Positions 1 to 64,000 of a DNA stretch of 64,000 nucleotides are shown in pieces. Location: positions 967-64,966 of the forward strand of contig WHSQ01000006.1 of the NCBI GenBank assembly GCA_009380005.1. Direction: 5' to 3'. The notes beneath the pieces were generated by a model. The model was not told where the DNA came from, searched no databases, and saw only the letters and a list, made by a program, of their open reading frames with translations. This stretch comes from Actinomycetota bacterium. GTDB lineage: Bacteria; Actinomycetota; CADDZG01; WHSQ01. A program made the position numbers and the translations under genes. Numbering within the stretch: position 1 is the first letter of the stretch; each line of letters opens with the position of its first letter.

Positions 1-2
1 GC

Positions 3-980
3 GATGTGCCTTGCACGCTCGAGATCCAGAAAGAGGACAGCCAGGGTGACCCGAACCAGGCCCCCGCGCTGGCCGACAAGCTGATCGAGAACGAAGAGCT
101 CGTGTTCTGCTCCTGCCCGTACTTCTCGGGTGAGACCTTGGCCACGGGTGCGAAGTTCAGCCAGGCGGGGATCGCCATCTCGGGTACCGGAACGAACGAG
201 ACGATCGACGAGCAGGGCTACGAGACGTGGTTCCGTGCAGTCGCCCCGGACAACATCCAGGGTGCGGTCGCGGCGCAGTACATCACCGAGGCGGCCGGTG
301 CGAGCGCTCTTGCGGTCGTGCACGACAACCAGGACTATTCGAAGGGTCTCGCCGACGCCGTCATCGAGAACGCGGGCGACATCCTCGTCCAGAACAAGGC
401 ATACGTGATCGACCCCGAAGAGACCGATTACTCGGCGGTGGTGGCGCAGATCAACAACGCCAACCCCGACTTCGTCTACTACGCCGGGTACTACGAGGAG
501 GCAGGCCTCCTTCGTAAGCAGCTCACCGAGGCCGGTGTGAACGTCCCCTACATGTCGGACGACGGTGCACTCGACCCCGGCTACGCCGAGGGCGCGGGCG
601 ACGCCGCGGAGGGCACGCTGTGGAGTTGCCCGTGTGCCGACCCTCTGAAGATCGAGGGCGCGCAGGACTGGGTCGACCAGATGAAGGAGGAGTACGGCGA
701 GAACGCGCCGGGAACCTTCGCGGCCGACATGTACGACGTCACCAAGATCGTCATCGATGGTCTGAAGGAACTGGACGGCGACGAGGACATCGAGGAGGTC
801 CGGGCGCACGTTGTCGAGACCTTCCACAACGCGGAAGGCGTCCAGGGCGTAGCGAAGAGCTACGGCTGGGAAGACAACGGTGAGTTCCAGGGTGGCCCCG
901 GCGACATCTGGATCTACGAGTGGAAGGGCGACGGTTTCGAGTCGCTCGGTCCCGCACAGGAACTGATCGAGCAGGGATAA
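3..980 (+). CDS. Branched-chain amino acid ABC transporter substrate-binding protein (LivJ/LivK-like). The 5' end lies outside the window.
   Basis: ORF 6..980 has a frame open to the window edge. The sequence is type I periplasmic binding protein-like (AVVHDNQDYSKGLAD, DFVYYAGYYEEAG). It sits directly upstream of livHMGF-type genes. Confidence 0.85.
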   Translation, partial: DVPCTLEIQKEDSQGDPNQAPALADKLIENEELVFCSCPYFSGETLATGAKFSQAGIAISGTGTNETIDEQGYETWFRAVAPDNIQGAVAAQYITEAAGASALAVVHDNQDYSKGLADAVIENAGDILVQNKAYVIDPEETDYSAVVAQINNANPDFVYYAGYYEEAGLLRKQLTEAGVNVPYMSDDGALDPGYAEGAGDAAEGTLWSCPCADPLKIEGAQDWVDQMKEEYGENAPGTFAADMYDVTKIVIDGLKELDGDEDIEEVRAHVVETFHNAEGVQGVAKSYGWEDNGEFQGGPGDIWIYEWKGDGFESLGPAQELIEQG

Positions 981-1085
981 GCCCAAAGTTCCGGACGAGA
1001 GGGGGGCGGAGACGCCCCCCTCTCGGGTATCTTCCGCACCGGTTTGCATCACTTCTGATCAGCGGAACGACTCTCGGGGGAGATC

Positions 1086-2039
1086 TTGGACTGCAATCCC
1101 GGCCTGATTGGACCGGCACTGATCACCGGTCTCATCTTGGGCTCGCTGTACGCCTTGATCGCTCTGGGCTACACGATGGTCTACGGCGTTCTGAAGCTGA
1201 TCAACTTCGCGCACGACGCAGTCTTCGCCTTCGGTGCGGTGTCTACCTGGTACATCCTTGGACAGGTATTCGGTCTGGTGGGTCCGCAATCGGGGCTGAC
1301 CTTGGTCATCGTTCTCTTGGCTTTCCTGATGATCGGCGGACTCGCCTCCGGTGGTGTGGCGGTGGGACTCGAGCGGGTTGCGTACAGGCCGCTCAGGAAG
1401 CGACACGCGGCCAGGCTCTCGTACCTGATCAGCGCGATCGGCGCCTCTTTCTTCGCCACCTACATGCTGCAGCAAGACTTCCTGCCGTTCATGCTCGGAC
1501 CGGGTCCGCGTCAGTATCCCAACGTGATCGAGGCGGGCGCGGCCGGGTTCAGTTTCAGCCTCATGAACGTCCGTGTGACGGGTCCCCGCCTTCTTGTTGT
1601 GGTAGCTGCTTTCGTCTGTTTCTTCATCCTCGACCGGCTGATCAACAAGACCTCGACCGGACGCAGCATCCGTGCCCTTTCCGAGGACCCGGTCGCCGCC
1701 CAGCTGATGGGCGTCAACGTCGATCGGGTGATCGTCACGACCTTCTTCGTCGGCGGCTTCTTCGGCGGGGTCGCCGGCGCCCTCTACGGGACCCTGTTCG
1801 GCTCGATCGCCTGGAACCTGGGCTTCATCCCCGGCATCAAGGCATTCACCGCGGCGGTGCTCGGTGGTATCGGGAACATCCGCGGCGCGATGCTGGGCGG
1901 TCTCTTGCTCGGTCTGATCGAGAACGGCAGCACGATCTGTATCGGACCCGAGTGGAAGAACGTGATCGCGTTCACGATGCTGCCGCTCGTGCTGATCTTC
2001 CGGCCCACGGGCATCATGGGCGAGAGGATCGGCGGCTGA
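1086..2039 (+). CDS. livH: Branched-chain amino acid ABC transporter permease
   Basis: The 317-aa ORF has a typical LivH N-terminus (GSLYALIALGYTMVYGVLKLINFAHD). A GGGGGAG Shine-Dalgarno precedes the TTG start. The stop overlaps the next start (ATGA). Confidence 0.9.
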   Translation: MDCNPGLIGPALITGLILGSLYALIALGYTMVYGVLKLINFAHDAVFAFGAVSTWYILGQVFGLVGPQSGLTLVIVLLAFLMIGGLASGGVAVGLERVAYRPLRKRHAARLSYLISAIGASFFATYMLQQDFLPFMLGPGPRQYPNVIEAGAAGFSFSLMNVRVTGPRLLVVVAAFVCFFILDRLINKTSTGRSIRALSEDPVAAQLMGVNVDRVIVTTFFVGGFFGGVAGALYGTLFGSIAWNLGFIPGIKAFTAAVLGGIGNIRGAMLGGLLLGLIENGSTICIGPEWKNVIAFTMLPLVLIFRPTGIMGERIGG

Positions 2040-3340
2040 TGGCAAGCTCCGGAACCGCAGCCAAAACCAAGCGAGAGGACCTGCGCGCCTATCTCGACCG
2101 CAACTTCCCTCGTCTGTCGGAGAATTTGCCCGATGCGGCCGTAGGACCCATGAACGTGGCCTTCCAGGGTTGGCGGCGGATGGGTTACTTCCGCTACCTG
2201 ATCGCGGCAGCCTTGATGGCCACGATCCCCTGGCTGATGGACAACGACATCCTCCCGCTGCTTCAAGGCGGATACGGCATCAACGTCCTGTTCACCACCG
2301 GCTACTGGATCCTGCTGACCTTGGGTTTGAGCGTCGTGGTCGGCATGGCGGGTCTTCTGGACCTCGGCTACGTAGCGTTCTTCATGCTGGGGGCGTATAC
2401 GACGGCCCTGATGACCGACTCGGGCGGGCCCGACCAGTGGCACCTCGTTACCTGGTCGCCCTGGGTGGTGCTGCCCTTCGCGGTGATCGTGGCGATGGCC
2501 GCCGGTTTCATCCTCGGCGTGCCGACCTTGCGTCTGCGGGGCGACTACCTCGCGATCGTGACCCTCGGGTTCCACGAGATCGTGCGTCAGAGCGCGAACA
2601 ACCTCACGATCACGAATGGCTCCCGAGGGATCGCACAGATCCCGTCCCCGGTGATCGATCTTCCTTTCTGGAAGCTCGAATTCGGGCTCGATGCGGAGTA
2701 CCACTGGTGGTTCTTGCTGATCCCCTCGATCCTGCTGGCGGTGATCATGATCCGCCACCTCGACGATTCCAGGGTCGGCCGCTACTGGGCTGCGATCCGC
2801 GAGGACGAGGTCGCCGCCGCTGCGATGGGTGTTCCGGTGACCAAGATGAAGGTGCTCGCTTTCGTGATCGGAGCCTCGGTGAGCGGGGTGGCCGGCTGGA
2901 TCTATGCGATCAAGTTCGGCTATATCGCGCCCAACAGTTTCCCCCTGCTCCTATCGATCCTGGTGCTCTGCGCCGTCGTGATCGGAGGGTTGGGCAGCAT
3001 CGCCGGGGCGGTCCTGGGTGCCATCCTTGTGACTACGTTGCCCGAGATCGTGCGCGAGCTGTCCGGCAGTGAAGAAGTCTTCGGTTTCGACATCGAGGCC
3101 GGCCGTATCGCGGTGTTCGGTGTTCTGTTGATCATCGTCATGATCTACAGACCCGGTGGTCTGCTCGCGGCGCAGAGACGACGCACCGAGCTGCAGGAAG
3201 CGGGGGCGGCCGACGGAGTGGTGACCATATTGGCGGCCGACGACACCGGCGCCTCCGACACGGAGGGCGACCCCAGTGACCAACAGGTCAAGACCCGCGA
3301 TGCCGACCTCTGGGACGTGCAGAAGAAGGGCGACGAATAG
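2039..3340 (+). CDS. livM: Branched-chain amino acid ABC transporter permease
   Basis: In-frame ATG at 2039 inside track ORF 920..3340. It shows the LivM-type multi-TM pattern (GLLDLGYVAFFMLGAYTTALM). The upstream part of the long ORF is antisense noise. Confidence 0.88.
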   Translation: MASSGTAAKTKREDLRAYLDRNFPRLSENLPDAAVGPMNVAFQGWRRMGYFRYLIAAALMATIPWLMDNDILPLLQGGYGINVLFTTGYWILLTLGLSVVVGMAGLLDLGYVAFFMLGAYTTALMTDSGGPDQWHLVTWSPWVVLPFAVIVAMAAGFILGVPTLRLRGDYLAIVTLGFHEIVRQSANNLTITNGSRGIAQIPSPVIDLPFWKLEFGLDAEYHWWFLLIPSILLAVIMIRHLDDSRVGRYWAAIREDEVAAAAMGVPVTKMKVLAFVIGASVSGVAGWIYAIKFGYIAPNSFPLLLSILVLCAVVIGGLGSIAGAVLGAILVTTLPEIVRELSGSEEVFGFDIEAGRIAVFGVLLIIVMIYRPGGLLAAQRRRTELQEAGAADGVVTILAADDTGASDTEGDPSDQQVKTRDADLWDVQKKGDE

Positions 3341-4165
3341 ATGGCCGGCTTGATGACCGTCGATGGCGTCACGATGGAGTTCGGTGGTCTGCGCGCTCTC
3401 TCCGATGTGAACATCGAGATCGAAGAGGGCGAGATCTTCGGTCTGATCGGACCGAACGGAGCCGGCAAGACGACGCTCTTCAACTGCATCACCGGCGTCT
3501 ACGACCCGACCCACGGAAGGGTCGAGTTCGCCGGCGGCGCCATCACCGGCAAGAGACCCGACCAGATCGTGGACCTGGGTATCTGCAGGACCTTCCAGCA
3601 GATCCGGCTGTTCCCCAACATGACGGCGATGGAGAACGTGTTCATCGGAGTGGACGCCCGCCACCAGACGAGCGTGTTCGGTTCGATGTTCCGCAGCCCG
3701 AGACATCACCGCGAAGAAGAAGAGGGCGAGACTAAGGCGTTGGAGTTCCTGGAGTACTGCGGCATCCGCAAGTACGCCAACGATCTGGCCAAGAACCTCT
3801 CCTACGGAGACCAGCGCCGGCTGGAGATCGCCAGGGCGCTCGGCACGAAGCCCAAGCTGTTATTGCTGGACGAACCCGCCGCCGGCATGAACCCGGTCGA
3901 GAAGAACGGCCTCCGGGATCTCGTTCGGAAGATCCGTGACTCGGGCGTGACCGTTCTCCTGATCGAGCACGACATGAAGGTCGTCATGGGTCTGTCCGAC
4001 CGGGTCGCGGTGCTCGACCACGGCGAGCGCATCGCTTTCGGGAAGCCGGAGGAGGTCCAGAAGGACCCTAAGGTCGTCGAGGCCTATCTCGGCACCGGGG
4101 CAGGCGGCCAGGCGGGCCAGACCGCCCCCGGTGGAACCGCGGGATCGGGGAGCCAAGGTGGCTGA
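3341..4165 (+). CDS. livG: Branched-chain amino acid ABC transporter ATP-binding protein
   Basis: Walker A GPNGAGKTT, signature LSYGDQRRLEIARAL and Walker B LLLLDEP are present. The start immediately follows the livM stop. Confidence 0.92.
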   Translation: MAGLMTVDGVTMEFGGLRALSDVNIEIEEGEIFGLIGPNGAGKTTLFNCITGVYDPTHGRVEFAGGAITGKRPDQIVDLGICRTFQQIRLFPNMTAMENVFIGVDARHQTSVFGSMFRSPRHHREEEEGETKALEFLEYCGIRKYANDLAKNLSYGDQRRLEIARALGTKPKLLLLDEPAAGMNPVEKNGLRDLVRKIRDSGVTVLLIEHDMKVVMGLSDRVAVLDHGERIAFGKPEEVQKDPKVVEAYLGTGAGGQAGQTAPGGTAGSGSQGG

Positions 4166-4883
4166 ACCACTTCTCGAGCTCAGAGACGTCCACGTTCGCT
4201 ACGGCGTGATCGAGGCCGTGCGAGGGATCAGCCTCACGGTCGCCGAGGGCGAGGTCGTCACCCTGATCGGTGGCAACGGTGCCGGCAAGACGACGACGCT
4301 GCGCGCCATCTCCATGGTGCACGGCCCCTCACAAGGTCAGATCTTCTTCCGCGGGGAGGAGATCACATCGCTGCGGAGCGACCAGGTCGTAGCCAGGGGG
4401 ATCATCCAGGTGCCCGAAGGGCGACACATCTTCCCGAACATGTCCGTGGCGGAGAACCTCTCGATGGGTGCCTTCCAGCGCCGCAAGGCGCCTCGCAAGG
4501 AGATCTCGGAAGAGATCGATCGGGTCTTCACGCTCTTCCCCATTCTGAAGGAACGCTCGAAGCAGGCGGGCGGGACCCTCTCCGGTGGAGAGCAGCAGAT
4601 GCTCGCTATCGGCCGGGCGCTCATGGCGAAGCCGAAGCTCTTGATGCTCGACGAGCCCTCGATGGGTCTCGCCCCGCAGGTGGTCGAGACCGTTTTCGAG
4701 GTGATCCACACGATCAACAGCGAGGGCATCCCCGTGTTGCTGATCGAGCAGAACGCTCAGATGGCGCTCAATTCGGCCCGGCGGGGCTACGTGATCGAGA
4801 CCGGCGAGATCGTGCTCGAAGACGAGGCGAAGACCCTGCTCGGCAACGAGCGTGTACGCAAGGCGTACCTCGGCGAGGAGTAG
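4158..4883 (+). CDS. livF: Branched-chain amino acid ABC transporter ATP-binding protein
   Basis: Walker A GGNGAGKTT, signature LSGGEQQMLAIGRAL and Walker B LLMLDEP are present. The GTG at 4158 has a GGGGAG Shine-Dalgarno and is preferred over the track start at 4131. Confidence 0.9.
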   Translation: MAEPLLELRDVHVRYGVIEAVRGISLTVAEGEVVTLIGGNGAGKTTTLRAISMVHGPSQGQIFFRGEEITSLRSDQVVARGIIQVPEGRHIFPNMSVAENLSMGAFQRRKAPRKEISEEIDRVFTLFPILKERSKQAGGTLSGGEQQMLAIGRALMAKPKLLMLDEPSMGLAPQVVETVFEVIHTINSEGIPVLLIEQNAQMALNSARRGYVIETGEIVLEDEAKTLLGNERVRKAYLGEE

Positions 4884-5109
4884 GAACGGTTCGAGAGTAC
4901 CGTTGGCTGGTACTAGGCCCAAACCAAGGGGGAAACGCATGACCAGATCGCAAGGTCCACCGGTTCCCCACTAATCCCCTCCTCCGCGAGAAATATGGCT
5001 TCCACCAACCCGCTCCCGGCACCGACGGCGGCCCTTCGTCAGTTTCAGACCCACCCGCGTCGCCGACTCCTTCTATCCGGCTGCTCGGCTCCCTATACTT
5101 GGTTGTCCC

Positions 5110-5394
5110 ATGCGCATCGAACGGAACCTCAACGCGCTCACGGACCACCTGAACCAGGCCCGCGAGGAGCTTCGGATCGTCGAGGAGCAGATCCTCTTCC
5201 AGATGGACGTCGTCGAGGAGACCAAGACCCGGATGCTGGTGTCGGAGACGCCGCTCGCCGACCGCGACCACCACGAGGCCCGTGCCGACCACGAGCGGAT
5301 GCTGAAGGAGCGGGCGCGGATCCAGGCGCGGATGGCCGAGCTCCAGCGAGAGCAGGACCGTCTGTTGGACCGGATGCTCGGATCCCGTACCTGA
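5110..5394 (+). CDS. Hypothetical small coiled-coil protein
   Basis: 94-aa ORF with strong GC3 bias and heptad-like charged sequence. There is no Shine-Dalgarno, and a TATACT hexamer ends 10 nt before the ATG, so the transcript may be near-leaderless. Confidence 0.6.
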   Translation: MRIERNLNALTDHLNQAREELRIVEEQILFQMDVVEETKTRMLVSETPLADRDHHEARADHERMLKERARIQARMAELQREQDRLLDRMLGSRT

Positions 5395-5478
5395 CCCGCT
5401 TCGGCGCGCGAGCGCATTCGGCTCCGGGCGCGTAAGCTCGGGTCCTCGGTGTCACCCTCGGCTGGGCAGGAGAAGCTC

Positions 5479-6099
5479 ATGACGGACGGAACCGCGACCG
5501 GCCCGGCGCCGGCCGCCGCCACCACCCCGGCGCGCCCGCGGCCCAAGATCCTCATCGCCGAGGACGAGGCCATCATCCGGCTCGACCTCAAGGAGATGCT
5601 GGAGGAAGAGGGCTTCGAGGTCGTCGGCGAGGCTTCCGACGGGGAGGCGGCGATCCGGCTGGCCACGGAGCGAGCGCCGGATCTCGTGATCATGGACATA
5701 AAGATGCCGGGCATGGACGGTCTGACCGCGGCCGAGAGGATCGTGGAGGCCGACGTGGCCGCGGTGCTGATCCTCACGGCGTTCTCGCAACGCGACCTCG
5801 TCCAGCGCGCCGCCGAGGCCGGAGCGATGGGATACCTCGTCAAGCCGTTCCAGAAGTCCGACCTGATGCCGGCGCTGGACATCGCCCTCGCGCGGTACCA
5901 GGAGCTGAGGGTCGTCCGCCGCGAGAGCGCGTCGCTGGCGGATCAGCTGGAGACTCGCAAGCTCGTCGACAGGGCCAAGGGCAAGCTGATGGATAGCCGG
6001 GGCCTGAGCGAGGCCGAGGCCTTCCGTCACATCCAGAAGCGGGCCATGGACGAACGAAGCCCCATGCGCGAGGTGGCCGCCTCGATCCTCGAGGACTGA
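5479..6099 (+). CDS. pdtaR: ANTAR-domain response regulator (PdtaR-like transcription antiterminator)
   Basis: Receiver domain (KILIAEDEAIIRLDL, DLVIMDIKMPGMDG, YLVKPF) followed by an ANTAR helix region (RKLVDRAKGKLM...AFRHIQKRAMD). The ATG at 5479 has an AGGAG Shine-Dalgarno. Confidence 0.9.
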   Translation: MTDGTATGPAPAAATTPARPRPKILIAEDEAIIRLDLKEMLEEEGFEVVGEASDGEAAIRLATERAPDLVIMDIKMPGMDGLTAAERIVEADVAAVLILTAFSQRDLVQRAAEAGAMGYLVKPFQKSDLMPALDIALARYQELRVVRRESASLADQLETRKLVDRAKGKLMDSRGLSEAEAFRHIQKRAMDERSPMREVAASILED

Positions 6100-6242
6100 G
6101 CCCGCTCCATTCTCTGGGCGTTGCTACTCGCCCTCAGCCTGTCGGTGCCGCGTGTGCCGACACCGGCGGCGGCGGCGGTGGTGGGTAATGGTGATGGGGC
6201 GCAGGAGACCTGTGACGCCGACGAGTTCGGCTGTGTCGAGGT

Positions 6243-6446
6243 CTCCCCCGTCCCGGCGAGGCGCGCGGCGAAGTCGAGACCCGCGGGGCCGTGGTAGAGG
6301 CCGCCGTCGATGTGTGCGGAAGATACATCGATCAGGCGCGCGGCCCCCGAGATCTTCCCCATGCGCACGAGGATCTTCATCGCCAGCGCCGTAGCTTCGC
6401 CCTCCGCGCCCGACAGACACGCGCGATCCCACTCGCTGAGCTGCAT
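6243..6446 (-). pseudogene. N-terminal stump (about 68 codons) of an aconitase X / DUF521-family gene
   Basis: MQLSEWDRACLSGAEGEATALAMKILVRMGKISGAARLIDVSSAHIDGGLYHGPAGLDFAARLAG matches the conserved DUF521 N-terminus. Similarity then stops, and the ORF runs into low-complexity sequence and the pdtaR 3' end. Confidence 0.6.
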
Positions 6447-6484
6447 CGCCAGACCCTATCGAGTCCGCGTAGGATGCACGGCTC

Positions 6485-8107
6485 ATGGAGCAGGGATACG
6501 ACGCCATCGTCATCGGGGCAGGCCACAACGGGTTGACGTGCGCGGCGTATCTCGGCAAGGCCGGGCTGCGCACGATCGTCCTGGAGCGTCGAGACATCGT
6601 CGGGGGCGCGACCGTGACCGAAGAGGTGTGGCCGGGCTACAAGGTCTCGACGGCCTCCTACGTCGTCAGCTTGTTGTCCGAGCGCGTCGTCGCGGATCTC
6701 GACCTTCAGCGCCATGGCTACCGCGTCTACCCGATCGATCCTGCGTACTTCGCCCCCCTCGAAGGCGACCGTGGCGTCTTGATGTGGGAGGACCCCCGCA
6801 AGGCGGCGGAGGAGCTCGCCGGGATCGACGGGCGCGACGCCGCGCGGTATCCGGATTACAGCCGGGATCTCGAGCACCTCGCGCACCTCGTTCGTCCGTT
6901 GCTCCATCGCATCCCCCCGGGGGTAGAGATGCGAAGCCTCGGAGACGTGAAGGAAGCGCTCGGGTTGGGGACCTACATGCTGCGCCGACGCAAGGATCTC
7001 TCGGCTCTCGTCGATCTGATGACGATGTCGTGCGCGGACTTCCTCGAGCGTTACTTCCGCAACGACGAGATCAAGGGCGTCCTGGCCCCCGGCGGCGTCA
7101 TAGGCATGTGGGGCGGTCCCATGAGCCCCGGCTCGGCCTACGTCTTGCTCCATCATCGGATGGGCGAGGTCGACGGGATGAGCAGCGCGTGGGGCTTCGT
7201 CCGCGGGGGCATGGGAACCGTTGCCGGCGCGATCGCGTCGAGCGCGGCGGCGGCCGGTGTCGAGATCCGCACCGGGGCCGAGGTGGCCGGGATCGGGGTC
7301 GATGACGGGAAGGCACGCTCCGTGCGGTTGGCGGACGGCACCGAGCTCTCCGCTCCGATCGTCGCTTCCGGGATCCATCCCCAGACCACCTTCCTCGACC
7401 TGGTCGGCCGTGGACACCTGCCGGACGACCTCGTGACCGAGATCGAGCACCTGCGCACCCGCAGCGCCTCGGCGAAGGTCAACTTCGCCCTGTCCGAGCT
7501 CCCGGACTACAGCGGGAGACCGGGCCGCGAGCTCGGCCCCCAACATCCGGAATGCATCATCAGCCCGAGCCTGACTTACCTCGAGAGGGCGTGGGACGCC
7601 GTGAAGTACGGGCACGTCTCCGAGCGGCCGATGATCGACGCGGTCATCCCGACGACGAAAGACGATTCCATCGCTCCGGAAGGGAAGCACATCATGACGT
7701 GCTTCACCCAGTACGTGCCGTACAGTCCGGCCGACGGCCCGTGGGACGGCGCGAAGCGCGATGCGCTGGCGGATCGCGTCGCCGATACGTTCGAGGAGTA
7801 CGCCCCCGGCTTCAAGGGATCGATCGAGCATCGTCAGGTCTTGACGCCGTTCGACCTCGAGGAGCGCTTCGGCTTGCTCGGCGGCAACATCTTCCACGGC
7901 GAGATGGCGCTGGACCAGCTGCTCTCGTTCCGCCCCGCGCCTCAGGTCCCCGCCTACTCGACCCCGGTGAAGGGTCTCTACCTCTGCGGCTCGGGCACCC
8001 ACCCGGGCGGGGGAGTCATGGGGATCCCCGGCTACAACGCCGCCCGCGTGATAGTCCGCGACAAGAACCGCGCAGACCGAAGGGATCGAGCCCAACGCAG
8101 GGCCTAG
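6485..8107 (+). CDS. NAD(P)/FAD-dependent oxidoreductase, phytoene desaturase (CrtI)-related family
   Basis: Rossmann motif YDAIVIGAGHNGLTCAAYLGKAG at the N-terminus, 540 aa, with a C-terminal GSGTHPGGGVMG motif typical of CrtI-like amine-oxidase-fold enzymes. Confidence 0.85.
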   Translation: MEQGYDAIVIGAGHNGLTCAAYLGKAGLRTIVLERRDIVGGATVTEEVWPGYKVSTASYVVSLLSERVVADLDLQRHGYRVYPIDPAYFAPLEGDRGVLMWEDPRKAAEELAGIDGRDAARYPDYSRDLEHLAHLVRPLLHRIPPGVEMRSLGDVKEALGLGTYMLRRRKDLSALVDLMTMSCADFLERYFRNDEIKGVLAPGGVIGMWGGPMSPGSAYVLLHHRMGEVDGMSSAWGFVRGGMGTVAGAIASSAAAAGVEIRTGAEVAGIGVDDGKARSVRLADGTELSAPIVASGIHPQTTFLDLVGRGHLPDDLVTEIEHLRTRSASAKVNFALSELPDYSGRPGRELGPQHPECIISPSLTYLERAWDAVKYGHVSERPMIDAVIPTTKDDSIAPEGKHIMTCFTQYVPYSPADGPWDGAKRDALADRVADTFEEYAPGFKGSIEHRQVLTPFDLEERFGLLGGNIFHGEMALDQLLSFRPAPQVPAYSTPVKGLYLCGSGTHPGGGVMGIPGYNAARVIVRDKNRADRRDRAQRRA

Positions 8108-8112
8108 CACCA

Positions 8113-8159
8113 AGCTTCGGGTCGCCCGTTACGCTATGCGTAACTGACACCCCAAAGCT
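8113..8159. repeat. 47-bp hairpin-forming repeat, copy A. It flanks the 3' end of the DUF559 gene.
   Basis: AGCTTCGGGTCGCCCGTTACGCTATGCGTAACTGACACCCCAAAGCT is an imperfect palindrome with core GTTACGC-ATA-GCGTAAC. It matches copy B at 39 of 47 positions (aligned by eye). Confidence 0.75.
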
Positions 8160-9075
8160 AGACGCGGAACTGCGTGAGCGGTGGCGTGTCCAATGCGCGT
8201 CTCAACCTCGCCATCACTGTGGTGGGCTCATACTTCAGTTGCAGCCACGTCACCTGAAGCACTCGCCACCCTCGACTTGCAAGCTCACTGACTCGCTTCC
8301 GATCGGATTCGAAAGCCCGGCGTCCATCGTGCCAGCGATACCCATCGGCTTCGATCGCGATCCCGAACTCTGGGTAGGCGAGGTCGATGTAGGCGGCGAA
8401 CGATCCGTCTACGCACGGCCACTGACAGACGGGTATCGGCAGCCCGTCCTGTTTGATCGCTCGCAGCATCAGACGCTCGAACGCGCTCCCGGTGAGACCT
8501 TGCTCGGCCTCGCGTTCCGCAACCAGCTTCCTGATCAAGCGGCCACCGGGCCGACCCGGAACGCACAACGCCTCCATCCGCTCGATGAACAGGCTTCTCT
8601 TCATTCCTCGCCGGATGGCCGAATCGAGGAGCGCATCGGTCTCCTGCTCGGATAGCCGCCTGGCGCAGTCGATGACCGTCCGAGGCATCGTCGTGACGTG
8701 GAGACCGCGCAACTGTGCCCGGTCCTGTCTGGAGACCTCACCTCGCCATGGCGTCAGGCCTCGGGGCATGTTGCGGCGGTCGCGCATCTGGATGTCGATG
8801 CCACGCGCGACAGGGAGGTCCAGGTCGAGCAACCGCGCGGCCGTCCGTGCGCACAGGATCCCATCCCGCGACCACAGCTGCCCCGCCCATGCCGCCTGCA
8901 TGAAGGAGCGTGGGGCGCCTACCAACGCATACACCTGGGGATGGACGCGGCGGAGGACGCCTGCCGTCACCAGCCTGTGGATCGATGGGCCGGATAGTGA
9001 GTGGCGCCTCAGCTGTTGAAGATGGATGACGCCGGCTTGGCGCGCCGCGATCCGATGCCACTTCTGTTCCCTCAT
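8158..9075 (-). CDS. DUF559 (Vsr-like endonuclease fold) protein with an AbiEi-like N-terminal domain
   Basis: The 305-aa N-terminus (AARQAGVIHLQQLRRHSLSGPSIHRLVTAGVLRRVHPQVY) is AbiEi_4-like. The C-terminus (IAIEADGYRWHDGRRAFESDRKRVSELASRGWRVLQVTW) is the DUF559 signature. Confidence 0.85.
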   Translation of the reverse strand: MREQKWHRIAARQAGVIHLQQLRRHSLSGPSIHRLVTAGVLRRVHPQVYALVGAPRSFMQAAWAGQLWSRDGILCARTAARLLDLDLPVARGIDIQMRDRRNMPRGLTPWRGEVSRQDRAQLRGLHVTTMPRTVIDCARRLSEQETDALLDSAIRRGMKRSLFIERMEALCVPGRPGGRLIRKLVAEREAEQGLTGSAFERLMLRAIKQDGLPIPVCQWPCVDGSFAAYIDLAYPEFGIAIEADGYRWHDGRRAFESDRKRVSELASRGWRVLQVTWLQLKYEPTTVMARLRRALDTPPLTQFRV

Positions 9076-9123
9076 CTCCCGAGCATCCGCCGCGGGACAT
9101 CGTCACTCTGTGCCCAGAGCCAC

Positions 9124-9170
9124 AGCTTCGGGTCATGCGTTCCGCTACGCGCAACCGACGCCCCAAAGCT
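9124..9170. repeat. 47-bp hairpin-forming repeat, copy B, about 50 nt upstream of the DUF559 start
   Basis: AGCTTCGGGTCATGCGTTCCGCTACGCGCAACCGACGCCCCAAAGCT is in direct orientation relative to copy A. The similarity also shows in the track as SFGSPVTLCVTDTPKL versus SFGSCVPLRATDAPKL. Confidence 0.75.
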
Positions 9171-9232
9171 TGGGCCGAACCTGAGGGGAGTCGAGGGAGG
9201 GTGCTGCCTGAATCGTTGGGCGCCGGGTTTGG

Positions 9233-10198
9233 TCAGGCGGCGCTGCTGGGCTCCAGGTGGATCGCTCTCCGTCTCGCTCCCAGCTCCGACACCGTCATCG
9301 CCGCCAGCACCAGGGCGGCCCCGACCCACTGGTGCACCAGCAGGCGCTCGCCGAGCCAGAAGGCGGCGAAGACCGCGGCCGATAGCGACTCGCCGGCCAG
9401 GATCACCACCGCCCGGGCCGCGTCGATCTTCCGCTGCGCCAGGACCTGGAGAGTGAACGCGACCCCCGAGCCCAGCACTCCGGTGATCGCCAGCAGGTGC
9501 CAGATCGAGGCGGCGTCGGCCCCGCGCAGGCCCGGGCCGAGGAGCGCCACGACGAGGTGGAGAAGCGCCGCCGCCGCCATCTGGGCGAAGGACAGCGGCA
9601 GGGCGGCGTAGCGGGGGGCGAAGCGGCCGAGGGCCACGATGTGAGCCGCCCACGCGACCGCCGATCCCAGGACCAGGAGATCCCCCGAGTTCAGGCTCAG
9701 ATCGTCGAGAGCGGGGACCGACAACAACGCCATGCCGGCTACCGAGATGGCCACGGCGACCCACACCCAAACCCCCGTCGCCTCCCGGAAGAGCAGCAGG
9801 GCCAGGACCGGGGTGAAGACCACGTAGAGCCCGGTGATGAACCCGGCATTGGTCGCCGTGGTCAGGTCCAATCCCCACGTCTGCAGGGTGTAGCCGAGGA
9901 AGATGAAGGTCCCCAGGAGGAGCCCCGGCCCGGCCACACGTCTCAGCGCGGCCCGGCTCAGGTGCCCGCGGGCGAGCAGGGGCAGGGTCGCCGCGACGGC
10001 GAGAGCGCCGAGCCCCCGGCTCCACGCCATCGCCGAGAGGATCGGGAGGGAGTCCAGGGCCAGCTTCATCGCCGGGAAGGTCGCCCCCCAGATCGTGGGG
10101 GTGAGGTAGATGAGGAAGGGGCTGTCGGCGATCCAGGCCCCGGCCCGGGAGGGACGGGGCTCGGCGAGCGGGGACGGGGTTGAGGTCACGGGCGGCAT
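9233..10198 (-). CDS. EamA/DMT-family transporter
   Basis: 321 aa with about 10 hydrophobic helices in two EamA-like halves (IWGATFPAMKLAL..., GSAVAWAAHIVALGRF...). Confidence 0.8.
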   Translation of the reverse strand: MPPVTSTPSPLAEPRPSRAGAWIADSPFLIYLTPTIWGATFPAMKLALDSLPILSAMAWSRGLGALAVAATLPLLARGHLSRAALRRVAGPGLLLGTFIFLGYTLQTWGLDLTTATNAGFITGLYVVFTPVLALLLFREATGVWVWVAVAISVAGMALLSVPALDDLSLNSGDLLVLGSAVAWAAHIVALGRFAPRYAALPLSFAQMAAAALLHLVVALLGPGLRGADAASIWHLLAITGVLGSGVAFTLQVLAQRKIDAARAVVILAGESLSAAVFAAFWLGERLLVHQWVGAALVLAAMTVSELGARRRAIHLEPSSAA

Positions 10199-10330
10199 CC
10201 TAGCCAGACGCCCGGGGCAGGCTACTACTCCCGTCGTTGACGCCCGGTTATCATTCCGCTTGCTCTTTCACGAAGCACGACGGACGTGCCCGGTAGCGGG
10301 CCGGGACGCCTTACTAGGGGGGACCTAGAG

Positions 10331-11173
10331 ATGCGCAGATGGCTCATCGCCGTACTGACCCTTCTCCTTCTGACCGCGGCCGCCTGCGGCGAGGGCGACA
10401 CCGAGGTCGGGGACGACAACGGCTCCGATACGGGCGGGCAGGAGGAGGTCGAGTTCACCACGATCGAGGAGGGCGTCCTCAAGGTCGGTTCGTGTCTCGA
10501 CTACGCGCCGTTCGAGTTCTTCGAGGAAGGCGCCGAAGAGCCGACCGGCTTCGACGTCGAGATCGTCGACGCCATTGCCTCGGAGCTCGATCTCGAGGTC
10601 GAGTGGACGAAGGCCAACTTCGAAACGATCTTCACCGCGCTCCAAGGGGGCCAGTTCGACATGGTCGCGGCGGCGTCGACCATCACGCCGGAGCGGGAAG
10701 AGATCGTCGCCTTCTCCGACCCCTATTTCAACGCGCGTCAAGGGCTCTCCGTCCAGTCCGGAGGCGAGATCACCGGACAGGGCGACCTTGGCGAGGGTCA
10801 TACGGTCGGCGTCCAGAAGGGTACGACCGGAGAAGCTTGGGCCAAAGAGAACCTGGTGCCGAACGGCGTCGAGCTCAAGAGCTTCGAGTTCGCTCCGGAC
10901 GCGTTCGCCGACCTCGAGGCAGGCAACGTGGATGCCGTCGTGAACGACGAAGGCTCGTCCATAGCCGAGGTCGAGGCGCGTAGCGGGCTCGAGGTGATCG
11001 AAACCATCGACACCGACGAGAACTACGGTCTGGCGCTCCCGCAGGACAATCCGGAGCTCAAGGAAGCGGTGGACCAGGCGCTTGCGACCGTCATCGAGGA
11101 CGGGACCTACGAGGAGATCTTCCTCAAGTACTTCCCGGACCTGCCCGTCCCGGACGAGTTCGCGGCCGCCTGA
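10331..11173 (+). CDS. Polar amino acid ABC transporter substrate-binding lipoprotein
   Basis: The ATG at 10331 follows an AGGGGGGA Shine-Dalgarno. It has a lipoprotein signal (LLLLTAAAC) and a type 3 SBP fold (FDVEIVDAIASELDLEVEW, FDMVAAASTITPEREE). The mature protein is very acidic. Confidence 0.88.
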   Translation: MRRWLIAVLTLLLLTAAACGEGDTEVGDDNGSDTGGQEEVEFTTIEEGVLKVGSCLDYAPFEFFEEGAEEPTGFDVEIVDAIASELDLEVEWTKANFETIFTALQGGQFDMVAAASTITPEREEIVAFSDPYFNARQGLSVQSGGEITGQGDLGEGHTVGVQKGTTGEAWAKENLVPNGVELKSFEFAPDAFADLEAGNVDAVVNDEGSSIAEVEARSGLEVIETIDTDENYGLALPQDNPELKEAVDQALATVIEDGTYEEIFLKYFPDLPVPDEFAAA

Positions 11174-11248
11174 GCGGATAGCGCAGACGGATCGGACGCG
11201 CTCCCTTGACGGGGCGCGGCCGATTCCGTTCCATACGAGGGTGATCAC

Positions 11249-12385
11249 ATGGCGGTAGCCACGGCCGAACCAGCCCGCCCTCCCGACGTCCGGGGGCCCA
11301 CCGCGCCGCTCCCCCTGTCGATCTTCGCACTCGGCATCGCGGCTCTGGTCGTCGTAGCCGGAGGGCTACTAGCCGTCCAGATCGCGTATGCGGTCAACGG
11401 CGCGCCCGAACTCACCGAGCACTGCCTCGTGAACGGGCTCACCGAGAACCAGACCGGTTCTCTCGGCGTATGTCACATCGTGGAGGCCTTCAGATCGTCC
11501 GCGTTGACCGTCGTCCTCCTCGTGGGCATGGCCGTGGGAGCCGTGGCCGTCGTTGCGGGCTTCTCGATCAACGCGCGGATGCCTACGAGGCGACAGCGCG
11601 AGCACGCGATCGCCGGTGGGGTTCTGGGGATCCAGGCGATCGTCCTTGGAGTGCTTCTCTTCTGGTTCCGGGCCGGCAAGGTCACGATCTTCTCGCGCAG
11701 CTTCCTGAACATCGCGGTCCTCGAAGGCTACGGCGACGATTTCCTGACCGGAGCCAAGAACACGCTTTACCTGGCGTTCGGAGGTGAGGTCGGGGGGATC
11801 ATCCTCGGTCTGATCTTCGCGGTGCTCACGCTGTCGACCCGCCGGGTCGTCCGGGCCCCGGCCCGTGCTTACATCAACTTCTTCCGCGGCACGCCGTTGA
11901 TCTGGCAGCTCGTGACCTTCTATTTCGGCGTCAACCTCGGCCTCGGCCTCAAGCTGGGCACGATCCAGGTGGGGCTCATCGTCTTCACGTTGAACACCGG
12001 GGCCTATGCCGCCGAGGTGTTCCGAGCGGGCATCCAGTCGATCGAGCGGGGACAGATCGAAGCAGCGCGGTCGTTGGGTATGAGCTATCTGCAATCGATG
12101 CGTTACGCCATCGTTCCTCAGGCCGTGCGCCGCGTGATACCGCCGTTGATGAACGAGTTCGTCATCCTGATCAAGGACACGGCATTGATCGTGGCACTGG
12201 GGCAAACGCTGGGGCAGCGCGACATCTTCTCCGTAGCGCGCCAGATCTACTCGTCGACGTTCAACGCGACCGGGTTCATGGCCGCCGCCGCCGGTTACCT
12301 GATCGTTACTCTTCCGCTGATCCGCCTCGTCAACATGGTGGAACGCAAGCTCCGCAGCGGATTGACGGGGATCGTCGGGCAATGA
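11249..12385 (+). CDS. Amino acid ABC transporter permease (His/Glu/Gln/Arg/opine family) with an extra N-terminal membrane region
   Basis: The C-terminal half carries the EAA-loop region ([33 protein letters not shown]). The N-terminal ~150 aa add hydrophobic helices. Confidence 0.85.
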
Positions 12386-13137
12386 GGCAGCGACCGCTCA
12401 ACGACGACGGGACGCTGGTGCGCCTCGAAGGGATCCACAAGTGGTTCGGCGACCTGCACGTGCTCAAGGGCATCGACCACAAGATCCATTCCGAACAGGT
12501 CGTGGTCGTCATCGGCCCTTCCGGCTCGGGCAAGTCGACGCTGTTGCGATGCATCAACATCCTGGAGGAGCCGACGCAGGGCAGCGTCATCTTCAACGGC
12601 CAGGACATCACGGATATCAGGACCGACCTCAACAAGGTCAGGACGCAGATCGGGATCGTCTTCCAGGCCTATAACCTGTTCCCCCACAAGACCGCGATGG
12701 AGAACTGCATGCTCGCGCTCAAGAAGGTCCTGAACATGGTGGACGACGAGGCCCAAGAGAGAGCGATGACCGAGCTCAAGCACGTCGGCCTGGAGCAAAA
12801 GGCCGACGCCTATCCGTCCCAGCTCTCCGGTGGGCAGCAGCAACGGGTCGCGATCGCTCGCGCTCTCGCCATGAGGCCCCAACTGATGCTGTTCGACGAG
12901 GTCACCTCCGCGCTCGACCCCGAGCTCGTCAAAGAGGTCCTCGACACGATGAAGCGTCTCGCCGACGAAGGGATGACGATGGTCGTCGTTACGCACGAGA
13001 TGGGTTTCGCGCGTGAGGTCGGAACGCATCTACTCTTCATGGACGATGGGAAGATCGTGGAGGAAGGAGAACCGAGGGAGGTCTTCGAGCGCCCGCAGGA
13101 TGAGCGAACGCAGTCCTTCCTGTCGCATGTCCTCTAG
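12382..13137 (+). CDS. Amino acid ABC transporter ATP-binding protein (GlnQ-like)
   Basis: Walker [10 protein letters not shown], signature [15 protein letters not shown] and Walker [13 protein letters not shown] are present. The start overlaps the permease stop. Confidence 0.92.
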
Positions 13138-13543
13138 GACCCTCGTCGCCCTCGTCGCAGCAGTGGCGATGACGGGTTGCGCGGCGGGTGCCGGAGATGG
13201 TTCCGATCGGCCCAAGCTCGCACCCTCGATCAGGGATCTCCGTACCGAGGACACGACGGGACCGTACGTCTCGGTCGCCGTCGACAACCACTTCCACGAC
13301 GTGCACCCCGAGGACAACATCAGGATCGCCGCCGACCGGCCTTTCATCGTCAAGAACCAGGGCAGCAACCTGCACAACGTCACGATCGCGGGGACGGATG
13401 TCGACGAAGATCTGAAGCCCGGCGAACAGATCGAGTTCGACCCGGCCGGGGAGGAGCTAGGGGTGGGACCTCACACGATGATCTGTCGCATCCACGCCAA
13501 CCAGGGGATGACGGGGCAGTTCGTCGTCTTCGAGGATATCTAG
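13127..13543 (+). CDS. Cupredoxin-like (blue copper) lipoprotein
   Basis: Internal ATG at 13127 with lipoprotein signal ([13 protein letters not shown]). Copper-ligand pattern HNVT ... C-R-I-H-ANQG-M at the C-terminus. Confidence 0.7.
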
Positions 13544-13707
13544 GCGGCGGGGCTCGCCTCGGAGCGGGTACGGGGGTCGCACTCGAGCATGTCGACGTAG
13601 TCGAGGGCCGCACCGACGAGGTCGAAGCGGCCGACCAGCGTCCCGTCCAACCAGACGAGCCAATCCCACCCGTCTTGGGAGATCCTCACTTCCGGCCGGT
13701 ACGTCAT
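13540..13707 (-). CDS. Hypothetical 55-aa protein (below the length cutoff of the ORF track)
   Basis: Hand translation gives [62 protein letters not shown] Shine-Dalgarno lies about 9 nt upstream, and nearly all third codon positions are G/C. Confidence 0.5.
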   Translation of the reverse strand: MTYRPEVRISQDGWDWLVWLDGTLVGRFDLVGAALDYVDMLECDPRTRSEASPAA

Positions 13708-13814
13708 CGTCCCCACTCCTCAATCCCAACCCGAAGTCAACGTACGTCCGCCGCGAGGTCAACGGTAGTCCGCTTTAGTGCGTATCTACCGGATTTGGGA
13801 TCCGGCCGGGACGG

Positions 13815-14540
13815 CTAGACGGCTTCGACGATCCCGGCTATCACCGGGCCGATCAGGAGGGCGGGAAGGAGGGCTACGACTCGGACCCGCGCGATGTCGA
13901 GGAGACGCAGACCGATGCCCAGAACGAGCAGGCTCCCGACCGCGCCGAGCACGGCGAGTACCTCGGTGGTCATCAGCGGCTCGACGAGGGCCGCCGCCGC
14001 GGTGAGACCGCCCTGGTAGACGATCAGGGTCGCGAGAGACGCCAGGACCCCCCATCCGTAAACCGATGCGAAGCCGATCGCCGCGAAGCCGTCGAGCGCG
14101 CTCTTGATAGCGAGGAGGCGGACGCTCACGCCCAGCCCATCCTCGATCGCGCCGACGATCGTGAGCGGGCCGACACAGAACACCGTTGATGCCACCACGA
14201 AGCCCTCGATGAACATCGTGTGCGTGTCTCGATCCTCCGACCTCACGAAGCGCTTCCGCAGGCGCTCGCCGACGGACTCGAGTCGTTCCTCCAGTCCGAG
14301 CCCCTCTCCGACCAGACCTCCGGCGATCATGGCAACGATGAGGATGACGAATCGGCGCAGGCCGTCGTCCGCGTCGAACAACGGCTCCATGCTGACGACG
14401 GCGACCGCCACGGTCACGAGCCCCAGGCCCTGCATGATCGTGCGTCGCATCCGCTCCGGAAGGCGATCGCCGATCACGACCCCCAGCAGCCCGCCGGCCA
14501 GAACCGTGGCGACATTGATGACGGTGCCGAGGCCGTTCAC
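13815..14540 (-). CDS. DUF554-family membrane protein
   Basis: 241-aa polytopic protein whose N-terminus MNGLGTVINVATVLAGGLLG is typical of the DUF554 (YqgA/YdfK-like) family. Confidence 0.75.
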   Translation of the reverse strand: MNGLGTVINVATVLAGGLLGVVIGDRLPERMRRTIMQGLGLVTVAVAVVSMEPLFDADDGLRRFVILIVAMIAGGLVGEGLGLEERLESVGERLRKRFVRSEDRDTHTMFIEGFVVASTVFCVGPLTIVGAIEDGLGVSVRLLAIKSALDGFAAIGFASVYGWGVLASLATLIVYQGGLTAAAALVEPLMTTEVLAVLGAVGSLLVLGIGLRLLDIARVRVVALLPALLIGPVIAGIVEAV

Positions 14541-14610
14541 GGCACCACTTTCCCGGATCTGAGCATCCGTGGAAGCTAGCAGGCGCGTTGCGCCCTAGTC
14601 TCCGTTGATC

Positions 14611-15309
14611 ATGGCCGAGGTTCCCGCCGGTCTCGCCGCGCTGAACGAGGAGGTGGTGACCTGCCGCGCCTGCCCTCGACTGGTGGACTGGCGCGAGAGC
14701 GTTGCCCGGGAGAAGCGCGCCTCTTTCGCGGGTGAGACCTACTGGGGGCGACCGGTGCCCGGTTTCGGCGACATCGCCGGCCGGTTGCTGGTCGTCGGCC
14801 TGGCCCCCGCCGCGCACGGCGGCAACCGTACCGGCAGGATCTTCACGGGAGACCGCAGCGGCGACTGGCTCTTCGCATCCCTGCACCGGACGGGTTATGC
14901 GAACCAGCCGACCTCGGTCTCCGACGACGACGGCCTGGAGCTGACGGACTGCTACATCAGCGCGGTCGTGAAGTGCGCCCCGCCGGCGAACAAACCGGCG
15001 CCGGACGAACGCGACCGTTGCCTTCCGTATCTCGTACGTGAGCGCGTCTTGATGACCAACCTAAGGGTGGTCGTCGCCCTGGGATCCTTCGCCTGGGATG
15101 GTTATCTTCGGCTGGTTGCCTCCGCCACCGGCCGATCCGTTCGGCCCAAGCCTCGCTTCGGTCACCTCGCCGAGGCGCGCGTCCGCGACGAGATCCTGTT
15201 GGGCTCGTTCCATCCCAGCCAGCAGAACACCTTCACCGGCAAGCTCACGGAACCGATGTTGGACGCGGTGTTCACACGGGCCCGAGAGATCGGCGCTACG
15301 CGGAGCTGA
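14611..15309 (+). CDS. Uracil-DNA glycosylase, family 4/5 (UdgB-like)
   Basis: CRACPRL Fe-S cysteine motif, GLAPAAHGGNRTGRIFTG (family 5-type motif A) and HPSQQN motif B are present. The 3' end overlaps the gltB 3' end convergently by 14 nt. Confidence 0.85.
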   Translation: MAEVPAGLAALNEEVVTCRACPRLVDWRESVAREKRASFAGETYWGRPVPGFGDIAGRLLVVGLAPAAHGGNRTGRIFTGDRSGDWLFASLHRTGYANQPTSVSDDDGLELTDCYISAVVKCAPPANKPAPDERDRCLPYLVRERVLMTNLRVVVALGSFAWDGYLRLVASATGRSVRPKPRFGHLAEARVRDEILLGSFHPSQQNTFTGKLTEPMLDAVFTRAREIGATRS

Positions 15310-18300
15310 CGGCGGTGCCCTCGAACAGGGCTTCCAACCTAGCGACCTCGGCCTTGGGCGCTACCCGGCGGAAGTGGTTCGACTCCGCGTCCCAATCCTG
15401 GAGGATCCGTCCGGCGAGGGCCGACCCGGTGGCTTCGAAGTGGCGCCGGATGACGCGCTCCAGCGAGGCCAGTTGGCCGACGGTGGGCTCGTACGCCGCA
15501 ACGAGCTGCGGGTTCAGACGACCCTCGAGCGTCCGCTCCGGGTCGTATGCGTAAGCCTCGCCTCCGCTCATCCCGGCCCCCATGTTGCGACCCACGGGCC
15601 CCAGGATGACCACGGCACCCGACGTCATGTACTCGCAGGCATGGTCGCCTGCGCCTTCGACGACCGCGACGGCTCCGGAGTTGCGCACGGCGAAGCGCTC
15701 GCCCGCGCGCCCGGCGACGTAGAGCTGCCCCCCCGTCGCTCCGTACAACACGGTGTTCCCGACGAGGTAGGGATCGCCCACGTCGTTGGCCGGCGGAGCG
15801 ATCACGATCCGGCCTCCGCCCATGCCCTTCCCGACGTAGTCGTTGGCCTCGCCGGTCAGCGCCAGCTCGATGCCCTCGGACAGCAACGCCCCGAACGACT
15901 GGCCGGCTTCGCCGGTGAACGCGGCCCGCACGCGTCCGGGGGGCCGAGCCGCCCCGAACTCGACGCACGCGGCAACGCCCAGACGCGCGCCGACCGTGCG
16001 ATCGGCGTTCGTGATGGCGTAGGAGAGCTCGATCGAGTCGTCGGATCGCAGCGCCTCGAGCGCTTCGGCGAACAAGCGGTCGCCGAGCGCCGACCGCGGC
16101 CGCTGCATCTCCAGCGAACCGGTGAACCGTCGCTCTCCGGCGGGGGGATCGAACAATAGGGCGCCCACTTCGAGCGACCGTGCGCGCTCCTCGAGATCAC
16201 GTTTCTTCACCAGGTCCGTCCGGCCGATCGCCTCCTCCAACGTTCGGAGCCCCAAGGACGAGAGCAACAAGCGAACGTCCTCGGCGACGAGCATCAGGTA
16301 GCGAGCGACCATCTCCGGGGTCCCCGCGTACTTGGCGCGGAGCGCCGGATCCTGCGTCGCTATGCCGACGGGACAGGTGTTGCGATGGCACGTGCGTACC
16401 AGGATGCAGCCTTCGGCGATGAGCGCGGCGGTCCCGAACGAGAACTCGTCCGCGCCCAAGACGGCGGCGAGCACGATGTCGCGTCCCGTCTTCAGACCGC
16501 CGTCGACGCGCAGGCGGGTCCGTCCGCGGAGGCCGTTCTCGACGAGGGCCCGTTGGGTCTCGGCCAACCCGATCTCCCACGGCATCCCGGCGTTCTTGAT
16601 CGAAGAGAGAGGGCTGGCGCCGGTTCCTCCGTCGGCGCCCGAGATGTGCACGACATCGGCGAGGCCTTTCACGACGCCCGCCGCGATCGTGCCGACGCCC
16701 TCCGACGCCACGAGCTTCACGGATACCGCTGCTCGGGCGTTCGCCTGCTTGAGGTCGTAGATGAGCTGTGCGAGATCTTCGATCGAGTAGATGTCGTGGT
16801 GCGGGGGAGGGGAGACGAGCGCGATGCCGGGGATGGTATGGCGTAGCCGAGCGATCTCATCGCTGACCTTCTTGCCCGGGATCTGGCCTCCCTCGCCGGG
16901 CTTGGAGCCCTGCGCCATCTTGATCTGGAGCTCGCGCGCGAAGCCGACATATTCGGGTGTGACCCCGAAGCGGCCGGAGGCGATCTGCTTGATGCCCGAG
17001 TTGCGCTCGTCGCGGAAACGCTCCCGCGCCTCGCCTCCCTCGCCGGTGTTCGCCATGCCGCCGATCATGTTGAGAGCCACGGACAGGGTCTCGTGCGATT
17101 CGGCGGAGAGAGCGCCGTGAGACATCGCGCCCGTCGAGAAGCGTCGAACTATGGCCGACGCGGGCTCGACTTCCTCCAGGGGTATCGGGGGCCCGGTCGG
17201 AGCGAACTCAAGCAGGTCGCGCGGCTCCGACGCGGGGCGACCGTCGGTGATGTCGGCGAACTTCCGGTACGCGGGGTCGTCGCCGCGGGCGGCGCGGCGG
17301 AGGGCGTGCGCCGCGTCCATCTCCTCGGTGTCCTCGACCTTGAGGCCGACCGTCTCGTGCAACGAATCGATCACGTCCGGGTTCAGGGCGTGGAACTCGC
17401 CGCCCCGTTTGAACTTGATGAACCCGGTGTTGGTGAGGACCGGCTTCGCCCCGTATGCGTCCGCGTGACGAGCGAGGGCGTCCTCACCGAGCATCTCGAA
17501 GGTCAGACCGTGCAGGGTCGACTCCACGCCGGGGAAACAAGCGTCGATTACGTCGTGGCCGAGGCCCATGGCTTCGATGATCTGTGCGCCACGGTACGAG
17601 TCCACCGTGGCGATACCCATCTTCGACATGACCTTCATCAGCCCGTCTTCGATCGCGTGTACGAAGTTGCGCTGAGCCTGATCGACGTCGACATCCCCGC
17701 CCAGACGCCCGCGCTTCGAAAGTTCTGCTATGGAGTTGAGAGCCAACCTCGGCGAGACGAGGTCGGCGCCGTTGGTGATCAGGCAGGCGGCGTGATGCGT
17801 CTCTCGCACGTCTGCGGCGTCGACCACTATCCCGGTCAACGATCGCGCCCTTTCCGCTATCAGGCGATGGTGAACCATGCCTGCCGCGAGGGCGGACGGC
17901 ACGGGCGCCCGCGTCTCGCTCATCGCGGCGTCGCTGATCACGAGTACCTCCCACCCGGCCTTGACCGCAGCCAGCGCCTGCCGGGTTAGGTCCTCGCATG
18001 CTTCGCGCAGGCCCCCGGGGCCCGCGGCCACGTCGAAGGTGGCGTCGAGCACCTCGGCTCCCTCGGCGATCAGCTCCTGTACGGAGGACGGGAACAGCAC
18101 GAAGGACGGGTATTCGCGGATCGCGGCGGAGTCGGGACGTTCGTGAAGGACTTCCGCGCGCCTGCCCAGCCGGCTCGAGATCGACATGACGTGTCGTTCC
18201 CGCAGGTGGTCGATCGGCGGGTTCGTCACCTGGGCGAATCGTTGTTTGAGGAAACCGAACAATGGGCGCCGATGTTCGGCGAGAGGGGGCTGGGCCGTGT

Positions 18301-19732
18301 CGTCGCCCATCGAGGACGTCGGCTCCGTCCCCTCGGTGGCCATCGGCCTGATCACCACGGTGAACTCTTCCTTCGTGTAGCCGGTGGCGACCTGATGGGC
18401 GACGACGTTTTCCGGGACCGACGCATCGGGTCCGCCGGCAGATCGTTCGGTCAGATGTTCGTCGATCCAGGTGTTGTAGGGCCGACGTAGGGCGAGGCGC
18501 CGCTTGATGTCGGCGTCGCGCATCACCCCGCCCTCGTTCGGGTCGACGCAGAAGATCTCGCCGGGCCCCACCTTGCCGCGCTCGACGCGACCGTGGCCCC
18601 GCGTCGCGACCACACCGACCTCGGAAGCACAGACCACCAATCCGTCGTCGCAGATCGAGAGTCGGAGAGGACGTAACCCGTTGCGGTCGAGTTGCGCCAC
18701 GACGCGCACCCCATCCGTCATGACCAGCGCGGCGGGGCCGTCCCACGGCTCCATCAGGGCGGCGTGGTAGCGGAAGAACGAACGCAGGTCCTCATCGAGA
18801 TCGGCCAGCCCTTCCCACGCGGAGGGCACGAGCATCGTCGCTGCGTGCCGGAGGTCGCGGCCCCCACGCGTCAGTAGCTCGAGCGCCTCGTCCAGCATCC
18901 CCGAATCCGATGAGTCCGGGTCGACCGCGGGGATCAGCAATTGCTCGGGGGCAAGGTCCTCGGCGCCCAAACGACCTTCACGCGCGCTCATCCACGCGCG
19001 GTTGCCGCGGATCGTGTTGATCTCGCCGTTGTGGCCGACGAAGCGGAACGGCTGGGCGCGCTCCCAGGTAGGAGACGTGTTGGTCGAGTAACGCTGGTGG
19101 AAGATGCTGAACCAGGCCTCGTAGCCCGGGTGTTTCAGATCCGGATAGAACTCCGCCAGCTGATCCGCCGCGCACAGCGCCTTATAGGTAACGGTGCGGA
19201 ACGAGAACGAGGCGATGTAGATACGCGAGCCTCTCGTCCGAGCGTGCGCCTCGATGCGGCGCCGAGCTCGGAAGGCACGCCTCTCTCCGTCCTCGACATC
19301 GCCTCCGACCGGGCGCAGGACGATCGCCTGTTCGATCGCAGGAGCAGAGAGCCGGGCCTGTGCGCCCAGCGCCTCGGGTTCGACCGGCACGGGCCGCCAC
19401 CGGACCAGATCCAGGCCCTCCGCTTCGCACGCCTCGGTTACCGTGCGCCGGGAGCCGTCCCGGTCGGTTGGATCGCCGAACACCATGGCCACCCCGACCC
19501 GATCGTCCAGGTCTGCATGGTCGGGCGCCAGCACCGGCAGGCCGATCGGCAGGAGGAGGCCGGCGCCATCGCCGGTGCGATCGTCGGAGGCCGTGGCACC
19601 ACGATGACGGACCCTTCGGAGCGCCTCGAGGGCGTGTTCGACCATCTGGTGCGATGCCCGGCCCCGGGCGTCGGCCACGAAGCCGATCCCGCAGGCGTCG
19701 CGTTCGTATCGTCTCGGATCGTGGGTCCCCAT
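15296..19732 (-). CDS. gltB: Glutamate synthase large subunit
   Basis: 1478 aa. It has the N-terminal amidotransferase Cys (ERDAC-GIGFVAD), FMN/Fe-S central domains and a C-terminal GXGXG beta-helix domain. No gltD gene is adjacent. Confidence 0.97.
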   Translation of the reverse strand: MGTHDPRRYERDACGIGFVADARGRASHQMVEHALEALRRVRHRGATASDDRTGDGAGLLLPIGLPVLAPDHADLDDRVGVAMVFGDPTDRDGSRRTVTEACEAEGLDLVRWRPVPVEPEALGAQARLSAPAIEQAIVLRPVGGDVEDGERRAFRARRRIEAHARTRGSRIYIASFSFRTVTYKALCAADQLAEFYPDLKHPGYEAWFSIFHQRYSTNTSPTWERAQPFRFVGHNGEINTIRGNRAWMSAREGRLGAEDLAPEQLLIPAVDPDSSDSGMLDEALELLTRGGRDLRHAATMLVPSAWEGLADLDEDLRSFFRYHAALMEPWDGPAALVMTDGVRVVAQLDRNGLRPLRLSICDDGLVVCASEVGVVATRGHGRVERGKVGPGEIFCVDPNEGGVMRDADIKRRLALRRPYNTWIDEHLTERSAGGPDASVPENVVAHQVATGYTKEEFTVVIRPMATEGTEPTSSMGDDTAQPPLAEHRRPLFGFLKQRFAQVTNPPIDHLRERHVMSISSRLGRRAEVLHERPDSAAIREYPSFVLFPSSVQELIAEGAEVLDATFDVAAGPGGLREACEDLTRQALAAVKAGWEVLVISDAAMSETRAPVPSALAAGMVHHRLIAERARSLTGIVVDAADVRETHHAACLITNGADLVSPRLALNSIAELSKRGRLGGDVDVDQAQRNFVHAIEDGLMKVMSKMGIATVDSYRGAQIIEAMGLGHDVIDACFPGVESTLHGLTFEMLGEDALARHADAYGAKPVLTNTGFIKFKRGGEFHALNPDVIDSLHETVGLKVEDTEEMDAAHALRRAARGDDPAYRKFADITDGRPASEPRDLLEFAPTGPPIPLEEVEPASAIVRRFSTGAMSHGALSAESHETLSVALNMIGGMANTGEGGEARERFRDERNSGIKQIASGRFGVTPEYVGFARELQIKMAQGSKPGEGGQIPGKKVSDEIARLRHTIPGIALVSPPPHHDIYSIEDLAQLIYDLKQANARAAVSVKLVASEGVGTIAAGVVKGLADVVHISGADGGTGASPLSSIKNAGMPWEIGLAETQRALVENGLRGRTRLRVDGGLKTGRDIVLAAVLGADEFSFGTAALIAEGCILVRTCHRNTCPVGIATQDPALRAKYAGTPEMVARYLMLVAEDVRLLLSSLGLRTLEEAIGRTDLVKKRDLEERARSLEVGALLFDPPAGERRFTGSLEMQRPRSALGDRLFAEALEALRSDDSIELSYAITNADRTVGARLGVAACVEFGAARPPGRVRAAFTGEAGQSFGALLSEGIELALTGEANDYVGKGMGGGRIVIAPPANDVGDPYLVGNTVLYGATGGQLYVAGRAGERFAVRNSGAVAVVEGAGDHACEYMTSGAVVILGPVGRNMGAGMSGGEAYAYDPERTLEGRLNPQLVAAYEPTVGQLASLERVIRRHFEATGSALAGRILQDWDAESNHFRRVAPKAEVARLEALFEGTAVSSA

Positions 19733-19750
19733 AGCCGCCTTCCGGACGCC

Positions 19751-19793
19751 TGGGGGAAGAAAAAGGAAAGGCGCCCCACTTGGGAGCGCCTTT
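19751..19793 (-). terminator. Intrinsic terminator-like hairpin between the FTR1 permease gene and gltB
   Basis: The minus strand reads AAAGGCGCTCC-CAAGT-GGGGCGCCTTT (11-bp stem with one G-U, 5-nt loop) followed by CCTTTTTCTT. It ends 18 nt before the gltB ATG. Confidence 0.7.
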
Positions 19794-19849
19794 GCTCGTA
19801 TATGTCGTCGGTCAGTTCACCCTACCAGCCCCGGGGTTGTCAACGACCC

Positions 19850-20710
19850 TTAGGCGGCGGCGCGAGCCTCCACCGTGACCGGCTTGACGGAGGCCGGAAC
19901 GCCTCGCGTCCGACGCAGGAAGATCGTGCCGACGGGGATCAGGTACGCGAAGTAGGCGATCAGCATCTCGATCGACGGGTTGGGCGACCAGCCGAACAGT
20001 CCCTTCAAGAAGTCGCCGAAGGTCGACTCGTCCGGGTTGAGCCACGTCACCGAGCTGATGTCCCAGACGTGCTCGAGCGCCGTCGGGATGAGACCAACCT
20101 CCTGGAACTCGTGGATCCCCTTCGCGAGGAGACCGGCGGCGAACAACAGCACGAGGATCCCCGTGACCCGGAAGAAGGCGCGGAGGTTCACGCGACGCGA
20201 GCCGAGGTAGACGAGGTAGCCGATGGCGGCGGCGGCGGCCAGGCCGACCAGGCCGCCGGCGAAGACGGCGGCGTTCGACTCGGTGCCGACGGTCGCGGAC
20301 AGGAGGAAGAGGGCCGATTCGAGGCCCTCTCGCAGGATCGCGATGAAGGCGATCAGCGCCAGGGCGGTCGTGGATCGCGCCGCCAGGGCGGCGTCGACCT
20401 TCGACTGCAGGTTGCCCTTGATGCTGCGCGCCTGACGAGCCATCCAGAAGATCATCCACGTCAGAACGCCCGCGGCGGTGAATGCGATCAGGCCCTCGAC
20501 GATCTCTTCCGTCTCGCCCTCGAGCCCGCCGACGGCGGAGAAGATGGCGATCCCGGCGACCAGCGCGACCAGGACGCCTCCGGCGACGCCGGCCCACACC
20601 GTCTTGAACTGTTCCTTCCGCCCCAGGGTCCTGAGGTACGCCAGGACGATGGCGACGATGAGAGCGGCCTCGAGGCCCTCTCGAAGCATCAACAAGAACG
20701 AACTGCCCAC
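19850..20710 (-). CDS. FTR1/EfeU-family high-affinity iron permease
   Basis: Two REGLE motifs (MLREGLEAALIV, ILREGLESALFL), seven hydrophobic helices, and an AGGAGG Shine-Dalgarno before the GTG start. Confidence 0.85.
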   Translation of the reverse strand: MGSSFLLMLREGLEAALIVAIVLAYLRTLGRKEQFKTVWAGVAGGVLVALVAGIAIFSAVGGLEGETEEIVEGLIAFTAAGVLTWMIFWMARQARSIKGNLQSKVDAALAARSTTALALIAFIAILREGLESALFLLSATVGTESNAAVFAGGLVGLAAAAAIGYLVYLGSRRVNLRAFFRVTGILVLLFAAGLLAKGIHEFQEVGLIPTALEHVWDISSVTWLNPDESTFGDFLKGLFGWSPNPSIEMLIAYFAYLIPVGTIFLRRTRGVPASVKPVTVEARAAA

Positions 20711-20742
20711 GGCTCTGCCTCCTGTTCGGGTGACCGTAGAGG

Positions 20743-20761
20743 GGAGGTTAGGCCACCCTTA
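20743..20761. promoter_or_regulatory. Candidate DtxR/IdeR iron box upstream of the FTR1 permease gene
   Basis: GGAGGTTAGGCCACCCTTA matches the IdeR consensus TTAGGTTAGGCTAACCTAA at 14 of 19 positions (by eye). It lies 33-51 nt upstream of the permease start and just downstream of the dtxR-family gene. Confidence 0.4.
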
Positions 20762-20780
20762 CATGAGCCGTCAAACGAGC

Positions 20781-21464
20781 CTAAGACAAGATCCAGAGGT
20801 TGTCGGCGAGATGGGGGCCGAGCGCCACCCGGTCTCCGGCGACCTCCAGGGTCCGGGTGCCGTCGGGGCCCACCTCCACGAGGGTCAGCTCGTGGCCGGG
20901 CATCAGCTTGTGGTCCTCGAGGTACCTCATGACCTCGCCGTCGAGCTCGACGTCTTCGAGCAGTCGCTTCAGCGTCCCCCTGTCGCCCGGCGCCATCGAC
21001 GCGACCGGCTTCAGGTCCGACCACGGGATGGCGGAGTCGGCCCCCGGTATGGGGTTGCCGTGGGGACACGTCGGGTCGCCCTCGATCCGGTCCAGGATCG
21101 CGTTCTCGACCTCGGGGGTCATGACCTTCTCCCAGTCCTCGGCCAGGTGATGGCACATGTGCCACGGGATCCCGAGGATGTCGGTCAGCATCCGCTCGGC
21201 CAGCCGATGACGTCGTACCAGGGTCTCGGCTACGGGGCGGCCCTCCTCGGTCAGCGCGAGCACCCGGTCCGGCCCGACGACGACGTAGCCGTCGGCGACC
21301 AGGCGTTTGATCCCTTCGGAGACGGTTGCCGGAGCGAGGTGGAGACGTTCTCCGATACGAGCCTGGAGGATGCGCTGGCCCTCCTCCTCCAGCTCGTAGA
21401 TGGCCTCCAGGTACTCCTTGGACGCCGGGTTGAGATCGCGTAGGTCTGGTGACGAGGGATCCAT
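20781..21464 (-). CDS. DtxR/IdeR-family metal-dependent transcriptional regulator
   Basis: KEYLEAIYELEEEG HTH region, a metal-site region (RRHRLAERMLTD...WHMCHHLAEDWEKV) and a C-terminal SH3/FeoA-like domain are present. I use the internal ATG at 21464 because the track start at 21503 would overlap the divergent polA start. Confidence 0.85.
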   Translation of the reverse strand: MDPSSPDLRDLNPASKEYLEAIYELEEEGQRILQARIGERLHLAPATVSEGIKRLVADGYVVVGPDRVLALTEEGRPVAETLVRRHRLAERMLTDILGIPWHMCHHLAEDWEKVMTPEVENAILDRIEGDPTCPHGNPIPGADSAIPWSDLKPVASMAPGDRGTLKRLLEDVELDGEVMRYLEDHKLMPGHELTLVEVGPDGTRTLEVAGDRVALGPHLADNLWILS

Positions 21465-21492
21465 CGCACCCGAATCGTATATTGGCTGAGAC

Positions 21493-24207
21493 ATGACTCC
21501 CAAGTCTGCGAAGAAGCGTCCGAAGCTTCTGCTCGTCGACGGTCACTCCCTCGCCTTCCGCGCGTTCTACGCCCTTCCCGAGGACCTCACGACAACCGAC
21601 GGGACCCACACGAACGCCGTCTACGGCTTCACGGCGATGCTGATCAAGATGCTCCAAGAGGAGAAGCCGGACTACATCGCGGCCAGCTTCGATCTCGGCG
21701 GGAAACCGAACGAACGTAAGGAGATCTACTCCGATTACAAGGCCAACCGGGTGGGGGAAGCGCCGGAGCATTTCACGCCGCAGGTACCTCTCATATATGA
21801 GGTCCTGAAGACGCTTCGGATCCCGATCTACGGCATCGAGGGCCACGAGGCCGACGACATAATCGCCTACCTCGCCAAGTGCACCGAGGCCGAGGGGGTC
21901 GACGTTCGCATCGTCACCGGCGACCGTGACTTCTTCCAGTTGGTGAACGAGAACATCCACGTCCTCTACAACCGGCGCGGGATTAGCGACATCGTGGACA
22001 TGGATGCGAAGGCCGTGGAGGCGCGCTACGGGGTGCCGCCCATCAAGTACGTCGATCTCAAGGCTCTCGAGGGAGACAACTCCGACAACATCCCCGGGGT
22101 CCCGGGGGTCGGCACCAAGACGGCCGCCAAGCTCGTGCAGAGGTACGGAAGTGCCGAAGGGGCGGTGAGCCATTCGGACGAGCAGACCCCGAAGCTCGCG
22201 CAGAACCTGGCCGCGCACGGCGATCAGGTGGCCATCAACAAGGAGCTCACGACGTTGCGCCCCGTTCCCCTCGAGGGGGTCGGTCTCGAGGACCTGAAGA
22301 TGGGGGCATGGGACCTCGATGAGATAGGCGAGTTGTTCAAGTCGCTGGAGTTCAGAACCTTGCTGGAACGTCTGATGTCGGATCTGCCCGACACGGCTCA
22401 GGGCGAGGGCGAACCATTCGAGTTGGAGGTTCGGACCGTAGCGACCGTCGTGGAGCTCGAGGAGCTGGCCGGTGAGCTCGGCCATGCCGGAACGTTCTCG
22501 GTCGAGGCGGTTCCCTCGGCCCCCCGTTCCGGTCCCCGCCAGATCGCGTTCTCGTGGGGTGAGGATCGGGTCGTCTTCGTGCCCCTCGGGTCGAGAGGCG
22601 TTTCGGAGGAGGAGGTGGCCGCGGCTCTGGGTCCGGTCCTCGCCGGGAAGGGCACGCGCAAGCGTGCACACGGCGCTCGCGAGATCCTGTTGTCCTTCGA
22701 GGCCATCGGGCTGGAGCTCGACGGTCTGGAGCTCGATACGCACGTCGCCTCCTACCTACTTGATCCCGCGGCCTCCGGCTACGCTCTCGAAGAGATCGCT
22801 CGCAAGTACACGGGCCGCGAGCTCAAAGCGGTGGGATGGGCCGACGAGGACGAAGACGCGCAAGGCAGGCTGGCCCTCGGGGCTGAGACCTCCGCGCAGC
22901 GTGAGGCCGAAGAGTTGGGGCTACGGGCTCTTGCGGTCGCCGAGATCGCCGACGCGGTCGTCCCCGAGCTCGAACGTCTGGGGATGCTCGATCTCTACCG
23001 GACCGTCGAGCACCCTCTGATCCCCGTCCTGGCGCGGATGGAGGGCGTCGGGGTACGGATCGATCTCGACTATCTGGCCGAGATGGCCCGGGATCTCGAC
23101 AAGCGCATCTCGGAGCTGGAAACGGAGTGCTACGAGCTCGCGGGGGAGCGCATCAACCTCGGTTCTCCGAGTCAGCTCCGCGTCTTGCTTTACGAGAAGC
23201 TGGGGCTCAAGACGACGCGCCGCACGAAGACTGGTCTCTCCACCGACGCACGCGCGCTGCAGCAGCTCGTCGATCAGCATCCCTTCGTCGGCAAGCTCCT
23301 CGACTACCGCGAGCTGGCGAAGCTCAAGAACACCTACGTGGACGCTCTGCCACCGTTGGTGGATCCGCGCGACGGTCGTGTACATACGACGTACGACCAG
23401 ACGTCCACGACGACCGGACGACTATCGAGCACGAACCCGAACCTACAGAACATCCCCGTGCGTACCGATCTCGGGAAACAGATCCGGCGCGCCTTCATCC
23501 CTGAAGAAGGAAACCTGTTGCTGTCGGCCGATTACTCGCAGATCGAGCTGCGCGTCATGGCTCATCTCTCAGAGGACCCGATCTTGCTCGAGGTGTTCGC
23601 AGAGGGCAAGGACGTACACACCGAGACCGCGTCGCGCATCTTCGACCTGGATCCCGGGGAGTTGAGGACGCACCATCGCTCTACGGCGAAGATGGTGAAC
23701 TACGGGCTTAGCTACGGGATGGGCGCACCCGGACTGGCGGAACGATTGAACATCCCCGTGGATGAGGCGCGCGGCGTCATGGACGCGTACTTCGAGGTTT
23801 TCGAAGGCGTGAACGAGTTCCTGGAGCAGATCGTCAAGCACGCCCACACCGACGGGTTCACGACCACCATGTTCGGCCGGCGCCGGTACCTGCCCGAGTT
23901 GGGAAGCGGCAATCCACGCGTGCGGGCGATCGGGGAGCGCCAGGCCCTCAACGCGCCGATCCAGGGCACCGCCGCCGACATCATGAAGTTGGCGATGATC
24001 AACGTCGATCGGGCTCTGGTCGGATCGAAGCTGGGGACGAAGATGATCATGACGGTGCACGATGAGCTGGTCTTCGAGGTGCCGCGCGATGAGGCGGACG
24101 AGGCCCGGGCCCTGGTCGAAAGGGAGATGACGGGCGTATGCGACATGAAGGTCCCCCTCGCGGTCGACGTTTCGGTCGGAGAGAACTGGGCGGCGGCGAA
24201 GGATTAA
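21493..24207 (+). CDS. polA: DNA polymerase I
   Basis: 904 aa with a 5'-3' exonuclease N-terminus (LLLVDGHSLAFRAFYAL). Polymerase motifs A (LLSADYSQIELRVMAH), B (RSTAKMVNYGLSYG) and C (VHDELVFE) are present. Confidence 0.97.
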   Translation: MTPKSAKKRPKLLLVDGHSLAFRAFYALPEDLTTTDGTHTNAVYGFTAMLIKMLQEEKPDYIAASFDLGGKPNERKEIYSDYKANRVGEAPEHFTPQVPLIYEVLKTLRIPIYGIEGHEADDIIAYLAKCTEAEGVDVRIVTGDRDFFQLVNENIHVLYNRRGISDIVDMDAKAVEARYGVPPIKYVDLKALEGDNSDNIPGVPGVGTKTAAKLVQRYGSAEGAVSHSDEQTPKLAQNLAAHGDQVAINKELTTLRPVPLEGVGLEDLKMGAWDLDEIGELFKSLEFRTLLERLMSDLPDTAQGEGEPFELEVRTVATVVELEELAGELGHAGTFSVEAVPSAPRSGPRQIAFSWGEDRVVFVPLGSRGVSEEEVAAALGPVLAGKGTRKRAHGAREILLSFEAIGLELDGLELDTHVASYLLDPAASGYALEEIARKYTGRELKAVGWADEDEDAQGRLALGAETSAQREAEELGLRALAVAEIADAVVPELERLGMLDLYRTVEHPLIPVLARMEGVGVRIDLDYLAEMARDLDKRISELETECYELAGERINLGSPSQLRVLLYEKLGLKTTRRTKTGLSTDARALQQLVDQHPFVGKLLDYRELAKLKNTYVDALPPLVDPRDGRVHTTYDQTSTTTGRLSSTNPNLQNIPVRTDLGKQIRRAFIPEEGNLLLSADYSQIELRVMAHLSEDPILLEVFAEGKDVHTETASRIFDLDPGELRTHHRSTAKMVNYGLSYGMGAPGLAERLNIPVDEARGVMDAYFEVFEGVNEFLEQIVKHAHTDGFTTTMFGRRRYLPELGSGNPRVRAIGERQALNAPIQGTAADIMKLAMINVDRALVGSKLGTKMIMTVHDELVFEVPRDEADEARALVEREMTGVCDMKVPLAVDVSVGENWAAAKD

Positions 24208-24281
24208 CGCCGGCGCTACGCATGTTTGTGTAGCCGCGTCCCCTGGCTGTTTCCAGATCGTTCCATCAGCATGGAGTCCTG

Positions 24282-25349
24282 ATGAGGACATCCGATCGGG
24301 AAGGGTCGATCCGGGGCTCGCTGAGGCGCGGGATCACCCCCCGCTACGTGCTGGAGCTCGCGCTCGAGGTCATGTCCGATGCGGTCGTCGTCCTGAACCA
24401 AGAGGGCGAGATAGTCGGGCTGAACCGGCATGCACAGGAGTTGTTCGGGTATCGAGCGGAGGAACTTCTGGGCGAGTACCTGGAGGTGCTCGTCATCGAC
24501 GCGGCCCGCCGGCGTGGCCCGGGGGGCCGCGAGCTCGATCTGACGCGGAGCCGGTTACCGGAGCCGCTCGGGCGGAGGCGGGACGGCAGTCGGTTCCCGA
24601 TCGATATCGGCTTCCAGACGATCGAGACGGAGCGAGGGGCGATGACGCTGACGACGTTCCGCGACATCTCGGAGCGTCGTCAGATCGACAAGATGAAGTC
24701 CGACTTCATCCAGAACGCGGCGCACGAGTTGCGCACGCCGCTGGCGGCCGTCGCCGGTCTGGTGTCGGTGCTGTCACAGCACCGTGGCTCGATGAGCGAT
24801 GACCAGCTCGACAACACCCTCATCGCTCTCCAGAAGCAGGGGGAGCGAGCCAGGGGCATGGTCAACAACCTGCTCGATCTGACGCAGCTGCAGCATGGGC
24901 ATCTCGAACTTGCCATCGAGGACGTCGCGATACGCGCCGCGTTGGAGTCCGTACTGGAGGGGCATCCTGCACCGCCCGAGATCGAGATCGAGTTCCAGAT
25001 GGCCGAGGAGGCGATCATCCGGGTGGACGCTCGGCGTTTGACGCAGGTGATCGTGAACCTCTTGACGAACGCTTATCGATCCGGTGCCGCGCGCGTCCGG
25101 ATCGAGGGAGCGTCGATGCGCAAGCAGGTCTTGATCCGGGTCGAGGACGACGGTGAAGGCGTCTCACCAGAGCTTCGTGATGGCCTCTTCGAACCCTTCA
25201 GCCGAGGGTTCAACCGGGGCCCGGAAGGCTCCGGCCTCGGGCTTGTCCTCGGCCGTGACCTGGTCGAGGCCTTCGGAGGCGACCTGTGGCACGAACCGGT
25301 CGAGCCGCACGGGTCCCGCTTCAACATCAGGGTCCCCCGTTCCGACTGA
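24282..25349 (+). CDS. Cytoplasmic PAS-domain sensor histidine kinase
   Basis: PAS region (VVVLNQEGEIVGLNRHAQELFGY), H-box AAHELRTPLAAV, and HATPase boxes (LLTNAYRSG, DDGEGV, GSGLGL). There is no TM segment and no adjacent response regulator. Confidence 0.85.
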   Translation: MRTSDREGSIRGSLRRGITPRYVLELALEVMSDAVVVLNQEGEIVGLNRHAQELFGYRAEELLGEYLEVLVIDAARRRGPGGRELDLTRSRLPEPLGRRRDGSRFPIDIGFQTIETERGAMTLTTFRDISERRQIDKMKSDFIQNAAHELRTPLAAVAGLVSVLSQHRGSMSDDQLDNTLIALQKQGERARGMVNNLLDLTQLQHGHLELAIEDVAIRAALESVLEGHPAPPEIEIEFQMAEEAIIRVDARRLTQVIVNLLTNAYRSGAARVRIEGASMRKQVLIRVEDDGEGVSPELRDGLFEPFSRGFNRGPEGSGLGLVLGRDLVEAFGGDLWHEPVEPHGSRFNIRVPRSD

Positions 25350-25540
25350 GCCGACCTTCGATCACGCTCCACGTGTAGGCGGGAATCGCCGGGGCACCCA
25401 AGCCCAGCCCGGTAACGGGCCCCGATCTGCCGCTACGGCTGCCGTGCTTGTGCGTTTGAGCAGGTCACCACGCCGCACGTATACTTCGCCACGCCTCCGC
25501 CGGGACGGGGGCGAATCTTTGTAAGGAGGAGTCCACCTAC

Positions 25541-27280
25541 ATGACCGAAGAGCAAGACCGGGCTGCGGAAGCCACGGAAGCCACCCTGCCGGACGGCAGC
25601 GGAGGCGTGATCACCCGAACCGCCCCCTCGACCTCGGGCGAGACCTTCGCCGGAGGGGTCATCGTCGAGAACGACGTCGGCGACAGCCCGGAAGAGCTGA
25701 TGGCCGCCATCGAAGCAACCATCCGCCCGTTCGACGAGGGCGGACTGGTCACCGGACACATCGTCAAGATCGACAAGGACGAGGTCCTGCTGGACATCGG
25801 CTACAAGTCCGAGGGCGTCATCCCACTGCGTGAGTTGTCCATCCGCAACGACGTCGACCCCCACGAGGTCGTCTCGCTGGGCGACGAGGTGGAGGCCCTG
25901 GTCCTGCAGAAGGAGGACGCGGACGGCCGTCTGATCCTGTCCAAGAAGCGGGCCCAGTACGAGCGTGCCTGGGGCAGGATCGAGGAGATCAAGAACGTCG
26001 ACGGCACCGTCAGTGGCGCCGTTATCGAGGTCGTGAAGGGTGGCCTGATCCTCGACATCGGCCTCCGCGGCTTCCTTCCCGCGTCGCTCGTGGAGATGCG
26101 TCGCGTGCGCGACCTGCAGCCCTACGTCGGCAAGGAGCTCGAGTGCCGCATCATCGAGCTCGACAAGAACCGCAATAACGTCGTGCTTTCACGTCGCAAG
26201 TTCCTGGAGGAATCGCAGGCGGAGCAGCGTCAGGAGTTCCTGACCTCGCTCGCCAAGGGCGAGGTTCGCACGGGCGTCGTTTCCTCGATCGTCAACTTCG
26301 GAGCGTTCGTGGACCTGGGTGGCGTCGATGGACTGGTCCACGTGAGCGAATTGTCGTGGAAGCACGTAGATCATCCCAGTGAGGTCGTCGAGGTGGGACA
26401 AGAGGTGAACGTAGAGGTCCTGGACGTGGATCTCGAACGCGAACGCGTATCGCTGTCGCTCAAGGCCACTCAGGAGGACCCGTGGCGCCAGTTCGCCCGG
26501 CGTCACGATGTGGGCGACGTGATCGAGGGCCGGGTGACGAAGCTCGTCCCCTTCGGCGCTTTCGTCGAGGTGGACGATGCGATCGAGGGTCTCGTTCACA
26601 TCAGCGAGTTGGCCGAGCATCACGTCGAGAAGGCCGAGGACGAGGTTCGCGTCCACGATCGCGTTCCGGTCAAGATCATCGACATCGACCTGGATCGTCG
26701 CCGCATCAGCCTGTCGCGCAAGCAGGCGATGCCATCGGCAGCGCAAACGGTCGAGGGCGCGGCCGCCGAAGAGATGCAGCTGGAGCGCGAATCTGCCGAG
26801 ATGGAGGTCGAGGTCCGCGAGGCGTCGGAGGACGCCGGCGTCTCGACGGTGGATCCCGCTCAAGCGCCCCACGACGAGGCCGAGATCGCGACCGCGGCGG
26901 AGGGGGCCCCGGACATCGTCGGCACGGAAGCCACCGCCCCCGAGGTCGCGCGGTCGGCCGCCGATGCCGCCGAGGCAGCTCCGCCCGAGGAGGCCGATGA
27001 GGCTGCGTACGTTTCCGAGATGACCCGGGAGCGGGCTCCCTCGGACAAGGAGCAGGTCACCGCGGCCGAGCCCGCCGTCGACACGTTGGACGAACGGGTC
27101 GCTCAGGAGGAACCGGACACGGTCGGCCCGGAGCCGGGCGAGGCTGCCGAGGACATCCCGACGCCGGCCGCCGAGGGCGGCGAGCCCGGTCCCGAACGCG
27201 AGGAGCCCTCCGACCGCGACGACCGTGAGGAGTCGCTGGAGTCCATCGTCCAGGATCTCAAGCGAGAGCGCGGCCAGTAG
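25541..27280 (+). CDS. rpsA: 30S ribosomal protein S1 with a long acidic C-terminal extension
   Basis: Four S1 OB-fold repeats (for example GTVSGAVIEVVKGGLILDIG, VRTGVVSSIVNFGAFVDLGG, VIEGRVTKLVPFGAFVEV) and a TAAGGAGGAG Shine-Dalgarno. The last ~180 aa are E/D/A/P-rich low complexity. Confidence 0.95.
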   Translation: MTEEQDRAAEATEATLPDGSGGVITRTAPSTSGETFAGGVIVENDVGDSPEELMAAIEATIRPFDEGGLVTGHIVKIDKDEVLLDIGYKSEGVIPLRELSIRNDVDPHEVVSLGDEVEALVLQKEDADGRLILSKKRAQYERAWGRIEEIKNVDGTVSGAVIEVVKGGLILDIGLRGFLPASLVEMRRVRDLQPYVGKELECRIIELDKNRNNVVLSRRKFLEESQAEQRQEFLTSLAKGEVRTGVVSSIVNFGAFVDLGGVDGLVHVSELSWKHVDHPSEVVEVGQEVNVEVLDVDLERERVSLSLKATQEDPWRQFARRHDVGDVIEGRVTKLVPFGAFVEVDDAIEGLVHISELAEHHVEKAEDEVRVHDRVPVKIIDIDLDRRRISLSRKQAMPSAAQTVEGAAAEEMQLERESAEMEVEVREASEDAGVSTVDPAQAPHDEAEIATAAEGAPDIVGTEATAPEVARSAADAAEAAPPEEADEAAYVSEMTRERAPSDKEQVTAAEPAVDTLDERVAQEEPDTVGPEPGEAAEDIPTPAAEGGEPGPEREEPSDRDDREESLESIVQDLKRERGQ

Positions 27281-27302
27281 CTGCGGCGCGTCGTCCACAA
27301 CC

Positions 27303-27914
27303 TTGTACGTCGTAGGTCTGACCGGGGGCATCGGTTCCGGGAAGTCCACCTTCGCCGCTCTGCTGGTCGAACGCGGGGCGCAGGTCATCGATGCCGACCA
27401 GTTGGGCCGCGACGCCCTGCGCCCGGGAGCACCGGCGTGGCACTCCGTCCTCGACACGTTCGGTGATCAGATCCTCGCCGCGGGCACGATGGAGATAGAT
27501 CGGGCGCGGCTCGCGGACATCGTGTTCGCCGATAGCAGGAGGTTGGCGGCGTTGAACGCGATCGTTCATCCCGTGATCTTCGGCGGCATCGCCGACGATC
27601 TCGATCGACTGAGGGGAACGGACGAGATCGTGATCGTCGACGTCGCGTTGCTGTCGGAGACGGGGCTCGATCGGGGCATGGATTGCATCGTCGCCGTCAC
27701 GACCAACCGGCAGCTGCGGACGAAACGGCTGCAGCGAGACCGCGGTATGACCTTGTCCCAGATACAAGCCCGCATGGGGGCCCAGAAACCGCCGGAAGAG
27801 CTGGAGGCTATGGCCGACGTCGTCGTTCGAAACAACGGCGATCTCGAGGATCTCGCTCGGGAAGCGGACAGGGTGTGGGCCGAGCTCGAGCGCAGACGCG
27901 ACGCGGCGCGGTGA
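27303..27914 (+). CDS. coaE: Dephospho-CoA kinase
   Basis: P-loop VVGLTGGIGSGKST sits right after a TTG at 27303, and IDADQLGR follows. The track start at 27225 lies inside rpsA and is unlikely. Confidence 0.88.
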   Translation: MYVVGLTGGIGSGKSTFAALLVERGAQVIDADQLGRDALRPGAPAWHSVLDTFGDQILAAGTMEIDRARLADIVFADSRRLAALNAIVHPVIFGGIADDLDRLRGTDEIVIVDVALLSETGLDRGMDCIVAVTTNRQLRTKRLQRDRGMTLSQIQARMGAQKPPEELEAMADVVVRNNGDLEDLAREADRVWAELERRRDAAR

Positions 27915-28609
27915 TAGAGGCCGTCTTCTTCGACGCGGGCGAGACCCTGCTCCGGCCACATCCCTCGTTCGCGGAGCTGTTCGCGACGATCTGCACGGAG
28001 AGCGACTCGCCGGTCACGCCCGACGAGGTGCGCGGGGTGCAGGAGCGTCTGGCTCCGCACCTCGTGGATCTCGCCGAGGACACGGGGGTGCGGAACCCCA
28101 CCTTCTCCGACGAGGGGTCGCGGACGTTCTGGACCTTCCTCTACCGGAGGTTCCTGGAGGAACTGGGTTTGGCGGGACGCGGTCTCGAAGACGCCCTGTA
28201 CGAGCGCTTCTCCGACAGCTCGTCGTACATGCTCTTCGACGACGTTCTGCCGGCACTCGACGCCATGGCTCGCGATCATCGACTCGGCTTGATCTCGAAC
28301 TTCGAGGGCTGGCTCGAGGAGAGGCTCGTGGAGCTCGATGTGGGACCGCGCTTCGAAGTGACGGTGATCTCCGGTGTGGAACTGATCGAGAAACCCGACC
28401 CCGGCATCTACGAGCTGGCCCTGCGCCGCATGGGATCGCCGGCCGAACGCTGCGCCCATGTGGGAGACAGCATCAAGCTCGATGTGGAACCGGCGATGGC
28501 TCTGGGGATGCACCCCGTCCTTCTCGATCGGGCGGATCGCTACGCCGACCCTCCGTGTCCGAAGATAACCACGTTGGAGGATCTGCCCCGCCTCGTAGCG
28601 AGCCTCTAA
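27911..28609 (+). CDS. HAD-superfamily hydrolase (subfamily IA-like)
   Basis: The GTG at 27911 overlaps the coaE stop (GTGA). Motif I is the variant FFDAGETLL. The late motifs are LISNFEG and HVGDSIKLDV. Confidence 0.75.
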   Translation: MIEAVFFDAGETLLRPHPSFAELFATICTESDSPVTPDEVRGVQERLAPHLVDLAEDTGVRNPTFSDEGSRTFWTFLYRRFLEELGLAGRGLEDALYERFSDSSSYMLFDDVLPALDAMARDHRLGLISNFEGWLEERLVELDVGPRFEVTVISGVELIEKPDPGIYELALRRMGSPAERCAHVGDSIKLDVEPAMALGMHPVLLDRADRYADPPCPKITTLEDLPRLVASL

Positions 28610-28643
28610 CGTCCGCATGGCACCGGGCTAGGATGCGCGCGGC

Positions 28644-30071
28644 ATGTCCGATCTGTCCTTCACCAGCGCCACGGAGCTCGCGCGGCTCGTGCGCGAGAGG
28701 GCCGTTTCCCCGGTCGAGATCGTGGACGGATGCCTCGATCGCATCGAGAAGATCGATCCGAGCATCAATGCGTTCGTGGCACTCGTCGGAGACAGAGCCA
28801 GGGAGGAAGCGCGGCGAGCCGAGGCTCTCGTGATGCGCGGGGGAGAGCTGCCGGCTCTCCTGGGGGTCCCCATCGGGATCAAGGACCTGAACCTGACCGA
28901 GGGCATCACGACGACGTTCTCCTCGAAAGCGTTCGCCAACTTCGTCCCGGAGGTGGATCACTCCACCGTGCGGCGTATGCGATCGGCCGGCATGCTCGTG
29001 CTGGGCAAGACCAATACCCCGGAGTTCGGGTCGGTCCCCGTTACCGAGTCCGACCTCAACGGCGATTGCCACAACCCCTGGGACCCGGACAAGACGCCGG
29101 GGGGTTCCAGCGGCGGCTCGGGGGCCGCGGTCGCGGCCGGCATGGTGCCGGTCGCTCAGGGCACCGACGGAGGCGGCTCGGTTCGCATCCCCGCGTCGTG
29201 CTGCGGCCTGTTCGGGATCAAGCCGGCCCGCGGTCGCGTGTCCCATTCGCCCTCCACCGGCGAGGCGTGGTCCGGACTGTCCACCGATGGGGTGCTGGCC
29301 CGAACGGTGCAGGACGGCGCCGCGCTGCTCGACGTGATGAGCGGTTACGAGACCGGTGACCCGTACTGGGCTCCCTCACCGGCCCGGCCCTTCGCGGCCG
29401 AGGTAGGCCGCGACCCCGGCAACCTTCGGATCGCGTTCAGCGCTATCGCACCCAACGGGGCCTCGCCCGATCCGGAGGTCGCCGCAGCGCTCGCCGATGC
29501 CGCCCACCTGCTGGAGGAGCTCGGCCATCAGATGGAAGAGAGCGCTCCGGACTGGGTCGAACCCGAGGCCGCCGGTTTCTATCTGAAGCTGACCTGGTTC
29601 GTCAACGCTGCGTACTACGACTTCGACGACCTATCGCTACTCGAGCCGTTCAACCAGGTGTTCGCCGAGCTTGGTCGTGAGACATCGTCGTTCGACTACA
29701 TCAAGGCACGCGTGAGGGCGGAGCGATACACCAGGAAGGTCGTCGGCTTCTGGAACGACTTCGACCTCCTCCTGACCCCGACCGTCGCACTCCCACCACC
29801 CGATGTGGGTTGGGTCATGGAACCCGACGACCCGTGGGACAAGGCGGCTCGCTCGGGGATGTTCATCCCGTACACGCCGATCGCGAACATCACGGGGCAG
29901 CCGGCCGTGAACGTCCCGCTCTACTGGAGCGAGACCGGGCTCCCACTGGGCGTGCAGCTGATCGGGCGTCCGGCCGACGAAGCGACGCTCATCCGCGTGG
30001 CGTCGCAGCTCGAGGAGGCTCGGCCCTGGGCCGAACGCCGGCCGGCGATGTCGTATCTCGACCACCTGTAG
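28644..30071 (+). CDS. Amidase (amidase-signature family)
   Basis: 475 aa with the signature region [42 protein letters not shown] and a catalytic Ser-cisSer-Lys context. Confidence 0.9.
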
Positions 30072-30117
30072 GGGCCGACTCCCGTCTTCGTCGCAAGGCA
30101 CACCTACACTGCTCGGT

Positions 30118-32118
30118 ATGCCCCCCTTCAAGGTGATCGCCGATTTCGAGCCCGCGGGAGACCAGCCCAAGGCGGTCTCGGAGCTGGCCGGGCGCGTGTT
30201 GGAAGGGGACCGGTACAGCACCCTCCTCGGCGCCACGGGCACGGGCAAGACCGCGACGATCGCGTGGGGCCTGGAGCAGATCCAGAAGCCGACGCTGGTC
30301 ATCGCGCCCAACAAGTCCCTGGCCGCCCAGCTCTGCAACGAGTTCAAGCAGTTCTTCCCGCACAACGCGGTCGAGTACTTCGTCAGCTACTACGACTATT
30401 ACCAGCCGGAGGCGTACGTTCCGTCCACGGACACGTACATCGAGAAGGACTCGTCCATCAACGACGAGATCGAGCGCCTCCGTCACGCCGCCACCAGTGC
30501 GCTCCTCCAGCGCCGCGATGTCCTGATAGTGGCCAGCGTGTCGTGCATCTTCGGTTTGGGTTCTCCCGAGGAGTACCTGAACCAGGTGGTCGACGTGGCT
30601 CGCGGCGGCACGGCGGATCGCGATTTCATCACCGACCGGCTCGTTCAGATCCAGTACGAACGCAACGACATCAATTTCGTGCGTGGCAAGTTCCGGGTCC
30701 GCGGGGACACGATCGAGGTGTTCCCCGCGTACGAAGAGAAGGCGGTCCGGATCGAGCTCTTCGGCGACGAGGTGGACCGGATCATCACCTTGGACCCACT
30801 GACCGGCGAGATCCTAGGCGAGCTCGACCACGTGATGATCTATCCGGCCTCCCACTACGTGGCATCGCGCGACCGGATGGAGCGCGCTCAGGTCTCGATC
30901 AAGGCCGAATTAACGGATCGCCTTCACGTACTCGAGAGCGAGAACAAGCTCCTGGAGGCCCAGCGCCTCCGCATGCGGACGATGTACGACCTGGAGATGA
31001 TGCGTGAGATCGGGTTCTGCTCCGGGATCGAGAACTACTCCCGGCACATCGAAGGTCGCGCGCCCGGCTCCCGGCCCAATACCCTGCTCGACTATTTCCC
31101 GGACGATTATCTGGTGGTTATCGACGAGTCGCACGTGACCGTGCCCCAACTGAACGGGATGTACGAGGGCGACATGAGTCGCAAGCGCACCCTGGTGGAG
31201 CACGGTTTCCGGCTCCCGAGCGCGATGGATAACCGGCCGCTCAAGTTCGAGGAATTCGTCGACAAGGTCAACCAGGTGGTGTTCATGAGCGCGACACCGG
31301 GGCCGTTCGAGCTGCGAGTGTCGGGCCCGACCGTCGAGCAACTCGTCCGCCCTACGGGCCTCGTCGACCCGGAGGTCGTGATACGACCGACGAAGGGTCA
31401 GATCGACGATCTCATGGAAGAGATACGCACGACGGTGGCCGCGGAGCAGCGCGTCCTCGTCACGACGCTAACCAAGAAGATGGCCGAAGACCTCACCGAT
31501 TATCTCCTGGAGTCCGGTATCCGGGTCCGGTACCTGCACTCGGATATCGACACCGTCGAGCGCATGGAGATCCTGCGGGATCTGCGGCTGGGTGAGTTCG
31601 ACGTCCTGGTCGGCATCAACCTCCTTCGCGAGGGTCTCGACCTGCCGGAGGTCTCCCTGGTGGCCATCCTCGACGCCGACAAGGAGGGCTACCTGCGCTC
31701 CCAGACGTCGTTGATCCAAACGATCGGGCGCGCGGCTCGTAACGTCGACGGCCAGGTGCTCATGTACGCGGACGAGGTCACGGACTCGATGCGTCGTGCG
31801 ATCTCCGAGACGCAGCGGCGGCGCAAGGTCCAGCTCGACTACAACGCCGAGCATGGGATCGACCCGCAGACGATCCGCAAGGCCGTCAGCGACATCCTGA
31901 TCGACGGGATGGGCCGGCGCCGGGGGACCGCGGTGCCGGACCGATCCAGGTCGCGGCGCAAGGAACCGTTCGGAGGCAGCCCCGACGACCTCAAGCGATT
32001 GATCCTCCAGCTCCAAGAGGAGATGCACCAGGCGGCCGAAGACCTGCGGTTCGAGTACGCCGCTCGCATCCGCGACGAGATCAACGAGCTGCGCCGCGAG
32101 CTCCGCGAGGTCGGATAG
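30118..32118 (+). CDS. uvrB: Excinuclease ABC subunit B
   Basis: 666 aa with GATGTGKT Walker A, a helicase motif series, and a C-terminal UVR domain ([21 protein letters not shown]). Confidence 0.97.
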
Positions 32119-32140
32119 AAGGTCGCCGTTCGAACCGGTT

Positions 32141-34129
32141 CTACGCGGTGGCTTGGTCCCGGCTCGGTAGCCTTTCCGTCGCGGGTGAGAACGGGATCGT
32201 CAGGCTGAACACGGAGCCGCGCTCGTCGGACCGTTCGAGCTTGACTTCCGCACCCATGACCTCCGCCAGCCGCCGGCAGATGTACAGGCCCAGCCCCGTC
32301 CCGCCGGTGGTGCGGGTGATCGACTGGTCCGCCTGGAAGAAACGTTCGAAGATGCGTTCGTGCAGGTGGGGCGGGATCCCCGGGCCTTCATCCTCCACCG
32401 TGATGACGGCGCGCTCGGCCGATGTCGTCGCTCGGAGCTGGACGGGGGTTCCTTCGGCCGTGTACTTCATCGCGTTGTCGACCAGATTGGACACGATCTG
32501 ACGCACCTTGTTCTCGTCCGTCTCGACGGCCGGGAAGAGGTCGGGGAGCGACAGCTCTATGTCGTGCGAACCGCGGTGAGAGGAGAACTCCCTCGCGATG
32601 TCGCGCAACACGGCGGGCAGGGACACCTCCTTGAAGCTGGCCTGGGCCTCGTTGGACTCGAGTCGGGACACGATCAGCAGGTCCTCGATCAGCTCGCGCA
32701 GCTGATCACTCTGCTCGTCGACGATCTGCAGGAACGATGCCAGCTGGTCGGGGCGCAGACGGTTCAGCTTGCGACGGATCGTCTTGACGTAGCCCTGGAT
32801 CGAGGTGAGAGGCGTGCGGAGCTCGTGGGAGACCGAGGCCACGAAATCATCCTTGAGCCGGTTGACCTCCTGCAGGTGCTCGAGCGATTCCTCGAGCGTG
32901 GCTACCAGGCGAGCGTTCTCGAGAGAGATGCTCGCGTGGCTTGCGAGCGTCTCCAGCAGCTTGAGATCCTCGTCGTCGAAGCTGCTGACGTCGCCGAGGC
33001 GGTTTCCCACCAGCAGCTTGCCGACGATGTCGGTCTCGACGCGTAGTGGGGCGATCATGCAGTCGCGGATGGCCCGGTCCCCGAAATAGCGAGCCAGGCG
33101 CTCGTTCGCTATCGGACGCTTCAGGAGGATGGGTTCGCCTTCCGCCGCGAGCCGGGCCCAGACGCCCTCCTCGGGATGCAGGGATACCGGCTCCTGGATA
33201 ACGACAACCTCTCCGGGGCCGACCCGTGTCCGCTCCGCGGGGTGGTCGTCGCGCGGGAACAGGGTGATCTCGGCGATCTCGGCCTTGAACATCTCGCGCG
33301 CTTGCTCGAGCAGCGACAGCATCACGCTCTCCATCTTCAGCGAGCGCTCGCCGAGACGCGTAGCGCGATAGAGGAGCTCGATGCTCTCGCGCTTCTGACG
33401 TTGGGAGCTGTAAGCACGGTAAGCCAGGAACAGCGCCATCGCGGGGATGGCCAGCAGCCACGCAGCTCTGGCGTCGGCCCACATGATGCGAACGCCGACG
33501 AGGGCCAGCCCGGTGTTCGTCGCGGTGGTGGCCAGTCCCATGCCGAGGCCCTGCGTGACGTTCTCCAGATGCAGCGTCCGTTCCGATAACGAGATGGCCG
33601 CGCCGATGGCGAGGTTGCCGATCACCGCGGTCATGAACGTCACGAAGAAGACGACCAACCAACCCCGAGGGGAGATCGCCGCATCCGCCGACACGAGCAT
33701 GTGGAAGACGGTGGCCGCCAATCCAACCTCGAGCGAGAAGTGGCTCAGGTTGAAGACGAGCTTCAGGATCGATTGCCGCCGGTGGATGGCGAGGGCGCCG
33801 CCGATACCCACCACGGCAGCGAGCAGGAGCTCGTTGGGGGACACGAAGTAGAGGCCGAGCACCAAAGGGATCTCTCCCAGCGAGAAGGTGTAGGCCTCGC
33901 GGCGTATCTGGAGATGCACGACCATGACCTCGGCCGCGAAGTAGACGCCGATGAGGGCCCACCAGGGGACGTGCACGGGCGACTCGAGCGTCGGCAGATC
34001 GCGCACCCACATCACGTATACGAAGACCGACGCTCCGGCCAGCCCGGCTGCGAGCGCCCATACGCGCGCTGCTCCCGATAGCGACAACCGCTTCCGGCCG
34101 GCCGCTGGATCGTCCACGACAGGATCCAT
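32141..34129 (-). CDS. Membrane sensor histidine kinase (multi-TM N-terminal domain, GAF-like domain, HisKA, HATPase)
   Basis: The N-terminal ~230 aa contain about six hydrophobic helices. It has H-box SHELRTPLTSI and HATPase boxes NLVDNAMKYT, DEGPGI and GGTGLGL. The start lies 14 nt after the S8 protease stop. Confidence 0.88.
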   Translation of the reverse strand: MDPVVDDPAAGRKRLSLSGAARVWALAAGLAGASVFVYVMWVRDLPTLESPVHVPWWALIGVYFAAEVMVVHLQIRREAYTFSLGEIPLVLGLYFVSPNELLLAAVVGIGGALAIHRRQSILKLVFNLSHFSLEVGLAATVFHMLVSADAAISPRGWLVVFFVTFMTAVIGNLAIGAAISLSERTLHLENVTQGLGMGLATTATNTGLALVGVRIMWADARAAWLLAIPAMALFLAYRAYSSQRQKRESIELLYRATRLGERSLKMESVMLSLLEQAREMFKAEIAEITLFPRDDHPAERTRVGPGEVVVIQEPVSLHPEEGVWARLAAEGEPILLKRPIANERLARYFGDRAIRDCMIAPLRVETDIVGKLLVGNRLGDVSSFDDEDLKLLETLASHASISLENARLVATLEESLEHLQEVNRLKDDFVASVSHELRTPLTSIQGYVKTIRRKLNRLRPDQLASFLQIVDEQSDQLRELIEDLLIVSRLESNEAQASFKEVSLPAVLRDIAREFSSHRGSHDIELSLPDLFPAVETDENKVRQIVSNLVDNAMKYTAEGTPVQLRATTSAERAVITVEDEGPGIPPHLHERIFERFFQADQSITRTTGGTGLGLYICRRLAEVMGAEVKLERSDERGSVFSLTIPFSPATERLPSRDQATA

Positions 34130-34143
34130 GGTGGTTCCCGGCT

Positions 34144-35913
34144 CTACGACCAGCTAGCGGCGGACCAACTGGCGGCGGACCACGATGCCGCGGACCAACT
34201 CGCCGCCGACCACGATGCCGCGGACCAACTGGCGGCGGACCACGATGCCGCGGACCAGCTCGCGGCGGACCAGCTCGCGGCGGACCACGATGCCGCGGAC
34301 CAACTGGCCGCCGACCACGATGCCGCTTCCCACGCGTTGCCCGACCACGATGCGGCGCACCAGCAACCTCCGGCCCATTCGTTGCTGTTCCACGCCCCGC
34401 CGTTCCACGCGTTCCCCGACCACGACGCCGCCGACCACGACGCCGCGTCCCACGGCGCGCCCATGATGTCGTGTTCGCCCTCGACCGTCTGGCCGTCGTC
34501 CGTGGTCACATGCAGCGAGCCGCGAGCGCCTTCGAGCGAACCGAGGCCCGTCGCGGAGGCCCAGTCCTGGGTCGCGGCGGGCGTGGGGGAGCGGGTCGCG
34601 GCCTTGAGATCGATGAGCCCGCCGCCCTGTGCTGACGGATCCGTGCCGGGCAACGGCGAGGCCGTGTCCTTGAGCAGCGCCTTCACCTGGTCGGGCGAGA
34701 GCTCGGGGCGTTGGTCCAGCAGCAATGCCGCTGCACCCGCTACGACGGCCGCGGCCTGGGAAGTGCCGCTGCCCCGGAAGAGACGATCGTTGACCCGGCC
34801 CCCGGGGTGCTGCTGGTCGATCAACGAGCCGCCGACGCGGAGGCTGGCGACGGACTTGCCGGGAGCGATCACGTCGGGGTTCCGGATACCGTCGCCGCGC
34901 GCCGACCAGGTTGGAACCTCGTCGTCGTCGACGCCCCGCGTCCCCTTCGTATCGTCGGCACCGACGGCCAACACGTAGGGGTCGTATGCGGGATTGTTCA
35001 TCCGAGCGGAACCGAACTGTGAGTTGCCCGCGGCCACGACCACGACGATCCCGTGGTTCCACGCGGCTTCGGCCGCGAACGTGAGGGGATCCAGCCGGTA
35101 GTCCTGTTCCCCGTCCGTTCCATACGCGAGGTTGAGGACCCGGATGTTCATCCCGTTGTCGTTGCGGTGTTGAACCACCCAATCGATCGCCGCCAGCACC
35201 TGCGAGACGTCCGTTGCGCCGGAGTGAGCAGCTACCTTCACGTTGACGATCCGGGAATCCGGCGCGACCCCCATGAAGTCGCTCGGATCCCGCTCGTTCG
35301 ATACGGAACCGTCGCGTCCTGCGATGATCCCGGCGAGATGCGTCCCGTGTCCGTACGTGTCGAGGTAACGGAGGTTCTCGGCCTGTGACTCGAACGAGAG
35401 GTCGGCTCCGTTGACGACGTTAGAGGCCGGCATGCCATCGACCGGAGCGACCCCCGAATCGATCAACGCCACATCGACGCCGGCGCCCGTGTAGCCCTCG
35501 CTCCACGCAGTGTGTGCCCTGATGGCCTTGTTCGTGTTGAACATCGAGCCCGCATCGGAGCCATCCTCGAAACCGTCCGGTGTGCTCTGAAGGTGGATCC
35601 TGCGGTTGGGCGTCGCGGAAGCGACGCCGGCAGAACGGATCAGCGGCTCGAGGGAACCTCGGGGGAGCTCCGCTACGAAGCCGTCGATGATCTCTATGCG
35701 AGTTCCCACCGACCCACCCAGGCTCTCGACCGCCCGCTCGGGAGCATCGCCCGACCCGGGGAGCTCGCGCACGATGACCGAAACGGTCGGTGATCCATCG
35801 GTTGCTACGGAGGAGAAGGAGGGCAGGTAAACCATGGCGATCGCGATGCAGACCAGTGCAGTCAGCGCCGTGCCCTTTTTCTCGTCTCCCCAACTGATGG
35901 CTCGCGCGATCAC
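34144..35913 (-). CDS. Secreted S8 (subtilisin-like) serine peptidase with a C-terminal Trp-pentad repeat tail
   Basis: Signal/anchor (TALTALVCIAIAMVYL) and an I9-like propeptide precede the catalytic domain. The triad contexts are VALIDSGV (Asp), HGTHLAGII (His) and GTSQAAAVVAGAAALL (Ser). The tail ends in (AASWS)12. Confidence 0.92.
   Translation of the reverse strand: MIARAISWGDEKKGTALTALVCIAIAMVYLPSFSSVATDGSPTVSVIVRELPGSGDAPERAVESLGGSVGTRIEIIDGFVAELPRGSLEPLIRSAGVASATPNRRIHLQSTPDGFEDGSDAGSMFNTNKAIRAHTAWSEGYTGAGVDVALIDSGVAPVDGMPASNVVNGADLSFESQAENLRYLDTYGHGTHLAGIIAGRDGSVSNERDPSDFMGVAPDSRIVNVKVAAHSGATDVSQVLAAIDWVVQHRNDNGMNIRVLNLAYGTDGEQDYRLDPLTFAAEAAWNHGIVVVVAAGNSQFGSARMNNPAYDPYVLAVGADDTKGTRGVDDDEVPTWSARGDGIRNPDVIAPGKSVASLRVGGSLIDQQHPGGRVNDRLFRGSGTSQAAAVVAGAAALLLDQRPELSPDQVKALLKDTASPLPGTDPSAQGGGLIDLKAATRSPTPAATQDWASATGLGSLEGARGSLHVTTDDGQTVEGEHDIMGAPWDAASWSAASWSGNAWNGGAWNSNEWAGGCWCAASWSGNAWEAASWSAASWSAASWSAASWSAASWSAASWSAASWSAASWSAASWSAASWSAASWSAASWS
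34147..34326 (-). repeat. Tandem 15-bp coding repeat, 12 units, each encoding AASWS
   Basis: Plus-strand units such as ggaccaactggcggc, ggaccacgatgccgc and ggaccagctcgcggc are read directly from the sequence. All units translate identically although their codons differ. Confidence 0.95.
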
Positions 35914-36120
35914 TGGTCGCTCTCTGTTCGATGGACTTCCCGGGAACGTGCCTGCCTAACGCTACCCCCACTAGTTCATAGGTTGGAGTGCGTAATACTC
36001 AATAGTCATTCGGGACTATCAAGCGGGAACCGAAGTGCCTAGCTCGGTCTGCTTGGCCCCGCGGCCGAACCCGGACGTAACCGGACAGAAGCCCCGGCGC
36101 GCTCGCCGCCATCGGCGATC

Positions 36121-37275
36121 TCAGGAGTAGAGCGCGCCGGCCAGCTCCTCGAAGCAGCGATCGACGTCGCCTTCGTCGTTAAAGAAGTGCGGCGAGATCC
36201 TGAGGCAATCGGCGCGCCTGTCCACCACCACGTCGCGCTCGAGTAGTCGTGCCACTAGAGCCCCAGCCGCGGGTTCGCCCCCCGGGACCTTGACGCGGAC
36301 CAGGCCCCCGCGCCGTTCCGGCGTTCTTTCGCTCCGCACCTCCAGGTCCATCTCGTCGGCCCGCCGCAAGACCTCGTCGGTCAGTTCGAGGCTCCGGGCG
36401 CGGATGCGATCCACCCCGACCTCCTCGACGATCTCGAGCCCCCCGACGGCCGTCCATGCCTGCGGCAGCGCGTAGGTGCCGGTCTCGAACCGGCGCGCGT
36501 CGTCCCGGAACCGCAGCTCCGTGCGATCGAAACTGAACGGGTCCTTCGTCCCGAACCAGCCGACCACGGCCGGCTCCAGCCGCGCGATGAGGTCGCGCCG
36601 GCAGTAGAGGAAGGCGATCCCCTGGCCCCCGCACAACCACTTCAGCGCGCCGGCGAGATAGAGATCGATGCCGGTCGCATGTACGTCGATCGGTACGACC
36701 CCCGCGCCGTGGAAGTCGTCGACCACCACGAGCGCGCCGTGACGGCGGGCGGCGGTCACGATCGGATCGAGGGGGACGATGTACGAGGACTCGAAGAGGA
36801 CGCGGTTGACGTTGACGATCGCGGTTTGCTCGTCGATCCGGGCCGCGATCTCGGCCGGGTCCACGATCACGCCGTCCGGGCTCGGAACGACGTCGACCTT
36901 GGCGCCACGCCGCTGCTGGGCTCGCCACACGTGATGGTTCGTGGGGAAGTCCATGTCCGAGAGCACGACCTTCGTCCTGTCCGCGAAGTCGAGGCACGAC
37001 GCCACCGACGACAGCCCGGACGAGACGGAGGGGACGATCGCGATCTCGTCGTCCTCGGCCCCGATCAGGCGGGCGAAGCGAGCCCGGCACTCGTCGAGGC
37101 GGGGGAGCCCGTGCTCCATCCACAGCTCCTCCGGCCCCAGGCGCTCCCACAGATCGAGGTGTTCCTCCGCCAGGCGGCGGCTGCGGGTGGAAAGCGGACC
37201 GAGCGAGGCCGAGATGAGGTAGGTACGGGCCTCCACGACCGGGAACTCGGAGCGGTATCGGGCGAGATCGCTCAT
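36121..37275 (-). CDS. Class V aminotransferase-fold PLP-dependent enzyme
   Basis: The 384-aa N-terminus ([17 protein letters not shown]) and overall pattern resemble the cysteine desulfurase/kynureninase-like fold type I class V. Substrate is unknown. Confidence 0.75.
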
Positions 37276-37344
37276 GGGCGGCCCCAGGGTACGACGGCGC
37301 CCGGCGCCCGGAGAGTTACACGCGCGTCGTTTATCCTGCCGGAG

Positions 37345-40299
37345 ATGGCCGCGACCCCTTCAGGCACCCATGACCGGCTGGTCATCCGGGGCGCCAGAGA
37401 GCACAACCTCAAGAACGTCAACCTCGAGCTCCCGCGCGACCGGCTGATCGTCTTCACCGGGATCTCGGGCTCGGGGAAGTCGTCGCTGGCCTTCGACACG
37501 GTCTACGCCGAGGGCCAGCGACGCTACGTGGAGTCGCTGTCTTCCTACGCCCGCCAGTTCCTCGGCCAGATGGACAAGCCCGACGTCGACTTCATCGAGG
37601 GGCTCAGCCCGGCGATCTCCATCGACCAGAAGTCGGCCCCCAAGAACCCCCGGTCCACGGTCGGCACGATCACCGAGATCTACGACTACCTGCGGCTCCT
37701 CTACGCCCGGATCGGGCGGCCCCACTGTCACAACTGCGGCCGGCCCATCGCCCGCCAGACGCCGGAGCAGATCGTCGACCGGGTGCTCGAGATGCCCGCG
37801 GGGACGCGCTTCCAGGTGCTGGCGCCCATCGTGCGGAGCCGCAAGGGAGAGTTCACGAACCTGCTGGCCGATCTCGCCCGGCAGGGTTACGCACGCGCCC
37901 GCATCGACGGCGAGGTCAAAGACCTGTCCGAGAAGGTCCGCCTCGATCGCTATTTCCAGCACGACATCGACGTCATCGTCGACCGGCTCGTGATCAAGGA
38001 AGGGATCCAGAGCCGGCTGCAGGACTCGATCGAGACGGCGCTGAAGCTCGCCGAGGGGCAGGCCGCCATCGACCTCGTCGACGACGAGTCCGAGGACATC
38101 CTCTTCAGCCAGTTCTTCGCCTGCACGTTCTGCGGGATCTCGTTCGACGAGCTGGCTCCGAGGAACTTCTCGTTCAACTCGCCGTACGGAGCATGCGAGC
38201 GGTGCGATGGGCTGGGGACGCACCTCGAGGTGGATCCCGACCTCGTCATCCCGGACCCCGACCTCTCCATCGACGAGGGTGCCATCGCCCCGTGGTCGGG
38301 GCGGCGGCTCGAGTACTTCGAGCGTCTGCTGGAATCCCTGGCCAACAACTACGACTTCAAGACGAACGTTCCCTACAAGAGGCTTCCCAAGAAGATCCGC
38401 GAGCTCCTCCTGCACGGGTCGGAGGACGCCGAGGTTCACGTCCGCTACCGGAACCGTTTCAACCGCATCCGTTCTTACTGGACGACCTTCGAGGGAGTTA
38501 TCCCGTGGTTGGAGCGACGGCGCGACGAAACGGATTCGGACTACGCCCGGGAGCGCTACGAGCAGTACTTCCGCCAGGTCCCCTGCCCGCGCTGTGGCGG
38601 AGCGCGGTTGCGACCGGAATCGCTCGCCGTCACGCTCGGGGGAAAGAACATCCACGAGCTCTGCAACCTCTGCATCGGGGACAGCGACGACTTCTTGCGG
38701 CAGCTCGAGCTCGACGACCGTGAAACGACGATCGCCGAACGCGTGCTGAAAGAGATCCACGCACGTCTAGGCTTCTTGCTCGACGTCGGGCTCGATTATC
38801 TGGCGCTGGCCCGCAACTCGGCGACGCTGGCGGGAGGCGAGGCACAGCGCATCCGGCTCGCGACCCAGATCGGGTCCGGTCTCGTCGGCGTCCTCTACGT
38901 GCTCGACGAGCCGTCGATCGGTCTGCACCAGCGTGATAACCGGCGACTCATCGCGACGTTGGAGCGGCTGCGCGACCTGGGCAACACCCTGATCGTCGTC
39001 GAGCACGACGAGGAGACCATCATGGCGGCCGATCACGTCGTGGACATCGGTCCGGGGGCCGGGGACCACGGTGGTGAGATCGTGTACGCCGGTCCCTTGA
39101 GTGGCCTGGTCGAGAAGACCGACTCGGTGACCGGGGATTACGTCACCGGGCGGCGCAAGATCGAGGTTCCCAAGCAACGGCGCGAGCCGGAGAAGGGGCA
39201 GCTCGTCGTGCGGGGGGCCCGGCAGCACAACCTGCGGAACATCGACGTGGCGTTCCCGCTGGGTTGTTTCGTCACCGTCACCGGCGTCAGCGGCTCGGGG
39301 AAGTCGACGCTGGTGAACGAGGTCCTGCACCGAGCCGTGCACCAGAGATTGAACCGCCAGGCCCGGCTCGTGGCGGGCAAGCACAAGCGCATCGATGGGC
39401 TCGAGCTGATCGACAAGGTCATCGACATCGATCAGAGCCCGATCGGACGTACCCCGCGTTCGAACGCCGCCACCTACACGGGCGTGTTCGACCACGTCCG
39501 CAAGCTGTTCGCGCAAACTCCCGACGCCAAGCGGCGCGGCTACCTTCCCGGACGGTTCTCGTTCAACGTGCGCGGAGGGCGGTGCGAAGCGTGCGCCGGC
39601 GACGGGACCATCAAGATCGAGATGCACTTCCTGCCCGACGTCTACGTCCCCTGCGAGATCTGCAAGGGCAAGCGCTACAACCGCGAAACGCTCGCGGTCA
39701 AGTTCAAGGGCAAAAACATCTCCGAGGTCCTCGATATGAGCGTCGAGGAGGCGTGCGAATTCTTCGGCGCCATCCCGCCGATCGCGCGCCATATGAACAC
39801 GCTGCGGGACGTCGGCCTCGGCTACATCAAGCTGGGCCAACCCGCGCCCACCCTGTCCGGGGGCGAGGCACAGCGGGTGAAGCTCGCGTCCGAGCTCGCC
39901 AAGCGCTCGACCGGGCGGACCCTCTACATCCTGGACGAGCCGACCACGGGCCTGCACTTCGACGACGTAGCCAAGCTGCTCGGCGTCCTGCACCGGCTCG
40001 TCGACGCCGGCAACACGGTCGTTGTGATCGAGCACAACCTCGACGTGATCAAGACCGCCGACCACATCGTGGACCTCGGTCCCGAGGGAGGTGCGGGAGG
40101 AGGAACCGTTGTGGCCGAGGGAACGCCGGAACAGGTCGCCGAGACCGCGGGCTCTCACACCGGCCGGTACCTGAAGTCGCTCCTGGAGACGGGGCGTACC
40201 CCGGCCCGGGCGAAGGGCCTCAAGAAGAAGAGCACGAAGAAGGCGGCCGCGCCCCGCACCAAGCGGGCGGTGGCGACGGCGCGCCGCGCCGCGTCCTAG
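37345..40299 (+). CDS. uvrA: Excinuclease ABC subunit A
   Basis: The ATG at 37345 lies within track ORF 36679..40299. The protein begins [41 protein letters not shown] and has two ABC modules and zinc-finger Cys clusters. Confidence 0.97.
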
Positions 40300-41537
40300 C
40301 CGATCTCCGATTCGCCGAGACGGGCGACTTCCTCGCCGCCGATGAAGCGGGGCTCGGCCCCCTCGACGATGCTCTGCAGCTGATCGATCAGCAGGTTGCG
40401 GTTCAGCTTCAGCCCATGCCGCTCGGCGACCTTGTTGTACTCGGGGAACCGGGTGACCAGGTCGATCGCAACGGTCTCGAAGGCGTGGCGCCAGATGCGC
40501 TCGCGGGAGCCGTAGTCCATCAGGTTGAAGACGAAGAGGTGTTCGTCGTCGCTGCGCGGTTCGATCATGACGATGTCGACGTCGGGATGCTTGTGGCTGA
40601 TGATCTCGAGCTCGTTCTGGACCTGGGCCTGCGCCATGATCCGGAACGTCTGTGCCGCGATATGGGGGAAGCCCTTCTGCGAGATGTGCCGGGAGGGGAG
40701 CCCGGTCGCGGTCGGCAGCAGGTGACGTACGTCGTGGATGTACGGCACCAGGGGGTTGATGCAGACCACCAGCTTCGCTCCTCGCGCGATCGCGAGGTCG
40801 ATGTTCGTCGTGGACCGAAGCCCACCGTCGTAATAGACGCGCCCGTTGATCTCTCGCGGCGCGTAGAGCAAGGGGATCGCGGTGGACGCCGCCGCGGCGT
40901 CGGAGATGGTGACGTCGAGCGCGTCGTCGGCGCCGAACACGACCCGTTGCGCGCTGTCGAGATCGGTTGCGGTGATGGACAGCTTGCGCTTGGTGTTGCC
41001 GAACTCGTTCGATCGGCCCTCTTCGTTGAGGAGCCGGCGCAGATAGCGCTCCGTTCCGTCGGTGGTGTACAGCGCCTGGGGAAGACCCTCGGCCAGGGCC
41101 CCCAAGCCGTCGATCAGCGAGGTCGTGAACGGGTGGCCGACGTAGCGACGGACCGCGCCCAGCACCCCCAACGGCCACCGGACCATGGAGCGCAGCATGC
41201 CCTTGCGGTCCGGCTGCATGATCTCGTTGGCGCCGATCGCCTCGATCGAAGCGCCCCGGTGACCGAGGTTCGCAAGCGCGAGCTCCTCGGGGCTTATGTC
41301 GTTCGCCAGGCAAGCCGCTACGACCGCGCCGGCCGAGGTTCCGATGTAGAGATCGAAGTCGTTGACCGTGGCGCGCTCGCTCATCGCGTTCATGGCGTTG
41401 AGCACGCCCAGGTGATAGGCAGCCCCGCTGATCCCCCCGCCGCCCAGGACGAGGGCGACGCGTCCGTCGCTGGAACCCTTGGTCCCCGACTCCTGCTTGT
41501 GGAACTGCCCCTCGGAGAGGTGGATGACCGTGCCCAT
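40296..41537 (-). CDS. Patatin-like phospholipase family protein
   Basis: Oxyanion GGGGISG, the nucleophile elbow GTSAG, and a DGG Asp motif (YYDGGL) are present. 413 aa. Confidence 0.85.
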
Positions 41538-41629
41538 CTAGTGGGGCACTCTAGTCCCGGGTCGAGCCGCCGCAGGGACTTTCCAAGGCGAGCGTTTCGC
41601 GACCTGCGCCCTGTAAACTGGCGCACCTG

Positions 41630-41706
41630 GGGCGGTTGGCTCAGCCTGGTAGAGCGCTTCGTTCACACCGAAGAGGTCACTGGTTCAAGTCCAGTACCGC
41701 CCACCA
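41630..41706 (+). tRNA. tRNA-Val (anticodon CAC), with encoded CCA
   Basis: Hand-folded cloverleaf. Acceptor is GGGCGGT/ACCGCCC and D arm is GCTC-AGCCTGGTA-GAGC. Anticodon arm is CTTCG-TTCACAC-CGAAG and T arm is ACTGG-TTCAAGT-CCAGT. Discriminator A is followed by CCA. Confidence 0.92.
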
Positions 41707-41838
41707 GTTCTGAAGGGCCAGTGCCGAGCGAGGTGTTGTCCTCGCCCAAGCCTCGGCAGCACGGTCAAACAACCCGAGGCGCACGATTGAACATTTCGCA
41801 GCCCGGCCGGTAGCGGTGCAATAACCGCGAAGAGTTCT

Positions 41839-42309
41839 TCATGGGCGGCTCCGGCGGCGCGCGCGATATGACTCAAGGGCCCAACCGCCGAGCGTGAATG
41901 CAGGAATGGTCAGGATGATGATCGCGAACAGACCGACTACCGTGGCTCCCACTGGATCCTCCGTCGTCCACAACGGGATGCCGATCGCGAGCCCTCCTGC
42001 AACCACGAAGAGAAGAGCGCCCGCGGCAAGGGGCTGCATCCTTGAGCCCCACGCCGTGAGAACGGCGAGGGCCGCAGCCACAACCAGGACTTCGACGGTG
42101 AACACGACCTTGACTCCCAAAGCGAAAGCGGGGCTGACCGTGGTCGTCGGCGCGTCCTGGATCTCCCGCGCCGTCATCAGCTGGAAAATGGCGATGTCGC
42201 TTCGTTTCGTCCTACCTGTTGCTTCATCTCGGCTCGAAGCCACTTTAGGAATCATCACAGGTCCTATCCGACAAGGCCTCGCATCTCGGCGAGCAGGTTC
42301 GAATAGCAT
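41839..42309 (-). CDS. Hypothetical small membrane protein (three predicted TM helices)
   Basis: The hydrophobic C-terminal 110 aa are plausibly coding. The first ~45 codons have poor GC3, so the true start is probably the internal ATG near 42177. GC3 looks lower than in core genes. Confidence 0.4.
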   Translation of the reverse strand: MLFEPARRDARPCRIGPVMIPKVASSRDEATGRTKRSDIAIFQLMTAREIQDAPTTTVSPAFALGVKVVFTVEVLVVAAALAVLTAWGSRMQPLAAGALLFVVAGGLAIGIPLWTTEDPVGATVVGLFAIIILTIPAFTLGGWALESYRARRRSRP

Positions 42310-42350
42310 CCACTTAGGCCCACGATCGGATCAGGACGGCTGACGGCCCC

Positions 42351-42812
42351 TTACGAGCTCTGGCCTGCCTTCGCGCTTTCGAAAGCGGCGGTGAAGTCGC
42401 CCACCTTCTCGAGCTTGGCGCATTCAGCCTGCACGACGGAGCCATCGTTGAAGCCGAAGCTCACCTTGTTCACCACGCCCTTGTCCACATCGAGCGAGGC
42501 GACCTGGTCGAGCGAGAACTCGCCGACGAGATCCTTCGGCTTGCCCATGAACGTGAAGTCGTAGATGAGGAGCCGGCGATCGGTCAGCCCGACGGCGGAC
42601 CTGACCATCGGCCAGCTCGCGGCGATGGAACCTTCGGTCTGCTGAGCGCTGCCCTTCTTGGCCTGACGGTCGCCGACCACCGCGCCCACGGCGCCGCCGA
42701 TTCCCATCGACATCGTCGAGCCCCGAGGCATCGTCCGGATCGCCCCCAGCAGCCGTTCGCCGGGTTCCAGGACCTCGCCGGCCTTGGGTTGAAGCTTGTC
42801 TGCGTAGCCCAC
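42351..42812 (-). CDS. Bacterial PH-like (bPH/YokE-like) domain protein
   Basis: The GTG at 42812 is preceded by a GGAGAG Shine-Dalgarno. The sequence pattern (GLTDRRLLIYDFTFMGKPKDLVGEFSLDQV...VSFGFNDGSVV) is typical of small actinobacterial PH-like proteins. Confidence 0.6.
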   Translation of the reverse strand: MGYADKLQPKAGEVLEPGERLLGAIRTMPRGSTMSMGIGGAVGAVVGDRQAKKGSAQQTEGSIAASWPMVRSAVGLTDRRLLIYDFTFMGKPKDLVGEFSLDQVASLDVDKGVVNKVSFGFNDGSVVQAECAKLEKVGDFTAAFESAKAGQSS

Positions 42813-42914
42813 GATCTCTCCTCTCTCGGCAACAGCTAGGGGAGCCTGTCTTGCTAGAGGACACGAGTCAATGGGGTTCCCCCGTCGGGGGTGAGCGGGG
42901 GGAAGGAATAAAGT

Positions 42915-43102
42915 CTGCTCGATGGCGCGCCCGAGCAGCGCGGCCGGCGGGCTGCCGTGCATCGCGTCGGGGTCCAGGGTCCCCGGCACCAGTCGCTCGG
43001 CTGGTAGCGGCGATCGTCGATCGCGGTGAAGAACGCCTCGGTCACGGGGGGCAGGTTAGCCGGATGGCGGCCTTCCCCCGCCGCTGAAACCCGTCGAACC
43101 AC
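42915..43102 (-). pseudogene. N-terminal stump of a thioesterase (4HBT_3 / acyl-CoA thioesterase-like) gene, with a 1-nt frameshift
   Basis: Frame A reads VTEAFFTAIDDRRYQPSDWCRGPW and frame B continues DPDAMHGSPPAALLGRAIEQ. Restoring one G in the run at CCCTGG-GACCCC joins them into the family's conserved GPW-DPD-xHGxPPAALL motif. Similarity ends at an AT-richer breakpoint near 42910. Confidence 0.6.
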
Positions 43103-43160
43103 CTTTCCGGCGGCCCGGCCCTTGTAGCAGCAGGCTGCGGGGCACGCGTCCGGGCTGTTA

Positions 43161-43203
43161 TTCGTTCACACCGAAGGTCACTGGTTCAAGTCCGGTACCG
43201 CCA
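43161..43203 (+). repeat. Displaced copy of the tRNA-Val 3' half (att-like direct repeat)
   Basis: TTCGTTCACACCGAAGGTCACTGGTTCAAGTCCGGTACCGCCA matches tRNA positions 41658..41702. The differences are a 2-nt gap in the variable region and one A-to-G change in the T stem. There is no 5' half, so it is not a gene. Confidence 0.85.
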
Positions 43204-43267
43204 TCACGCAACAGCAGGTCAGAACGCGTTGCTCCACCGTAGCGAGTGCGTTCCGCCTTCAGGCACC

Positions 43268-43306
43268 TGGCAGGATCCTGCCAGGGGCGATGGCAGAGTC
43301 CTGCCA
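43268..43306. promoter_or_regulatory. Two tandem inverted repeats TGGCAG-N4-CTGCCA (operator-like)
   Basis: TGGCAGGATCCTGCCA (perfect 16-bp palindrome, 43268-43283) and TGGCAGAGTCCTGCCA (43291-43306) are 23 bp apart start to start. They lie about 90-125 nt upstream of the 43393 start. Confidence 0.55.
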
Positions 43307-43392
43307 CATTCCTGCAACCCACTTCTCTTGGGGAGCATGTGGGGGTAAACCAAGGGGCCAGCTTGTCCTCAGACGATATCGAGGGAGCGACG

Positions 43393-44466
43393 ATGGCCGA
43401 TAAGAGCAGAATGAGGGACGTATTCCGCCTGCGCGACGGTCGGCCCGATACGACGCTCGAGGAACAGCTACTGAACGAATGCGGGGCCATGCTTCGCCAC
43501 GCATCGGCGGCCGGGAAGAGGATCGCGCCGGCCGCCGCAGAGGTATTGAGCAGACTCATCGCCGATCGTGCGAAGCACGATGAAGGCTCGACCGACACGC
43601 CATGGAGGGTCACTAACCCCGGCGATCTCAGAGACCTGGCGATCACGCATCATCTGCTCGCTCGAACCGTCGCTCCGGCAACCCCCCAATCCATCACGGT
43701 GCTCAACGAGGAGAGACCAGGGAACAAGATCTCAGAGCTCTTGGGACCGGTCCGATTGGTGCGGTGGATGATGGTCCTCGCACTGATACTGCTGGTGGCC
43801 TTCTTGATCCTGCTCGCAACTCAAGACGTGAAACCCCTCCAAGAGCTCACCGACGGAGAGCAAGGGACGACCTCATGGGCGACGAACCTTGGGAGCGCTC
43901 TCTACGTTCTTTGCGCCGCCGGACTCGGGGCGATCTTTGCCAATCTCTTCAGAGCGAACTCTCGTATCGAAAGCGGGGTGTACGACCCGAAAGAGGAATC
44001 CTCGTATTCCGCATCCATCGTGATGGGCATGATCGCCGGCGTCATCCTGGCGCGGGTCGTGTCCGGCAACGTTCAGGAACTGGACAAGCTGACTCAACCT
44101 CTACTCGCCCTCCTCGGCGGATTTGCGGCTCCGGCGGTACACCGGGTCCTCACCCGCATGGTTGAAACGATCGAGGCGCTGGTTCAGGGCAGCGGGACCG
44201 AGCAGATCAGTGCCCAAGTCGAGGCGGCCGCAGCCCGGGCGGCGGCGAGCGCCGAGATGGATCGAGCAAGGCTGACGGCAGCAGCCATCAGGTTGCGAGA
44301 CGACGCCGCGGCAGAGAACCTGCCGGAGCCCTTCCGGACCAAGCTGACTTCTCTGGTGGGCGAGCTCCTTCCGATCGACGACAGCATCAATTCGTGGTCG
44401 GAACCAAGGGCTCGAACGACAAACGGAGCCGGCGCATCCGCGGACCAAGGCACGAACACGAGCTAA
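43393..44466 (+). CDS. Hypothetical membrane protein (soluble N-domain, about four TM helices, Ala-rich coiled-coil tail)
   Basis: The ATG at 43393 has a GAGGGAG Shine-Dalgarno. TM segments include LVRWMMVLALILLVAFLILLA and LGSALYVLCAAGLGAIFANLF. I recognise no family motif. Confidence 0.6.
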   Translation: MADKSRMRDVFRLRDGRPDTTLEEQLLNECGAMLRHASAAGKRIAPAAAEVLSRLIADRAKHDEGSTDTPWRVTNPGDLRDLAITHHLLARTVAPATPQSITVLNEERPGNKISELLGPVRLVRWMMVLALILLVAFLILLATQDVKPLQELTDGEQGTTSWATNLGSALYVLCAAGLGAIFANLFRANSRIESGVYDPKEESSYSASIVMGMIAGVILARVVSGNVQELDKLTQPLLALLGGFAAPAVHRVLTRMVETIEALVQGSGTEQISAQVEAAAARAAASAEMDRARLTAAAIRLRDDAAAENLPEPFRTKLTSLVGELLPIDDSINSWSEPRARTTNGAGASADQGTNTS

Positions 44467-44676
44467 AGCGCCGAGGCACGCCGCGTGAGGAACCCCAGAT
44501 GTTGTACAACCGTCGAGTAACTCCACGGGCCTTGATGGGAGGTTGCGATCCAGTCGCCGGGTCAGGCAGCGGGGCGGTGGGTCACGCTAAGGCCGTTCCC
44601 CGAACCCGCGGAAGAGGTCTTCGGCGCGGAAGCGAACGCCAAGCTGTACGTCCTGCAGGGTCTCAGGCCCGGCTGG

Positions 44677-45546
44677 GTGCCGGCGGGGCTCGTCTACGAG
44701 TACGACCCGGCCGAGGACACGTGGGTGAAACGGGACCCGATGCCGCAGCCTTGCCACCACGCCGCGATGGCGGCTCTGGACGGAGCGATCTACCTCTGTG
44801 GGGGCTTCGAGCTTCCCGACGGTGACGAGCCGGCATGGAAGCCGACCGACCGTGTCTGGCGCTACGACCCGGCGGCCGACACGTGGCATGCGCTGGCATC
44901 GCTGGCGACGGCGCGGGGCGCGGCCTGCGCGGCCGCCGCGAACGGAAAGGTCTACGTCATGGGAGGGGCGGCCCAGCTTCCGGATGACCCCAGCGCAGGC
45001 ATCCACCCCGTCCGTCCCCACCGGTCGCTCGCGACCGTGGAGGAGTACGACCCGGCAACGGACACGTGGCGCGAAGTTGCTCCTCTGCCCACGGCGCGCA
45101 ACCATGCCGCCGCCGCTTCGGTGGGCGGCCGGATGATCGTGATCGGTGGGCGGCTGGCCGGCGCGTTCATCACCGCGCTGCCTGGGAACACCGGGATCGT
45201 CGAAGAGTACGACCCCCAGACCGACTCGTGGAGCCGGCGATCTCCTATGCCCACGGCACGCAGCGGCATGGCGGTCGCGGTGCACGATGGCAGGGTGTAC
45301 GTCGCGGGGGGCGAGGTACAGACGGAGGAGTACCTTGCGAGCTTCCGCGCGTTCGAGATGTACGACGTGCGAACCGACACCTGGCACCGGCTTCCACACC
45401 TGCCCGTGCCTCGTCATGGGCTCGCGGCGAGCGCCGTAGGGGGACGGATGCATTTCGTGAGCGGCGATCTGCAGTCGGCGATCGTTCCGCGTCCGAACGG
45501 CGTCGTCGTGCACACCGATGTCCATCACGCGTTCGAGCCCGGATAG
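44677..45546 (+). CDS. Kelch-repeat beta-propeller protein, start unresolved and possibly a pseudogene
   Basis: Blades are of the type YDPxxDxW...P.P..R...A......G.(I/V)YV.GG. The homologous frame is open from 44536 and encodes blade 1 (RWVTLRPFPEPAEEVFGAEANAKLYVLQG). There is no ATG/GTG/TTG before 44677 and no signal peptide. Confidence 0.65.
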   Translation: MPAGLVYEYDPAEDTWVKRDPMPQPCHHAAMAALDGAIYLCGGFELPDGDEPAWKPTDRVWRYDPAADTWHALASLATARGAACAAAANGKVYVMGGAAQLPDDPSAGIHPVRPHRSLATVEEYDPATDTWREVAPLPTARNHAAAASVGGRMIVIGGRLAGAFITALPGNTGIVEEYDPQTDSWSRRSPMPTARSGMAVAVHDGRVYVAGGEVQTEEYLASFRAFEMYDVRTDTWHRLPHLPVPRHGLAASAVGGRMHFVSGDLQSAIVPRPNGVVVHTDVHHAFEPG

Positions 45547-45685
45547 CCACACATCGCCATGTTGCCGCATCGATGCGGAGCCGCTTCCATTCGCGCGCGC
45601 CGAGGGCTATCGTCGCTGGGGGAGGGTGCTATCGCCAGAGCCGGGACCCTCTGCCCCGGCTTGGAGAACGGATGGGAGGTCCGAC

Positions 45686-45910
45686 ATGTCCGAGACCCCT
45701 GGTGATCTCGATCCGGAGGAAGAGAGGGTACGGGAAGAGCAGGCCAAGGCTCTGGTCCAGGCCTACACGGAGAAATTCGGCAGCGCGCCGGAAAGCGTGA
45801 AGCACGCGGTCGACGCGCTCGCGGCCGGAGAGTTGGACAACCTGCCGTTGACGTCGGACGGCAAGATCGATGTCGTCGCGTGGAACGAGAGGCAGGAGCG
45901 CTCCGGCTAG
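45686..45910 (+). CDS. Hypothetical 74-aa acidic protein
   Basis: The ATG at 45686 has a GGGAGG Shine-Dalgarno. The sequence begins MSETPGDLDPEEERVREEQAKALVQAYTEKFG and GC3 is high. Confidence 0.55.
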   Translation: MSETPGDLDPEEERVREEQAKALVQAYTEKFGSAPESVKHAVDALAAGELDNLPLTSDGKIDVVAWNERQERSG

Positions 45911-45989
45911 GTCGCAGCGACGACCTTGAACGGGCGGGAGGCGCAATAGACGCGGCTGGGCGGCTGTTGGCGGCGCCGAGGAGGCATCG

Positions 45990-47456
45990 GTGGGCTTGAT
46001 CGAAAAGGTAGGCGACAACGTCTCGGGCTGGACCGAGCGTCTCAGCGCCCGCGCCAAGGCGCTGGCGGGAGCCATGCTGGTCCTGTTGGCGGCCGCGTTC
46101 CTCTTCGCCGGGAAGGAGATAGACCTCGCCGGGGTCCCGTTCGAATCCGCACTGGCGGGTCTCGCCCTGGTCATGGCCGTCGTCTTCGTGGGCGTCGTCG
46201 TGTCGGACCTGCGAGGACCTAAAGGCGAGGATCTCGTCCCCGCTCCACATTCGATGGGAGGAGCCAACCTCATCGGTGTCCAGGTCGCGCGGACCGAGAT
46301 CCTCTACGGCGCGATCAAGGTGACGACGGCAGACCTCACGACGCTTCCGAACGACGACGAGGCCGGGGCGATCCTGGCGTCGATGCGTTCCGTCGCCGGC
46401 AGCCCGAAGAGCATCTACGAAGAGACGGTCAGAGCCATCGTCGAGCTCGCAAAGGACGATCGAGTCCCCAAGCCCCTGCACGGAGTTGGCGTCGGTGTCC
46501 CCGGGGTCGTCAGCGCCGCGGACAAGCAGATCGTGGTATCCGCGGGCCCCTTCCCTCCCAAGGAATCATTCATCAAGAAGCTCGCGGGGCTGCTCGTGGA
46601 ACGCGATGCCGCGCTCATGGAGTCGGCGTTCAAGGTGGACCTGAAAGGGGGGCCCGACGCGCTGGCGGCCAAGTTCTTCCTCGATAACGACATACGTTGT
46701 CTCGCTCGCTACCTTCACGCACGTCGGCAACCGGGTTGGAACGACTACGCCTGCATCTGGGTAGGAGACGGCGTCGGCTCGGCCTTGGTCCTTCAGGGCC
46801 AGCTGTACTACGGAGCGAACCTGAGCGCCGGAGAGTTGGGCCACGTCGTCGTCCACCTCGACAACGAGGTGCAGTTCACGCCCAGGAACCCCGCCTTCAA
46901 GCCATTCACCATGAAGGTCGACGACTGTGCATGCGGGAAGAAGGGGGCTCATCTCGAGGTGATGCTCAGCTACGGCGGCATCGTCAAGCTCGCCGAGGCC
47001 CTCGACCCCGGCCGGTTCGCCGACCTTGGACAGGCGTACGCGCAGGATGGGTCGGACGGGAACCTCGATCACACGAAGCTCCTGGCGGCGGCCGGGTTTT
47101 CGCTGGACGGATCCGACGATCCACCCACGGCCGTACAGGACCTCCTCTCTCGTCAACAAGATCCTTATCCCCCGTACTTCGAGGAGCTGCTCGACCAGTA
47201 CTCGACGCTCTTCATGGTCGGAGTGGCCAATATCGTGAACGCGATCGACCTGGACCATGTGGTGATCTGCGGCCCGGTGGTCGAACGGCTGGATCACCTG
47301 GGTCTTCGTCAACGCATCGAGCAACGGTGGAACCGCTACGTCCTCAAGGAAGGAGGCGTCGGAAGGCACTTCGACTACGACGTGGCGAAGTCCGCCTGGC
47401 GCGGTGCCGCTCTACTTTTCAGAGACGCGAGCTTCCCCCCGCGCAGACAGTCGTGA
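45990..47456 (+). CDS. Membrane-anchored ROK-fold protein with degenerate kinase and zinc motifs
   Basis: Two N-terminal TM helices precede ROK blocks (GVGVGVPGVV, NDIRCLA, GDGVGSALVLQGQLYYG, GELGH, CACGKKGAHLE). The phosphate-1 motif is replaced by LIGVQVART. There is no winged-helix domain. Confidence 0.7.
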   Translation: MGLIEKVGDNVSGWTERLSARAKALAGAMLVLLAAAFLFAGKEIDLAGVPFESALAGLALVMAVVFVGVVVSDLRGPKGEDLVPAPHSMGGANLIGVQVARTEILYGAIKVTTADLTTLPNDDEAGAILASMRSVAGSPKSIYEETVRAIVELAKDDRVPKPLHGVGVGVPGVVSAADKQIVVSAGPFPPKESFIKKLAGLLVERDAALMESAFKVDLKGGPDALAAKFFLDNDIRCLARYLHARRQPGWNDYACIWVGDGVGSALVLQGQLYYGANLSAGELGHVVVHLDNEVQFTPRNPAFKPFTMKVDDCACGKKGAHLEVMLSYGGIVKLAEALDPGRFADLGQAYAQDGSDGNLDHTKLLAAAGFSLDGSDDPPTAVQDLLSRQQDPYPPYFEELLDQYSTLFMVGVANIVNAIDLDHVVICGPVVERLDHLGLRQRIEQRWNRYVLKEGGVGRHFDYDVAKSAWRGAALLFRDASFPPRRQS

Positions 47457-47501
47457 CCGGCTCTCATCGCTTACGGCGTACCCGTACGGTCTTTCGCGCG
47501 A

Positions 47502-47642
47502 TCACGGGGGAAGGCGCCGACCGCGGATACGAGTGGATGGGACGGCTCCGAGCCCGTCGTGAACCCTCCATGGTGCTCGTTCGACCATTGCATCGGCGCG
47601 CAGAAGTTGTTCGTGCGAGGCGTGGAATCCGATGTCTGCCAT
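47502..47642 (-). pseudogene. Possible N-terminal stump of an LLM-class (F420-dependent, G6PD-like) oxidoreductase gene
   Basis: Hand translation gives MADIGFHASHEQLLRADAMVERA..., resembling the M-x-x-IG(Y/F)-x-x-SHEQ start of that family. The frame then decays and stops after 46 codons, abutting the 3' end of the ROK-like gene. Confidence 0.3.
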
Positions 47643-47812
47643 CGGCAGGCTAGTTAACCCCCAGCGCCGCTGGCCATTCGCACGATCGGGGCCGGGAGGC
47701 CTGCAATGGGCAGATCGCCCGGCTTGTCCAACCTTCTCGTGTTACGACCCCCGAACTTGGCGCCACGGTTTATCCTCGACCGCGGTCCATCCCTCGAGAG
47801 AAGGAGCGATCC

Positions 47813-48034
47813 ATGAGAAAGCCCTTGGTCGCGGCGATCTTCGTCGTGCTCCTCGGTGCGGTCCCGGCCGCCGCCCATCCCTCCGAGCAGCGCAATGAGA
47901 ACGGCTTCGGAGGCGGACCTCACTGTCACGTGGTGGTGGCGGGTCAGTCGAACCCCGCCTACCCCTCCCACACGGCACACCTGGCCGCGGGGAACGACGT
48001 CTTCGCCGCCATCCCCGACGAGGACTGCGCCTGA
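47813..48034 (+). CDS. Small secreted His/Cys-containing protein (73 aa precursor)
   Basis: Strong GAAGGAG Shine-Dalgarno and a signal peptide MRKPLVAAIFVVLLGAVPAAA-HP. The mature ~51 aa contain five His and two Cys. Confidence 0.65.
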   Translation: MRKPLVAAIFVVLLGAVPAAAHPSEQRNENGFGGGPHCHVVVAGQSNPAYPSHTAHLAAGNDVFAAIPDEDCA

Positions 48035-48131
48035 ACGGCGGGTAGGGCGGGATCCTCCGCTCTGCGAAGGAGCACCGAGTCTGCGTGGGTTCGTCCTTCC
48101 GTTGTAGCCCCTAACGGGTCAAGATAGGCGG

Positions 48132-49718
48132 GTGCCGGTCTCCGGAAACGGTTTGCCCGTGACGAGAGGCGATCCCACCGCCAGGGTCGTCTCGTGGATG
48201 CTGATCCTGGCGGCTCTCTACTTCGCCACGGCCAAGCTCGGACTCTCGCTCGAGGTGGCCCAGGGGAACGCGACACCTGTATGGCCCCCGACCGCGATAG
48301 CCCTCGTCGCACTCTTGCTCTTCGGTCCTCGCATGTGGCCGGGGATCTTCCTGGGAGCCTTCGTCGCCAACGCCACGACACCGATCCCCCTGTGGGTCGC
48401 CGGGGCCATCGCGGTTGGCAACACCTTGGAGGCGATGATCGGTTACCGGCTACTGAGCATGGTCGACTTCCGCGCGTCCCTGCAGCGCGTCCGCGACGTC
48501 GTGGCGCTCGTGGTCCTGGCCGGTGGTGTGAGCACTCTGGTCAGCGCCACCATCGGCGTGACGTCCCTCCTGGTCGCGGGACAGATCGCATCCGACGCCT
48601 ACGGGTTGCATTGGCAGGTCTGGTGGCTCGGGGACGCGATGGGAGACATCCTGCTGGCTCCGGTGTTGCTGGCGTGGGCAAGCTTTCGTCGTTACGAGCT
48701 CGGTGGGGGAGGAGGGCTCCTTCATGCCCTCGGGATATCTGCCGGTCTCGTCTTCGTAGGATTCCTGTTCCGGTGGGAAGCTCCCAGCGCGGCGTACGCC
48801 ACTTTCCCCCTCGTCATGTGGGCGACGCTCAGGTTCCGCCAGGTCGGCGCCTCGACGGTGGTCGCGATCGCGACCGCCTTCGGGATCGCGGCCATCGTCT
48901 CCGGTAGCGATCCTTTCGGAGGGACGGGCGACACACGTTCGGTGGCCCTCCTGCAAGGACTCATGGGTCTGGGGGCGTTCGCCAGCCTCCTCGTGGCGGC
49001 GACGCTGTCGGAGCGAGATGAGGCGACCGCGGCATCGCAGAGGGAGGCGCGGCTGTTGCGGGACAGTGAGCATCAGCTCGCCGAGGCTCAGCGGCTGGCG
49101 CACGTCGGAAGCTGGGATTGGGACATCGCGACGGGGGCCGTGCACTGGTCCGAGGAGATGTTCCGGATCTACGGACACGAGCCCACGAACGATCCGATCG
49201 ACTTCGAGGCTGCGGTCAGGGACGTCGTTCCAGAGGACCGTGACCTGATCACCCTCAACGCTCTGAGTGCCATCGAGGCCGGCGCCGAAGGGGATCTGCC
49301 GGACGTGGAGTATCGGGTCCTCAGGCCGGACGGCCGGGAACGTGTCCTTCAGGGCCGGGGCAGGCTGATCCTGGACGGCGACGGCCGTGCCAAGGAGATG
49401 GTGGGCACGGTTCAAGACATCACGGACAGCCGCGAAGCGGAGCGCAACGCCGAGCGACTCAAGGAGATGGAGGCGCGCCATCGCCAGGCATTGGAGCTCA
49501 ACGACGAGATCGTCCAGGGGCTCGCGGCTGCGAAACTTGCCCTCGAGCTGGATGAGCGCGGAAAGGCCATCAGCGTCCTGCACGAAACGATGGGATCGGC
49601 TCGCGCTATCGTCAGCGACCTGCTTCGACGATCGGGGATCGCTCCGGGAGACCTGGTCCGCGAGCGTCCGACCGGCTCCGACCCGCAGGGGTTGGACCCC
49701 GAGCGGTCCGATCCCTAG
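48132..49718 (+). CDS. MASE1-PAS sensor protein ending in a His-less HisKA_3-like helix, with no ATPase domain
   Basis: The N-terminal ~290 aa form a multi-TM MASE1-like domain (LYFATAKLGLSLEVAQGNATPVWPPTAIAL). PAS region is GSWDWDIATGAVHWSEEMFRIYG. The C-terminus RHRQALELNDEIVQGLAAAKLALE has Asn where the phospho-His of HisKA_3 kinases sits. Confidence 0.8.
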   Translation: MPVSGNGLPVTRGDPTARVVSWMLILAALYFATAKLGLSLEVAQGNATPVWPPTAIALVALLLFGPRMWPGIFLGAFVANATTPIPLWVAGAIAVGNTLEAMIGYRLLSMVDFRASLQRVRDVVALVVLAGGVSTLVSATIGVTSLLVAGQIASDAYGLHWQVWWLGDAMGDILLAPVLLAWASFRRYELGGGGGLLHALGISAGLVFVGFLFRWEAPSAAYATFPLVMWATLRFRQVGASTVVAIATAFGIAAIVSGSDPFGGTGDTRSVALLQGLMGLGAFASLLVAATLSERDEATAASQREARLLRDSEHQLAEAQRLAHVGSWDWDIATGAVHWSEEMFRIYGHEPTNDPIDFEAAVRDVVPEDRDLITLNALSAIEAGAEGDLPDVEYRVLRPDGRERVLQGRGRLILDGDGRAKEMVGTVQDITDSREAERNAERLKEMEARHRQALELNDEIVQGLAAAKLALELDERGKAISVLHETMGSARAIVSDLLRRSGIAPGDLVRERPTGSDPQGLDPERSDP

Positions 49719-49863
49719 CCCCGTTCCCTGGTCACCGGGACGGACGACGTAAGCCCCATCTCGCTGAGCAGCGACCGCTACCCGCGGATCCAAGCGCCGA
49801 CGCTCGTTCACACGGCAGCCGCGACGTGCTGCTCTCGCTTCTTCGCTCCCTAACCGAGGATGT

Positions 49864-50727
49864 TCAGCCCTTGACGGCTCCCGCGGTCAGGCCCGCGACG
49901 ATCCGACGTTGGAGTATCAGCGTCATGATGATCATGGGGATCGTCACGATCACACAGGCCGCCGTGATCGTTCCGATCGGGCGTTGGAATTCGACCGACC
50001 CCGTAAAGGCCGCGATAGCGACCGGCACGGTCTGTGCCACAAGGTCGCGCGGTGCGAACGTGCTCGCGAGCAGGAACTCGTTCCAGGCATAGACGAACAC
50101 GATGATGGCCGCGGCGAACACCCCCGGCGCCGCGAGCGGCAACACCACCTTGTAGAAGGCCTGGAACGCGGTCGCTCCGTCGACGCGCGCGGCTTCCTCG
50201 AGATCCTTTGGGATCGACGCGTAGAACGTAGTCAGGATGAAGATCGTCAGCGGCAGCGTGAACGCGGTGTAGGGGATGTAAAGCCCCGGATACGTATTGA
50301 GCAGTCCCAGGTTGCGCCACAACTCGTACAGAGGCGGTACCAGCGCTACCGAGGGGAACAACGCCACCGCGAGGATCGCCGACAGGATCACGACCTTGCC
50401 CCTGAGAGGGAGCCTCGCTATCGCGTAGGCCGCCAGTGACCCAACCGTGATGCAGACGATGGTCGTGGTTCCGGCCACGATCGCAGAGTTGCGCAGGTTA
50501 TACCCGAAGCCTTGATCGAACACGCTGATGTAGTTTTGGAGCCCGAACGGCCCCTGCGTCAGGCTGGGGCTGTTGAGCGCCCGGTCTCCCAGTTTCAGAC
50601 TGGTGTCGATGAGCCACACGAACGGGAACAGACACCACAGCAGGATGAACCCCAGCATTGAGTAACGGCCGAACTTGCGCCAGAATGAGGTCTCGACGAC
50701 GGCGCCCTCGTCCTTAGCCACGCTCAC
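49864..50727 (-). CDS. Carbohydrate ABC transporter permease (MalG-like)
   Basis: 287 aa with six TM helices and the EAA loop DLEEAARVDGATAFQAFYKVVLPLA. Confidence 0.9.
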   Translation of the reverse strand: MSVAKDEGAVVETSFWRKFGRYSMLGFILLWCLFPFVWLIDTSLKLGDRALNSPSLTQGPFGLQNYISVFDQGFGYNLRNSAIVAGTTTIVCITVGSLAAYAIARLPLRGKVVILSAILAVALFPSVALVPPLYELWRNLGLLNTYPGLYIPYTAFTLPLTIFILTTFYASIPKDLEEAARVDGATAFQAFYKVVLPLAAPGVFAAAIIVFVYAWNEFLLASTFAPRDLVAQTVPVAIAAFTGSVEFQRPIGTITAACVIVTIPMIIMTLILQRRIVAGLTAGAVKG

Positions 50728-51638
50728 TCACCTCCTGTACCAACAACGAAGTCTCGGCCCAGCGCCCTCACGAACAGCACTCCGATCATCAGCACGAGGA
50801 TGAACGTCAGCGTCGACAACGCAGAGCCGAATCCCGGATCGAGCGTCACCACCACGAAGCGCTGCACCAGCATCGACAACGACTCGGTGTTGTTGGCCCC
50901 TCCGGTCATGACCTGGGGAAGATCGAAGACGCGCAGCGCATCGACGGTGCGGAATAGAAGCGCGACCAGGATCGCCGGCTTGAGCAGTGGCATCGTGATG
51001 AACCGGAAGCGCTGCCACGTCGTGGCCCCGTCGACGCGCGCGCTCTCGTACAGCTCGTCGGGAATGGTTTGCAGCCCCGCCAGGAGGAGGAGCGCCACGA
51101 ACGGCGCGGTCTTCCACACGTCTGCGAACACGATGGAGAACATCGCCCACCCCGGCTCGCCGAGCCAGTTGAATCGGTCGAGCCCCAAGATGTGGTTCAC
51201 GAATCCCGGAGTCACGCTGAACATGAAGTACCAGAGCTGGGCGGCGATCACTGTGGGGATGACCCACGGAACCAAGATCGACGCTCTGGTGATCCCCCGG
51301 CCGTGAAACGCCTGGCGCATGATCAAAGCGAACCCGAGCCCGATGGCGAACTCTCCCGACACCGAGGTGATCGTGAAGATGAAGGTAGCCTTCACCGCGT
51401 CCCAGAAACGAGGCTCGGTCAGGGCCTCGGTGTAGTTCTCGAGACCCCCGAAGCCCTCCCTCAGGCGACCCTGGTACAGATAGAGGCTCAATACGAAGGC
51501 GTAGATGATCGGAAACGCTGCGACCAATGCCATCACGAGCACCGAGGGGGACAAGAACAGGCGCGCCAACCCGGTGTCCGAGAGGCCACGCTGTTTCTTA
51601 ACCGCCGGCGCCCGCCCCGCCACGGTGGTAGCTGACAC
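50724..51638 (-). CDS. Carbohydrate ABC transporter permease (MalF-like)
   Basis: 304 aa with the EAA loop ELYESARVDGATTWQRFRFITMPLL. It overlaps the next gene by 4 nt. Confidence 0.9.
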   Translation of the reverse strand: MSATTVAGRAPAVKKQRGLSDTGLARLFLSPSVLVMALVAAFPIIYAFVLSLYLYQGRLREGFGGLENYTEALTEPRFWDAVKATFIFTITSVSGEFAIGLGFALIMRQAFHGRGITRASILVPWVIPTVIAAQLWYFMFSVTPGFVNHILGLDRFNWLGEPGWAMFSIVFADVWKTAPFVALLLLAGLQTIPDELYESARVDGATTWQRFRFITMPLLKPAILVALLFRTVDALRVFDLPQVMTGGANNTESLSMLVQRFVVVTLDPGFGSALSTLTFILVLMIGVLFVRALGRDFVVGTGGE

Positions 51639-51673
51639 GATGAGTATCCCCTTCTAAAGGACTGTTCGGCGGG

Positions 51674-52993
51674 CTACTCCTGGATGCTTTCCTCGAGGAA
51701 CGCTCCCACGGCTTCAACCGCCTCCTGAGGATCCTTCTGTCCGTTGTAGGCGGGGAAGATCTCTTGCTGGATGGTCACGCTGATGTCGTTCCACGTGGGT
51801 GCGGGAGGACGCGGCTTCGCATCGGGAAGCACCTCGCCGAGCAGCTTCATGACGGGATCGTCCTGAAGCTCTTCGTAGACCGACGCCATGGTGGGTGGCA
51901 GTGAGGACTGACCGAGCAGCGTCTGGACGTCCTCATTCGTCGACGCCCAGACCACGAACTCCTTGGCGGCCTCCTTGTTGTCGCTGAAGGCGCTCACCGC
52001 GTTGTTGAAGCCTCCGAGCGCGGAGATGGTTCCCTCGCCGGTGAAGGTTGGTAGCGGGGCTATGTCGAATTTGCCGGCGATCTCGCTCTCCGCCTCGTCA
52101 CTGGCGAGGCCGTAGACGTACGGCCAGTTGCGCAGGAACACCGCCTTGCCCGACTGGAACTCGTTGCGGGACTCTTCCTCGAGGAAGGTGTTGAAGCCGG
52201 ATGCGTAGAAGCCGTTCTCGACCGAGTCCCGCATGAACTCGACCGCCTCGAGAGCGAGCCCCTCGTCCCACAAGACCTCGGACGCGTCCTCGTTGAAGAG
52301 CTCGCCGCCCGCGCCCCAGTAGTACTCGAGGAAGTTCACGACCATGCCTTCGTACTGAGCGCCCTGGGCGACGAAGGGCGAGATGCCCTCCTTCTTGCCT
52401 ACTTCGAGGCCCATCTCCACCGCCTCGTCCCAGGTCGTCGGCGGCTCGTCGACCAGGTCGGTGCGGTAATAGAGGAAGCCTGCGTTGCTATTGTAGGGAC
52501 CGGCCCACAGCTCCCCCTCCCAGGTCGCCGACTCGAAGGCGCCGGGGATGCTGACCTCTTCGATCTCGTCTCGGACGTCCTCGAGGCTTTCCAGCCAGCC
52601 GTTGACCGAGTATTCACCGGTCCAGATGACGTCCATGCCCAAGACGTCGAAGCCGGAGCCCTCCGCATTCAGTTCCAGGCTCTGCTGCTGGCGCTGCTCG
52701 CCCGCATCATCGGGCAGTCTGTCGATGCGGATCGGCGTGTCGGGATTCTCTTCGTTCCACATCGCGGCGATCTCTCGGTGAACACCACCGGGCGCCGCCT
52801 CTGAACCGCCGATGGCCCAGGTCAGCTCGCCGCCGCCTTCGCCGCCCCCATCCTCGGGAGACGTGCCCGCGCAGCCTGTCGCGACGAGGGCGATTACGAC
52901 GAGAAGTATCGCAGCGGATGGAAAGCGGTACCGGTTACGCGTTAGAAGTTTCAAAGCTCCCCCTATCCGGTTGCGGACGGCTGCCCCCGACAT
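51674..52993 (-). CDS. Carbohydrate ABC transporter substrate-binding lipoprotein
   Basis: Lipobox LVATGC and a family 1 extracellular SBP pattern. The mature protein is highly acidic. Confidence 0.88.
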   Translation of the reverse strand: MSGAAVRNRIGGALKLLTRNRYRFPSAAILLVVIALVATGCAGTSPEDGGGEGGGELTWAIGGSEAAPGGVHREIAAMWNEENPDTPIRIDRLPDDAGEQRQQQSLELNAEGSGFDVLGMDVIWTGEYSVNGWLESLEDVRDEIEEVSIPGAFESATWEGELWAGPYNSNAGFLYYRTDLVDEPPTTWDEAVEMGLEVGKKEGISPFVAQGAQYEGMVVNFLEYYWGAGGELFNEDASEVLWDEGLALEAVEFMRDSVENGFYASGFNTFLEEESRNEFQSGKAVFLRNWPYVYGLASDEAESEIAGKFDIAPLPTFTGEGTISALGGFNNAVSAFSDNKEAAKEFVVWASTNEDVQTLLGQSSLPPTMASVYEELQDDPVMKLLGEVLPDAKPRPPAPTWNDISVTIQQEIFPAYNGQKDPQEAVEAVGAFLEESIQE

Positions 52994-53086
52994 CGCCGTC
53001 CAGTGCCCCTACACGCTCTGGCCTCGTACAGCCAGAGCATCATAACCAGTCTCGACGGATCGTCACGATAGGAGTAGTAGGACCAC

Positions 53087-54718
53087 CTAGTCGGGTCGGG
53101 CGATGGGAGCGGGCCAGCGCCTCTGAACTCCCTCCGAATCGAGCAGGCGGGCGAACTCCTCGAATGCCCCGGGCTGCTCCAGCAACGCCCGAGGCTGAGC
53201 CCCCGTGTCCAGGCAATGTGCCGCCAATAGCCCGGCCACCTCGCCGATGTTCCACTCGACCGGATGGAGGCGGTAGCAACCGTTGGTGACGTGGGTGGTC
53301 CCGATACCCTTGCCGGCGGGCAACAGGTTGCGCAGCCGCACCGGGATCAGCGCTCCGAGCGGGATCTCGAACGGGCAGGTGGCGACATCGATGTAGGTGG
53401 CGCCGCCGGTAGAGGGATGAAGGTCGATGCGGTAGCTGCCCACGCCCACGGAATCCGGGTAGCTCACCGCCCCGTGCCGGCCGCGCACGGCCGCGGATAG
53501 GTCCTGCTCGACGATGGTTCTTTGCGCCCGGATGCGGCGCGACTCGCGGATATAGGCGGCCATCGCGAGCCCATCGGTCGTGCCCACGACGTCGCCGTTG
53601 AGCTTTAGACCCGGATAGCCGCTGCCCCCGTCAGGGCGCGGCGCCTCGGTCTGCATCCAGTAGAGAAAGCTGAGGCTGAGCCGGCGCGCGCCCTCGGCGT
53701 TGTCGAGCGCCACGTCCTCGTTCACCTCGATGACCGGGCCGAGCCAGTAGTCGATCATCGGCCAGTTGACAAGGGTGATGTCGCTGGCCATGAACCCCTC
53801 GGCGAAGTTGCGGCGCGCTGCGATGCGACGGAACAACCAGAGATCCTGATCGCCGCCGCGCGCGTAGGGGGTCGCACCGCCGTCGTCGAAGAAGGGGTCG
53901 GTCTGTGGGTTGGGGGCGAGGAAGCGTTGTACCGGCGAGAGCGTTTGCGGGTCTGGGGCGATCCAGGAGAGGTTCGGCCCCGGCCAGAACGACGCCCGGT
54001 AGTCGCGCCAGAAGTCGTAGTCCCCGGGTTTCTCGATGGTGTGGTCCTCGTCGGCGTGGTGCTCGAGGGCGAAGCAGACGCTGATCGCCTGCATGTTGAG
54101 TGGGTCGGCGACCTCGGGAGCGTGCGGCTCGCCGGTGTCTCGCCGGGACTCGGCCCCCGTGACGTACTCGGCCTTCGCAAGGGGGAGCAGCTCGCCGGTC
54201 TCGGTGGCGTCTAGCACATAGGCGGCCGAAACCGCGATCGTTTCGCCTTCCGGGCCGGCCAACGTCACCCCCTCTACCTCGTCGCCGGCCGCGGCCACCG
54301 CAACCGGCCGGTGCTCGGCGAGCACCTCGAGTCGCCCGCTCGCCCGATGGGGTTCGAGCATCGTCTCGAGCGCGGCCCGCGCGATCCGCGGCTCGTGCGC
54401 CAGCCCGCTCACGTAGGCCGCTCCGGGATTGAGGTGCGGATCCCTGCGGGCCGCGTCGGAGAGCGGATAACTCGACCGGTAGATCGAACGGATGCGTTCA
54501 CGCAACTCCCGGTAGGTGCGCGTGCAGCCGGTCTCCTCGATCCACGGATGTTCGTCCGGCGGTACCGCCTGGGAGGTGAGCTGGCCGCCGAGCCACCGGG
54601 TCGATTCGCTGAGGATGACCGACCGCCCCGAGCGAGCGGCGGCCAGAGCGGCTGCGACGCCCCCGAGTCCTCCGCCCACGACGAGCACCTCGGCACGGCT
54701 TTCCGCCGAATCGTTCAT
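53087..54718 (-). CDS. FAD-dependent oxidoreductase (FAD_oxidored/PF12831-like)
   Basis: Internal ATG at 54718. The dinucleotide motif VLVVGGGLGGVAAALAAARSG is followed by GGQLTSQAVPPDEH. Confidence 0.75.
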   Translation of the reverse strand: MNDSAESRAEVLVVGGGLGGVAAALAAARSGRSVILSESTRWLGGQLTSQAVPPDEHPWIEETGCTRTYRELRERIRSIYRSSYPLSDAARRDPHLNPGAAYVSGLAHEPRIARAALETMLEPHRASGRLEVLAEHRPVAVAAAGDEVEGVTLAGPEGETIAVSAAYVLDATETGELLPLAKAEYVTGAESRRDTGEPHAPEVADPLNMQAISVCFALEHHADEDHTIEKPGDYDFWRDYRASFWPGPNLSWIAPDPQTLSPVQRFLAPNPQTDPFFDDGGATPYARGGDQDLWLFRRIAARRNFAEGFMASDITLVNWPMIDYWLGPVIEVNEDVALDNAEGARRLSLSFLYWMQTEAPRPDGGSGYPGLKLNGDVVGTTDGLAMAAYIRESRRIRAQRTIVEQDLSAAVRGRHGAVSYPDSVGVGSYRIDLHPSTGGATYIDVATCPFEIPLGALIPVRLRNLLPAGKGIGTTHVTNGCYRLHPVEWNIGEVAGLLAAHCLDTGAQPRALLEQPGAFEEFARLLDSEGVQRRWPAPIARPD

Positions 54719-54833
54719 GGTCCGGCAGCGTAACGTTCGGCATGATCGCGGTCGTCGCACCACTCAACGCCGTCAGTCGAATCCTCGGTTGCGTGGGTTG
54801 GCGAGTCGACGCGCTCCGCTAAGGTCGCAGACC

Positions 54834-56438
54834 ATGAGCACGCGACGCAAGGAAAGCGCGCGCCCATGGTGGCAGACCGAAGTCTTCTACCAGATCTATC
54901 CGCGCTCGTTCGCCGACTCGGACGGAGATGGGGTGGGGGATATCAACGGGGTCATCGAGCGGCTCGACTACCTCGAGTGGCTCGGCATCGGTGGGATCTG
55001 GTTCAACCCGGTGATGCCCTCCCCGAACCACGACTGGGGTTACGACGTGGCGGACTACTGCGACGTTCATCCCGACCTCGGGACGCTTGAGGACGTCGAC
55101 CGTCTGGTCGGAGCGGCCGACAAGCGCGGGATGAAGATCATCTTCGACATCGTCCCGAACCACACCAGCGACCAGCACGAGTGGTTCAGGGACGCTCTCA
55201 CTTCACGCGACGCGCGTTACCGCAACTACTATGTGTGGGCCGACCCCATTAAGGACGGCGGCCCCCCCAACAACTGGCTCAGCGTATTCGGCGGATCCGC
55301 GTGGGAATGGCACGAGCCGACCGGTCAGTACTACCTGCACAACTTCCTGGACACGCAGCCGGATCTCGACTGGTGGAACGAAGACGTGCGGAACGAGTTC
55401 GATCGAATCCTCAGCTTCTGGTTCAACCGTGGCATCGCGGGCTTTCGCATCGACGTCGCGCACGGGCTGATCAAGGACAAGGCGTTGCGTGACAACCTGT
55501 CGACGACCGATGACGATCACCCGCGAGCGCGCGCGTTGGCTCAGCAGCAGACCTATTCGGCGAACCGGCCCGAGGTCCACGAGATATTCAAACGCTGGCG
55601 CAAGCTCAGCGACGCCTACGACCCGCAGCGCATCCTCATCGGCGAGACGTTCGTCTACGACCTGACGAGGTGGGCCGAGTTCTACGGCTCGGGCGCCGAC
55701 GAGCTCAACCTGGCCTTCAACTTCCCGTTCGCGCTGGGCAAGTTCGACGTCGAACACCTCAAGCAGGTCGTGCGTACCTCGGACGAGATCATCCCTCCCG
55801 AAGCCTGGCCCGTGTGGATGGCGTCGAACCACGACATCGGCCGCGCCATGACGCGCTGGTGCAACGATGACCCGGCGCGCGGCCGCGTGATGATGATGCT
55901 GCTGCTCACCCTGCGGGGCAGTCCGTTCGTGTATTACGGCGAGGAGCTGGGCATGCCTGCGACTCCGCTCGAGAGCGACCAGCTCAAGGATCCGGTCGGC
56001 ATCCGGCCCTGGGCCGACGACGAGGGGCGCGACGCAGCCCGCACGCCGATGCAGTGGAGCCCTGAGCCGGGCGGGGGCTTCACCACCGCCGATGCCGAGC
56101 CGTGGCTCCCCTTCGGTGACCTCGACGCGGTCAACGTCGAGGGTCAGCGCGGCGACCCGGACTCGTTTCTCGAGTTCACGCGTTCGTTGATCCGGCTCCG
56201 CAGGCAGTCTTTCGATCTCACCGATGGCGCCTACGTCGAGGGCAAGGGGCCGGCCGGGATGTGGGTCTTCAAGCGCGGCGAGAAGACGGTGGTCGCGATG
56301 AACATGAGCGACGATATCGCTACCGTCCAGGGTGTCGAGGGCACCGTGCGCGCGTCTACAACCCCCGGTGGCATCGACGAGCATGCGCAGGGCCGGCTCG
56401 ATCTGCCGCCCTGGAGCGGCGTCGTCGTGGTCGAGTAG
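54834..56438 (+). CDS. GH13 alpha-glucosidase / oligo-1,6-glucosidase family enzyme
   Basis: The ATG at 54834 lies within track ORF 54516..56438. GH13 regions are present: WWQTEVFYQIYPRSFADSDGDGVGD, DIVPNHTSDQH, GFRIDVAH, GETF and SNHD. Confidence 0.92.
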   Translation: MSTRRKESARPWWQTEVFYQIYPRSFADSDGDGVGDINGVIERLDYLEWLGIGGIWFNPVMPSPNHDWGYDVADYCDVHPDLGTLEDVDRLVGAADKRGMKIIFDIVPNHTSDQHEWFRDALTSRDARYRNYYVWADPIKDGGPPNNWLSVFGGSAWEWHEPTGQYYLHNFLDTQPDLDWWNEDVRNEFDRILSFWFNRGIAGFRIDVAHGLIKDKALRDNLSTTDDDHPRARALAQQQTYSANRPEVHEIFKRWRKLSDAYDPQRILIGETFVYDLTRWAEFYGSGADELNLAFNFPFALGKFDVEHLKQVVRTSDEIIPPEAWPVWMASNHDIGRAMTRWCNDDPARGRVMMMLLLTLRGSPFVYYGEELGMPATPLESDQLKDPVGIRPWADDEGRDAARTPMQWSPEPGGGFTTADAEPWLPFGDLDAVNVEGQRGDPDSFLEFTRSLIRLRRQSFDLTDGAYVEGKGPAGMWVFKRGEKTVVAMNMSDDIATVQGVEGTVRASTTPGGIDEHAQGRLDLPPWSGVVVVE

Positions 56439-56453
56439 GGGCGGAGAGCAGCG

Positions 56454-57561
56454 TTAGTTGTCCTCGTAGATCCCCGCGCTCGTGTCCACGTCGAAGAAGT
56501 GCAGCCGTGAGGTGTCCACGGCGAGCTCGACCTCTTCGTTGGTGCGCAGCTTGGTGCGGGGGTCGAGCACCGCGGTGAATTCGTTGGTGCCCTCCTCGGC
56601 CCGTTTCTCGAGCTGGGCGATCTCATCGCCGCCGACGTCGGCCGCAAGCTCCTTCATGTCCTCGGTGATGGCCACCGGTGCGTCAACGGTGAAGTGCACC
56701 ATGGTCTCGGTGCCGACGGCCTCGACGAGATCGATCTTGACCTTGAGGCGACTACCCTCGCCCGACTCCGGGGCGTACTCGGGATCCTCGAAGTCCTGCG
56801 GACGTATCCCGAGCACGATCTCCTTGCCCGCGTACTTCTTCAGGGCTGGGCGCTTCTTGACGTCGGACTCGGCGATCTTGAGCGTCTGACCTCCAAGCTT
56901 GACCGACAGTCCTCCGTCCGCTTCCTCGAGCGTACTGGAGGCGAAGTCCATCGAGGGGCTTCCGATGAAACCCGCGACGAACAGGTTCCTGGGGCGCTCG
57001 AACAACTCGGTGGGTGTGCCGACCTGTTGCAACTCGCCCCTCTTGATCACGGCGACTCGGTCGCCCATGGTCATGGCCTCGATCTGGTCGTGAGTCACGT
57101 ACACCGTCGTGACCTCGAGGTCCCTTTGGATGCGCGCGATCTCGCTGCGCATCTGGACACGTAACTTGGCGTCGAGGTTGGACAGCGGCTCGTCCATCAG
57201 GAACGCCTGCGGGTTGCGGACGATGGCCCTGCCCATTGCCACTCGCTGACGCTGACCGCCCGAGAGCGCGCGGGGCTTCTTGTCGAGGTATTCGTCGAGG
57301 CCGAGCACCTTGGCGGCCTCGTTGACACGGTTGTCGATCTCGCCTTTGTCCGTCTTGGCCAACTTGAGTCCAAAGGCCATGTTGCCGCGCACGGTCATGT
57401 GGGGGTAGAGGGCGTAGTTCTGGAACACCATGGCGATGTCGCGCTCCTTCGGCGGCATGTCGTTGACGATGTTCTCGCCGATCTTGAGCTTGCCTTCGGT
57501 GATGGTCTCGAGGCCCGCGATCAGCCGGAGAGCGGTCGTCTTCCAGAACGATCTCAGCCAT
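56454..57561 (-). pseudogene. msiK/ugpC/malK-type sugar ABC ATPase, inactivated by an N-terminal deletion and frameshift (Walker A lost)
   Basis: An ATG with a GGGGG Shine-Dalgarno gives MAEIVLED in one frame. A second frame continues [48 protein letters not shown] through to the TOBE-like C-terminus. The GPSGCG part of the P-loop and about 35 preceding codons are absent. Confidence 0.8.
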
Positions 57562-57811
57562 CACACCCCCTTGTCCCGGCTTCGGCCGGACCTTGTCGTC
57601 AAGTGCGAAAACTTTACTCCGCCGGGCGGGTTCGGGCCTGATGACTTGGGACCACGCCCCGACGTCGAAGATGGTCCCGCTGAGGGCAGGTTTCCCGCTT
57701 GGGAGCGGACCCACGCCGGCGGATCTCCCCGATAATGACGAGACTACGAGAGCGAGTCCCGAGCGGTTGCCGCTTCAGGGGCGACCGTAGCCGAGGAGCG
57801 GATGGGACAGC

Positions 57812-60457
57812 ATGAGCCTGGAGCTGTGGCGGAAGGCCCCGATGGTCTTGCTACTGCGGTTCCGTCCCCTCTTCGTGGGCGTCGTCCTCGGTGCGATCGT
57901 CCTGGCCGCGGCCGCTACCTCGGGCCCCGCGTTCATCGCCTCCAGCGAGAGAGCCTCGGTCCAGAACGAGCTCGAGCGAGCGTCCCGGTGGACCGCGGGG
58001 CTCCACCTGTCTCATCCGGCTTCCACCTTCGGGCCGCTGCCCCCGCCGGGCCTGCTTCGCCGGCTCGGTGAGGGGGGAGGAGAGCTCATCCGAAGCGTCG
58101 CGAGGGACATCGAAGGCCTCGACGAGATGGTCACGACCTACTACGGGTCGCCCAGCACGTTGGCCTCCGACGCCGACGACGTCCAGGTCCGCATGATCCA
58201 GCGGTCGGGGGCCCTCGGACACATCGAGATGTTGGAGCGCTCCGAGGGCGAGGGGCTCATCATCGCCGACGAGACCGCACGTCAGCTCGAAGTGGGCCTC
58301 GGTGATGACCTGGTCCTGGAGGGCGGGCGAGCCCGGACGAAGGTGCGCATAACCGGCGTCTACAGGTTCCTGCCTTTGGATCGGGTCCGTCGGTACTGGA
58401 CGCCCTACTCGGACAGCATCTACCGGGAGAGTGACGCCGACATCTATCCACCGGCGTTCGTATTCGCGTCCCCGGGCTACTTCTTCGAGCTGGCCGATCG
58501 CATCGGCGATTACAACGACGTTCACTGGGAGCTGCCGCTGGCGTCGACGGACCTCGACTTCGAAGAAGCCCGTGCGCTGAACGCCGATCTGCAGAAGGTG
58601 ATCGATGGGGTCTTCGCGGACACGAGTGGTTTCCGGGACCTCATCGGAGACGCCCTGGGGTTCCGAGGCCTGTCCCTCGGGGCGGACACCGCGCTCTCCG
58701 GCGTCGTGCGCACGGCGGAGGAGCGGATCGAAACGGTCACCCCCGCCGTGGAGCTGCTGTCGCTGGCGGCGCGGGCGGTGGCGGCGGCCATCCTCGCGGC
58801 CCTGGGGTTCTATCTCGTGAAGCGGCGTCGAACCGAGGTGCTCACGCTCGTGGCGCGAGGGACGTCTCCCACCTCGATCGGGATCAGGGCAGGCCTCGAG
58901 TCGCTGCTACCACTCGTCGTCGGCGGCCTGCTCGGAGCGGCCGGGGGTTCGTTCCTCGTTGCCCAACTGGGCCCCGCTGCGGGGCTCGACGTGGGCCGGG
59001 CACTGAGCTCGTGGCGAACTGTGGCCGGGACGCTGGGGGTCGGAGCGGGGGTGCTGATGATCGCCGCCGCCGTCACCGCCGCCCGGGAGGAGGGGGCCAT
59101 CGGGGGCATCGAGCACCATCGTCTCCCTCGGACGCTGGTGGCAGCCGTGGGCGCCGTCGCGGCGGCCGGCGGAGCCGGCGCCTACATCGTCTATCTACAA
59201 CCGAACGCGTCGTCGGCGGATCCCGTTGGGCTCGTGCCAACCCTGATGCCGGTCGTGTTGATCTTCGCCGCCGCCGTAGCCGGGGCCGCGGTGGCCAAGG
59301 TAGTGATCGGATGGCTGGCGGAGCGCATACGGAACGCGGGCGTCTCGGCGTACCTGTCGGTCAAGCGTCTCGCGGGCGCGCCGGGGATGGTCCAGGTGCT
59401 GATCGCGGCAACGGCATGTGCCGCCGGCGTGATGTTCTATGGGACCGCCGTGTCTGCATCCGTCGAGCGCACCGCCCAGGCGAAGGCGCGCGTGTTCATC
59501 GGGAGCGACGTGTCGGTCCAGCTGTCGGCCAACGCCGAAGTCACCGATCTTCCATTGCGAGAAACGGTGGTCGCCCGCGTCCAGCGCGCAACCCTCACGA
59601 ACGGTCTTGATGTCGCGATGATCGGCGTCGATCCGGCGACGATCGAAGAAGCGATCTACTGGGAAGACGCGTTCGCCGAGCGTCCGCTTGATGAGTTGAT
59701 GAGAGCGATCGCGGCCCGAGGCGCTCGTCCCCGCGTCATCGGCGTGGGGGCGATACCCGACGAGCCCATCATCGGCTCGGCGCGAGGCGACGTGCCACTC
59801 GACGTCGTCGGAACGGCAGAGACCTTCCCGGGGAAGAACGCGAGTGATCCGCTCTTGATCACCACCAGAGAGACCTTCGACGAGCTGTTGCGCGACGTTG
59901 GCACGGCGATGTCGTCGCGGCAAGCCGAGTTATGGGCCAAGGGGGAGGAGGATCGGGTGCGGAGCGTCCTACAGCGCCGGGGCGAGAGTTTCTTCGCCGT
60001 CGCCAGCACCGACACGATCCTGCGGAGTCCCGCGCTGCAGTCGACGTTGTGGACGCTGGGCCTCCTCACCGCGTTGGGCGGAGCGTCCGGTCTGGCCGGC
60101 GTCGCCGGGCTGCTCCTGTACGTGCAGGCGCGTCACCGGTCCGCGTTGATCGGCGCCGCCATGACGCGCCGGATGCGCCTGGGTCGGAGAGCCGAACTTA
60201 GAGCCTGGTTGCTCGAAGTCGGCGCCTCGATGACCACCGCCTATGTCCTCGCGGTCGTCATCGGACTCGGCGTCGCGGGGCTCATGCACGAGCGACTCGA
60301 CCTCCGCCCGTCGTTGCCGCCCGAGGCCATCATGGTCCTGCCGTCCTCGGCCATCGTGGGGGCGGGCGTGGCGGTCGTGGCGCTCGTTTCGTTGATGGCG
60401 ATCCGCCTGCAACGGGACGTCGATGCCGCCAACGTTGCCGAGGCGATGCGAACCTAG
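57812..60457 (+). CDS. Large ABC-type permease with two FtsX-like domains
   Basis: 881 aa with about 10 hydrophobic helices. Two FtsX-type blocks are present (KRRRTEVLTLVARGTSPTSIGIRAGLESLL..., and a second block around ARHRSALIGAAMTRRMRL...LLEVG). Large extracytoplasmic regions follow TM1 and the corresponding TM of the second half. Confidence 0.6.
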   Translation: MSLELWRKAPMVLLLRFRPLFVGVVLGAIVLAAAATSGPAFIASSERASVQNELERASRWTAGLHLSHPASTFGPLPPPGLLRRLGEGGGELIRSVARDIEGLDEMVTTYYGSPSTLASDADDVQVRMIQRSGALGHIEMLERSEGEGLIIADETARQLEVGLGDDLVLEGGRARTKVRITGVYRFLPLDRVRRYWTPYSDSIYRESDADIYPPAFVFASPGYFFELADRIGDYNDVHWELPLASTDLDFEEARALNADLQKVIDGVFADTSGFRDLIGDALGFRGLSLGADTALSGVVRTAEERIETVTPAVELLSLAARAVAAAILAALGFYLVKRRRTEVLTLVARGTSPTSIGIRAGLESLLPLVVGGLLGAAGGSFLVAQLGPAAGLDVGRALSSWRTVAGTLGVGAGVLMIAAAVTAAREEGAIGGIEHHRLPRTLVAAVGAVAAAGGAGAYIVYLQPNASSADPVGLVPTLMPVVLIFAAAVAGAAVAKVVIGWLAERIRNAGVSAYLSVKRLAGAPGMVQVLIAATACAAGVMFYGTAVSASVERTAQAKARVFIGSDVSVQLSANAEVTDLPLRETVVARVQRATLTNGLDVAMIGVDPATIEEAIYWEDAFAERPLDELMRAIAARGARPRVIGVGAIPDEPIIGSARGDVPLDVVGTAETFPGKNASDPLLITTRETFDELLRDVGTAMSSRQAELWAKGEEDRVRSVLQRRGESFFAVASTDTILRSPALQSTLWTLGLLTALGGASGLAGVAGLLLYVQARHRSALIGAAMTRRMRLGRRAELRAWLLEVGASMTTAYVLAVVIGLGVAGLMHERLDLRPSLPPEAIMVLPSSAIVGAGVAVVALVSLMAIRLQRDVDAANVAEAMRT

Positions 60458-60565
60458 CGAGCCTTCGGTAGTAAAGCAGGCATAGTTCGTATACCTATAT
60501 CCACGCGCCTCCGGGACACTGGTCGTAACCTGTTGTGAGTCTTTGGGGGAGGTCGGCGGAAAACC

Positions 60566-61330
60566 TTGTATGTGATCCCTTCGCGCGCGCGGGTGCTGAG
60601 GGTCGGCTGGATAGGACTACTGGTGGTTGCTCTGGTTCTGAGCGCGCCCTCCGTTTCGGCCAAGAAGAAGCCCCGTCAGCGTCGCTACGGTCTACCGGTG
60701 GCTCGGAAGTGGGCCCCGGACCGGAAGATCGACAACCGGCATCATGATTACCCCGCATGGGACGTCGCCGTTCCCAGGCGCACCGCCGTGAGGGCGGTCC
60801 ATGCCGGGCGGGTTCGTGCGGTCACCCGTGGGGGCGGCTGTGGCCGGGGTCTCATCATCCGGGGGCGCGACGGATACGAGTACACCTACTGCCACGGGTC
60901 GTGGGTCAAGGCGAAGAAGCATCGTTGGGTCAGGGCCGGTCAGAAGATCATGCTCAGCGGCAACACGGGACACTCGACGGGGCCCCACCTGCACCTCCAG
61001 ATCAGGTCCCCGGGGGGCCGACTGCTCTGCCCGCAACCGCTGCTGAGGAGATGGGCCAGGGGACGCCAGGTCTCGCCCCGCGCGTCGACGTCGCGAGGTT
61101 GCGCCTACAGCCCGGATCGAGAGATCTACCGGCCGCGCCGCGCGGCGAAGGGCTCGGCCCGTTCGGCCGCGAAACCTGCGAAGCGCGCCGGGGGCCGGAG
61201 CAAGAGAGGGGCCCGCGCCCGCGAGCGGGACAGGCCGCGCAAGCATCACGGCAAGCGCCCGGCGAAGAGACCCAAGGCGCGGGACCCGAAACGAGACGAC
61301 AAGGAGCGGGGTCGCCGGGTCTCGCGGTGA
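60566..61330 (+). CDS. M23-family metallopeptidase with signal peptide and polybasic C-terminal tail
   Basis: Signal sequence WIGLLVVALVLSAPSVSA. M23 motifs are HHDYPAWD and GNTGHSTGPHLHLQI. The last ~90 aa are K/R-rich. Confidence 0.85.
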   Translation: MYVIPSRARVLRVGWIGLLVVALVLSAPSVSAKKKPRQRRYGLPVARKWAPDRKIDNRHHDYPAWDVAVPRRTAVRAVHAGRVRAVTRGGGCGRGLIIRGRDGYEYTYCHGSWVKAKKHRWVRAGQKIMLSGNTGHSTGPHLHLQIRSPGGRLLCPQPLLRRWARGRQVSPRASTSRGCAYSPDREIYRPRRAAKGSARSAAKPAKRAGGRSKRGARARERDRPRKHHGKRPAKRPKARDPKRDDKERGRRVSR

Positions 61331-61539
61331 GGCGGTCCTGCAGCCGAACGCAAGGCTCGGAGACGGATCGCCGAGCGCAGGCGGAAGGCCAGGGCCCACG
61401 CCGCGCGCGTCCGGCGCGAGACGGCCGCCCGCCGGGCCAAGCTTGCCCTGGACCGCCGGGTGCGCCCCCTGATCTAGCGGGCCCTCCGCGGCCTCGACGG
61501 GCGCGCCGGCCCACTCGTCCGAGAAGCGTGGGTTCGGAT

Positions 61540-61572
61540 GTTCGCGTGGAGTTCATGGACCCGTTATCGGCC
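61540..61572 (+). promoter_or_regulatory. Candidate PhoP-type PHO boxes (GTTC-containing direct repeats at roughly 11-nt spacing)
   Basis: GTTCGCGTGGA GTTCATGGACC CGTTATCGG lies about 90-120 nt upstream of the pstS start. This is only a by-eye resemblance to actinobacterial PHO boxes. Confidence 0.25.
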
Positions 61573-61662
61573 CGCCAAACACCGTTGCTACGTTGCGCGG
61601 GATCGGTCGCCTGATGGCCCGGGCGACCACCGGACTTCCCAGTCTTGGGAAAGGGAGGAAGC

Positions 61663-62715
61663 TTGAAGCGTAAGCGTTCGTACTTGGTCATGACCGCCCT
61701 GGCGTTGAGTCTCGCCCTGGTGAGCGCCGCCTGCGCGGGAGGCCGAAACGCCGGCGCGGGCTCCGGCTCCGGCTCCGGAGAGAGCCTCACGGGTGAGCTC
61801 GTCATCTCGGGCTCGTCCACGGTCGAGCCGATCTCGGTCGCGGTCGCCGAGAAGTTCAACGCGCAACACCCCGACGTCAACCTCTCGATATCCGGCCCCG
61901 GCACGTCGGACGGGTTCGAGCAGTTCTGCTCCGGCGAGACGGTGATCTCCGACGCCTCTCGGGCGATCGAGGAAGAAGAGATCGCCAAGTGCGAGGAGAA
62001 CGGGATCGAGTTCATCGAGCTGCACATCGCCACCGATGGGATCTCGGTGGTGACGTCGGTCGAGAACGACTTCGCCACCTGCCTCAACTACGCGGACCTC
62101 TGGGCCCTGCTCGGTCCCGAATCCGAAGGTTTCGACACCTGGGCCGATGCCAACCAGCTGGGCAAGAAGTACGGCGGCAGCGCGGCGCCGTACCCGAACG
62201 AACCGCTCGCGGTGACGGCCCCCGGCGAAGAGTCCGGCACCTTCGGCTCGTTCATAGAGATCGTCCTGGAGAGCTTCGTCGAGGACGCGGGGATCGCGGA
62301 ATACGAGGAGGAAGTAGCTCCGCGCCCCGACTATCAGGCTTCGGCCAACGACAACGTCATCATCGAAGGTATCTCCGGCACCCCCAGCTCGCTGGGCTGG
62401 GTCGGATTCGCCTTCTACGTGAACAACCAGGACACCGTGAAGGCGCTCGAGATCGACGGAGGCGACGGATGTGTCGCTCCCACCGAAGAGACCATAGCGA
62501 GCTTCGACTACCCGATCTCGAGGCCGCTGTTCATCTACGTGGACGCCGGCCGGGCGGACGACGCCGAGGTCGAGGCGTTCGTCGACTACTACCTGTCCGA
62601 CGAGGGCATAGCCTCGGCGACCGAGGTCGGATACGTCGCCATCCCGGAGGAGGATCTCGAGGAAACGCGCTCGATATGGGATGAGCGAACCACGGGAACT
62701 CACGTAGGGGAGTGA
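61663..62715 (+). CDS. pstS: Phosphate ABC transporter substrate-binding lipoprotein
   Basis: The TTG at 61663 follows a GGGAGGA Shine-Dalgarno. It has a lipobox LVSAAC and the PstS-family block ISGSSTVEPISVAVAEKF...ISGPGTSDGFEQFC. Confidence 0.9.
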   Translation: MKRKRSYLVMTALALSLALVSAACAGGRNAGAGSGSGSGESLTGELVISGSSTVEPISVAVAEKFNAQHPDVNLSISGPGTSDGFEQFCSGETVISDASRAIEEEEIAKCEENGIEFIELHIATDGISVVTSVENDFATCLNYADLWALLGPESEGFDTWADANQLGKKYGGSAAPYPNEPLAVTAPGEESGTFGSFIEIVLESFVEDAGIAEYEEEVAPRPDYQASANDNVIIEGISGTPSSLGWVGFAFYVNNQDTVKALEIDGGDGCVAPTEETIASFDYPISRPLFIYVDAGRADDAEVEAFVDYYLSDEGIASATEVGYVAIPEEDLEETRSIWDERTTGTHVGE

Positions 62716-62804
62716 GGAAGTCACGATAGCGACCAGCCGTGCCGCCGGGGTGACTTCCTTCGTCCTCCGGCGGCACTTGGCCCTCGAGACGTACAGTCCC
62801 AGGG

Positions 62805-63749
62805 ATGTCTGAGATAACGGTCAGCTCCCCGCCGACCGGAGCGGTCGACCTGCGCGGCGACCCGAAGAGGCGGAGGCGAGAATCGATCATCGCCGGCGTC
62901 TTTCGGGCGTCCGCGATCGTCTCCATCATTATCAGTGCGGCGATCGTCTTCTCGCTCTTCGGAAAGGCCCTCGATTTCGCCTTGAACGTCGACGTCGCGG
63001 CGCTGTGGGCGGACCAGGGCTGGTTCCCACGCCGTGGTTTTTTCGATCTCCGGTCGATCGTGGCGGGGACGTTCGTGGTGACCGGCGTGGCGATGCTCGT
63101 GGCGGCGCCGTTGGGACTGGGGGCGGCGATCTACCTGGCGGAGTTCGCGAAGCCGCGCGTGCGCCGGACCCTCAAACCGATCCTCGAGATCCTCGCCGGC
63201 ATCCCCAGCGTGGTGCTCGGGTTCTTCGCCCTTACCTGGATCAGTCCCGAGATCGTGCAACGGTTCTTCTCGCATGCGACGGCGTTCAACATGGCCGCCG
63301 CCGGGCTCGCGGTGGGCGTCCTGATCACGCCCCTGGTCGCCGCCGTGACCGAGGATTCGCTGCGGGCGGTTCCGCACGCGCTCAGGGAAGCCGCGTATGG
63401 ACTCGCGGCACGGAAGCGATCCGTCGTCGCGAGGGTCATCCTTCCGGCCGCGACCTCGGGGATCGTCGCGTCCTTCATCCTCGCCATCTCCCGAGCGATC
63501 GGCGAGACCATGATCGTCGCCATCGCCGCGGGAGGGACCGGTGGATCCGATCTAGCGCTGGATCCCACCCAGCCGGGACAGACGATGACGGCCGCGATGA
63601 CCGCCCTGGCGATAGGCAGCGATCAGGTCAAGGGTGAGGCCAACACGTTCCCCAGCCTGTTCTTCGTCGGTCTGCTGCTGTTCTTCATGACCATGATCCT
63701 GAACGTCGTCAGCGAGCGATTCGTGCGGCGCGTGAGGGAGAAGTACTGA
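62805..63749 (+). CDS. pstC: Phosphate ABC transporter permease
   Basis: 314 aa with the PstC-type EAA region (LREAAYGLAARKRSVVARVILPAATSGI). Confidence 0.9.
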   Translation: MSEITVSSPPTGAVDLRGDPKRRRRESIIAGVFRASAIVSIIISAAIVFSLFGKALDFALNVDVAALWADQGWFPRRGFFDLRSIVAGTFVVTGVAMLVAAPLGLGAAIYLAEFAKPRVRRTLKPILEILAGIPSVVLGFFALTWISPEIVQRFFSHATAFNMAAAGLAVGVLITPLVAAVTEDSLRAVPHALREAAYGLAARKRSVVARVILPAATSGIVASFILAISRAIGETMIVAIAAGGTGGSDLALDPTQPGQTMTAAMTALAIGSDQVKGEANTFPSLFFVGLLLFFMTMILNVVSERFVRRVREKY

Positions 63750-64000
63750 TGGCGCGGTCGGAGGCGCTCACGACCAGCGGCGCCGTCGCCAAGAACCTCC
63801 GGGGACAACGCATCGACGTAAGGGGGTTGCTCTTCGAGGGCGCCCTGCTGCTGGCCCTGCTGACGTCTCTGTTGATACTCCTGGTCCTCCTGTACGAGGT
63901 CGTCGCCGGCGGCGTGAGCGTCCTCGGCGAGCGGGGCGGGGAGTTCCTGCAGGGGCGACTGTCGGTCGTCAGCGCAGCGACCGCCGGGGTCGGGCAGGCG
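63749..64000 (+). CDS. pstA: Phosphate ABC transporter permease. The 3' end lies outside the window.
   Basis: The ATG overlaps the pstC stop (ATGA). The N-terminal TM is LLFEGALLLALLTSLLILLVLLY. The assignment rests on position after pstSC. Confidence 0.8.
   Translation, partial: MARSEALTTSGAVAKNLRGQRIDVRGLLFEGALLLALLTSLLILLVLLYEVVAGGVSVLGERGGEFLQGRLSVVSAATAGVGQA

What the first reader, a model, noticed from the sequence alone, without database searches (positions are those of the whole stretch)
41630..43203. Intact tRNA-Val plus a displaced copy of its 3' half 1.45 kb downstream: att-like repeats around an integrase-less remnant
Seen: positions 43161-43203 repeat the tRNA-Val sequence from the anticodon stem to the acceptor 3' strand. 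The differences are a 2-nt gap and one substitution, and the copy is in the same orientation as the intact gene at 41630-41706. Between the copies lie only a small 3-TM ORF with visibly weaker GC3, a PH-like protein gene and a frameshifted thioesterase stump. No integrase or excisionase is present.

Knowledge: actinomycete integrative elements and prophages typically use att sites spanning the anticodon loop to the 3' end of a tRNA gene. This leaves exactly this kind of direct repeat.

Inference: this is the eroded footprint of an integrative element, or of successive insertions, at tRNA-Val.
Basis: partly seen in the sequence, partly recalled or inferred. Interest (0 to 1): 0.6.

Follow-up and report, generated by a model that had tools for sequence, protein, structure and literature searches.

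The report
Two-layer integration scar at tRNA-Val
The 1.45 kb after this tRNA-Val gene is leftover DNA from at least two mobile-element insertions made by two kinds of recombinase, an ordinary type of genomic scar that here shows how gene modules without a recombinase pile up next to tRNA genes in uncultured soil Actinomycetota.

Summary
tRNA-Val(CAC) lies at 41630-41706. A same-strand copy of its 3' part (tRNA position 29 to the end) lies at 43161-43203, with a 2-nt gap, one substitution and a decayed tip.

The att-scar reading is supported:
- Three more partial copies with the same 5' boundary sit on small contigs of the same MAG.
- In relatives, the same repeat type brackets an 8.7-kb island at tRNA-Val(CAC). 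That island carries a tyrosine integrase, an excisionase-like HTH, an AAA_25 protein and a capsid gene.
- The window copy is followed by what looks like the native tRNA-Val flank.

New here: the interval is composite. At 42297-42323 lies a 27-nt site, GTTCGAATAGCATCCACTTAGGCCCAC. I read it as the element-side half-site (P arm) of a large serine recombinase family that inserts at the extreme 3' end of tRNA genes.
- An empty site, a 0.7-kb insert and a 6.6-kb insert were found at one tRNA-Ile locus in three congeners.
- The recombinase gene, or its remnant, abuts the tRNA in two loci that carry the 27-nt site at the far end.

So the small membrane-protein gene is a younger module, and the PH-like gene plus thioesterase stump are an older remnant.

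Overall this is a known kind of feature, of modest interest.

The parts
41630..41706 (+). Intact tRNA-Val(CAC), with CCA encoded. It is the anchor and target of the insertions. It follows the conserved uvrA-like gene (36679-40299) and patatin gene (40296-41537).
   Evidence: ARAGORN. Rfam tRNA 67.4 bits. Single copy in the assembly. uvrA-patatin-tRNA-Val synteny is conserved across genera.
41658..41706 (+). The attL-type part of the tRNA: the segment that is repeated at 43161-43203 and on contigs C413 and C151.
   Evidence: Alignment of five copies with a common 5' boundary TTCGTTCACACC.
41707..42296 (-). Younger module between the tRNA 3' end and the 27-nt site. It holds one ORF, 41839-42177 (-), 112 aa, about three TM helices, no known family. 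The recombinase-side end of the original element (P' arm plus recombinase gene) is missing.
   Evidence: ORF and translation. No Pfam, NCBIfam or PHROGs match. No homologue in the MAG or in fetched loci. The bounding of the module is inferred.
42297..42323 (+). 27-nt site GTTCGAATAGCATCCACTTAGGCCCAC. I read it as the P-arm half-site (attR side) of a large-serine-recombinase element that inserted at the tRNA 3' end. It resembles a tRNA 3' end (T-loop, T-stem and acceptor strand, closest to tRNA-Ile) with 5 extra nt after the T-loop.
   Evidence: - One copy in the window, none expected by chance.
- 10 copies in the MAG; present in 11 of 86 family genomes; reversed-pattern control gave 0.
- Conservation has a sharp edge on the flank side.
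- Homology between loci breaks at its edge.
- It lies downstream of, and co-oriented with, tRNA genes.
- Empty and occupied sites were found.
- The recombinase gene is linked to it.
42324..43160 (-). Older remnant. It holds a PH-like gene, 42351-42812 (-), 153 aa, and the N-terminal stump of a thioesterase-like gene, about 42896-43102 (-), with a frameshift near 42990.
   Evidence: - bPH_3 E 0.012 and 4HBT_3 E 0.045, both below cut-off.
- The PH-like gene is patchy in the family: 28 of 86 genomes have any match, and 12 other genomes have one at 45% identity or more.
- It sits at unrelated loci with no shared flanks.
- Stump frames were read.
43161..43203 (+). Decayed displaced copy of the tRNA-Val 3' part (tRNA position 29 to the end). 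It is the attR-type relic of an anticodon-loop-type insertion, probably by a tyrosine integrase.
   Evidence: The same repeat type brackets a tyrosine-integrase island in relative G002.
43204..43230 (+). Probable native flank of tRNA-Val, with GCAGGTCAGA at 43214-43223. This marks where the ancestral chromosome resumes.
   Evidence: The same short flank motif follows tRNA-Val(CAC) in G002 and G009, and follows 27-nt-site junctions on three metagenome contigs. The evidence is modest: about 10-12 nt at a fixed distance.

Best explanation
The 1.45 kb between tRNA-Val(CAC) and the displaced copy of its 3' half is inserted DNA that accumulated in at least two steps. It has lost both of its recombinase genes.

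Step 1 (older). An integrative element with a tyrosine integrase recombined with the tRNA gene in the anticodon-loop region.
- The element supplied a new 3' half to the tRNA.
- The original 3' half was pushed to the far end of the element, now 43161-43203, next to the native flank that starts at 43204.
- The element then decayed to a PH-like gene and a truncated thioesterase gene.
- The relic picked up a 2-nt deletion and point changes.

Step 2 (younger). A different element, moved by a large serine recombinase, inserted at the extreme 3' end of the same tRNA.
- Its far end is the 27-nt site at 42297-42323, the P arm of its attP joined to what was then the tRNA's flank.
- An internal deletion later removed the recombinase gene and the P' arm. 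These normally abut the tRNA.
- Only a small membrane-protein gene and the 27-nt site remain.

What is shown and what is inferred.
- Shown: the repeats; their boundaries; the empty and occupied sites, and the linkage to the recombinase gene, in related loci.
- Inferred: the order of events in this window; the tyrosine-integrase identity of the first element; and that the membrane-protein gene arrived with the serine-recombinase element.
For: 1. The repeat is real, far beyond chance, and starts at tRNA position 29.

2. Three further partial copies with the same 5' boundary exist in the MAG. They lie at C413:272-320 and twice, 825 bp apart, on C151. The flank of one C151 copy resembles the flank of the window's tRNA.

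3. Relatives show the same pattern at tRNA-Val.
- G002 has tRNA-Val(CAC), then a 372-aa tyrosine integrase, an HTH_17 excisionase-like protein, an AAA_25 protein and a Phage_capsid gene. An exact repeat of more than 60 nt follows, running from the anticodon loop past the tRNA end, 8.7 kb downstream. A second, decayed copy lies 2.5 kb further on.
- G004 and G025 have integrase genes, or a fragment of one, next to a tRNA that matched the tRNA-Val query. The tRNA type was not checked.
- G024 has a 0.5-kb scar at tRNA-Val(CAC) with no integrase in the interval.
- G018 has a 3.3-kb interval between tRNA-Val(GAC) and a partial copy. Its content was not checked for a recombinase.

4. The uvrA-patatin-tRNA-Val block is conserved, but nothing downstream of it is shared between genera.

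5. The relic is followed by a flank like that of tRNA-Val in G002 and G009.

6. The 27-nt site.
- At one tRNA-Ile locus in one genus, G065 is empty, G066 has a 692-nt single-gene insert and G064 has a 6.6-kb insert. Both inserts end in the site directly against the native flank.
- In G064, and on metagenome contig L075 (at tRNA-Tyr), the tRNA end is followed by a conserved P' arm (..TTATTCGAACTCGGGCGCGAG). This arm overlaps the 3' end of a serine-recombinase gene remnant that reads towards the tRNA. The 27-nt site lies at the other end.
- Full-length homologues with Resolvase, Recombinase and Zn_ribbon_recom domains occur on the MAG's own contig C81, whose sequence starts inside P'. They also occur next to tRNA-Arg in G084, and in G098 behind a contiguous P-core-P' site, GTTCGAATAG-N28-TTATTCGAAC.
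- Genomes with a recombinase homologue at 70% identity or more are enriched for the site: 4 of 5 against 7 of 81, Fisher P = 7e-4.
- The site equals a tRNA 3' end with the T-loop-like block moved 5 bp outward. This is the attP-versus-attB half-site relation described for serine integrases (PMC3783163, read).
Against: - No genome of the same genus or species was available, so no empty or differently filled site could be shown for this exact tRNA-Val locus.
Excision joints and strain variants could not be examined.
- The window has no recombinase and no recognisable P' arm after the tRNA. Assigning the membrane-protein module to a serine-recombinase element therefore rests on analogy with other loci.
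- Composition does not mark the interval as foreign: GC3 is 0.75 and 0.86 against a genome value of 0.81 +/- 0.06.
- The PH-like gene also occurs elsewhere in the family as an ordinary single gene.
- The interval has no similarity to known phages or plasmids beyond the tRNA.
- The native-flank argument rests on only about 10-12 nt.
- One P-arm sequence type is found after five different tRNAs. This needs either a tolerant recombinase or secondary movement of modules, and neither was tested.
Confidence: 0.78

Rival explanations
1. There was a single event. One integrative element inserted at tRNA-Val and eroded in place, and the 27-nt site at 42297-42323 was simply carried inside it as cargo or as an old scar. 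In this reading there was no second insertion at this tRNA.
For: - The window has no P' arm or recombinase remnant next to the tRNA.
- Copies of the 27-nt site also occur in arrays away from any visible tRNA, on contigs C630 and C11 of the MAG and on G005:C146. Islands can therefore carry them internally.
Against: - In about 8 of 12 loci that could be assessed, plus metagenome contig L075, the site lies 0.6-2.6 kb downstream of a tRNA in the tRNA's orientation. The window fits this, at 590 nt and co-oriented.
- At tRNA-Ile and tRNA-Tyr the segment from the tRNA to the site is demonstrably one insertion unit.
Confidence: 0.14
2. The partial copy is not an att site. It is the remnant of a tandem duplication of the tRNA-Val gene (a pseudo-tRNA), or part of a structured regulatory RNA, and the genes in between are ordinary chromosome.
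For: The composition of the interval is not clearly foreign. The PH-like gene is found in other genera of the family.
Against: - The copy lacks the whole 5' half and starts exactly where four other copies start.
- There is no Rfam match to the copy or to the other partial copies.
- The same repeat type brackets an integrase-bearing island in G002.
- No two genera share the arrangement.
Confidence: 0.04
3. The 27-nt site belongs to some other system: an integron-like attC, a Xer/dif-like site, a promoter or a small RNA.
For: Arrays of co-oriented copies separate one- to three-gene units. The site often lies 27-47 nt after a stop codon, as an attC would.
Against: - No integron integrase: TIGR02249 gave nothing above cut-off in 11 genomes that carry the site.
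- No stable or shared fold: z-scores +0.6 to +1.4.
- No Rfam match.
- The site is absent from 75 of 86 family genomes, so it is not a host dif site or a regulator box.
- Downstream genes are often convergent, so it is not a promoter.
- The linkage to the serine recombinase and the empty site explain it better.
Confidence: 0.04

Closest known systems
Integrative elements (prophages, satellites, AICEs, genomic islands) that insert in tRNA genes with a tyrosine integrase and cross over in the anticodon loop
   Same: - A direct repeat runs from the anticodon stem or loop to the tRNA 3' end.
- The intact tRNA lies at one end and the displaced 3' part at the other.
- Relative G002 has the full version at the same tRNA: integrase next to the tRNA and reading towards it, excisionase-like HTH, replication protein and capsid gene.
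   Different: In the window the integrase, the excisionase and nearly all of the element are gone. Only about 0.85 kb remains, and the relic itself has decayed.
ssrA-specific genomic islands of Dehalococcoides (serine recombinase DsiB; PMC3146451) and SCCmec composite islands of staphylococci (Ccr serine recombinases)
   Same: - The serine recombinase gene lies on the reverse strand directly next to attL, at the 3' end of a small RNA gene.
- Islands stand in tandem, separated by short direct repeats.
- Many islands lack the integration module; that paper calls these 'cis-mobilizable' or fixed.
   Different: - The targets here are tRNA genes of several kinds (Ile, Arg, Tyr, Glu, Val), not tmRNA or rlmH.
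- The modules are very small, 0.6-2.6 kb.
- The repeated boundary is the element's own 27-nt P arm, not an exact copy of the target's end.
- No second small recombinase (DsiA or CcrA type) was looked for.
attP and attB half-site architecture of phage large serine integrases (Listeria A118-type integrase; PMC3783163)
   Same: The half-site nearest the crossover is alike in the tRNA (attB side) and in the 27-nt site (attP side). The outer 8-9-bp block (GTTCRAAT, the tRNA T-loop) lies 5 bp further out on the attP side. The attP-like site in G098 is about 48-50 bp long with inverted outer blocks.
   Different: Nothing was tested biochemically. The crossover dinucleotide is not mapped more finely than a 9-10-nt shared stretch (TGGGCCCACC at tRNA-Ile).
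tRNA-proximal islands built by serial accretion, such as the tycheposon islands of Prochlorococcus (recalled from memory, not checked here)
   Same: Partial-tRNA repeats separate cargo modules at a tRNA hotspot, and many modules lack a recombinase.
   Different: The host phylum and the recombinase families differ. Here two unrelated site types are nested at one tRNA.

Membership tests
att scar of a tRNA-targeting integrative element (anticodon-loop type) | Direct, same-strand repeat of the 3' part of an intact tRNA gene, beyond chance | tested here: met
   A 16-nt exact stretch plus 27 of 28 nt. Both test patterns occur only at these two places, with 0.00-0.06 expected by chance.
att scar of a tRNA-targeting integrative element (anticodon-loop type) | The repeat starts in the anticodon stem or loop and runs to the tRNA end, with a reproducible boundary | tested here: met
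   Starts at tRNA position 29. Three other copies in the MAG have the same boundary and a fourth starts 3 nt later. G002, G024 and G018 have boundaries in the anticodon loop.
att scar of a tRNA-targeting integrative element (anticodon-loop type) | Integrase gene inside the repeat-bounded interval, next to the tRNA | tested here: not met
   None in the window (the list was cut). Present in the homologous arrangement in G002. The window is therefore a remnant, not an element.
att scar of a tRNA-targeting integrative element (anticodon-loop type) | Empty or differently occupied site in close relatives | tested here: inconclusive
   No genome of the same genus is held, and no close relatives were found in other collections. 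Across genera the content after tRNA-Val always differs. The relic has a native-like flank.
attR half-site (P arm) of a large serine recombinase element | Serine recombinase gene at the tRNA-side end of units that carry the 27-nt site at the other end | tested here: met
   G064:C77 (tRNA-Ile) and metagenome contig L075 (tRNA-Tyr). In both, the recombinase remnant overlaps the P' arm next to the tRNA and the site lies 6.6 kb or 1.9 kb downstream. This is not met in the window itself.
attR half-site (P arm) of a large serine recombinase element | Precise empty site: target joined directly to the flank that follows the 27-nt site | tested here: met
   In G065:C46 the tRNA-Ile is directly followed by the flank that follows the site in G066 and G064.
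attR half-site (P arm) of a large serine recombinase element | attP about 50 bp with inverted outer motifs; the attB half-site has the same motif 5 bp nearer the centre | tested here: met
   G098:C29 has GTTCGAATAG-N28-TTATTCGAAC. The P arm equals the tRNA end plus 5 nt after the T-loop, for both the Ile-type and the Arg-type arms. The rule is taken from PMC3783163.
attR half-site (P arm) of a large serine recombinase element | Recombination of attP with attB by the cognate enzyme | not testable with these tools
   Needs an in vivo or in vitro assay.
Integron gene cassette array | IntI-type integrase and folded attC sites | tested here: not met
   TIGR02249 gave no match above cut-off in 11 genomes that carry the site. 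There is no stable or shared fold.
Known structured RNA family | Match to an Rfam covariance model | tested here: not met
   Only the intact tRNA matches. There is no match to the relic, to the 27-nt site or to the site arrays.

The most novel reading that the evidence does not exclude
The 27-nt site marks a so far undescribed family of large serine recombinase elements in soil Actinomycetota.

- The element's attP arm imitates a tRNA 3' end: the T-loop block moved out by 5 bp, followed by the T-stem and acceptor strand.
- One arm type can therefore dock at the 3' ends of several different tRNAs (Ile, Glu, Tyr, Val-CAC, Val-TAC) without damaging them.
- Through repeated insertion and internal deletion, the elements build arrays of one- to three-gene modules that lack a recombinase and can still be moved in trans.
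- The MAG holds 10 copies of the site and one intact recombinase. That recombinase's contig breaks inside the att site, as would be expected if several junction forms coexist.
Probability: 0.4. Interest if true: 0.55.

Novelty: new member of a known kind. Interest (0 to 1): 0.36.

Why it matters
For the finding as given, this is a routine annotation result. It fixes where the ancestral chromosome resumes (43204). It also marks the two small genes and the stump as flexible-genome cargo.

The wider point is methodological and ecological.
- In these uncultured Actinomycetota, tRNA genes are shared landing pads for at least two recombinase systems.
- Short conserved half-sites such as the 27-nt site let one delimit tiny recombinase-less modules that composition-based island finders would miss.
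- If the serine recombinase really accepts several tRNA ends, it would be a natural example of target recognition through the universal T-loop. That may interest people who use serine integrases as tools.

Tried and rejected
Closer relatives and empty sites for this locus.
- The search for related loci with the patatin protein found nothing in metagenome contigs or genome contigs.
- An exact-protein look-up found nothing.

Similarity of the interval to phages and plasmids. Only the tRNA matched. The 27-nt site has no exact match in the viral contig collection.

Function of the cargo. Pfam, NCBIfam and PHROGs gave nothing above threshold for the membrane ORF, the PH-like ORF or the following 357-aa ORF.

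Composition as an island marker. It is not informative for the interval.

Other readings of the 27-nt site.
- Integron attC: rejected, because there is no IntI and no fold.
- Xer/dif-like site or host regulator box: rejected, because the site is absent from 75 of 86 family genomes.
- Promoter: rejected, because downstream genes are often convergent.
- Small RNA: rejected.
- Coding sequence on either strand: rejected. Only short, interrupted frames were seen. The weak downstream 'peptide' pattern fades within about 25 nt.
- Literature search for the sequence: no hit.

A second same-genus empty-site test, at tRNA-Val(TAC) in genus g47, gave no clean comparison.

Placing contigs C413, C151 and C81 by end overlaps failed.
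Full report
1. THE OBSERVATION

ARAGORN finds a single tRNA in the window, tRNA-Val(CAC) at 41630-41706 on the + strand. Rfam agrees at 67.4 bits. It is the only tRNA-Val(CAC) in the 639-contig assembly.

Downstream on the same strand:
- 43161-43176 repeats 41658-41673 exactly.
- 43175-43202 repeats 41674-41701 at 27 of 28 positions, offset by two bases.

In addition the last bases have decayed (CCATCA for CCCACCA). An 18-mer and a 24-mer with up to three mismatches each occur only at these two places, with 0.00-0.06 expected from shuffles. The copy begins at tRNA position 29, the 5' strand of the anticodon stem. It has no 5' half and is not seen by Rfam.

The interval holds:
- a membrane ORF, realistically 41839-42177 on the - strand, 112 aa;
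- a 153-aa ORF at 42351-42812 (-), with only a sub-threshold bacterial PH-domain match (bPH_3, E 0.012);
- a stump of about 60 codons, split over two frames, with a weak acyl-CoA thioesterase N-terminal match (4HBT_3, E 0.045).

No tyrosine or serine recombinase is encoded on this contig (the list was cut). The membrane ORF is at 0.75 and the PH-like ORF at 0.86, against a genome value of 0.81 +/- 0.06. The real outlier is the gene after the relic, at 0.65.

2. IS IT AN ATT SCAR?

Several independent lines say yes.

(a) The MAG contains three more partial tRNA-Val copies on small unplaced contigs: C413:272-320, and two copies 825 bp apart on C151. Three of the four partial copies, the window's included, start at the same base (TTCGTTCACACC). 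The fourth starts three bases later. A shared 5' boundary is what a site-specific crossover leaves, and it is not what gene decay leaves. The flank of one C151 copy resembles the flank of the window's intact tRNA. This hints that these contigs are alternative forms of the same locus in co-assembled strains, but I could not place them.

(b) The family of the MAG consists of uncultured Actinomycetota. Across its genera the block uvrA-like gene, patatin gene, tRNA-Val(CAC) is conserved. Nothing downstream of the tRNA is shared between genera.

(c) Relatives show the same repeat type with the machinery still present.
- In G002 the tRNA is followed by a 372-aa tyrosine integrase reading towards it, an HTH_17 excisionase-like protein, an AAA_25 protein and an HK97-type capsid gene.
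- 8.7 kb downstream lies an exact repeat, running from the anticodon loop to 16 nt past the tRNA end.
- A second, decayed copy lies 2.5 kb further on.
- G004 and G025 have integrase genes, or a fragment of one, next to a tRNA that matched the tRNA-Val query. The tRNA type was not checked.
- G024 has a 0.5-kb interval at tRNA-Val(CAC) with no integrase in it. G018 has a 3.3-kb interval at tRNA-Val(GAC) that I did not check for a recombinase.

(d) The window's relic is followed by ..CAACAGCAGGTCAGAACG... The same short motif (GCAGGT[CA]A, 10-14 nt after the tRNA end) follows the tRNA-Val of G002 and G009. This is as expected if the ancestral chromosome resumes at 43204. The evidence is modest, because the shared stretch is short.

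(e) The PH-like gene is an accessory gene. 28 of 86 family genomes have any match, and 12 other genomes have one at 45% identity or more. It sits at unrelated loci with no conserved flanks.

3. A SECOND SITE INSIDE THE INTERVAL

While comparing relatives I noticed that window 42297-42323 recurs elsewhere. On the + strand it reads GTTCGAATAGCATCCACTTAGGCCCAC.

Distribution:
- 10 copies in the MAG, co-oriented within contigs: C630 has four in 5 kb and C11 has three.
- It is present in 11 of 86 family genomes, often with all 27 bases identical across genera. The reversed-pattern control gave zero.
- It also occurs on a contig labelled Gemmatimonas and on 13 metagenome contigs.

Form:
- Conservation is confined to 27-29 nt. 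It has a sharp edge on one side and a gradual decay on the other.
- Homology between loci starts or stops at its edge.
- It has no stable fold and no Rfam match.
- No integron integrase accompanies it.

4. WHAT THE 27-NT SITE IS

Read on the + strand of the window, the site lies 0.6-2.6 kb downstream of a tRNA gene, in the tRNA's orientation, in eight of about twelve assessable loci, plus one metagenome contig:

| tRNA | Loci |
|---|---|
| Val(CAC) | the window, 590 nt |
| Glu(TTC) | four genomes |
| Ile(GAT) | two genomes |
| Val(TAC) | one genome |
| Tyr | one metagenome contig |

The decisive comparison is within one genus, at one tRNA-Ile locus:
- G065 has tRNA-Ile directly followed by a DUF1684 gene flank.
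- G066 has a 692-nt single-gene insert there.
- G064 has a 6.6-kb insert there.
- Both inserts end in the 27-nt site directly against that same flank.

In G064 the tRNA end is followed by a conserved sequence..CCTATTCGAGCTCGGGCGCGAG. It overlaps the 3' end of a truncated large-serine-recombinase gene (Zn_ribbon_recom, E 3e-9) that reads towards the tRNA. Metagenome contig L075 shows the same at tRNA-Tyr. There the tRNA is followed by TTGCCCTCTTATTCGAACTCGGGCGCGAG and the last 49 codons of the recombinase, and the 27-nt site lies 1.9 kb downstream.

Full-length homologues (481-557 aa; Resolvase, Recombinase and Zn_ribbon_recom domains) occur in three places:
- on the MAG's own contig C81, whose sequence begins inside that conserved arm;
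- next to tRNA-Arg(CCT) in G084;
- in G098, behind a contiguous site GTTCGAATAG-N28-TTATTCGAAC, which looks like an intact attP.

Genomes with a close recombinase homologue are enriched for the 27-nt site (4 of 5 against 7 of 81, Fisher P = 7e-4).

Finally, the site equals a tRNA 3' end with five extra bases after the T-loop:
- GGTTCAAAT-----CCATCTGGGCCCAC in tRNA-Ile, against GGTTYGAATAGCATCCACTTAGGCCCAC in the site.
- The Arg-type arm relates to tRNA-Arg in the same way.

For serine integrases, Rutherford et al. showed that the motif bound by the zinc-ribbon domain lies 5 bp nearer the centre in attB than in attP (PMC3783163, read). The 27-nt site is therefore best read as the P arm of attP, left at the attR junction. 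The tRNA's T-loop and acceptor strand serve as the corresponding attB arm.

5. READING OF THE WINDOW

Taken together, the ancestral state was tRNA-Val followed by the flank now at 43204.

- An anticodon-loop-type element, by analogy a tyrosine-integrase element like that of G002, inserted and displaced the old 3' half to 43161-43203.
- That element decayed to the PH-like gene and a thioesterase stump.
- Later a serine-recombinase element inserted at the very end of the tRNA. Its attR half-site is at 42297-42323.
- An internal deletion then removed the recombinase and the P' arm, as is half-done in G064 and L075. The membrane-protein gene was left.

The order and the deletion are inferred. Metagenome contigs L077, L079 and L080 show the 27-nt site directly against a flank of the tRNA-Val type. 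This supports the idea that such elements do use tRNA-Val(CAC).

6. COMPARISON WITH WHAT IS KNOWN

The outer repeat is a textbook tRNA att scar.

The inner system works like the ssrA islands of Dehalococcoides and like SCCmec composite islands (PMC3146451):
- The serine recombinase lies next to attL, on the reverse strand.
- Islands stand in tandem.
- Many islands lack an integration module.

It differs in three ways:
- It targets several tRNAs.
- Its modules are very small.
- Its repeated boundary is the element's own tRNA-like arm.

I file the finding as a new member of a known kind. The promiscuous, tRNA-mimicking serine-recombinase family is a plausible but untested extension.

7. LIMITS

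- No same-genus genome was available.
- The MAG is fragmented at exactly the relevant places: tRNA-Glu is cut at a contig end, and C81 starts inside the att site.
- Notes from other windows describe similar small recombinase-less modules at tRNA genes in other phyla. I used them only as leads.

Noticed in passing
window 42297-42323; MAG contigs C630 (2042, 2761, 5395, 6825), C11 (49051, 56898, 60460), C635 (2383), C301: A 27-nt site (+ strand GTTCGAATAGCATCCACTTAGGCCCAC) occurs 10 times in the MAG in co-oriented arrays that separate one- to three-gene units. These include a mazEF-like pair, alpha/beta-hydrolase-type genes and a DUF1684 gene. It is present in only 11 of 86 family genomes. I read it as the P arm of a large serine recombinase attP.
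   Followed up: yes
MAG contig C81 (2393 nt), gene on the - strand, about 54-1496: An intact 481-aa large serine recombinase (Resolvase, Recombinase and Zn_ribbon_recom domains). The contig begins inside the conserved P' arm, so the assembly breaks in the att site. This would be expected if integrated, tandem or circular forms coexist. A second N-terminal fragment (79% identical) lies on C542.
   Followed up: partly
L075 593-675, G064:C77, G084:C206 (loci L060, L065): The 3' end of the serine recombinase gene runs through the P' arm and across the crossover into the tRNA (antisense). The C-terminal tail and stop codon of the protein therefore differ between the integrated and excised states.
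   Followed up: no
MAG contigs C413 (272-320) and C151 (121-166, 946-992): Three further tRNA-Val(CAC) 3'-half copies. The two on C151 bracket an 825-bp islet downstream of a GAF-domain gene. C413 shows direct repeats (ACGGGGACCA twice) after its copy that look like integrase arm sites.
   Followed up: partly
MAG contig C5, 6376-6412 (contig end): The only trace of tRNA-Glu(TTC) in the assembly stops at the anticodon region at a contig end. In relatives, tRNA-Glu carries both 3'-half repeats (G004:C59) and 27-nt-site junctions, so it is probably another hotspot that broke the assembly.
   Followed up: partly
metagenome contig L081, 2031-2100: The 27-nt site is directly joined to a tRNA-Glu 3' half (from the anticodon loop to the end). 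The two kinds of att relic therefore abut each other.
   Followed up: no
window 43394-44466: The first gene after the relic (357 aa, about four TM helices, Ala-rich tail, no family) has the lowest GC3 in the neighbourhood, 0.65 against 0.81 +/- 0.06. No homologue was found in the tRNA-Val loci fetched from relatives. The island may once have extended further, or this cluster was acquired separately.
   Followed up: partly
MAG as a whole: The MAG has 33 matches to the tyrosine-recombinase domain, against 1-9 in most relatives (G008 has 16, G025 has 17). Many are on very short contigs, which points to an unusually large or heterogeneous mobilome in this population.
   Followed up: no
G059 and G060: Several exact 27-nt copies of the tRNA-Val(TAC) 3' end are scattered on different contigs of two congeneric genomes. 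This suggests yet another tRNA-end repeat family.
   Followed up: no
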